A DNA stretch of 50,000 nucleotides from Chiloscyllium plagiosum (taxonomy: Eukaryota): positions 1-50,000 of the forward strand of contig NW_025214733.1 of the NCBI RefSeq assembly GCF_004010195.1, given 5' to 3'. Position numbers and translations under genes: made by a program. Below, piece after piece: positions 1 through 50,000 of this stretch. The notes beneath the pieces were generated by a model. It was given only the letters and a program-made list of their open reading frames with translations, searched no databases and was not told the origin of the DNA. The stretch's first letter is position 1; every line of letters starts with the position of its first letter.

Positions 1-1559
1 ACTTGCAGATCCAGAAGGTAGGAAGATGTTCAAAAACTTTGGAAAGGAAAAGCAAGGAAGAGGTGGGTGATAGTTGGCAAAGAATGGAGGAAACAAGGAA
101 TGTTTCATTAAGAGAATCAATAAATGCAGATTTGAAGAAGGGAAAGAGAGTGAAGCAATTGTTTAATGCACTACTTTTATCACTGGAACACAATTGTGAG
201 ACAAAAGTTCATGAGTGCATTAAAATAAAAATAAACTACAATTTTCCAAAAAAATGAAAACCAATAAATGCAAAGTGGTGTGAATTTACAGAAGCAGCTT
301 CTGAAAACTCAGATTAAGAAAATTGTAATGGGCTGGAGTTAAAAAATGAAAACAAGTACATCAATTGAGGTTTTTTTAAAATAAACTGTGAAGTCTCTCA
401 CTTTAGAGAAGATGCCCCTAAATTTGCATGAAGACACTTTTTTTGGTTGTAACTGGTGAAAGAAGATCATTTACTTCAACTAGAATGTGAAATGTCATTC
501 ACTGAATTGTTTCCTGTTCCACTCCTGCTGTTTTCTCTTGTTTGCACTCCAGCTGAGGTCTACTAAATCATTTGACTAGATATTTGGCCTCTGGCTCTTT
601 ATTCCTTTGTTTCCTACCCTGGCAGACGGTCTATTAAACTCTCTAACCCATTCACATTTAAACATCCTGCTGCTTTGGCATGAAGAAGGAAAGCATTTGA
701 ATGATCTTTCAATAACTCAACACAAACACAGCCGCCAGGTCACCAGAAAACATTTTAGCATTTTCTTTCCTTGTTATTTTTATATATATAAAGCATTGAA
801 CTAATCGCTCACTGTATCTGTAGCCATGTTGTCACTGCTGATTCAAACTGTTGTTTATTGTGGTATCATCAAAAGTGAAAAACAGGCCTCACTGAAGCTT
901 CTCCATGAACTTTCATGTCTCTGCTGGAAAGAAATATTTGAGTGTCAAGACATGAATGATGCAAACACAATCACCTTGTCAAGAGTCAAGAGTAGCTTTA
1001 TTTGTCATTTCTACCATATACAACTGATAGAGTAAAAATGAGACAGCATTTCTCCAGGACCAAGGTGCTACATGGACAACTCACACTACACGATCATACA
1101 CAGGGAGGCATAAGAAGTGAAATACACGCAAGACAGCTCAGTAATTCCTGGCATGTCAAGGCAATAGGCACAGTGGTGTGCAAATTAGAGTGTAAAACAA
1201 GAATGATAATTAATAAAATGTTGTTCTAGCAGCAATTTGAAGTCGTGTAAAGAGTTTCAGATGGAATAGAGTGCAATCATACTGTGTTAAGAAACCAAAT
1301 GGATCAGGGGAAGAAACTGCTGCACAGTCTGGCCGTGAGAGACCGAATGCTCCGGTAACTTCTGCCAGATGGCAGGAGGGAAAAGAGTTTGAGGGATGTG
1401 TGGGATCTTCCACAATGCTCTGAGCCTTTTGGATGCAGCAGCAGCTCAGGGTACTCTCAATGAACCCTCTGTAAAATGTGGTGAGGATGAGGAGTAGGAG
1501 GTGGGCTTTCCTCAGTCTACGCAGAAAGTAGAAACACTGCTGGGCTTTCTTGGCTGTGG

Positions 1560-1776
1560 TTTTGGATTAGTGGTGCTGGAAGAGCACAGCAGTTCAGGCA
1601 GCATCTGAGGAGCAGCAAAATCGACGTTTCGGGCAAAAGCCCTTCATCAGGAATGGAAGGGCTTTTGTCCGAAACGTCGATTTTGCTGCTCCTCGGATGC
1701 TGCCTGAACTGCTGTGCTCTTCCAGCACCACTAATCCAAAATCTGGCTTCCAGCATCTGCAGTCATTGTTTTTACC
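1560..1776. mobile_element. Palindromic Penelope-tail mini-insertion (family A) with 15-bp TSD
   Basis: Arms ~1560-1646 and ~1656-1741 are reverse complements. TSD CTTTCTTGGCTGTGG at 1545-1559 and 1777-1791. The sequence matches the 3' tail of the Penelope elements at 34270-34725 and 48322+. Confidence 0.9.
1617..1654 (-). ncRNA. Minimal type I hammerhead ribozyme motif, intact core
   Basis: Minus strand reads AUUC-CUGAUGA-A-GGGC-UUUU-GCCC-GAAAC-GUC-GAUU: both conserved core boxes, a 4-bp helix II, and palindromic ACGU in place of helix III. Confidence 0.75.
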
Positions 1777-2202
1777 CTTTCTTGGCTGTGGAGGTGTTGA
1801 GGGTCCAGGTGCGATTCTCTGCCAGGTGGATGCCAAGAAATTTGGTGCTCTTCATGATCTCCACGGGGGAATGTCGATAACCAGCAGAAAGTGGTCACTT
1901 CATGCCCTCCTGAAGTTAACAACCATCTTTTTCATTTTGTCCACATTCAGAGACAGGTTGTTGGCTCTGCATCAGTCCATTAGCTGCTGCACCTCCTCTC
2001 TGTATGCTGACTCGTCATTCCTGCTAATGAGACCCACTATAGCCGTGTCATCGGTGAACTTAATGATATGATTTGAGCTGTGCATTTCTGCACAGATGTG
2101 TGTCAGCAGGGTGAACACGTATGAACTGAGCACATAGCCCTGGGGAACCCCTGTCCTCAATGTGATGGTATTGGGGATGCTGTTCCCAATCCGGACTGCC
2201 TA

Positions 2203-2391
<189 letters not shown>

Positions 2392-3029
2392 TCATCTGTT
2401 CAGTGGTTTGGACATTATGTGAACTGCAGGGTGTCCAGTGAGGGAGGCAGCAGTGTCTTAATATGCTTCATCACGAGCCTCTCGAAACACTTCATGATGA
2501 TGGATGTTAGCGCAACAGGGCGGTAGTCATTGAAACAGGACGCTGAAGGTGTTTTGGCACAGGCACAATGGTAGCTGCTTTGAAGCATGTTAGAACTATG
2601 GCACAGCTCAGGGAGATGTCCATGAGAACATATGTCAGTATGTCAGAGCATCCTCTGACCACTCTGTCAGGAATGCTATCTGGTCCAGCAGCCTTACATG
2701 GGTTGTCTCTGCATAGGATTTTCCTCATGTCAGTGTGGTAAGACACAGCACCTGGTCATTGGGATGGGGTGTGGTCTCCCTCGCTGCCACATCATTTTGT
2801 GCCTCAAACCGTGCATTAAACTCATCTGGGAAGGAAGCATCACCACCACAAGCAGGCAATGCTGTTCTGTGGTTGCTAATGGCCTGAATGCCCTTCCACA
2901 TGTAACCAGACAAGGGGGACTGCAGTCACTGTAACAGTTACTGAGATGTCTCCCTGTTCATTATTGTGGGGAAGGTCTTTGATTGCATTGCTCTGATTGG
3001 ATTGCAGACTGTGACATCACAAATATGAA

Positions 3030-3265
3030 CCACAAAGTCCTGGGTTCAAGTCTGGTCTAGGGCTTGAGTACACACAAAGCAAAACCAAAAGGGATACTCC
3101 AGTACAGTACTGAGAATTTACACAAGGTCCCACCATTCAGGTAGTTGTAAAAGATCCCACCCACCTCGAAGAAGGGCAGGGGAGTTGTCCCTCTGATGTC
3201 CTGGCCAATATCTAACCCTCGACTGACATCAGAAAAAGCACATTATCTGATCATGATCACAATGT
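3030..3265 (+). mobile_element. Deu-domain SINE (SacSINE1/AmnSINE1-like), decayed
   Basis: B-box GGTTCAAGTC, followed by GTAAAAGATCCCA...GAAGAAGGGCAGGGGAGTTGTCCC...GTCCTGGCCAATAT, which I recognise as the DeuSINE central domain. A related minus-strand fragment lies at ~13855-14020. Confidence 0.7.
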
Positions 3266-3344
3266 TAATGGCATTAATTGAGAATATTAAAAATGTTGGC
3301 AAAAAATATGTTTGTCTATGATGCTGACATAATGCAAGTACAGA

Positions 3345-3505
3345 TGGTGGTGCAGTGATACTGTCAGTGGACTAGAAATCTAGAGACCCAGTATAGTTCT
3401 CCAAGGGCATGACTTGAATTCCACCATGGCTGATAGTGAAATTTGAATCAATGAAAACCTGGAATAAAAAGCTAGTCTAACGATGACAATCATTGATTGT
3501 TGTTA
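3345..3505 (+). mobile_element. tRNA-derived SINE fragment (same family as 13457-13780)
   Basis: GGTGGTGCAGTG...TGGACTAG.AATC.AGAGACCCAG...TTGAATTCCACCATGGC head is similar to 13457-13600 and ~42825-42890. Confidence 0.6.
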
Positions 3506-3845
3506 TGACAAAGGATGCGGAAACACCAACACTGTTTTTCGTCCTCCACTAAACTGCCAGACCTGTTGCGTTTCTCCATCACTTTCTGCTTTTGTTTCAA
3601 GGCACTCTACATTGACTCCATTGGCTTCATCAAGATCTTTGATCTTGGTCAGCAGAGGAGGACTCTTTAAACTGCTACAGAAAACAGGCCGCTACCTGGA
3701 ATGTTGGATATTATTTCTTCTTTCCATCAGTTACAATAACAACAGATGCTTTCACATTCACTGATGAAATAGGGCTGCATCCTGGCACCAACTCTCTTTT
3801 GCATATTTTTCTCCATGCTTAAAAATCAGATTATAATCAATGCCA

Positions 3846-3941
3846 GATTATAGTCCAACAGGTCTATTTGGACTATTACTTGGTGATGTGTGATTTTTAA
3901 CTTTGTACAACCCAGTCCAACACCAGCACCTTCAAATCATT
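3846..3941. mobile_element. Short Penelope-type tail fragment (family C) with small terminal inversion
   Basis: TTATAGTCCAACAGG is followed by its near reverse complement TTGGACTAT..., then GTGTGATTTTTAACTTTGT...CCCAGTCCAACACC. Same family as 19190-19237 and 28255-28404. Confidence 0.6.
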
Positions 3942-4129
3942 TCTCCATGCTGCTATTGTACACTTTCAGCAATTCAAATGAGGGTGTCTACCAGTATGTC
4001 TGACCTGGCAACAAAATTTGGCAACTGAATACTCACATTTGTGTTACAAGGACATCTGTGAGACCTGAAGCTGACTAGGATTGGTGTTAATGCACGGCAA
4101 GTTCTTCCTGGTGACCAGAATGCCTGAAG

Positions 4130-5138
4130 ACAGTGGAGTTGTGGACAGTGCGGAATGATGTTGCAAGTTACAGAGGGGCATAGATAAGCTGTAGAGGTGA
4201 CAAATGGAGTCTAATGTGGAAAAAGTGTGAGGTGATTCACTTTGGAAGGAGTAACAGGAATAAAGAATACTGGGCTAATGGTAAGATTCTTAGTAGTGTA
4301 GATGAGTGGAGAGATCTCGGTGCCCATATGCATAGCTCCCTGAAAATTGCCACCCAGGTTGATAGGGTTGTTAAGAAGGCATGTGGTGTGTTAGCTTTTA
4401 TTGGTAGAGGGATTGAGTTTTGGAGTCATGAAATTGTGTTGCAGCTGCACAAAACTCTGGTGCAGCCACACTTGGAGTATTGTGTACAGTTCTGGTCACT
4501 GCATTATAGGAAGAATGTGAAAGCGTTGGAAAGGGTGCAGAGGAGATTTGCCAGGATGTTGCCTGGTATGGAGGGAAGGTCTAATGAGGAAAGGCTAGAG
4601 ATTTGAGACTGTTTACATTAGAGAGAAGAAGGTTAATAGGTGACTTAATAGAGGCATACAAGTTGATCAGAGGATTAGATTGGGTGAACAGTGACAGCCT
4701 TTTCCTCAGATGGCAATGACTAGCATGAGGGGACATAGTTTTAAACTGAGGGGTGATAGATATAAGACAGATGTCAGGCTTGGAATACCCTGCAACAGTA
4801 GTAGACTTGCCAACTTTAAGGGCATGTAAATGGTCATTAGATAAACATATGGATGATAATGAATTGTTTAGGGTTAGATGGGCTTCAGATTGGTTCCACA
4901 GGTCGGCGCAACATCGAGAGCTGAAGGGCCTGTACTGCGCTGTAATGTTCTGTGTTTTATTGAATGTATTCAAGAGGTGGCTCGATATAGCACTTGGGGT
5001 GAATGGGGTCAAAGGTCATAGGGAGAAAACAGGATTAGGTACCTGAGTTGGGCAATCAGCCATGATCATGATGAATAGTGGAGCAAGCTCGAAGGGCCAA
5101 GTGGCCTCCTTCTGTTCCTATCTTCTATGTTTCTATGT
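4130..5138 (+). mobile_element. CR1 LINE 3' fragments (two stacked 3' ends)
   Basis: KKCEVIHFGRSN, RDLGAHMHSSLK, LEYCVQFWS, ERVQRRF and LERRRLIGDLIE motifs. Tails TGTTCTGTGTT (~4950) and TTCTATGTTTCTATGTT (~5125-5140). Confidence 0.9.
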
Positions 5139-5160
5139 TTAACGTTTAGGGTCCAGTGAC

Positions 5161-5200
5161 CAGTTCTGAAGAAGGGTCACTGGACCTGAAATGTTAACTG
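5161..5200 (+). ncRNA. Minimal hammerhead ribozyme motif, Penelope-tail family B
   Basis: CAGUU-CUGAAGA-A-GGGUC-ACUG-GACCU-GAAAU-GUU-AACUG: perfect 5-bp helix I (CAGUU/AACUG) and 5-bp helix II. Preceded by an inverted partial copy at 5139-5161. Confidence 0.7.
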
Positions 5201-6329
5201 TGTCTTTTTTCCATCTAGTTTGGGACTTGAATTTATGAAGGGCCCATCATAGTCTTAGAACGTCTCACAATAGTTAACCACCGTTTGTATTGACATTTTT
5301 GTATAGTAGTTGTAAAATGTTAGTAAAACTGACCTCAAATTTGTTCACAAAGAGGTAGAAATTAGTCTGGGCCTTTTTTGACTTGGCATTGCACCATCAG
5401 AGAGACCTGAGGCCATCCTGAAATTGGACCTTTTTTAAAATCCTCAGGGCAGGCTCATGGCACCTGGTATACCTCCTTTGTCAGGCAACCCCCCCCCCCC
5501 GCCAGCTGGGAGAAGTTGGGTCCAGCTCAGGTCATTGTATCAGGGAGAAGGGAGATTCTTGCAGATTGCCAGTGTTTGGAGTTGTAGGAGGATTATTGAT
5601 TGCACTGAGGCTTGTTTTTCGAGACTGTTTTAATTGATGGAATGTTAATGAACTATGCAGCGCCTCCTTGCAGATTCCAACCTTGCTAGAATTGTGCAAA
5701 AATGCAGAAAACTCCTCCCTAACATCTCTGTTTAATTGAATTAAAAGTTGTTCCTAATTACATTTTTATTCATATTAGTACGGAGAATGGTTAAATTCTG
5801 CTGATTCTTATATTCAATGCTGTTCCTATGCTCCAATGATTTGTTTTAAAGATTGAAAGAGGAATTGTTATAAGGTTATGGTCATGTTGTTTAGTTTCAC
5901 ATATAATTTGCAAGCCAGAAATTTTAAAGCTCAGAAATATGTTGGCCTGTCTGAACAGTTACTAAAATCTACAAGTCTTCATGTGAAACTATTCAGTGAA
6001 CTTCATGGCCACCTCTGTAACCTAAAGGTTAGTAACTGAGGACTGAATGATTTCCTTGCAGCATGTAATTTGTAAAAGAGGGCCTCCTATTTGGCTGGAC
6101 GTTTATAAAAAATCATTTTAAGTAAATGATGTATATTTTTACATATTAATCAGTGTTATGCAAATAGATCTGACTTTTAGTTATTGCTTTTCTCAGCTGT
6201 GGACAGTGTGGTAAATTTGCATTTAAATACTCAGATTACAGGAGGGGTCCACAATTCTAGATTTTTGTCTTGTCCTAAAAATATTCCATAGGAGTTAAGC
6301 AGTTTGAATTTATAGCTGTAGCAGTGTTA

Positions 6330-6995
6330 TTTTGGAATATTGCGTGCAATTCTGGTCTCCTTCCTATTGGAGGAATGTTGTGAAACTTGAAAGGGTTCAG
6401 AAAAGATTTACAAGAATGTTGCCAGGGTTGGAGGATTTGAGCTATAGGGAGACGCTGAATAGGCTGGGGCTGCTTTTCCTGGAGTGTTGGAGGCTGAGGG
6501 GTGATCTTATTGAGGTTTATAAAATCACGAGGAGCATGGATAGGATAAATAGACAAGGTCTTTTCCCTGGGTGGGGGAGTCCAGAACTAGAGGGCATAGG
6601 TTTAGGGTGGAGCTGAAAATGTGTTGCTGGAAAAGCGCAGCAGGTCAGGCAGCATCAGGAGAATCGGCGTTTTGGGCATAAGCCCTTCTTCAGGAAATGA
6701 AACGTCGATTCTCCTGTTCCTTGGATGCTGCCTGACCTGCTGCGCTTTTCCAGCAACACATTTTCAGCTCTGATCTCCAGCATCTGCAGCCCTCACTTTC
6801 TCTCATAGGTTTAGGGTGGAGGCTAGTACAATTGCAACATTTAAAAGGCATCTGGATGGGTATATGAATAGGAAGGGTTTGGAGGGATATTTGCCGTGTG
6901 CTGGCAGGGGGGCTAGATTGGCTTGAGATTTCTGATCAGCATGGATGAGTTGGACTGAAGGGTCTGTTGCCGTACTATACATCTCTATGACTCCA
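6330..6995 (+). mobile_element. CR1 LINE 3' fragment interrupted by a palindromic insertion
   Basis: EYCVQFWSPSY, LERVQKRFTRMLPGL and RLRGDLIEVYKI, with tail CTCTATGACTCCATG. Confidence 0.9.
6610..6803. mobile_element. Palindromic Penelope-tail mini-insertion (family A) with 15-bp TSD
   Basis: Inverted arms GAGCTGAAAATGTGTTGCTGG... / ...CCAGCAACACATTTTCAGCTC. TSD CATAGGTTTAGGGTG at 6595-6609 and 6804-6818. Degenerate hammerhead (CUGAAGA...AAAACGCC) on the minus strand. Confidence 0.9.
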
Positions 6996-9900
6996 TGGGC
7001 CTATGCTGCATACTGTATAATTCTTGTGCCCGAGAATACCAATGGCCATTTTTCGGTGGTGCCTGTCAAAGATGCTCCAATGGTGGATGGAGAACTCTGA
7101 CAGTGGCCAAATAAGAAGTCTTCCTTCTGTTTTCCCAAGCTTCATGACACAGTTACGGTTTGCAATTCACTATTTACAATATTGCACTGCAAACATATGT
7201 TGCACCATTCCTTGGCACAGTAATCCAAAAGCCTGTATCCTGCACCAATGACCTTTTCTTCAGCTGCACAATTTACCTCAGCTTGTTTCCAAATTACAGA
7301 AGCTTTGTTTAAAACTTAGTCTATCCATCCAGTCTACATTCAGCATAATATTATATATTCTTATCTTACTTTTCGGTTCTCAGTATTCCTTACTTTATGT
7401 GTACAATTGCTATGCTACTATTCAAAAAAGGACTTATGATGGTCACAGAAAATAATGCTCTGCACACAAGTAACAGCACTCACTCATGTCACCAAAGATA
7501 TACAGTCTGATAAAAAGTAAAGCATTGATTTACAGCTTGGTTTTCAACTGAACTGCATTTCCATCCCTTTGAACAGATGCAAACTCTAATGATTTGTAAG
7601 TAAATGTACCATTTTTCATGTACCAAGTTGTACAGAATAAAAGATCCTCAGTTTTTTTCCTAGGTATATGCTGAATTTACTGATCTCAATTATAACTGGT
7701 AATAGCAGTGGAAAGAGCCAAAATTGGTCTCAGCACTCAATAAGCTATTGAGGTGAAGATCAGCCACAGTTCCTACTCTCACAACTCCTTCTAGGATGTA
7801 CAATTGCATATCAGATGAGGAGAGCCTCTGATATTGACCGAACTCAACTAATACAGCACAGGTGGGTATTAAACTATTGAATTGACTGGTTTGTGTGGGT
7901 CAGCTGAATAAAATCACTCAGCAAAGTGCCTGAATTTTGCCTTTATTTGCTATTTATTTTTCTTCTTTGTGTCACAATCACCTCCTTCCATTGTGGCTGA
8001 GTAGACCCACTTAATACCATCTATATATCCATTACTTTGCCACATGAACACTATACAAATGATATGTGGTAAAGCATGGTAAAGCCTGTTGCCAACAGTA
8101 TCACAATGTCTAAGCAGTAACATTTTTGTCCTTGGTAAATGATCTCTTTCAGCATTTTAACTTCTTCCTGCCGATCAAGTGGGAACAAAGAAACATAGAA
8201 TCCTAGCCTAATTTTGATGATAATATTCATACTCTTTCCTCTCTCACAGACATGCAACGATATTTATTCACACTACTAGAATTCTGCTTCAAGCACAATA
8301 TTGCCCTAGCTGCTGAGAGAGGAAGATTTTTCCATGACAGATTGATCAGTTTGCAAGCTGTTTTTAATAATTTCCTCGGTAATTTGATACAGTTGAGATT
8401 TTCATTTGATGGACATTTTGCATGCGTGATGCATTTATCTCAAAGTCTTTAGGTGACTGTTGTGGCAGTAAGACAGCAAGTCTCTATTTTACAAGACAGG
8501 AAAATTACACCATGCAAAACACAATCATTATTCTGCTGTTAAAGTGAAAATTTATGTCCCATAAAAGCTACAAAATCTAATTGCTGCCAAGAAGATATTG
8601 GGGCCTGAAAATGTGAAGGTCGTGATTTCAGCAATAATAGAAGGATCGTGCATGCTGCTGCTTTCCAGCTCGAGAACCTGTTTTATAATCTCACACTAGG
8701 TCAAAACGTCCACTCCAACATCAATCTCCAAATGTATTCCAAACACAATCAGACTAAAATCTAATACCAGCTTCCATGGAAATAACAATGCAGTTAGACA
8801 CCTACTGTGATTTGTGCATCAGTCTGGCTCAGCTGCAGATTTGAAGCTGCCACAGAGCTGATTTTATTAGCTTTTGTAGTGCTTAGATAATTACAGTGGT
8901 TTGCAAGACCACTGTTATTGATATCACAGTGAACTTGTCATATTATCTTGAATAGAAGATGCTGAAAATGAAAATTACAGGTTGTGCATCACTTTGATAA
9001 TTGGCTGTAGATTTCCCTGACAGATGTACTTGTTACCAAACAGGTAGATGAGTATTGACTTAACTGCGAGGCACATTTCCCTCAGGGCAAGGGGCATTAG
9101 TTTCAGGTCAGCCCATAATTCAGTACAAATAGAGGGTAAATGTACTTGCATTATTCTGAATTACATCAAAAAAGTTGGGCTGATTAATTTTCTCTAGTCA
9201 ATATGCTTGAGCAACGAACTGAATTGAGAAACAGTCATGGCTCAGAATCCATTTATGTTGAACAATCATTTGTCATGCTGTTGCTATGGTATTCAATTTG
9301 CCTTGTTTCTTTTGTGGGATGGGTTGGGAAACATTAAAAAAAATCAATGTCCAAGTATATGTTCTCACTTGCTTATAGGTTATATCTGTAGCTTTATTAT
9401 TCTACCTGTGCAGTGTAGTTTGGTGAACTGGTAGCTGGTGAGAGCTGAGTTTATTCAGTGTGGAGTATGTATGGGTTTATAGCAAGACATTTTTCCTCTC
9501 CCAGCTCTGATTGCAAGTTCAAAGGCAAGTTATCTTGGGTAGCGTACATGTGGTTTTAAGAGTGGCAAGTGGAAGGAAATAAGAAAAAGAAACATAACTT
9601 TTAAAAAAGAAGTCAGAGAATAAAATTAGAAGAAGTGGAGACTATATCAGATTCATTCCATACTTAACCTGGTGTTTGAGGTGACTCTGGATAGTAAAAC
9701 TAAAATTAATTTGTAGTTATTAACATTTCCTCGTATACCTTAATTGGCCAATGATTTACTATGACAGACAACAATTCAAACTTGATTGGTGCTGAATTCA
9801 CAAATTTCAGTTAGGGGACAATGCAGGACTATAAACTGAGCAGCTTAAACTAAGTAAGGTATCAATAAGCTACGTGTCCAGCCATCATTTGATAACCTTC

Positions 9901-12900
9901 CATACCTCTCTGGACATTAAATGAGAGTAGCATCGGGATCATGAGTGAATCCTCCATCATGGTTGGATGGTGTTAATAATCTACCAAGAACCATAGTAAT
10001 TGGGGCAGCAACTGTGGCCATGGATGAAGTTGAGAGAGATCTGGGAGTTTTTTAAACTTGTGAAATTCAAAGTGCACAATAAAGATAGAGTGGTAATCAA
10101 CACAACAAACAGGAAACAGATACTGCTAACTAAAACTCTGGAATATAAGGCTTATGGAGTTTTACCTAAACTGTATTCTGGTCAAAACTTAGAGCTGAGA
10201 ACTGATACGTCTCATATTTGTGATCTGGTCCTGGATGAACTTTTAATTTCTGAAGACTGTTCAGTGAATAGCTGTAAAATGTCTGAGATATAAAGACAAT
10301 ACAGAAACCCAAGCTCTTTGAGAGAAGTCCTTATAGGGATATCGGAGACAGTAAAAAGCTTCAGACTATGTATGATTCGAGATCAGGTCAACTTCAACTA
10401 GTAAATTACTCTATTATACTAGTCAGAAGCAAAATTAGAACTGGTGTCATGAAGAACTTCACTCAAAGAGTGAAAAACTCTGAAATCATTTAAGAAAATA
10501 CTAGTTTCTACAATGCGTCAGCAGGGTCATCTTAAATGGATGAATTAAAATGGGTCAAATAGCCTTCCTCAACTGTAATGTCTTGTGAAAAATAATCAGC
10601 ACCCCTATCTATTGCAACAGGCTGTAAGATTAAATACTTGAAAGGGAAGAATGTAAAATGAGAAAGGAAATTTGATTAAGATTAATTCTGCGTCTGGAAA
10701 TTGTATCTTTAAATTACATTATCTTCACCAGGAGGTGGAGGATAATAGCTCTATTAAGCAGAAGGTCTCAAGTTCAATTGCTGGTGTACGCTGAATTCGC
10801 TGTTCTCAGACAGCACATCAACCAGGGCCCTACAGTTGGCTCCAGCACTCCTCCATCTTGAAAGGGAATTATTGGGGAGGGCTTTTCATTGGAACCTGTT
10901 GGAAACAACAGTTGTTTGGGCTCACACAAAAAGAATGGGCACAAAATTCTGGGTCATACCTTGGGACAAGATTGCATCTTTCAACTCAAAAAGAACCCTT
11001 CATTCATTTGACTTTCAAATAATGTTCCAGTAACATTACATGCAGTTTCTGCATGCTTTACTTCAGGATTGAGAACAAAAATCAAGACACTGATGGCTCT
11101 TGAGCAATTTGCAAATTCATCTAACATACTGCACTAAAGTGCTTTTCTTCTGCTCATTGATTACCATGGGAGCAAATTGGAAAGCTTCATTAGTTATCAC
11201 TTAAATATAGAACAGACTGAGCATCTAAACATCCCAACAAAACAGTGAGCTGAAATTAATGACACAATAAAGAAACAGGGTTAACTAATAGAGTAATTTA
11301 TTAACACACTTAGTCCCAAATAAACAAAATGACATGTACTATGACCATTATCTCACTTGAAACTGAATGCACACTGTAAAATTAGCCTCTTCTGTTTCTA
11401 TTTGAAAAGCTCATTGTATCGGGTTGTCAGTGAGATAGGGTTGGAGCAGATTTATTGGCATTTAAAACTACAGGCCTCCTCCACTCTTATGTAACATACA
11501 GAAGCCCTCTCAGTTAGTAGCACTTGGCCATAATCATAACGTGAGATAATTCACCTCCAAAGGGTGAATGGTTTTACTTTTTGATTTTTTTGTAACTTTT
11601 ATTCAAATTTTAAATGAATGAACAAATATATAATTCTATTAAAATATTCAGAGCATTTCTGGGTTTCATAAAACATCAGGCTGGAAGCAGAAATTATTTG
11701 CAGTATCCCTCCTTTTAGAATGTCTTTTTGAAAAACAAAAGATTGCTGAACCACTGAGGGGGAAATAATCTCTCAGTGCTATCTACGTTGGTAGTTTGTG
11801 AACTTCAGCAGTTTCAAGCTCACCTGCAAAGATATCAGTCTTCCCTGCTGTCAGATTTTAGAATCTTACAGCACAGAAATAGGACATTTGTTCCATTATC
11901 CTTGTGTGGACTCACTAAAAAAGCAATCCAATTGATCCCACTTTGCTGCTCTTTTTCCACAACATCACAATTTTAATTATTTTAAATATAAAACAGTCTT
12001 GGAACTCACATTTAAAAAATGGACACTGGATACAGTAGCAGTGGGCTGCCAGATTACATGGCACACATCAGCATAAAGGAAGGGCAGAAAGTATACAAAA
12101 ATTAAAATTAATTTTTGCAATTCTCCTTCATCTGAAATTATTTTATGTCCAATTGTTTATTTTTGATGTTTAATTACTGTCACTTAGCTAAACATGGCAG
12201 TCTGCGGCTTTGAGGTAAATTACCAATCAATCATTATTAATGATTTTAATTGAGGAAGGAATTTGGCTTAGAAACTTTGAATAGTGCTAAAGGTCTCCAT
12301 ACACTTGGACAAATGGACTTTCTAATTTGAAAAGCAACTGCCAAATATCAGCTTGCACTTTGCATTCGATCCTCAATGAAGTGTTCAAACCAAAATGTCA
12401 GTCATGGGAAAGATTTACTTCGGTTACCACTAAACATTAGCAACAAGTCAGCTTTGCAAACTCTACTCTGAACTTGACAGAAATTTTCATCACAGGTATC
12501 AAAAAAACTCCGTTCGGCAGCTTTAATTGGAAAATGACCAACAGGTCAAAGTAAACCATACCTACTGTTGTATATTATTGTCGAAGTAGCTTTTTTCCTT
12601 AGAAACTGCAGAAGAAAATGGAGCAGTTTGGGAGATGTTTCCATATTACTTTAGCAAGGTGGATGAGATAGGTACCTTAAATATGAAGCCGAAACCATTG
12701 ATTCAGTTCAGTTGCTCAGCACTTAACTTGGAGTCAGCACTGCAGACAGAAAAGCCCATCTGTAGTCACCACTTACGCTTTATGACCTCAGTCTGCACCA
12801 GAAACACATTAAAGTGGTATCCATAGTAATCAGATTGAATAACTAGCTTTTAGTAAGTAATATATTTTAATGCTGGATGACCAACAATCACAAACACACA

Positions 12901-13456
12901 GGAGATGAAATTCAAGTTTGGTGGGGCTTGCAACAAATGGTAGCAGATCAGCCACAAATTGCTCATCCCATCTGACATTCCACTGATGACGTGTATTTAT
13001 ACAGCACCTCCAGATGATTCTCAAGTGTTATAAAGCAAAATTTGACAGTAAACCACATTAGACAATATTTAAAGTCTGTTTAAAGTAGGTTTTAAGGAAA
13101 GCCCTTAGGGAGAAAAGTGAGGGCTGAAAACGTCTCAGGATGGAGTTCTAATACTTTGAGCTGAGCAGTTGGACTCATACGCATCAATGTTGGAGCAATT
13201 AAAATTGGACATATTCAAGAGATCACAATTCGGTGAGTACAGATACCTCGGAGGGATTAAAAAGGAAAGGCTTGCATTTATTTGTACAGTGCCTTTACAT
13301 CATCGCTAAGTTCCAAAGTGCTTTACAGCCAATGAACTCGTCTTGAACTAAGGTCACTGTTGTGTTACATGAAATGGGGCAGCCAGCTTGTGAACAGCAA
13401 TATGATAACAGAATGCCTGTCCTTGTAAGGCTGGTTGCTGAATAAAGTGGATTAAG

Positions 13457-13780
13457 GGTGATGGCCTAGTATATTATCATTAGACTGTTATTCCAGAGAT
13501 CCAGGTCATGTTCTGAAGACTGAGGTTTGATTCTTGCCACGGCAGACGGAGGAATTGGAATTCAATAAAAATCTGGAATTAAGAGTTGAAAGATGAATCC
13601 ATTGCCGATTGTTGGAAAAACACATCTACTTCACTAAACTTCTTTCGGGAAGGAAACTGCCTGGTCTGGTCAACACATGATTCCAGACCCACAGCAATAT
13701 GGTTGACTCTTAAATGCCCGCTGGACAATAAGTGCTGGGCCAGCCAGCGATGCCCTTGTACCATGAACAAATAAAAAAAA
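13457..13780 (+). mobile_element. Near full-length tRNA-derived SINE with LINE-derived 3' tail
   Basis: A/B-box-like head (TGGCCTAGT..., GGTTTGATTCTTG), central GGAAGGAAACTGCC...CCAGACCCACAGCAATATGGTTGACTCTTAA, and tail CAATAAGTGCTGGGCCAGCCAGCGATGCCC..CCATGAACAAATAAAAAAAA. Confidence 0.75.
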
Positions 13781-15299
13781 ATGACCATGACACCAGGGAT
13801 AACACCCTTTTTTGTACTCCATACCACACATATGTCCACCTTAAAGAACAGACACAACCTCAACCGAATGTCGCATCTGAAAGACTGCACCTAGGGTAAC
13901 ACAGCACACCTTCAGTACGAATTTGGAGCATTCTCTTAGATTATTGGGCTATCATTTCTAGTGCAGAATTTGAACACAACTTAATGATTTAGAGGCAAGT
14001 GTACAACTCACTGAGGCACAGATAGCTGAATGGCCTTCTGCTTTGGTGTATGACACATAACATGATTAGGAAAATCGGTAGAATGCGAGGATGATGTTGA
14101 TCTGCAAACGGCAACTGATGCTGGACTAATTGTTAATTCTAAATCTGAGATTGGTAGATTTTGTTAATCAAAGGTATTAGGAGGTACAGGGCAAAGGTAG
14201 GTGTATACAGTTAATTTGCAAATTAGCAACCATTTCAATAAATGGTAGAACAGGCTTGACAAGCTAAATGGCTGACTACTGTTCCTATAACAGGTACATC
14301 TGAAGTTAACTTCTAAAGTTAAATTTCATCTCGAACAATGCTTGTATTTGGAATATATATAAAAAGATTTCCCCCCAAAAAATACTTTATTCTTCACACT
14401 TATGAAAATATATTTTGTAATAGTTCAACATTGTCTTTACTTAAAGTGCAAAATAGATCAGTTTCTTTCAATACAGCGTGTGACATACTGAGATGCATTT
14501 CTACACATGTGGATACAGTTTATATTCGTTTCACGTCAACTATACAACCCAAAAGGTTTTTACATAGTTTCCAGCTCCTGGTGTTTCCCCATTGTGTTTC
14601 TGCAGCAGGTGGGCCAAGTTCTGGTACTTCTCTCAACACACAGCGCAGGAACTCGGAAACTGCCAGACTGTAATACTAGATTGTTGATTGCTCTTTGCAT
14701 GGGTCAACCTGAAGGTTTTAGGCAGACAAAAATGTATCTTTTACTGTGATGATGGCCCTCCAGCTGCTGATGTTGAACTTTACACATTTCTGGAAACAGC
14801 CTGTAGTGCACAGAATTCTACATTATGGAGCTGCTCAAGATGAATCTTGGCAAAAAACATTTAACCTTTTTCCAGATCTATTTTTAAGGAATGTGTTTTT
14901 GAAAAGCAAAGGTGCTTGGCTATCCCTTCACCACCTCACTCAGCATGTGGAGGAATTCTCACCACGAGCAAAGCTACACCTTGGAGTTAGCTTAATAGTT
15001 CTGACACTTAAGCCTTCAGCAAAAGTATGTCAACAGTTTGCTCAACATTAGGATCTATTCTATCTTCCTCCTACAGGGCCTCAGATGTTACACACTGACC
15101 ACAGCCTGATGGACTCTGATCAAAGATGACTTTTCTACAGAAACATTTTCAGAAGGGATAGGTGGTACACATGCATATGGTCTAACTGACCTGAGCACGT
15201 CCCAGCACCTTCAAATAATCTGATATAACAGTGAATGGGGCAGAAGATCATTCAGGCTAGTTCCCAAAGAACACAGCTGCACTTTTGCCAAGGTTTACT

Positions 15300-15720
15300 C
15301 TGTGAACTTACAACAGAGTCAAGATGTTGATACCATCTATGCACAGGGGCCTTTGACCTTCACAGCTCTGGTCTTGAGTTTATCAACCCTCTTACACTCA
15401 GCAAAAACAAAACACCACACAAACAAAGCAGACAAGAGAGGGCAGCCCTGCTTGATTCTAAATTTGAAAGGAAATCTTCTGATTCCTTTCTCGGACTGAA
15501 ACTGCACTACTGATCTTTATGTAGAACAATTCAAATCAACTATAGATTCCTTCCCCAAAACCTATTTTGAAGAGCACACCCATTGTCTGTGTCTCTGGGT
15601 ATTTTGTCAAAGGCCTCTTCATTGTCCAAACTGGTGATGCATGATTCCATACTCCTGTACTGCATATCAACAATCAAATACCTGAGTAGCATGAGCTGAA
15701 AGCAGTGCAGGTATGATCCA
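15300..15720 (-). mobile_element. Highly decayed Tx1/L1-clade RT fragment
   Basis: Minus-strand SLDNEEAFD (15606-15634; compare SLDQEKAFD) and RIKQGCPLLSALFV (~15420-15459; compare GVRQGCPLSP.LF), in the expected order. Confidence 0.65.
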
Positions 15721-16540
15721 GGTCGCTAACTCCAGAACAAACTTGTCCAATTAGTGATAATCTTGGTCTGAATTTCACTGCAGACATGTGACCTCTTTGA
15801 AGAATGCATATGCTACTCAAAAAAGTTACTGCAATCAAGTGACTCATTTAGTGATGATACCAACAAACATTTGATAATTTGTTCAGTGAGGCTAGTTGTG
15901 CCTATTCACAAGAGCAAGTAACTCAGCTGCATGGACCTTCTCAATTTCTCAAACTTTTTACGCAAACGATGTCAATTGGAGGGATCGCCGATTTCATGCG
16001 TTTTCAATTACTGATACGCCTGAAAATACCAAAATAAAGCATTTGTTTAAAAATACGTCCGCGAAATAATCAACATACCACCTTAAAACCCACAGCAAAG
16101 GCATTTACGTACGATGCATACTTGTATCACGTGAACTGAAAATATTAGCAAAATGCAAAAGAATGTATTTTTAAAAGACCTTAAACGCATTGAATTCTCC
16201 GAATCAACCACTCGTCATCAGCATCATTATTTCCATTAAAACCTTAAAGGCTTTACCGCCAAAATGACGTAGAGGAACCCCCGAGGCCTTTGGCGCTTTC
16301 TGCCGACTGCAATTATGCATTCACCCAACTTCCACCCCCCACTTTCAAAAATAAATTGATGGAAAAATACACGAAAATTAATGCTTACGAATTTATTTTT
16401 GCGTCGGCCGAGAGACTCCGTCCCCTTTTTCTCTGTGAAGGTACTGTACTGCCTTACTGTGGGATACAGACAGACATACACAAAGCGGCGAGGCTGGGGC
16501 CATCTGCTGCTGGCAGGGGAGGGGTTCCAGGCGGCGGCAC

Positions 16541-16554
16541 GTTACCATAGCAAC
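16541..16554. promoter_or_regulatory. RFX X-box GTTACCATAGCAAC
   Basis: Matches the 14-bp imperfect palindrome GTTRCC-AT-RGYAAC bound by RFX factors, and sits inside the CpG-rich region. Confidence 0.7.
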
Positions 16555-16723
16555 ATCAGGGGATTTCGTGGCGTTCTTTGGAGTTTCTCGCTTCTTGGTT
16601 CGGCTGAGAAGCAGCTGCTAGCTCAAGATTCGGAAAGCAAAGGGAAAAGGATATACATATAAATAAATATTCAAAATAGGTGGAAGCAGTTTCATAGACT
16701 GCAGCGCTACGTGTCGGAAAATC
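16555..16723 (+). other. Candidate non-coding first exon of FOXN2 (5' end not determinable)
   Basis: ATG-free stretch just downstream of the X-box, ending at donor ATC|GTGAGT (16724-16729). The start coordinate is a guess. Confidence 0.5.
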
Positions 16724-18504
16724 GTGAGTATCAACATATTATTTTAAATGAGAAGTGGGTGCCTTTAATAAAGGAATCGAGGAGCAGTTTGGTTTCTAAC
16801 TATGAGAGCCACTGAGGTTCCCCTCGTGCTTCGAACTGTATCCTTTTCTCCTTGTTCAAAGAGAACGTTCCCTGGGAATCGGTGTCCGAACGTTCGAACT
16901 ACGCCAGGCTGAGCTTGCACTTTCTAACACACCAAAAATCTTGTCCTACTTAGAAATTATTTTTAAAATGTACACCGTGGGTGGATTTTGACTACTTCCC
17001 CCTTCCCTCCACGAGCTGCGTTTTCATGATTTTAGTATGGTAAAGTGTAAAGCTATTTTTAAGGCCAACCTGAAAATGCGTTGTTTTTTTTAAATTTAAA
17101 ATGATTTTTTGCGAACTTTATACTTTTTTTACGTGAGAAGTCGTAATCGTGTAATATTTGATTGGATTCGGATGCATGTAGCATTTTCCGTTTTGTCGTG
17201 TCGCCTTTAACTTCCTCATTATGAGTCGTTTTTATTTTTGTGATCTTTTTTCTTGGTCGGTGCATTTGAGATTTGTCTGTTTGAACTGGCTAGTTAGTCC
17301 AACGCTTTTGGTTACAGACGAAAATAAACATTCGCCGATTATTTTCTTTAAAAACCATTTGTTTAACGGGGGCCCGGATTCTAGGCCTGGCGGAGAATGG
17401 GAAGTTCGGTAGACGGGTTCTCGATCGTGTCAGTTTCCTGAATGAGATGTTGCAGCTTGTCGAGAGAGCGCTGAAAACTGACAGGTCCACGTGGTCGGAA
17501 TGAGGAGACAGGAAGCGCCACCGCCCGGCCTTAGTGAGATAGCCCTCAGCCTGATTTCCTCTCCACCACCACCACTCCCCCCCCCCCCCCCCCCAAAAAA
17601 AAACACTTTATGGTAAATCAAACTCTCTTCGCCATGTCCGTATATCTGTTCTCCCCACCCAAAATAAATGATGTACAATCTCATGCGGCTTGGCTAAACA
17701 AACGCAAGGATTTCTGCAGGGATTGGCCGAAAGGTTTTCTTTCCTTTAGGACTTAAATTGTCAATTGATCGAATCCTTGCTAGAATACCATTTAACCGCT
17801 GTGTATCTTGGATAATGCGATTAACATTCTTCAAGAAATTCAGTAAGATTATTGGTGAAGCAGTACTAAGACAATCATAATTACTGTACAGAGGAAGTCT
17901 GGATGCTAAAATTCGTGTATTGCAGGTTTTATACGAGATTTTTCAACTCTAAATATTTTCCACTCCCATAGGCCACACTTCATGCTTGACTTCATGGCCA
18001 ATTCACAATTGTCATCCAAATAACCTTCCTTAATGTGTTAGCTTGGATAATGCTTAGCGTCATTGAAGAAGCATCACTGACAAGCTCCATCTTGTCATTT
18101 TTAAACGAGCATATACAAACAATTCAATTGGAGCTTCCCCTTGGGGCACAAAGGTCAATATTTTGCCCCTATAGCCTGGCTGAGAACAGTTGTCGATTTG
18201 CCATGTTTGGATTACTTTATTGCATGTAAGCTACTGCTTGGGAATATACATGTGCATTAATAAGGTTGTATTGAATATGCAGCACAGGCCATTCAGCCCA
18301 ACCACTCGAACCACTTCAGCTTCCTCTCATCTTTCCACATCTAAACCGAACATAGAAACATCTCTCTCAAATGGATCTATACTTTTGCTTCAACAAATCT
18401 GAAAGTGAGTTCCCCATTCCCTGTTCAGTAGGCTAAATGCTGCTCAAATTTCAAATATACACAGGTTCCAGAATTGCCAACAAATTTTCCTTCTGTTGGG
18501 TATA

Positions 18505-18615
18505 GGGGGTCTTGTGGCACAGTAGTAGTGTCCCTACTTCTGACCTAATGAGGTTTGGGTTCAAGTTCCATCTGCTCCAGAGGTTTGTAATAATATCTGA
18601 GCAGCCTGATTACAA
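18505..18615 (+). mobile_element. Short (~110 bp) tRNA-derived SINE
   Basis: A-box TGGCACAGTAG and B-box GGTTCAAGTT. A second copy lies on the minus strand at 36840-36957. Confidence 0.6.
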
Positions 18616-18914
18616 AAGATATCAATTCCTGAGGTGTGGCATGGTGTCAAAACTGATCATCTGCTGACTCCCAAATCCAGCGGAGATAAATGACTTTTTA
18701 TAACTGAGGGAGGAGTCATGGATTAAATTAATTTCCTCTAAATATAATCTTGTATATATTGAATATGTAAGCATGGAAGAAAACAATGCATTCATATATT
18801 TTAAATGTCCTCAACTTCTCACATGGCTTTTGAGGAAGCAATCGCATATTTCAGCTTGGATATTCTAGTGCTTTCTACCCATCAATAATCTGAATAGAAT
18901 GTACTCTAACCCCT

Positions 18915-19040
18915 CAAGAAGGGCTAATGCCCGAAACGTCGATTCTCCTGTTCCCTAGATGCTGCCTGACCTGCTGCGCTTTTCCAGCAACACATTTCCA
19001 CCTCTGATCTCCAGCATCTGCAGACCTCACTTTCTCCTCA
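18915..19040 (+). mobile_element. Penelope-tail fragment (family A), 5'-truncated inside the hammerhead core
   Basis: AAGAAGGGCTAATGCCCGAAACGTCGATT...GATGCTGCCTGACCTGCTG...CCAGCATCTGCAGACCTCACTTTCTCC. Confidence 0.85.
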
Positions 19041-19976
19041 CCGCTTTACTCTATTTAACTATCCATGGCCATTTCCATCCTGAGTGCTCCATTCTTTTCA
19101 TTCAAAGGGCAAGCTTCTCTCAGGCTGTTCTGCTGGTGACATTGTAATATGACATTATTCAGTAATAGCTCAGGGGTGACAATCATACCACAAATAAACC
19201 TGTTGGACTATAACCCGATGTTGTGTGATTTTTAACATTCTACTTGTGAAGGAGAACATTAGCCAGGGTTCATGTTTCTAATCACTATCCACAAGCTCCC
19301 ACAGTGTAGTAGCCCACCAATACTCATTGCGTGGACTACTGCACATCTCAGACAAAATACTCAATGACTATTCGTTTCTGTAAGGCTATTGAGCTACTAC
19401 CTAAAGAACAAAAAGGGAGAAAAAAAAATTATGTTTGTATATGCAATGATGGTTAATATTACTCTTCAGTTCTTTCTGCCCGAAAATAGTTCTGATCCAC
19501 AGGTTAGGCAACAAGGAAGGTCTTCATTCCACTCTGTACTACTGGCACCTATCTGACTCTTAGCCATCCAACCCAACTGTCTCTTAAAGAGTTTTGAGTT
19601 TCTGTGATAACATGCACATTTATATGCATATTGTAGTTCGAAGGTATGAATAGTAATGGTAAAAGTTCTAATAATTGTTCTATCACATGGCTGACCATGA
19701 ATTTCTCCCACTGTTGTAACTTCTGCTAACATACTCTAAGGCAAGAGGCAAGTTAATACGCAACCTATTTTGGGGGCATTTGGGGGCTATTGAGTCCTGG
19801 AGTGGGACCTGAACCTGGAGTTTATATCTCAGAGGAAGTGATACTACTCACTGTGTCACAAGTCCTTGAACATAGTATCGTTATAGATGATAAAGCTAGC
19901 TTTTTCAACAGAATCCTTTATTTCAGGAAAGTTTTCGAATTCTGTTTAAGTCTGTCTTTTCTTATTTAAATTGCAG

Positions 19977-20056
19977 GACTTCAATTGAAATGACTATCTT
20001 GTGCTGACATTGACCAGTTGAAGTTTGATTGAACTGATTAGAATATAATCCTTTGG
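19977..20056 (+). other. Candidate second non-coding (5'UTR) exon of FOXN2
   Basis: Acceptor tctgtcttttcttatttaaattgcag|, an 80-nt exon, then consensus donor TGG|GTAAGT (20057-20062). Lies in unique sequence between the promoter and the coding exon. Confidence 0.55.
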
Positions 20057-20864
20057 GTAAGTGTGAAAGATTATGATGTCACTGCACTTTTCTTCCAATG
20101 GTTATTTTCTTTTTATTTCCTACTGTAAATTTGTACAGTGGCAGCAGCACATGTACTTGTTGGTCACCATTACTGACACTTTGCAATCAATGATGCAAGC
20201 TAGGCCAACACTTTTCCTAGCCATTATTAAATACTTCAATACAAGCATTGAAAATATCAAGTTATCTGAGATTTCTGCATTCCCCCAACTAAATTGTTTC
20301 ACTATTGCTGTGCCTTCAGTTGCCTAGGCCCAAGGTCTGGCATTCCCTCCCTTCCACCTCTGTACCTTGGTTTTAACTTAAAGTATTTGTTAAAATCTAC
20401 TACTTTGATCAAGTTTTCTGCAGTCCTCACTTTTGCCTACTTTGATCAAGTTGTCAGACCTAATATTTTCTTGGCTCACTGTCACACTTTGTTTTATAAT
20501 GCTCCTGTGAAATGCCTGTGCTATTTCATAATGTTAAAAGTGTATATAAATACAGCTTGTTGTAACTTAAGAGGAATCTTGCCTCTTTTAGTCATTTCTT
20601 TTTATGGTTAAAGAGCCCTAGTTTCTTGAATTGTCCCTCATAACCTAATTACTAGCCTTCTGATTACACTGTACACCATCATGACTACAATGTGATTGCT
20701 CTCTTTCACTGTCCTCTTCACTACTCCTACTCTTCATCTCTGCCCTCAACATTTTAAGTCGACTTGGAGTTTTCAGTTCCAATTTCTGAAATTCAAGAAC
20801 TGTTTCTCTTTCACCCTTTTTTTTGGGAGGGCTTTGCTTAATTTTCTTTTTCCTCTGCTTTTAA

Positions 20865-20996
20865 CCGTTTATCTCTCAGCCCCCTTGGGCTAGAAGCCTA
20901 ATTCCTGATGAAGGGCTTATGCTTGAAACATTGATTCTCCTGCTCCTCGGATGTTCCCTGACTGGCTGTGCTTTTCCAGCACCACACTCTCCAACT
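20865..20996 (+). mobile_element. Penelope-tail fragment (family A) with CpG-decayed hammerhead
   Basis: ATTC-CTGATGA(20905-20911)-AGGGC-TTAT-GCTT-GAAAC-ATT-GATT, followed by the family A tail. Confidence 0.8.
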
Positions 20997-21203
20997 TGCT
21001 CACTTGCTATAAAACTTCCAAAGTGACTACTTCTGCTCCTGGGAAACTCTTAGTGACTGAAAGTGCCATTATTACACAAGCGTACCCTATTCAAACCAAC
21101 CAAATGCAACACCCGAAACAAAAGACACCAACACTGCCTTTGAATCCAATTATCCTAAACTCAACCTAGAATTAGGATTTTGATCCCGGATATGCCCCTA
21201 GTT

Positions 21204-21564
21204 TGTTATGGACCAGACTAAACCTCCTCAAAATATATTAAGGAGATAGCTTAGACCTTAACTCTTTCTTATTTTAAAGGCAAGTGCCAGGTGCTGGCTT
21301 GGATGCAATTTGATTGGTCAAACTACCAGATTTGAAGTAAAATACACTACAGCTAAAATAAAAACAAAATTAAAATAAAATAAAAGAACTGGCTTACTTA
21401 CAACTCTATTGAAGTGATTAACAAATTAATCAATATATAAACTCCTCCTACTAATTAATCCAATATAGTAACTTCCGATAAACACACTCTAGGTAAAGGC
21501 AAATTCAGCAATATCGATTGTCTCACCGGCAATTCTCTAGATCAGGAGGAAAGAAACATTGATT

Positions 21565-21610
<46 letters not shown>

Positions 21611-21904
21611 TGTATTTATATTTATATATATCTATAGCAGGGAGCAGCTTCCAAACCCAGGTTCATGACCCCAGAAATTGATGCTAAAATGAAAGATCCT
21701 AGTTCTGTGGGAGCTTGACGACACCCATTAGGCTGCTTCTATTGTACCAACTTGGGGGGGGGGGGGGGGGAAGACAACCAAGACCTCACAAACTGCTTAC
21801 TTTGGGCTTTGAAGCAAAGTGATATGCACCTCAGATCTTAACTTTTCTTAATTTAAAAAAAGAAGACAAAATACACCTCTTAAAGTCATAGTATCATTAC
21901 AACA
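21204..21904. mobile_element. Possible solo LTR
   Basis: ~700-bp block beginning TGTTATG and ending ...ATTACAACA, with distinct composition. Flanks AGTT/AGTA form only an imperfect TSD. There is no second copy to confirm it. Confidence 0.35.
21569..21606. repeat. (TG)n microsatellite
   Basis: About 19 perfect TG units, followed by a short TA-rich run. Confidence 0.95.
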
Positions 21905-21929
21905 AGTATCTCGAGGCCTATTAGCTGTC

Positions 21930-23090
21930 ACAAGTAATATGGAGAATTTTAGAAGTAATTAATGACATAATAAGTACACTTGTAAAATCACAATGAGATG
22001 AGACAGAATCAGCATGATTCGTCAAAGGGAAACTGATAAATCTATCCAGTGTTGATAAGAAGGAACTGTTGTATATCTAGATTTTAAGACGACCTTTGAT
22101 AAGATGCTTTAGAGGAAGTTGTTTCACAACATTAGAGATCATAGATCTAAAATAATGTATTAATATGGGTTGAGGATAGGTCTTTACATAGAAATAAAAT
22201 AGTAGAAATTTAATGGTTTACTTTCAGAATGTCATGTTGTAACACAGATCAGTGTAGGCTCAGCTATATACAGTCTACGTTAATAACTTAGATGCATCAT
22301 GCTTAGTCCTCTCATTCAGGTAAATATGTAAGCTGTGAGGAGGACGCAAAGAAGCTGAAAATAAATATAGATCAGTCAGCAAGTTTGTAGCAGATAGGGT
22401 AAAATATCAGAAAGTGTGAAATTATCTAGTTTGGTAGGAGGAATGGAAAAGTAGAATTGTTTTCAAATGGTTGGAGACTGGAAATGTTAAAATTTCAAAG
22501 AATTTAGAAATTCTGATACACAAAATACATCAAGATGATATACAGGTACACTAAGCAATTAGGAAGTCAAGTGGCATGTTGGCCTTCATAGCAAGGGGGT
22601 GAGAGCATAAGAATACAGAAATCTTGTTGCAATTTTGTTGAACTTTACAGAGACCGCCTTACAGGGAGTGCAATAAAATCCACTAGAATGATTTTTCAGA
22701 TGAGAGAGAAATTCTATGCAAAGAGGTTGAGTAGAATGAGCCTATGAAGTTTGGAAGAGATGAGAGAATGAGCTCAACTGAAACATAAAATTCTTAGAAG
22801 GTTTGACAAGGCAGATGAGGCAGCTGTGTCTCTAGTTATTCTAAAACAAGGAGTAATCATTTTAGGATAAGCGTTTGATCATTTAGGATTGAGATAAGAA
22901 GATATTTCTTCACTGAGGATTTGAATTTTTGGAATTCTGTGGATGCTTAGTTGATGAGATCAAAACGCTTTTGGGCACTAAGTGAATCAAGATATGTGAC
23001 AATAGGACAGAAAAGCAAAGGTGATCTGAAGTTCATTCATGATCTTATAAAATGGTGCAGGTTTGATGGCTTTCCTTTGTTCTTTTGAAG
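21930..23090 (+). mobile_element. Old, heavily decayed CR1 LINE (RT to 3' end)
   Basis: Remnants of CR1 motifs in order: AGACAGAATCAGCATG, TATCTAGATTTT...CCTTTGATAAG (YLDF.KAFDK), AAGTGTGAAATTATC..TTTGGTAGGAGGAAT. Confidence 0.75.
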
Positions 23091-23489
23091 GAAAAATAAT
23101 TTGAGGGGGACAACAGAGGGTTCTGTTCCCCATGGAACCAAGCACTTTAGCATGATTCACTGATTTCTTATGTAAGAAGGAACATTTTGTTTAATTAGAA
23201 GAATTTTGGGGGGGGGGGGGCACAAAGACAAGATGGGAGCGTGAGATCTTGGTTTTAAATGTGGTTGAGTTCTGAGCAAGTTACTTGTTGGTAGAAACTA
23301 GTGGGAAAAGAATTTTTATTGTCCAATTCAGCATTGAGCCAATGTGTCTGCTACTGTCAACAATAAAACCATTGCACATTCAATATTCTAAGCAGGACAT
23401 TCAGTTCACACAAAAGCTACAAAATGCTTCATTTTGTATGAACCAGTCATTTATTAATTTTCTCTGGTTTGAAATCAAATTCCTTAACT

Positions 23490-24710
23490 TTAGCTGTGTT
23501 GTGAAGGGTTTCGGAATATATCATGATATGGAAGAATTGCATGTAATCTACAGGTATTCTCATCCTGTTTGATTTCTTCACGATGTCAGAAAGTATTAAT
23601 ATATAAGGTAATATTCCTTTAGTTAGGGGTAGTCTATTAGCTTGGATAAAGGATTGCAGGAACTTGGGATTAATGAATCCTTTTGAGGGTGGCATGAAGT
23701 TACTAGTGGGGTGCTACAGGGTTTGGTCCTCAAGGCTCCAAATATTTACAATCTATGTTGACTTGGATGTAGGTAGAAAGTAATAGAGCCAGAGTTGCAG
23801 ATCTGACAAAAATAGGTGAGAAAGTAGGTTGCAATGAAGAAATAAGAAATTTACAAATGGTTATGGAAAGGTTGGGTGAATGGGCCAAAACTTGGCAGAT
23901 GAAGTTTGAATAAGTGTGACATTATCCATTTTGGTCAGAGGAATAGAAAGGCAGCTTATTATCTAAATGGAGAGAAACTTCAGAGTGCTTTGGTGCAGAG
24001 GGATCTGAGTCTATTCTTGCATGAGCTCCAGAAAATTAATATGCAGGTGCAGCAGGTAATAAAGAAGGCAAATGTAATTTTGGCATTTTATTGCTAGAGA
24101 AACAGTGTATAAAAGTAGGCAGGTGTTGCTGCAACTGTACAAGGCATTAATGAGACTACATCTGGACTATTGCATATAATTTTGGACCCCTGACTCAAGG
24201 AGGCAAATAGCTGTACTGGAGGCAGTTCAAAAGAGGTTCACAAAATTGATTCTAAAGTTGAGGGATTTGTCTTGTGAAGAGAGATTGAGCAGTTTAAGCC
24301 TATACTGTCTGTAGTTTAGATGAATGAGGATGTCTAATTGAGACATATAAGATACTAGAGGAGATTGGCAAAGTACTTGCAGAAACAATGATTCCACATG
24401 TGGGACAATCTAGAACAAGAAGTTGTAGTTATAGGACAAGTGGTAGCCAACTTAAAAGATGAGAAAAAATTACTTCTCTCTTCAAAGGTTGTCAATCTTG
24501 GATTTCACAACCTCTGAGCAGTACTATGGATGCCGGGACATTTTGTAAACTTAAGGAGGCGATAGACAGATTTTTAGTTGGTAAGGGGTTGAAGGGTTAT
24601 GGAGTGGGCAGGAAAGTGGAGTTCGGGCAGAGACAAGATCAACCATGATTGTATCAAATGGCTTAAGGGGCTAAATTACCTACTCTTGTTTTCCTAGTTC
24701 TTATGTGCTA
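23490..24710 (+). mobile_element. Decayed CR1 LINE (RT to 3' end)
   Basis: VTSGVLQG-like sequence at 23700, KCDIIHFGQRN, VQRDL and LEAVQKRFTKLI, with tail TTCTTATGT. Confidence 0.85.
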
Positions 24711-26274
24711 TTCTTACTGCATCTCCGATTTAAATTTGTGTTCATTCCAATATCATAGAATTTTACAGACCCAAATGAGGCCATTTGACCCATTGTATCT
24801 ATACCAGCTCTCTAAAGTGCCACCCAGCTAGTTTTATTGTTGAGCTCTATTTCCATAGCCCTCTAACATCTTTACTTTCAAATATATATCCATCTTTCTT
24901 TTGAAACCTCCTATGGAATCCACCTTCACACTCTCCCAGCTAGCACCTTTCCAAATCCAAAGAACTTGAGTCATGAAGTTTCTCCTCATCTCACTCCAGT
25001 TCTCTTGCTGACAGTCTTGAAGTTGTGACCCCTAGTTACTGACATACCAAATAGTGTAAACAGAATATCTTTCTTAACCCTGGCAAAATTGTTCATAATT
25101 TTAAACACCTCAGTAAGGTCAAATTTGATTTTTCATTGCTACAAGGTGAATAAGCCCATTTCTCTAATTTTCCTTGTTTGTAAAATCTTTATTTCTGATA
25201 TCATTCCATCATCCAGAACATTTTCTCCAATATGGCTGCTGAATATATAGGCCTTGCACTAAAGATTCCACATTCATTTGGAGGGAAATCATAATATTTC
25301 AAATGTTCCTAGCTGTTAGTGAAGTGTTCCATTGTTGACAAGAATGAAACTGTTCTCAGCTTTGCAGTCTCCTGCTCTCTCCCACTCCTTTCTGTCTATC
25401 TTGTAGCTTCCTGCTCTCTGCCACCTCCACCTCCAGCCTTGCTTTTTATGCCCAGCTTCCATAAGCCTGCATGCAAGCCTTCTGTCAACCCTGAAAGTTT
25501 ATGAATTCCTCAGAGGGCAGACAGCTGTCTTGGCAAAAAAGGCAACTCTTCACCCCATTTATCCATCCAAGCAAAAACGGCAGTTCCCAATCCTGGCTCC
25601 CCCTCTCAGCTTGACTCCAGTACCTGCCATTCCCTTTGTTTTATTTTGGCAAAATGATAAATGCCTCCTGGCTCTGGCCTTTTGCTGCTCCAGCTTGCTG
25701 CCACCCTTCTTCCCCCACTTCCCTGCTCTTGACCTTCCCCAGCCCCAACTTCTGTCTCTTCCCACCACCTCCCCGCCCCCTTAGCCAATCCAACTCCTCA
25801 GGCATTTTCCATGTAAACTATAAATTAGTCAAATGCATTTCTAATTGCCTTCTAAATGTTCGGGAATCTGATTCTACTGCCATTTCAGGTAATACATTCC
25901 AGATCTTAACTCTGTTTGAAGAAGTTTTGTATTTCTCTGTAGCTCTTTCACAAGTTATTTTGATTTTGAATACCTCTATTGTCTTCTCTGCTTAGAATCA
26001 TTGAATAGTAGAGCACAGAAAGAAGCTACTCAACCCATGCTCTGGCACTTTTGGAGAGTATTCATTTCCAATCATACAGTACTGAAGAGGCCCTTTGGCC
26101 CTTGGAGTCTATATTGGCAAAAATACACCACAACTTACATTTGTCCCACTTTCTCACACTCAGTACTTTTTCTGTAAAGATTTGACATGATTTCTTTGAT
26201 TTATGTACACAATACTTATATTTACAAAGCCACAAATTCCACATGCTTCCTGAAACACCTTCTCTATTCATGAT

Positions 26275-26756
26275 TGAATATCCAAACCGTAGACAGAAGG
26301 AAATGGTTTTTTACCTCAAAGATTGTGGGACTCCTCCCAGGACAAAACAGCCCACTTGATTGGTACCGGATCCACGAACATCCAATCCTTCCACCACGAA
26401 TGCTCAGTACTGGTGTATACCATCTACTAGATGCACTGCAGAAATTCGCCAAGGCTGCTTAGATAGTACCTTCCAAACCCATGACCACAACAGTCTAGAA
26501 AATCAAGGACAGCAAATATGTAGCAATGCCACTATCTAAAAGATCCCTTCCAAGCCACTTGCTTGGAAATATATCACCATTCCTTCAATATTGCTGAATC
26601 AAAATTCTGGAACTCCACCTCTAATAGATGTACCTATACCAAATGGATTGCACATTTCAGGAAGGCTGCTTATTACCACCTTCTCAAGACAAAGTAAGGA
26701 TGGGCAATAAATGCTGATCCAACCATCATCATTCACGTCCCTTGAGTGAATAAAAT
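26275..26756 (+). mobile_element. 3' end of a second LINE family (CR1/L2 group)
   Basis: Ends CACCTTCTCAAG...GGATGGGCAATAAATGCTG...GTGAATAAAA. The same tail occurs on the minus strand at ~34870-34962. Confidence 0.65.
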
Positions 26757-28254
26757 CTATGGAACAGGTTACTGGCTGGGATGGATATCCCTGGTACAAA
26801 AGATAGACAGTATAACATTTCTTAAGTTCAGAATGGTCTCCTGGACAAGCTTTGGTCACCAGAGAACATTTTCCAGGTTTCATCCTCAATGACCCCCATA
26901 CTAATAGTCACAGAGCACCTATTGATATATCTTCAACAAAGCTCTTGGCCATCTGTCTGTTCCAATCGAAATGGATCAGTGTTAAATTGTTTGAAACTGT
27001 TCCTATGAAGCATTCTGGGACATTCATTAGCATTTTAAACTTAGTATAATGTAAGTTGTTGGTATTGAGTTTTGTTCAAATGAAACCTGAATACAGTACC
27101 AGAGGGTATTGGAAGCCACGGGAAATATAGCACAGTATAGGCTACTGTCTTAGGGAAAGGAAGAGCATTACGGAGGAGGATATCACCACTTTCAGAACTG
27201 AAAAGAATAATTTCTAATTAGTGGAGCTGATAACTTCAGGCCTTGCATTTACAAAGCCAAATAATGAATTCATGGAACAACAGTTGAACGTTGTGGTATC
27301 AGATTGTTTGTTTTTTTTTATTATCACTGGTGCCCTCTTTGTACTGGAATGGGTGGGGCAAACCCTGAAGTTTGGCTGTTGAGTTGCTGAAGCAGGTGAG
27401 CATTGTGTTGCTAATTGGATATTTTAACTAAATATCTACTCAACAGTATGGTTGACATCTTTAATAGAAAAGCTCAAGGGAATAGGGTAGCAGTCAGAGC
27501 TGTAAATAACACTTTTATCTCTGGTATTATCTTGATTGAGTGTATTGTTCAGTTGTGTATCATACAAAAGACTGCATATTTTGAACTGACCTAGTTAACA
27601 GCTTCATAGAATATAGAAAATAATTTAGAAAAGCTTGACTGTTTATTTTCTGTATAACTTCAGAGTTTATTTTTGTGATGAGTGTCAAGGGACAGTTAAC
27701 ATAAATTGTGGGGGCTTGAGATGATTTTTTTTTGGCCTGCCTTCTTCAGTGAGATCATTCTTTGTTTATTTTCCCTTCTTCCCCCCCCCCCCCCCATCGT
27801 CAACTGTCCTAGGTCTTTGACACTCTAATTAGTGAATAGTTGAGTTAAATTTATTTTGTTCACAATGGTGATCAGATTAGATTAAATTCGAGCACATTGG
27901 ATTTAAATATAATTCAGTTTACTAATGGAATTATATGTAAATACTCAATTGTGCTTTTATCAATGCAGGATGAGCAATGGACGTACGGTTAGTATTTTAT
28001 GGGTTGAATAACTGAAGGACTAATTTAAAACTTAGAGTCATAGAGACGTACAGCATGGAAACAGACCCTTCGGTCCAATTCATCCATGCCGCCCAAATAT
28101 CCCATGCTCTCAATGGTTCTGAAACTCTCACTCTTGTAAATTGAGAAAAGGTAATCAAGTAAAAATGGTGACATATTTCTCAATTTTTGTTACACTTCAC
28201 AAAAAAACTGGAATTTGCATCCCAGTTTTCTTGCGTGTCTCCATCTTCTGCCAA

Positions 28255-28404
28255 GACTTGGAGGAGCCGGTGTTGGACTGGGGTGGACAAAATTAAAAAT
28301 CTCACAATACCAGGTTATAGTCCAATAGGAAGAATCAGTGCTTCGAAAGCTAGTGTTTCCAAATAAATCTGTTGGACTATAACCTGGTGTTGTGATTTTT
28401 AACT
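28255..28404. mobile_element. Palindromic Penelope-type tail mini-element (family C) with hammerhead remnant
   Basis: Left arm TTAAAAATCTCACAATACCAGGTTATAGTCCAATAG is the reverse complement of right arm CTGTTGGACTATAACCTGGTGTTGTGATTTTTAA. The centre holds GAAGAATCAGTGCTTC-GAAAGCTA-GTG (28345-28352). Confidence 0.7.
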
Positions 28405-29190
28405 CAACCTTCTGCAACATTGTAAATGGCTATTCCACACCTTAATTGTGCACCCTGTGAGAAATTAACATTTTCATTTCTAGCCGTTTGAGACCCAAAG
28501 ATTGTTTCAATCAGGGTATGATTTGGACTAATCTCGCAGGTTATAGATTGCATCCACTCAAGTGCTGCTCTCACCTTCTGGTAACCACGCAGACACATTT
28601 TATACATGAATTTGGTAGAATATATTCATCCATTGCAATATTAAAAACAAACTCCACAGATACTGCACATGGGAAAGGAACTTAAGTGACAGTAGTCCAA
28701 GGTGGTAGTGCTCACAGGCTTAAGGGTTGCTGTTGTGGAAACCTCAAAGTTCTGCAGTGCATCTTGCAGACAGTACACACATCAGCCACAATGTGCTAGT
28801 GGAGGGAATGAATATTAAAGGCAGGGAAGGGTGAAGTCCTAATTAAGCAAGCTGCTTTATGACCTTCTTGTGACAACCTGTTCTCAGCAGCTTGCCAATC
28901 TGTTCTTACCACTTGTCAAAGGTTTGTCCAGCAACCTGTATTGCTGTTCAATCCAAGTAGCTGAATATTGGGAAATTTGACCCATGAGAAATTTTGTCCT
29001 ACGATCATGCCCAGCTGTTCCACAGAGCAGCCATTTTTCAGTATTGTTTAAGATTGTCTAAAGTACTGGTCCAAGATAAAATTCAGCATTACTAATTCTG
29101 ATATGCAATGAAAGAAATGATCTAAGGTGGAATGGTGTATTTTTTTTTCTCTGACTATCTTAATTTTTCTTTGGCAGATGTGAGGCTTAA

Positions 29191-29730
29191 ATGGGTCCAG
29201 TTATTGGCATGTCTCCAACGAAGAAAACTGAGACCCCAGGAATAGGGGAGACTTGCAGTTTGAATTCAAGTTGCCCCATTGACAGTTTGCCAGACATGGC
29301 TGGTGCAACAAGCATGAAAGCCATTTCTGCAAACAAAGGAATAATGGATGATGAAGAGCTCACAAACCTGAACTGGCTTCATGAAAATAAAAATCTCCTA
29401 AAAAACTTCAGCCTGGGTAATGAGGTGCTTCGCAGTGTTAGTCCTACACGTGACATCACTGAAGAAGATTCTATGTCTTCACCTCTTTCAGATTCTCTGA
29501 ACAATGACCAGCGCGGATTAAACTCCAAGCCTCCATATTCTTTCAGCTGCCTTATTTTTATGGCAATTGAACACTCGGCCAGAAAATGCCTTCCAGTTAA
29601 GGATATTTATAATTGGATATTGGAACGTTTCCCATATTTTACCAATGCACCTACTGGTTGGAAGAACTCTGTTAGGCACAATCTTTCCTTGAACAAATGT
29701 TTCCGGAAGGTGGAGAAAGACCATGGCAAG
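29191..29730 (+). CDS. FOXN2: Forkhead box N2 (FOXN2/3 subfamily), first coding exon: N-terminus plus most of the forkhead domain
   Basis: Translates as MGPVIGMSP...[13 protein letters not shown]...[65 protein letters not shown]. Acceptor ttttctttggcag ends at 29177 and donor AAG|GTAAGC starts at 29731, phase 0 (540 nt). MGPVIGM, EHS..KCLPVK and HGK match my recollection of FOXN2 rather than FOXN3. Confidence 0.92.
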
Positions 29731-30264
29731 GTAAGCATACGTTGCTCAATGCCTCAACGTTATCCATGTCTTCTACTTAATAGCTGTCAGCTAGTAGGTG
29801 TACAATACTGGAAATTGGGTGTCACACTTACTAGTAAGAGTAAGGTTCAGATTTGATTCCTGGTCTGTGTCTGTATTTAATAAATATGAGCATTGATGGA
29901 AATTAAACTAGAGTTCCTGCTTCCAAATATTTTAGTTTTCTAGCAGAATTCCTGGATGTAAGTGCTATGTCATGATGAGAGGCTGAGTAGGTCAGGCCTT
30001 TATTTATTGTGTATGGAAACGTAGAAAATTGTGAGCAAACTGAGTGGAGAAGATGCATCCACTCACGAAGGGAATTTGAAACAAGATGGGCACAGTTTCA
30101 AATGAGATTTCTCATTTCAGGCTGGGAAGGAGGTATTCCTATTTTCAGAGGCTCATGTGTTTTTGGAATCTGTTTTCCAGAGATTTGAAGGCAGGATCTT
30201 AGAGTATATCCATAGTTGGGTTCTGCAGATTTCTGATCCACTCTGGTTAAGTATTATGATTGAA

Positions 30265-31745
30265 AGTAATGTGATGGATGTTATTGATATGGACTTTAGC
30301 AAGGGCTTTGACAAGGTCCCTCATTGTAGGCTGTTACAGGAGGTGAAGTCACTTAAGGAGTGGCTCAATTGTTAGCACTGTTGCCTTAAGTGCCAGGGAC
30401 CCGGGTTTGATTCCAGCCTTGGGCGACTGTCTGTGGAGTTTGCACACTTTTGCCCGTGTCTGCATGGGTTTCCTCCAGGTGCTCCGGTTTCCTCCCACAG
30501 TCCAAAGATGTGCAGGTTAGATGAATTGGCCATGCTGAATTGCCCATAGTGTTCAGGGATGTCTGGGTTAGGTGCATTAGTCAGGGGTACATGTAGGGTA
30601 ATAGGGTAGGGGAGTGGTTCTGGCTGGGATACTCTTTGGAGGGTCAGTGTGGACTTGGTGATCCATGGCGAGTTGGTAAGATGGATACAAACCTGGGTTG
30701 GTCACAAGACTGAGTAGCGTTAGAAAGGTGTTTTCCAACTGGAGATCTGTGACCAGGGTGTCCTTACTTGTAATATAAGTAATTTTGGAGGAGAATGTAA
30801 GTTTGTGGATGACACCAAAGTGGGGCAGCAGCAGATAGTGAGGAGGATTGCCAGAGGATACAACAGCAAATAGATAGGCCGGAGACTTGGGTGGAGATAT
30901 GGGAGATGGAATTTAGTCCATACAAATGTGAGGTAATGCAGGAGGGAAGTATACAGTAAATGGCAGAATCCTTAATAGCATTAACATATAGAGAGATCTA
31001 TAGCTCCACAGTTTCCTCAAAGTGGCAACACGAGTGGATAAGGAGGTTGAGAAGCTCTACGGCATGTTTTCTTTCATCAGTTAGGACATAGAGTATAAAA
31101 TTTGGCAAGTTGTGATTGTATGGAACTTTATGCAAACATTCCAAATGGTTTAACTAAAGTTTTGGTCACCACATCGCCAGAAAGATGTGGAGGCTTTGGA
31201 GAGGGCACAGAAAAGGTTTGCGTGTCACCATAGCCTTAGCAGATTAAAGGGCTGCTCTCTCATTAGACTGAAAAGGTTTACCAGAATGTTATCTGGTTTG
31301 GGAGCTATTAGCTGTGAGGAGAGATTGGACAAACTTAGTTTGTTTTCACTTGAATGTCAAAGGCTGAGGGGGCGACCTGATAGAGGTTTACATAAGTTTG
31401 AGAGGAATGGATAGTTGGAATCTTTTCCCAGCTTAGAAATGTCAGTTATTAAAGGACATAGGTGTGAGGTAAAAAGGAAAATGTTTAAGTGAGATGTGAG
31501 AGGCAAATGTTTTTTTATACAGATGGTGGTAAATGCCTAGAATGCACTGCCAGAGGAGCTGGTAGAAGCGGGTACAAAAGCAATATTTAAGAGGCATCTT
31601 AACAGATACTTGATTAGGCAGGGAGGGAATAGACGTCTACAGACAACGTAGAGGCAAATGGTTTTTTGTTTACAAAGGCATTGAGCTAGTGCAGGCTTGT
31701 CAGCCGAAGGGCCATCCCTGTGTTGAGCTGTGTTAGTTCTTTGTT
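30265..31745 (+). mobile_element. CR1 LINE fragment, host to a SINE and a 50-bp insertion
   Basis: MDFSKGFDKVPH, KFVDDTK and ALERAQKRF.RML motifs, with tail TGTGTTAGTTCTTTGT. Confidence 0.9.
30357..30658 (+). mobile_element. V-SINE (HE1-type shark SINE)
   Basis: tRNA head TGGCTCAATTGTTAGCACTG...GGTTTGATTCC and V-domain GTGGAGTTTGCAC...GGGTTTCCTCCAGGTGCTCCGGTTTCCTCCCACAGTCCAAAGATGTGCAGGTTAG. Confidence 0.9.
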
Positions 31746-32334
31746 ATGGAGGATGTGCAGGAAAGTGGAGTTCAGGCCACAATCTGATCGTATTGATAAG
31801 CACAGTAATGTCAAAAGGCCAAATGGCCAACTCTATTTTTTCTACTTTCTTTTATCCTGAAGTATTATCACCACCAATAAATCACCTGTTTTTCCACTGA
31901 TGAAATTATGTGCAATGTTTGGCAAGGGCAATGCAGAGCTTCTATTTCTTGTGTTTTTATGTAACTAAGTTCAGTTGTGGTTTTCTTTTGACTGAAGTTG
32001 CAAATTAAGAATAGACACTTGGGTGGGGAGGAGATACAGGAGGAGTTCTATACCAGTTGAACTATAACCTCTGAGTCACCAGGAGAGTGGCTGATATGTG
32101 TAAACATTATTATACTGAGACGTTGGTGGTTTTGATGGAGTTCATAATCTTTGGAATGAAAGTTTTCAAATTATTAATAAATAATGGATCTATAACAGAT
32201 TTTAAAAAAATAATATAGAAACTTATGAGTAATCTAGAGTAGAGTACTTGTATCCACAAATCTGTCCTGTCCTTTTATGGCAGCCATTTTCAACGGTTTT
32301 GGTTTCTAATGGATTAGTAATTATGGATTCACCA

Positions 32335-32650
32335 TCCAGATTGCAGCACCGTATGACCCTCTACATTTTGTCTCACCGGTGTAAAGGTGAGCAATGAGTA
32401 CTGCAGACCAGATTGAATGAAGTGCAGGTAAATCACTGTTTCACCTGGAAGGTGGCTGGAGCCTTTGATAGTGAGGAGTGAGAAGGTAAATGGGAAGGAG
32501 TTGCACCTTCTGATTGCATGGGAAGGTGTTACTAGTGGAAGAGTAATGGATCAGAAAATTCTGGAAGGAATGGTCCCTGTGAAATGCTAACAAGGTAGCG
32601 GAGGGTAATACGTGTTTGCTGGTATCCTGCTGGAAGTGATGGAAATGGTG
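32335..32650 (-). mobile_element. Old Penelope-like fragment (linker/GIY-YIG region)
   Basis: Similar in layout to 48820-49150 (…GGGAAGGTG…GGAAGGAATGGTCCCTGTGAAATGC…GGAAATGG) but more diverged. Confidence 0.5.
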
Positions 32651-33258
32651 CCCAGGTTAAGACCACTGTTTTCAGGCCACTGTTTAATTGTAGCACTGCT
32701 GAGTCTAATTCTCTTGGTCAACAGAAGCAGATTCGTAATCGCTTTAGGAGTTCTCTGGATCTCTTTTTTTTCTTGTTGGGGAGGGTTAGGTTATTTCATT
32801 GTCAGAAAACTCAGTAGGAAATAGCCGGATTTCTTTTTTATTTTGTTTCTTTTCAAGTTTCTTTATCTGTGATTATTCACTGTTTATTTAAAACTTCATT
32901 TCAGGCGTGACTTATAAACTTAAAAGCGTGTCAAAAAATTTTATTCTGTTTGTTTACACTTTTCCTATGTTTAGATTTTTTTGAGCCTGTCTGGCTTCAG
33001 AATGTAAAATTTTACTCCCACACAAAGGCAAAAATCATCTGTTTTGTAATGATCTTTTCACCTTGCTTCATGTTGTTTCTGCTACCACAAAGTTAGAATC
33101 TGAAGTAAAAGGCACAAGTTAATTTGTCTGCAAAATTGTAATGTGCATGCATTTGCAGACATTGGTAACTCTAGTATTCCTATTCGAGACATGTATATTC
33201 TCCATGTTCTAAGATATTTAAGGTGCTATATACAGAACAACCTTGATTATTTGAATAA

Positions 33259-34262
33259 GAGGTGTGGGCGCAGGTTTCGCAATTCCTGTGGTGGCAGGGG
33301 AAGGTGCCGGGAGGGGAGGGTGGGTTGGTTGGGGGCCTGGACCTGACTAGGGAGTTGCAGAGGGAACTGTCTTTATGGAAAGCGGATGAGGGAAATATAT
33401 GGGGTCCATTTGTAGATGGTGGAGGATGATATGATGTATATGGAGGCTGGTGGGGTAGGAGGTGAGAACCAGGGAGGGTTCTGTCCTTGTTGCGGGTGGA
33501 GGGGTGGGTTTCAAGGGCGCAGGTGCAGGAAGTGGATGATATACCCTGGAGGGCATAATCAACCACGTGGGACGGGAAATTGCGGTCTTTAAAGAATGAG
33601 GTCATCTGGTCTGTTCTGTGGTGGAACGGGTCCTCCAGCAGATGAGGTGGAGGAATTGGGAATAAGGGATAGCATTTTTACAGGAGGCAGGATGGGAGGA
33701 GGTGTAGTCTAGGTAGCTGTGGGAGTCAGTGGGTTTGTAGATGTCAGTGTTGGTCACCATTGACTGAGATGGAGAGGTCCAGGAAGGGGAGGGAGGTGTC
33801 TGAGATGGCCCAGATGAATTTAAGGTCTGGGTGGAATGAATTGGTGAAGTTGATGAACTGTTCAACCTCCTTGTGTCACCAATGCCGTCATCAATGTAGG
33901 GGAGGAAAAGGCGGGAAATGGTGCCAGTGTAACTATGGAATTTGGGCTGTTCCACGTAGCTGACAGAGGCCACAGCTGTGCCTGTCCATATGGGTGCCCA
34001 TGGCTACCCCCTTTCGTCTGGAGGAAGCGGGGGGATTCAAAGGAGAAATTATTGAGGGTGAAGACCAGTTCAGCCAAACAAATGAGAAGGTCAGTGGAAG
34101 GGTACTGGGAGAGGAAGAAACTGAGGGCTTCGAGGCCCTGGTCATGGTGGATCGAGGTGTGTAGGGACCGGATGTCCATGGTGAAGATGAGGCTTTGGAG
34201 TCCAGGGTGGAGGTGGAGGGTATGGGTGGTGCCCAGAACATATGTGGGGAGTTCCTGGACTG
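33259..34262 (-). mobile_element. Penelope-like element (Neptune-type) RT/thumb/Cys-linker, inverted segment
   Basis: Frameshifted peptides MDIRSLHTSIHH, LNNFSFE, GVAMGT, YIDDGIG, YKPTDSHSYLDYTSSHP..CKNAIPYSQFL and PGTFPCHHRNCETCAH. Confidence 0.9.
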
Positions 34263-34272
34263 GGGGGGGGGC

Positions 34273-34725
34273 TCGCCTCCATCGCCACCCGACACCAGGA
34301 GGAAGAACGCCTCATCTTCCGCCTAGGGACCTTCCAAGCCCATGGCAGCAATGTGGACTTAACCAGTTTCCTCATTTTCTCCCCCCTCCCCCCCGGCAAA
34401 CAACCTTATCCCAGATTCAACCTTCCAACTTGGCACCGCCTCATGACCTGTCCCTCTCCCTTACACCTATCTGCTCCACTCTCCCCTCTGACCTAACACC
34501 TTTACCCCCACCTCCATCCACCTATCTCACTCTCAGCTACCTCTCCCCCAGCCCCACCCCTCCACTTATCTCTCCACCTCCTAGACTCCCAGCCTCATTC
34601 CTGATGAAGGTCTTTTGCCCAAAACTTCGACTCTCTTGCTCCTCGGATGCTGCCTGACCTGTTGTGGTTTTCCAGCACCACACACTCTATTCTAATCTGC
34701 AGCATCTGCAGTCCTCACTTTCGTC
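34273..34725 (+). mobile_element. Penelope-like element 3' end (GIY-YIG C-terminus plus tail with degenerate hammerhead)
   Basis: EEERLIFRLGTFQAHGSNVD, a pyrimidine-rich UTR, and ATTC-CTGATGA(34601-34607)-AGGTC-TTTT-GCCC-AAAACTTC. Confidence 0.88.
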
Positions 34726-36044
34726 CTGTAAGGCAATTAGGCTTGAAGAGCTAAATCTCACCTTTTTGAGTTATCTTTTCAACCTGTCCAGATTCAATAT
34801 GGAGGTCAGATGTTTTGGGTCATAATCTTTACTCCAGGTTTTGCTGAAGAAGCTTTTCAAAATGTACTTGTTCCTGGAATGTGGGTGTAGCTGACTGGGT
34901 CAGCATTTATTGCCCATCCTTACTGCTGATTAGAAAGTGGTGATGAGCAGCTGTCTTGAGCAACTGTTCACGTTAGTGACAATTTTGCTATTTTCTCAAT
35001 TTACAGATCTCCTCTAAAGTAATCTTTTATTTCTTGTCCTGTTACTGGCTTCATCTCCTGAGATGGGGAAATTGGCATAAATCTTTAGAAATTATAGTAT
35101 TGTTAATAGTGCTTCATTGTTTAATTTAGCTTTTGATGCAATTTTTCTTTTGTTTATAAATGTGAAATCTTCTATCTTAGCTTTTGGATAATTATGGGTT
35201 GTTGGGATTTCTTACCAAAGGTTAATTGACTCAAATGGAACCGTAACATAGAATACAGTTCTATGTTTGCTCGTGACCCAAAGCACCTCGTGGATGAGCT
35301 GCTTTGAGTGGCTGGATTTGTTACACATCTATCCCATTTAGCATGGTACTGGTGCTACACAATATGATGAATGGTATCTTCATTGTGAAGACATGACTTT
35401 GTGACAGAATTGTGCAGTGGTCACTCATAACTAAATAGTGCATCAGGTACTTAGTCAGTATGGCAGTCTTAAGCTGAAACATCCATGTCAGCTAGACCAG
35501 CTAATCAGTCTTATTTTCCAGCTCTAATGCTGTAGTCCTGCAAGTTATTTCCTCCCATTTCCTTTTTTAAATTGTTGATTTGAATGTTTGTTGAAGATGC
35601 AATGAAGCAGGTCTTTCCTCTCTCAAGTTTGTTCGCTCATGACCTATTGGAGGTCAGTCTGACGTTATGTTCTTTAAGCATCTTGTCAGCTCAGTTATTA
35701 GTGCCGCTGAGCCATTCTTAGTGATTAACATTTATGCTCCCTACCCAGAAAACATTTTGTGCCCTTGCTACCTTAAGAACTTTTTCCAAATGGTGTTTAA
35801 CATGGGGGAGTTCTAATTTATTAGCTGAGGGAGGGCAGTGGATGGTAATCAGCAACAGGTTTCCTTTACCTATATTTGACATGATACCATATGGCTTTGT
35901 GGTGTCTGGGTGTGTTGAAGGCTACCACAGCAATTCCCTGCTGACAGTATTCTACCATGCTGCCACCTTTGGATCAACCTGCTACTGAGAACGGTGATTG
36001 ATACTGGCTTAAATTCTGTGACCATTGCTAATTTGGACTTACAA

Positions 36045-36136
36045 ACAAAAGCTGGAGAACCTCAGCAGATCTGGCAGCATCTGTGGAGAGGAAATAGAGT
36101 TAACATTTTGAGTCCAATGATCCTTCTTCAGAACAG
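36045..36136 (-). mobile_element. Penelope-tail fragment (family B) with degenerate hammerhead
   Basis: Minus strand reads GTT-CTGAAGA-AGGATC-ATTG-GACTC-AAAAT-GTT-AACTC...CAGATGCTGCCAGATCTGCTGAG. Homologous to 5161-5213. Confidence 0.75.
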
Positions 36137-36839
36137 ACCCTTCTTCCAGCATCCCTAGTTCTTTGTTTTACTTTACTATATTGTTCGGCTACTCTATGGG
36201 ACGGGTATGTTTTCTGATTTTGGCATTGTTTCCCCAGATGTTAATTCAGGGGACTTGGCAGAATCGAATGGGCTAGGCTTTTGTGTGCTGGTGCTGAGAT
36301 CTGGTTTTATTCTTCTTAGACTTTTTCATGAATTAGGTGGCTTGCTGAGCTATCTCAGTTGGCAGTCGAGAGTGGATTTCCATCCTTGTATGACATTAGA
36401 GAACTAAATGGTATTTGTCACAACAATCCAGGAATATTCTTACTGAAAATAGCCTTTCTTTTCATGATTTGTATAATAATCTAAATTTAACTTCTCCAGC
36501 TGGCAAATATTTTCACTTGGTTACGTATCTAGCAACATAGGTCCGATGATATTCTGCCACAGCTTTTGTTTATCTTTGGCCATTGCAAGAAAGTAGCAAA
36601 ATGATAAGGACCAGGTCACTTTGGGTGACATTAATAAAGATGTGAAAATACTACAACTAGGAATCAATGTTCAGAAGCAACAATCTTGGCTGATTATTTT
36701 GCTGAGAGGTTAATTGAATCATTTCTTTATGAGCTTAGCTAATTTATAAAAAAAATTAAAGATCAAACCTGAGGTTGTTTTGTTTATGTAGCCGAAAGCC
36801 ACATTTGATACTTTGTTGTACTGAGTTATAATCTTAATC

Positions 36840-36957
36840 AATATTTTCTGATCTACTTGTTCCGTGTGGTTATGACACCTCCGGAGCAAGAAGAACTTGA
36901 ACCTGGCCTCCTGGCTTAGAGGCAAGGGCATTACTACTGCATCACAAGGGCTCCCCT
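36840..36957 (-). mobile_element. Short tRNA-derived SINE (same family as 18505-18615)
   Basis: Its reverse complement resembles 18505-18615, including the B-box GGTTCAAGTT. Confidence 0.6.
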
Positions 36958-39414
36958 TACAATTTGTATGATTTGATCTCTTTTCAGATTACATAGTTAA
37001 CAAATGCAATAAAATAATTCAACCCAGTTGGTCAAGTCAACTGAAAAGACACTGCAAGCATTACTACCCACACCCAAGTGGTATCTTTGCCTCATATATG
37101 AAGATTTTGGTGTAGAGACTCCTGGTTTTTCACCACTCTGAAAATGCAGCATTGTCAAAAATCAACAAATTTAATTTACATTTTCTCCATATAAACTAAA
37201 TAATTTCTTATTTAAAAAAAAATTCAGTGTTTGATGTTTGAATTTTAACACTACTTCCTTTTTAATACCAGCAGCATGGTGGTGGGGGAGTCTTTATAAT
37301 TGGTTAGATTTGCAAAGTAGTCAGGAAGTTGCTATGCGGGTATGGGTTTCATTTTGTGGCCTGGTTTTGAGTTGCCATGGTAATGTTTCCTTTAGCTCTA
37401 TCAGTTTTTGACCTGCTGGTAATATAATACATGTCTGTGATCTGGCTTAACTGGATAAGAGTATTAATGCTTGTAAGCAAACCATGTGCTTCCTGTTTTG
37501 TCAGAATTTGTTCTTGATTGATGCCACATACAGAACAACTTCACACAAATGCAGTACCAGAAGCTTATTTAAGCATGTAAGGAACATGTGAACACTACTG
37601 TTTGTGATGAATACATTTCACTTTCTCCCCTGTCAATAAAAACAAAATTCTTCTTCCAGCAACATATTTGTGTCCGTTACTGTTGTATTTACTGTTGAAC
37701 ATGATACAATAATTGAACTGCAAGGCTAAACACCTTGATAGTATAACTGTGTAAGAGTTTGTGTGTACAATCATTTGCCAATTGTTGGTTAGATTTGTGA
37801 ATTTTACAATGTAACAGTTAGGTAACCATACTAGTAGAATTAAGGACTGCCAACTTTCTTGGCAGTCTTCTGTTTCGTGAAATGATGGATTATACCTTAA
37901 TGGTTGACACATCACAGAGTGCATTTTGAGTCCTCCCCTCTGGCATTACAGTTTCTGTGATATTTGCTGCAGATGAAGACTGCTGTGAGAGTGCAGAATT
38001 CACTGGCCCCCTGTTTTCTCTGATGCTATAACACAGATAGCAAGTCAAACAAAATCAGCCTCACTATCACTAGATTCAAAACAGAGTGAAATGAAAATGT
38101 TCAACGATCCTGCAAACTATTTAATTGTTCCTAATCAGACTTTATGAATAACAGACCTTAGACACCAAGTTTATAAACTTAAAAATAACAATTTTTTATT
38201 AATAATGTAACGTTCGCAGAACACAGAACAAAATAATCTAATTAATATCTATGATCTAAAGCCCATTCTTTAATCATAACCTCTACATACAGAAATTTGA
38301 GGGCTAAATTAGAAAATAAAATAAAATAACTGTAATGTTCCAGTTCAATAAACAGTTTCCAACAATTGGTACCCGGCGTTCATGAAATCTTTGGATATTT
38401 GGTTATTCGCAGGCAAGCAGAACTGTATATCTTGCTTGAATTCCAAAGACCCCAGTTAATAGGAACAGTTTTGGCAGACATCTAGTAACATTTACTTGTT
38501 TCTTACAGACTAGGAATCTTTTCTCAGAACATTCAACAGTTTGATAATTGGTTTTGTTCTTTCTCCAATCAGCACTGTGTTCAGAAGTCTCCAAAACACA
38601 CTGCCTCCTGCTAAACCAGTCAAAGCCGTTTCTCTCTTGATTTGTTTTCTTTTTTTTTAGCCAATCTTCGCTGTGGTTGGCTGACTAGCACCAGTCCTCC
38701 CTTGATTTGGCCAATTCAACATCCAACCAACTGCCAGCCCTGAGCATTGCATCAGCTTGGTACCAATTCATCTACAGTGTAATCAGTAATTAAGTTCTAT
38801 TATTCTCCCAGTTCCTAACAGAAGACATCTGTTTTTGTTTTTTTTTAAAACGACCTGCTGTTCAAAGTTCAATTCTTAACTTCAACTCCAACTCCAGTTC
38901 CAAACCAAAAATTGAGAAAAATAAGTCATTTTGGTCTCTGCACTGGGTTCTCTCCTCAACCATCTGAGCTTTCTGTCTCTCCTTTGCTCTTCCAGTGCTT
39001 AAATCAGCAACTAGAGACTTCAGCAACTCCCTCTCCACTTGTCTGTCTTAGTGCCCGTCATCTTTGTATCTTGCTTACAGGTTTCTTTGTAATGAGATAT
39101 TGAAGTGCAGCAGGTCATGACCTAGTGGCCAGTTCATGGTGGTGAATGTTTTTGGATATGGTCAACAACCATTTTATGAATGTAGCCAAGCCAGTACATG
39201 TGACATAGTTGATGAAATTAGCAGACTCCAGAATCTGAGTTGGTTATCAAATCATGTCAAAACATGCTATAGATGTGTTTGAGACAGCTAAGCTGGAAAT
39301 TGTTCAACGTTCCTCTTGTCTGGCATATGTTGTCCATATTTCACTCTAGAAACCAGCGTAGGTTTCATAAACTGTTAGTTTGGCGTTCTGCATTAGATTG
39401 CAGTTGCTTCATAA

Positions 39415-39740
39415 GGTGGCTCAGTGATTAGGACTGCTGCCTCAGAGCACAAGGGACTCTGGTTTGATTCTTGCTTCAAGCAACTGTCCATGTGGAATTT
39501 GCACATTCTCCCTGTGTCTTGTGGGTTTCCTCCAGGTGCTCTGGTTTCCTCCTACAGTCCAAAGATGTGCAGGTTAGGTGAATTGGCCATGTCAAATTGC
39601 TCATAATGTTCAGGGATGTGTGGGTTAGGTGCATTAGTTAGGGTTACATGTAGGGTAATAGGGTAGGGGAATGGATCTGGGTGGGTTACTCTTCGGAGGG
39701 CCTGTTTCCACACTGTAGGGGTTCAATGGCATTCTATGAT
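39415..39740 (+). mobile_element. V-SINE (HE1-type)
   Basis: Collinear with 30357-30658 and ends in a CR1-like tail CCTGTTTCCACACTGTAGGG...TTCTATGA. Confidence 0.9.
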
Positions 39741-41194
39741 GTTAAATCGCAATAAATAAAACAATACTTGACTTGTATACAATTTGTGCTGTCATTTGTT
39801 AATAGTTGTGCTATAGCAGGGTAATGCCAAGACAGATTAATTTGCTCATGATAAAATGGAACAGTTGCATCCCACTGAGCAAGAGTGATTGTGATTACCA
39901 TTTTAAAATTTTGAGTGTCAATACCACCAGTAACAGTTTAATTTGGCAATGTATTACAATAGGACTCTGGTGTTTTCTTTCTGATTTGATACTGACTTGT
40001 GTAGAGTTGAAATGGTGCAATAATTGCCCTTATTAAAGCTAAATTGTTTGTGACCGGCTTGTTTTCTGTTACTGTGCAAAAGACTGTAGAACATAATGTT
40101 TATTTAAGCTGCAAAGTTTCTATAGTAAAGCATTTCGATGTTCCCTGTTCTCTTGTTGTTCAATGCCTCCTTCCACATTCTGGAGATGAGGTATCTGTTT
40201 CCAGAAATACATCTTAGAATCAAAATCACCAGCCAAGAAAATGAGAAAACAAAACTATTCCAGCTGTGACACAACTTACAACATCATCCTGGGAGTTTTC
40301 TGTATTTGGCTTTAATCTCTGCATTAATCTTCATGGGAATCAAGATGAGAGAAATGTTAATGAAATTTATGACCAGAATATCTTTAACTGATCACATATA
40401 TCCATTTATATGTACTTCTTCGAAAACAAAAATTCAAATTGACTACAGTCTTAAACCAAAATAAGTGAGTAAAGTAGTTGTTTTATCCAGAACCTCGCTT
40501 TCTGTAGCATCTCGACAGGGATGGGAAGATGGTCGGCTTATCTCAGCCTACCATCCCTTACAAACTGGATACTTGGGGAGGGGAGTGTTATTAGATATCT
40601 GGAGCAGCATATGGTAACTTGGTTACTTATTTGGTCTTAAAGGAAGAAATTGGGGTTTCAAATGGCGCTTCCTAAAGTAAAATAGTTGAAAGTAAAAATA
40701 CTAGGTTTCATCATAAAGTGGTTGACACATGCCACATCTGAAACCAATTTTTTTTTTTTCTCTTTCTCTTCTTAAATGCATTGAAACATTGCGATTTGGA
40801 AAAGAATGAAAATATAGTTATAGACTGGAAATTTGCGGAAAGATTGTGGGAGAAAGTTAATCAAGAGCAAACTTGAAGTTGGTTGTGATCATTCTTTACT
40901 GCCCAAAACATTGCCATCCTCCATCTGGTCCACAATGACCTGCAAACCACAATCCCCACCATCAGAAACATCACCGACCCTATCTTGGTGAAGATGTATG
41001 TGTGCTTATTCAGAAATTGAGCTTACAGTCAATGTTGACTCCTTCTCTGGATTTGAGAAAGTAAGCCTCCTTTTAACAAGCTCCCAATGTACAATACCAC
41101 CTCTCGTTTATCAAGATCAACAAAATCCTGGAAAATATTGGACATGTTCCAAAACTTGGGAGCCTTCTCTTTTTTTTTAGAAAGTCTTTTTTTG

Positions 41195-41412
41195 CCTGCA
41201 TATCCTTGGACGCTACAGACAGTTTAGCATAGCTAATACACCTAAGCTGCACGTCTTTGGACTGTGGGAGGAAACCAGAGCACCTGGCAGAAACCCATGC
41301 TGACACTGGGAGAATTGTCTGTGTGGAGTTTGCACCGTTACCCTAGGCTGGATTTGAACCTGGGTCCCTGGTGCTATGAGGCAGCAGTGCTAACCACAGA
41401 GCTACTATGCCC
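41195..41412 (-). mobile_element. V-SINE (HE1-type) with an internal 20-bp inversion
   Basis: Reverse complement of the V-domain and tRNA head. Segment 41316-41335 is in the opposite orientation. Confidence 0.85.
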
Positions 41413-41599
41413 CCAGTTCACAACCTTTTTGGCAGGTGCTTGTCTGTCTCTCCCAGTCTTATTTTAAGATTAAAAGCCCCCATTTATACTATGCCTTTAT
41501 TACATGATATAATCTAGCACTTCTGAGCTGCTACCAGATGGTCTATATATGACATCCATTGTGGTTTTAGTTCCTTTACAGTTCCTCAGTTCCACCCAT

Positions 41600-42400
41600 A
41601 ATGTCTGCACTGGGTGCTTTGCCCTCATTACAAACTCCCTCATCATAAAAGTGATTCAGTTCCTAATCAGTAATGTTACACCCCTTCTGTTTTCTCTATC
41701 CCTCCTGTAAACATTATAACCTGGTATGTTTAGCTCCCAGTCCTGATCATCCTGTGGTCATGTCTCCATAATGGCTACTATATCATAGTTTCCAATTTGA
41801 ATCTGCCTGTAGCTCATTTAATTTGTTTCTTAAACTCTATGATTTGGTATTAAAAAAACTCTAATTTTGGCTGTACACTCTATTCTGTCTTGTAGCATCT
41901 TTTTATTATTTCTCCCTCCTGGTTTACTCAGGGCACTATTTATAGTCCCGCCTTGTTCATCTTATTAACCTCTGCCTTCTTACATTCTGACGTGTGCTGT
42001 GGTGTCCACCCTCCGCCTGACTAGTTTAAACTCTCCTGAATGACACTCGCCATGCTCCTCTCAAGGATATCTGTGTCCCTGCAGTTTAGTTGCAGACTGT
42101 CCTTTTTGTACAGCGTCCCACCTGCCCTGGAAGAGATTCCAATGATCCAGATTTCTGAATCACTCCCTCCAACACCAGCTCTTTAGCTACATGTTAAGCT
42201 TTACAATGTACCTATTTCTGGCCTCACTAGCACGTGGCACAGATAGTATTCCCTAGATTACAACCCGAGATGTCCTGCTTTTTAACTTTCCACCTAACTC
42301 CATAAATTTCCTTTTGCAGGACCTCCCGTCCCTTCCTACCTGCCCGTTCAGAGACATCATTGACCCTGGCACCAGGGAGGCAACACACCAACCTGGAGCT
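41600..42400 (-). mobile_element. CR1 LINE 5' region (ORF1 esterase-like and start of ORF2), decayed
   Basis: Minus-strand CLPGARV at ~42362-42382, typical of the SGNH/esterase domain of CR1 ORF1. TTTAAACTAG lies near the ORF1 end (~42021-42030). Confidence 0.7.
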
Positions 42401-43379
42401 CACGACACAGAAATACTTATCTCTGCCCCTGACTTTAGAGGCTGTGCCTGGAGCCTGTTGATAAAATTGTTTAATCTTTGGCCATTCCCAGCTGTGTTGG
42501 TTTTTTAAATGTGTTTAGTTCTGTTGTACGGATTTCTTGCAAACCTCTATCTATATGAAAATGTCTGCGGTATTTAAAATTGCTGTATTGGCGTTTTTTA
42601 TTGACACTGGTTGGCCCTCCAATCTTATGATCTTGGTGCTTTCATTCTGGGCACTTTTATCTTTGTGTGTTCATCTTTTTTTCGCTTTCAACAAATGAAT
42701 TATTGTCCTACCACCTCCAATCTGGTACACAATTGATAGTGGGATTGTTTCAGACTGAATTAACTTTGGTGTGCTGAACACAATCCATTTTTATAATGGT
42801 GGGGAGGACAATGATAGTGACACAGTAAGCATGTCAGTGAACTAGTAATGCTTTGGGGATGTGGACTTAAACCTACCAAATCAGCTGGTCAAGATATCAC
42901 CTTGGTTCAAGACTGCCACCAGCTGTTGTCTGCTGTCTCCTATTGCACCTAGCTCCTACCAAAGGTCATACTCTACCACTTTCACGACTGCTTGCAATAC
43001 CTTCCATCACTTGCTCTCAACCACTCCAACCAACCACATCACTCATGCTGCATGGACATTGCACTGTCTACTCTTTTGCGTGGGGCAAATCACCACTTTG
43101 CCCCCACCTGCACCAGTACTAACAGCTGTGCCAGCCACTTAAACCTCCCTTAATACCTTAATTTATTTTATAACCAGAGATAATCAAATGGTGGGCTACT
43201 TGACTTTTGGCTCCTAATTGCGAAGGAGAGGGCCCTAATCCTGACTGTTTCAAGTGGCTAACTGATTATGTCTAAGTCTGTGGACTGGAATTTGAGGGTG
43301 TCTTGGAGTAACAGTGCTGGAACCTGCTGACTGTGGGCTGTTTCCCTTGCCATGATTGTTGTTGGTGCTCATGTTAAGC

Positions 43380-43550
43380 AGTTGAAAAATGTGGTGCTGG
43401 AAAAACACAGCAGGCCAGGCAGCATCCGAGGAGCAGGAGAATCGACGTTTCGGACATAAGCTCCTCAGATGCTGCCTGGCCTGCTGTGTTTTTCCAGCAC
43501 TACATTTTTCAACTCTGGTCTCCAGCATCTGCAGTCCTCACTTTTTCCCA
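43380..43550. mobile_element. Palindromic Penelope-tail mini-insertion (family A) with ~14-bp TSD
   Basis: Arms AGTTGAAAAATGTGGTGCTGG / CCAGCACTACATTTTTCAACT. TSD GCTCATGTTAAGCA (43367-43380) versus GCTTATGTTAAGTA (43551-43564). Confidence 0.88.
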
Positions 43551-44289
43551 GCTTATGTTAAGTATCCTGGCTTTGTGTCAACACCAAATGGCAAAGCAAG
43601 ACAGAAGTACTGTGAGCTTGGTAGCTCTGGCTGAGAGGCAAAGCACATTAAGGCAAGGTAAGGATGAGCATCCAGGTGGGCTCAAAGTGAGTGAGAGCCA
43701 TGAGAGTAAGCAAACAGCAATGAGATGCAGCCTGTTCTGAGCTGTGAGCTGGGTGTCTGTCCCTGTGGGTATAGTATCTTTGCAGCAACATTGCAATGAT
43801 AATTGCAGATGCAACCTGTGGTGTAGTTTTATAGTGCAGCGGTATGCTAGAAGTGGATCAGAAATGTGCCATGATGATTTAGAGGGGCTTGCAAGTGGTG
43901 CCTAGATCCATGGACATACAGTCACTGCCCATAGAGCATGTTCTGACATGCTGGTATTAGATGTCCAGAATGGAGATCCTTGGGAATAACTGGGGACCTG
44001 AAATCACCAGGCACCCATGTTAGGGTTTATTGGTTTCATTTTTTTTTCATGATGGGTAGGAGAATAAGAGAAGGAATATTAATAAGATAAAATCTGCAGT
44101 TTATTAGGCTGATAACAAAATCTCCCTTTTAATAAGTAGCTCACCACTCCTGAACAAGAATCTTGTTTTGACATCTGGAACTCTGTTAGGAAATGTAGGT
44201 TTTTGCTCCTGCTCGACTTCTCATGTGATTCTCTGAGATTTCTTGCCATAGCCCATATCATTTAGATACCTATCAGATTCTGTCCAAAA

Positions 44290-45035
44290 AGACATTTGAA
44301 ATAAATAGCTTGGGATGGGGAGTTGACAAACCAGTCATATCTGGTGAAGATAAAATCCCTGGTTTGGATATCATCTGCAAACAGTGATATCATATTTGCA
44401 TATCGCTTCATTCAAGAAGAAAATAATGCCTGACGAATAGTAATATTATCTAATAAAAAAGATGGTACAAGTTCAGGAATCTATAGGACAGTAAGTTTTA
44501 TGCCAATTGAAGGCATGATAATGGATTTTTTCCTCAAAGCTGTAATATAAAAATATCTAGAAACCAAAAATGCAACATTATAGATTTCAAAAGAAGTCAT
44601 GCTTGACCAACCTTATTGTACTATTTGAAGGAATAAAGTGTAGATGAATGTGACACAACAGATGTAATAATGTTGAATTTTCAAATGTCTTTTGATAAAG
44701 TCATAGCATGTGGAGTCAGAGAACAGGTACTACAATAGATAGCAAGCTGGCTACAAAAGAGTAAACAGTCAAAGGGTATTGAACAATGAAGGGAAGCATG
44801 CCAAATGCTGCCTGCAACCCCACTTTCAAAGAATTATGTACCTGCACCCATTAGGTTTCCCTTTTTGGCAAAACTGCCCAGGGCCCTCCCACTAACTGTA
44901 TAAGTTCTGCCGTGGTTTGCCTTACTAGAAAACAACCGTCCATTACCATTCTCTGTCTCCTACCTTCAAGCTAATTTTGTATCCAATCAGCGAGCTCTCC
45001 CTGAATCCCACGTGATCTAAGCTTACTCACCAGCT
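44290..45035. mobile_element. Decayed CR1 fragments (+ strand ~44290-44790; - strand ~44800-45035)
   Basis: Remnants such as GGAATCTATAGGACAGTAAG (GNYRPVS-like), CATGCTTGACCAACCTT (SCLTNL) and GAATTTTCAAATGTCTTTTGATAA. Confidence 0.6.
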
Positions 45036-45706
45036 TCTCTGAAAGAGGCCTTGCTTGCAAGAGGTGATAAGAGTGAAGAGGTTTTGGGTTCGGAATCACT
45101 AATGTGTATACAAATAAAGCAGATAAATTATCTGAGCTTGTACAGATCTTTTGTTCAGGCGTACTTGCAAGTATTGTGCATAGTTGTAATTTCCATATGA
45201 TAAACTCTAAAGCAGTGGAGACAGTTCAAAAGGATAATAGCATGACTTAAGAACTTATCAAAAAATATCAAAAAAAGCTGAAAGGTTAAGAAATGTACAA
45301 TATTGAGCAGGAATTGTGCATGTATAAGAATTTCCAAACTGAATTTATGGGAAAATCCCATTCCTGTATTTCATTAATTAGATAATTTATTATGAATAAT
45401 TACAGCAACTTTGGAGCTTATTAAATATATGAAAATGTATTAATATTTGGAATTTGTGTGTGGTCATATTTTGTTTTATAATGGTGTCTGAGGAGAGGAC
45501 GAGTTTGGGTATAAACCAGCAGAGGTAATTAGCAAATAAATAAACAGAATACATTTGAAGAAGAGTTACTGAGACCTGTGCTAACAGGGCATGTTCATCA
45601 GCCATTGGTCATTTATTTTTTATTGGTCTAAATTGTCAAATATTGACTGAGTCACTTATGTAACTTATGAAATAAATATTTTGCATTTTTATTTTCTCTT
45701 TGATAG

Positions 45707-45834
45707 ACTGTTGGGAAGGGTTCACTGTGGTGTGTAGACCCACAGTACAGGCCAAACCTCATTCAAGCCCTAATGAAGACTCCATATTATTCAACAACAC
45801 AAGTCTTTTACACACCGCCAGCCTCGCCTCCAAG
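45707..45834 (+). CDS. FOXN2: FOXN2 second coding exon (end of forkhead domain)
   Basis: Acceptor ttttattttctctttgatag|, then [42 protein letters not shown], then donor AG|GTAAGT at 45835. Continues in phase 0 from 29730. GKGSLWC(V/I)DP is the conserved FoxN wing. Not in the ORF track. Confidence 0.93.
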
Positions 45835-46159
45835 GTAAGTGCCTAGTTCCTGTCAGCTTTCTTGTAAATTCATGAACTGTCTCATACTTTTAGAGAGTAA
45901 TACTTTTATTTTAGAAAGCAGCCTTCATTGTTCCCCATTCATTCTGTTGATAAAGGGACTCCCAAGTGTGTCAGCAAATTATATATGCTAAGAAGATCCT
46001 GAGTTGAATGTCTGCTGAAATGCAGATGTCTGGACTGTCCAGAAGTTGCCAGCTGTTTTGTATTGAGTTTGTATCTCTCATTTGGCGTTGTGGTTTTAAG
46101 AACATGCAAAATTGGAACAGTCACACAACCACTCATGTTTGCTCTGCTATTCAGTACAA

Positions 46160-46740
46160 TCATGGCCAATCTTCACCCTCAACTTCACTTTTCCACCCAC
46201 CTCCCATATCCTTTAATTCCATGAGTGACCAAACATGTATTTCAGCCTTAATTATAATCAACAATGGAGTATCATAACCCACTGGGCAGGTCATTCCAAA
46301 TATCCACAACCCATGGCCTGAAGATGTTTGTTGTCATCACATTCTTAAATGAACTCTCCCTTTTCCTTAGACTATGCTCCTATGTCCCAAATTCCTTGGT
46401 CAGAGGAAAAAAGCTTTTTTAGAGACTAATATCTTTCAAAGAATTATTAATTATAGGCTCCTTATGTTCTCTTCGCAAACTGCTTTCTGATCTTTGTGTC
46501 GTTACCAAATTTAATAACCATACCTTCAGTCTTTTCATCCGAATCAATTATTTCAATTGTAAAGTGTTGAGGTTCAACCCTTGTGGCACACTGCCTGTGA
46601 TATCCTACTCTCCATTCCTATTAATCAAGCAATCTCCTATTCATGCCAATATGTTGCCCCCGACACCGTGAGCTTTTATTTTCTGAAATAACCTTTAATA
46701 TGACATAGATTTCTAGAAGGTACAAGTACAATATATCCAC
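46160..46740 (-). mobile_element. Decayed CR1 fragments, antisense
   Basis: Resemble the reverse complement of a CR1 3' region (compare 47965-48321) and of RT pieces. Confidence 0.55.
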
Positions 46741-46744
46741 TAGT

Positions 46745-47962
46745 TACAAAAGAGGAAGTGTTGGAGGTCTTAGAAAACATAAAATTGGATACATCTCTGG
46801 GTCCTGATCAAGTCTTTTGAGAGTGTTGTGGATTGTTAGGGAAGAAATTGTGGGGTCTCTAGCAGAAATGTTTGTATCATCTATAACCACAGCTGAGGTG
46901 CCAGAGGACTGGAGGGTGGCTATAAATGTGCCTTTATTTAAGAAAGGCTGTAAGGAGAACCTGGGAACAATAGATCTGTGAGCCTCACATTGGTGGTGGG
47001 TAAGTTGTTGGAGCTGAATCTGAGAGATAGGAATTGTCAGCATGGTTTTATGTGAGGGAAATTATGTCTCGCAAGCTTGACTGAGTGTTTGAGGAAGTAA
47101 GCAAAAGATTGTTGAGGGCAGAGTGATAGACGTTTAACACATGGACTTCAGTAAAGCCTTTGACCAGGTTCCACATGGTAGACTAATTAGTAAAGGTAGA
47201 TCAAGTAGGATTCAGGGAGAGCTTGCCAATTGGATACATAATTGGCTTGATGGTAGGAGACAGAGGGTGGTGCCGGAGGCGTATTTTTCAAACTGAAAGC
47301 CTATGACCAGGAGTGTTCCACGGGGATTGGTATGGATCCACTTTTGTTTGTCATTTTTATAAATGATTTGAAAGAGAATATAGGTGGCATGGTTAGTAAG
47401 TTTGCAGATGATACCAAAATTTGGAGGTGCAGAGGACTGTGAAAAAGATTACCAAATATTACAAAGAGCTCTTGATGAATTGGGTGAATGAGCTGAGTGG
47501 TGATAGATGGAGTTTAATTTGGATAATTGCGAGGTGTTGAATTTTGGTAAAACAAACAAGGGCAGGATTCATACAATTATTGATAGAGCCCTAGAACCAA
47601 GAGACTTAGCGGTTCAGGTACACAATTCTTTGAAATTCAAAGGTTGACAGGGTAATTAAGGTGTTTAGTACACTTGTCTTTGCTCAGACTATTTTGAGTA
47701 TAGGAGTTGGGACATCATGTTGAGGTTGTAAAGGTTATTGGCGAAACCTTATCTGGAGTACTGTGTGCAGTTCTGGTTGCTTTATTTTATGAAGGATATT
47801 ATTAAATTGGATAGGGTTCAGAAAAGACTTACCAGGATGTTGCTGGGAATGGAGGGTTTGAGTTATAAAGAGATGCTGAATAGGTTGGGATTTCTGTCAC
47901 TGGAGAGTAGGAAGTTGAGTGACCTTTTATAGAGGTTTATAAAATTATGAGGGGCATAGATA
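46745..47962 (+). mobile_element. CR1 LINE ORF2 RT region
   Basis: VPEDWRVAI.VPLL.KG, MDFSKAFDQVPH, SKFADDTKI, LEYCVQFW and RVQKRLTRML. Confidence 0.92.
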
Positions 47963-47964
47963 AG

Positions 47965-48321
47965 ACCAAAAGACATTGGAGCAGAAATTAGGTCATTCAG
48001 CCCATTGAGTCTGCTCCACCATTCAATCATGGCTGATAACAGTCAACCCCATTCTCCAGCTTTCTCCCTGTAACCTTTGATACTCCAGAACCTATGTATT
48101 CTCAGTCTTAAATGTGCTCAATGACCTGGCCTCCACAGTCTTCTGTGGCAATGAATTCCATAGATTCACCACACTCTGGCTGAAGAAGTTTCTCCTGATC
48201 TCTGTTCTAAAAGGTCTTCCCTTTACTCTCAGGCTGTGCTCTTGGATGTTAGACTCTCCTACCAAATGGAAACACTTTCTCAAAATCCACTCCACTCTGT
48301 CCAGGCCATTTGGTATTCTGT
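47965..48321 (-). mobile_element. CR1 LINE 3' end, antisense
   Basis: Minus-strand HSLRVKGRPFRTEIRRNFFSQSVVNLWNSLPQ. Confidence 0.9.
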
Positions 48322-50000
48322 AAGTGCTGGGAAAACACAGCAGGTCAGGCTGCATCCAAGGAGCAGGAGAGTCGACGTTTTGGGCATAAACCCTTCATCA
48401 GGAATATGGAGGTTGGAGGGACGGAGAGATAAATAGGAGGGTCAGGTTGGGGGAAGGTAGCTGGGAAGGCAATAGGTAGATGCAGGTTGGAAGGGAGGGT
48501 GAAGCGGATAGGTGGGAAGAAAGATGGACAGGTAGGACAGTGCTGAGTTGGAGGGTTGGCTCTGGGATGAGGTGGAGAGGGAGAGATGAGGAAACTGGTG
48601 AAGTTGATGTTGATACCATGTTGTTGGAGGGTCCCAAGGCAGAAGATGAGGCATTCTTCCTCCAGTCGTTGGGTGGCTTGGATGTGGCAGTGGAGAAGGC
48701 CTAGGACTCGCATGTGCTTGGCGGAGTGGAGTGGGAGTTAAAGTGGTCAGCCACAGGGTGGTGGGATTGCTTGGTGCGTGAGTCCCAGAGGCGTTCCCTG
48801 AAATGTTCTGTGAGTTGGCGTCCTGTCTCCCCAGTGTAGAGGAAACCACTTTGAGAGCAACAGACACAATAGATGAGGTGTTTGGATGTGCAGGAAAATC
48901 TCTGCTGGGTGTGGAAGGATCCTTTGGGGTCTTGGACGAAGTTGGGGGCGGGGGGGGAGAGAAGGTATGGGTGCAGGTTTTACACCCCTTACAGCAGTAA
49001 GAGAAGGTGCCGGGAGTGGAGGGAGGGTTGGTGGGGGATGTGGACCTAATGAGGGAGTCGCGGAGGGAATGGTCTGTGGAATGCAGATAGGGGTGAGGAG
49101 GGAAATATATCACTGGTGGTGGGGTCTGATTGTAGGTGGTGGAAATGGTAGAGGATAAGCACTGTATCTGGAGATTAGTGAGGTGGATGGTGGGGACTAG
49201 GTGGTTCTATTCTTGTTGCGGTTGGTTCAAGGGTGGAGGTGTGGAAAGTGGAGGAGATGCGCTGGAGAGCATTGATCACGTGGGAAGGGAAATTATGGTC
49301 CTTGAAATAGTGGAATTACTCCTCGTGGGAGCAGATATGGCAGATGCAAAGGAATTGAGAGAAAAAAAATGTTTTTACAGGAGAGGGGGAGGGCAGAAAT
49401 GTAGTCCAGGTAGCTGTGGGAGTTGGTGGGTTTGAAATAGATGTCTGTGTTGAGTTGGTCACCGAGATGGAGACGGAAAGGTCCAGGAAGGGGAGGAAGG
49501 TGTCCAAGTAAACTTGAGGTCAGGGTGGAAGGTGTTCGTGAAGTTGATAAACTGCTTAACCTCCTTGTGGGAGCATGAGGTGGTGCCAATACAGTCATCA
49601 ATGTAGTGGAGGAAAAGGTGGGAGATGATGCAACTTCAGAAGATGGAGGTTCCATGTATCTGAAGAGGCAGGCATAGCTAGGACCTATGCGAGTGCCCAT
49701 AGCTATCCATTTGGTCTGAAGGAAGTGGGAGCATTCGAAGGACAAGTTGTTGAGGGTGAGGACCAGTTCCACCAATCAAATAAGCGTGTTGGTGGAGGGG
49801 TACTGGTTGCGTCGGCAGGAGAGGAAGAAACTGGGAGCGTGGAGGCCTGGATAGACAAGTAGAGGGACTGGATGTCTATGGTGAAGATGAGGCGTCGGCG
49901 GAGGGTGTGGGTGGTGTTCGTAAGTATGTGGGGAGTTCCTGGATGAAGGGGGATCAGGACGGTGTCAAGATGTGAGGAGATAAATTCAGTGAGGCAGGAG
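48322..50000 (-). mobile_element. Penelope-like element (Neptune-type): RT, Cys-linker, GIY-YIG and 3' tail with hammerhead; runs off the window
   Basis: ELVLTLNN.SF, IAMGTRIGPSYACLF, FLDLSVSI, YFKPTNSHSYLDY, PGTFSYCCKGCKTCTH and LEEECLIFCLGTLQQHGINI. Hammerhead on the minus strand at 48374-48401 (CUGAUGA-A-GGGU-UUAU-GCCC-AAAAC-GUC; G12 mutated). Confidence 0.92.

What the first reader, a model, noticed from the sequence alone, without database searches (positions are those of the whole stretch)
1617..1654. Intact minimal hammerhead ribozyme core lacking helix III (dimer-type), family A
Seen: the minus strand reads AUUC-CUGAUGA-A-GGGC-UUUU-GCCC-GAA-ACGU-C-GAUU. The same motif recurs in decayed form near 6665-6696(-), 18915(+), 20905(+), 34601(+), 43440(-) and 48374(-). 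At 34601 and 48374 it lies directly in the 3' tail of Penelope-like elements. Established: Penelope-like retroelements carry minimal type I hammerheads, and variants with a short palindrome instead of helix III cleave as dimers. Inference: this is the only family A copy here with all core residues, so it may still be catalytic as a dimer paired through ACGU. Helix I is weak in this copy.
Basis: partly seen in the sequence, partly recalled or inferred. Interest (0 to 1): 0.75.

Follow-up and report, generated by a model that had tools for sequence, protein, structure and literature searches.

The report
Hairpin-locked hammerhead in Penelope mini-insertion
The small self-cutting-RNA (hammerhead) motif is real and has an intact core, but it is one arm of a 217-base head-to-head stub of a Penelope-like jumping gene whose other arm is predicted to pair with it and block it, so this is likely an ordinary, inactive copy of a known kind.

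Summary
The motif is at 1617-1654(-) as described: intact core, 4-bp helix II, ACGU palindrome in place of helix III, cut site after 1623. It is the inverted arm (1560-1655) of a 217-bp insert with a 15-bp target-site duplication, a direct arm (1656-1741, 84/86 identical) and a one-sided 35-nt tail, inserted in an old LINE. That matches the published insertion unit of Penelope-like elements; the window's parent elements have RT, CX2-5CxxC linker and GIY-YIG (Neptune-type). In read-through RNA, G8 to G1.1 is predicted to lie in an 86-bp hairpin (about 34 kcal/mol to open), so activity of this copy is unlikely. Weak helix I is family-wide; helix II shows no compensatory change in 6 family copies; copy 20905 also keeps all core residues. 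The family is very abundant in four sequencing runs. Best-supported 5' ends lie 2-5 bases before C3, not at the cut site. Minimal dimer-type hammerheads in these elements are published, and this scan noted the same family on other pieces of this genome (147 notes fit 'hammerhead'). New member of a known kind; low interest.

The parts
1617..1655 (-). Minimal type I hammerhead motif: helix I 5' strand 1651-1654, CUGAUGA box 1644-1650, bulged A 1643, helix II 1631-1642, GAA 1628-1630, ACGU palindrome 1624-1627 (A15.1-U16.1), C17 at 1623, helix I 3' strand 1619-1622
1560..1655 (-). Inverted, tail-less, 5'-truncated copy (96 nt) of the end module of a Penelope-like element; starts 5 nt before C3
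   Evidence: family flank diverges from the window behind 1655 (table 7)
1656..1741 (+). Direct 5'-truncated copy, begins at G8 (lacks C3-U7); antisense to the hammerhead arm in a minus-strand transcript
   Evidence: 84/86 complementary; folds as one hairpin, -170.4 kcal/mol, z -25
1742..1776 (+). 35-nt one-sided 'tail' typical of Penelope-like insertions
   Evidence: 30-40 bp tail in PMC8557442 and PMC11167929
1545..1559 (.). Left copy of 15-bp target-site duplication
1777..1791 (.). Right copy of 15-bp target-site duplication (15/15 identical)
1453..2531 (-). Decayed non-LTR retrotransposon (LINE) ORF interrupted by the insert: RVT_1 and ALKBH8_N Pfam matches; the name Rex1/Babar-like is recalled, not from a call
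   Evidence: RVT_1 E 1.5e-9, ALKBH8_N E 3.5e-12; TAKK peptide repeated on both sides of the insert
6613..6803 (.). Second head-to-head family A insert, 18-bp duplication 6595-6612/6804-6821, one-sided tail; core broken (G12A, U16.1C)
43380..43554 (.). Third head-to-head family A insert with one-sided tail and a short, partly decayed duplication (8 exact bases); no intact core
48324..49885 (-). Decayed Penelope-like element (RT with YIDD at 49605, CX3CxxC linker 48973-49011, GIY-YIG about 48704-48946) followed 190 nt after the ORF end by a family A hammerhead (G12A)
33270..34727 (.). Decayed Penelope-like element with inverted 5' part (RT on minus strand 33270-34266) and plus-strand end module with hammerhead at 34601 (G12A) and tail
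18912..19038 (+). Solo family A end module with tail; G5C
20901..20991 (+). Solo family A end module; all invariant core residues kept, helix II weakened, palindrome broken

Best explanation
This is a 217-bp head-to-head insertion of the hammerhead-bearing end module of a Penelope-like retrotransposon into an older LINE, and its intact hammerhead is likely inactive because the insert's second arm is predicted to pair with it in any read-through RNA. Shown: 15-bp duplication, two 5'-truncated arms in opposite orientation, a tail on one arm only, the same layout at two more sites in the window, and the same module behind Penelope-like ORFs at 33-34 kb and 48-50 kb. Inferred mechanism, from in vitro work on the anole element (PMC11167929): the GIY-YIG endonuclease cut both strands 15 bp apart; each 3' end primed reverse transcription internally on the element RNA, one at the tail-less start and one 35 nt further at the tail start; both cDNAs stopped at the hammerhead (one 5 nt before C3, one at G8) and were joined head to head. 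Because the core is copied together with the sequence behind the cut site, the template RNA was uncleaved. In the parent element the ribozyme likely works, if at all, as a weak dimer needing protein help. The intact core here likely reflects recent insertion: three CpG sites lie in and around the core, and 3 of the 6 family A copies that retain the C3-A9 region have lost G12.
For: Duplication, arms and tail. Same layout at 6613-6803 and 43380-43554. Parent elements: tblastn of two full-length RT+GIY-YIG proteins hits 33270-34266 and 48609-49853 at E 1e-20 to 1e-26; GIY-YIG Pfam above cut-off in 3 of 6 relatives scanned; 3 of 6 clusters looked up carry names, all from cartilaginous fishes. Published architecture: inverted 5'-truncated copy plus one-sided 30-40 bp tail (PMC8557442); two RT start sites flanking the tail and extension of both strands (PMC11167929); minimal hammerheads, mostly solo, some in opposite strands 100-700 bp apart (PMC4209133). 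Locking: MFE -170.4 kcal/mol; opening costs 34.4 kcal/mol and helix II forms only if the RNA starts at 1660 or later; the plus strand has no CUGAUGA box before its arm. Abundance: 52,571, 23,782 and 51,420 contigs laid in runs X1, X3, X7, with depth on the arm about 1000-fold above the LINE flank.
Against: All folding results are nearest-neighbour predictions without tertiary contacts, proteins or co-transcriptional effects. No genome was held, so no genome-wide count of independent insertions was made. The two-strand priming step is carried over from a Poseidon-clade element, whereas this family is Neptune-type by motif only (no tree). Arm identity can overstate youth if the arms are homogenised by gene conversion. 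One recurrent fold-back joint (1648/1654) occurs in 9, 3 and 7 contigs of X1, X3, X7 and 10 RNA reads, which would also fit amplification of some palindromes as units.
Confidence: 0.85

Rival explanations
1. This copy is a working dimer-type ribozyme in vivo: two RNAs pair through ACGU and cleave after C17.
For: All 11 invariant core residues, H17=C, four Watson-Crick pairs in helix II and a perfect palindrome; the only match of the strict descriptor in the window; related minimal hammerheads cleave weakly as dimers (PMC4209133).
Against: Antisense arm upstream. Even the free arm prefers a fold in which U4-G8 pairs with the cut-site strand (-11.4 against -7.9 kcal/mol), and the double hammerhead is 9.5-12.3 kcal/mol above two monomers. 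In run X21 no place where many molecules begin or end was listed, and the reads on the flank next to the insert carry 9 or more differences, so none is shown to come from this locus; that library is poorly suited to show cleaved ends.
Confidence: 0.04
2. The palindrome is a MITE-like unit that transposes as a whole.
For: Long inverted arms; a recurrent 1648/1654 fold-back joint in several contigs of three DNA runs.
Against: The three family A palindromes in the window have different junctions, different subfamily variants, duplications of different length (15, 18, about 8-12 bp) and a one-sided tail; one search lists many different opposite-strand joints; this copy's junction is not among the 15 joints shown (9 not shown).
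Confidence: 0.06
3. The ribozyme is irrelevant but the insert matters as an 86-bp hairpin, a substrate for Dicer or ADAR when transcribed as part of a host RNA.
For: Near-perfect hairpin on both strands; family reads occur in both directions in polyA RNA (906 and 734 at 1616-1624) and 10 reads carry a fold-back joint; a FOXN-type exon lies at about 29.5 kb on the plus strand, so the site could be in a long upstream intron (not tested).
Against: No read tied to this locus; no small-RNA data; differences in RNA cannot be called editing without DNA of the same individual.
Confidence: 0.15

Closest known systems
Minimal hammerheads (min-HHR) in pseudo-LTRs of metazoan Penelope-like elements (Cervera and de la Pena 2014, PMC4209133; Lunse, Weinberg and Breaker 2016, seen only as a title in the reference list of PMC6765202)
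   Same: Type I, no helix III, bulged base between A9 and 10.1, G10.1-C11.1 pair, palindromic 15.2-16.2, short helix I, mostly solo truncated copies, found in fish Neptune/Poseidon elements.
   Different: Helix II is 4 bp (7-8 bp in Schistosoma motifs); helix I is only 2 bp plus a mismatch (as short as the D. virilis variant); the main-text parts read name no shark example (supplements not seen).
Insertion unit of endonuclease-positive Penelope-like elements: inverted 5'-truncated copy next to a direct copy, one-sided 30-40 bp tail (Craig et al. 2021, PMC8557442)
   Same: Inverted plus direct 5'-truncated copies, 35-nt tail at one end, variable-length target-site duplication.
   Different: Extreme miniaturisation: both arms are under 125 nt and meet within the hammerhead, so the unit is a perfect hairpin.
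Poseidon element of Anolis carolinensis, PAc (Frangieh et al. 2024, PMC11167929)
   Same: Two RT start sites bracketing the tail, both strands extended, uncleaved RNA as template, hammerhead lacking helix III.
   Different: Poseidon clade (no CX2-5CxxC linker) against Neptune-type here; protein-assisted cleavage was shown there and is untested here.
Non-LTR retrozymes of animals (bioRxiv 10.64898/2026.07.22.740005)
   Same: Non-autonomous, hammerhead-bearing, derived from pseudo-LTRs; reported in the one chondrichthyan genome sampled.
   Different: Retrozymes are head-to-tail tandems with a hammerhead in each unit; this insert is head-to-head with a single complete core.

Membership tests
Minimal type I hammerhead of PLEs | CUGANGA and GAAA boxes, U16.1, H17 | tested here: met
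Minimal type I hammerhead of PLEs | Helix II closed by G10.1-C11.1, with an unpaired base after A9 | tested here: met
   4 bp GGGC/GCCC, bulged A 1643
Minimal type I hammerhead of PLEs | No helix III; palindromic 15.1-16.1 | tested here: met
   ACGU
Minimal type I hammerhead of PLEs | Helix I of 4-5 bp (2 bp in D. virilis) | tested here: inconclusive
   2 bp + U-U + 1 bp; mismatch in 6 of 6 family A copies
Minimal type I hammerhead of PLEs | Covariation of stems across copies or families | tested here: inconclusive
   0 compensatory changes in the 3 helix II pairs counted; 1 in helix I (C-G to U-A) between families A and C; 68 of 500 shuffles as high; 8 sequences
Minimal type I hammerhead of PLEs | Lies in the terminal repeat of a Penelope-like element | tested here: met
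   same module 190 and 231 nt behind PLE ORF ends
Minimal type I hammerhead of PLEs | Self-cleavage as a dimer | not testable with these tools
   folding predicts it is blocked in context
EN+ Penelope-like element, Neptune-type | PLE-type RT followed by C-terminal GIY-YIG endonuclease | tested here: met
   (elements at 33-34 kb and 48-50 kb; the insert itself is non-coding)
EN+ Penelope-like element, Neptune-type | CX2-5CxxC linker between RT and EN (Neptune and Nematis) | tested here: met
   48973-49011(-); P0017 position 746, P0087 position 755; criterion from PMC8557442
EN+ Penelope-like element, Neptune-type | RT phylogeny places it in Neptune rather than Nematis | not tested
PLE insertion unit | Inverted 5'-truncated copy, one-sided 30-40 bp tail, target-site duplication | tested here: met
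Non-LTR retrozyme | Head-to-tail tandem with at least two complete hammerheads | tested here: not met
   head-to-head, one complete core
Rfam hammerhead families | Match to a covariance model | tested here: not met
   none among 16 matches at E<=10
MITE | Unit copied as a whole with fixed ends and fixed duplication length | tested here: not met
   3 window palindromes with different junctions and duplications; genome-wide not tested

The most novel reading that the evidence does not exclude
These mini-insertions are a genomic record of the PLE reaction itself: the element's RNA begins a few bases in front of the hammerhead, reverse transcription starts internally 95-130 nt downstream on both strands of the cut, and runs off that 5' end, so the hammerhead marks the RNA start or a stop signal for RT instead of cutting the template; the head-to-head by-products then lock the ribozyme and would supply double-stranded RNA against the whole family.
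Probability: 0.25. Interest if true: 0.55.

Novelty: new member of a known kind. Interest (0 to 1): 0.2.

Why it matters
As a single copy it matters little: the ribozyme class, its dimer model and the inverted insertion architecture are in print. Its value is as a clean, young example with every hallmark in 250 bp, and as a warning that an intact core is not evidence of activity when the motif is followed or preceded by its own antisense. The open question it touches is what PLE hammerheads are for (PMC8557442 calls the function unclear; PMC11167929 found cleavage dispensable in vitro). The pile-up of 5' ends just before the core, not at the cut site, in a family with tens of thousands of contigs per run makes that question testable on genome data.

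Tried and rejected
No whole genome held. Pattern scans found 0 matches in viral contigs and 0 in metagenome contigs, so no outside loci were available for an alignment or a covariance model. No RNA holder was listed for 1300-2000. Pfam finds nothing in the 9 read-through frames of the two decayed PLEs except one spurious Ribosomal_S27 match. Two word-based protein searches gave nothing: one search was in the wrong frame, one search had 3 candidates and no hit; the full-library search did work. The count of CX2-5CxxC in 134 of 153 proteins was dropped because the pattern also matches cysteines inside the GIY-YIG domain. A seeming asymmetry of CpG decay (C11.1U, G16.2A, C17U shown; G12A not shown) was not used: 75 rows are hidden and G12A is in 3 window copies. 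The apparent CUGAGGA core at 43468(-) is a chance product of a fold-back junction. miRNA-precursor matches are below gathering scores and only reflect the hairpin. Lunse et al. (PMC5785218) is not held. Look-ups of earlier notes by sequence and near this place were blank.

Full report
Observation. The minus strand from 1654 to 1617 carries the motif exactly as written. With standard numbering C3 is 1650, G8 1645, G12 1630, the ACGU palindrome 1627-1624 and C17 1623. A strict descriptor finds this one match in 50 kb against 0.017 per random sequence (5 of 300 with a match). The six other copies are real. Two statements need correction: the copy at 20905 also keeps all invariant core residues, though with a weakened helix II and a broken palindrome, and the helix I mismatch is shared by 6 of 6 family A copies aligned. 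Rfam lists no hammerhead among its 16 matches at E<=10.

Anatomy. The motif sits at the centre of a palindrome: arms 1560-1645 and 1656-1741, 84 of 86 complementary, 10-nt spacer. The insert spans 1560-1776 and is flanked by a perfect 15-bp duplication (1545-1559, 1777-1791). It interrupts a decayed LINE ORF (RVT_1 E 1.5e-9, ALKBH8_N E 3.5e-12), and the duplicated bases repeat the peptide TAKK on both sides. The inverted arm starts 5 nt before C3 and has no tail; the direct arm starts at G8 and carries a 35-nt tail. Two more family A inserts in the window have the same layout with other junctions (6613-6803 with an 18-bp duplication; 43380-43554). The seven family A loci cover 1,015 bases, 2.0% of the window.

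Parent element. The same module follows the ORF ends of two decayed elements at 190 and 231 nt. An 81-residue open stretch at 48704-48946 has 723 relatives at E<=0.001; of 6 scanned, 3 pass the Pfam GIY-YIG cut-off and one also RVT_1; two 880-residue relatives align over both elements at E 1e-20 to 1e-26; the 3 named clusters of 6 looked up are from Rhincodon, Leucoraja and Heptranchias, so the host is likely a cartilaginous fish. A CX3CxxC linker precedes the endonuclease, the mark of Neptune and Nematis in PMC8557442. No tree was built.

Can this copy cleave? In a minus-strand read-through RNA the antisense arm is made first. The region folds into one hairpin of -170.4 kcal/mol (z -25). G8 to G1.1 have P(unpaired) of 0.008 or less, helix II has P 4e-13, and forcing the open ribozyme costs 34.4 kcal/mol. 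Helix II returns only when the RNA starts at 1660 or later. Even then U4-G8 is predicted to pair with the cut-site strand (-11.4 against -7.9 kcal/mol), and the double hammerhead lies 9.5-12.3 kcal/mol above two monomers. The plus strand has no CUGAUGA box before its arm. These are predictions without tertiary contacts or proteins; the anole PLE hammerhead cleaved only with protein present (PMC11167929), so a weak free fold does not exclude activity of the parent family, but an 86-bp duplex is a different order of obstacle.

Why is the core intact? G12, the ACGU palindrome and C17 each lie in a CpG. Of the 6 family A copies that retain the C3-A9 region, 3 have G12A; in run X1 the CpG changes at 11.1, 16.2 and 17 are seen in about 12%, 14% and 9% of depth. 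The arms of this insert differ at 2 of 86 sites and the duplication is perfect, so young age is the simplest reason (inference). Helix II shows no compensatory change in 6 family A copies, only G-U wobbles and mismatches; one compensatory change in helix I separates family A from a second family (copies at 5166 and 36131), which is not above shuffles (68 of 500).

Sequencing runs (4 of the 24 runs listed; stretch 1400-1660, one arm only). 52,571, 23,782 and 51,420 contigs were laid in X1, X3 and X7, with depth on the arm about 1000-fold above the flank. The best-supported loose ends on the 5' side are at 1652-1655 in all three (X1: 299, 400, 720, 1057 contigs); 1655 also collects all longer copies because the query leaves the family there; no end at the cut site (1622/1623) is among the 24 rows shown (727 not shown). 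Many different opposite-strand joints are listed, one (1648/1654) in all three DNA runs and in 10 RNA reads. RNA run X21 gave 1,941 reads among 12,955,460 read (about 2% of the run), in both directions, with no pile of starts or ends; none is tied to this locus. The empty-site evidence is inconclusive.

Mechanism. Shown: duplication, two opposed truncated arms, one-sided tail, link to PLE ORFs, retention of sequence on both sides of the cut site. Inferred: a staggered double cut, priming from both 3' ends at the two internal RT starts described for the anole element, termination of both cDNAs at the hammerhead, head-to-head joining. The result is a dead-end by-product whose ribozyme is likely locked by its own antisense.

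Comparison and novelty. It works like, and by sequence features is, a minimal PLE hammerhead (PMC4209133: parts 1-2 of 4 of the text read, supplements not seen, which may list shark motifs). The insertion layout is in PMC8557442 (passages). PMC11167929: parts 1-2 of 4 read. bioRxiv 10.64898/2026.07.22.740005: part 1 of 5 and passages (supplements closed). PMC6765202 and PMC6155905: passages. Lunse et al.: title only. Three paper searches showed no listing devoted to shark fold-back mini-PLEs; that is a limited search, not proof of absence. Earlier notes of this scan describe the same family, fold-backs and 5'-end clustering on other pieces of this genome; they are unchecked AI notes, and the idea that the RNA starts before the core is taken from them and only partly tested here. 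Verdict: new member of a known kind, interest 0.2.

Noticed in passing
window 5139-5201: A second hammerhead family (C3 at 5166, plus strand) with intact core, 5-bp helix II and a 4-5 bp helix I, also in a small fold-back; a decayed relative at 36096-36136(-). On paper a better ribozyme than family A.
   Followed up: partly
window 28293-28402, 3838-3923, 19191-19236: A third short repeat family, again partly as head-to-head palindromes; no intact hammerhead core found in these copies.
   Followed up: partly
window 29191-29760 (+): Coding exon of a forkhead gene closest to FOXN3/FOXN1 among solved structures (E 6e-37); the PLE copies at 33-50 kb probably lie in its intron.
   Followed up: partly
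window 33270-34727: Penelope-like element whose RT part is inverted relative to its 3' end module: the same head-to-head geometry at kilobase scale.
   Followed up: partly
window 1594, 1586, 1573 (run X21): Variants far more common in RNA than in DNA runs; 1594 T>C is strongly one-directional (167 of 712 against 19 of 667). A highly expressed copy or editing; cannot be told apart without matched DNA.
   Followed up: no
window 1622-1649 (-): The U4-G8 stretch can pair with the cut-site strand (5 bp, two G-U), a built-in inactive fold in copies with U7; about 5-30% of family depth has A7 instead, depending on the run.
   Followed up: partly
window 39416-41405 and 44824-47635: Pairs of inverted repeats 1.6-2.8 kb apart at 73-92% complementarity, possibly old DNA transposons.
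   Followed up: no
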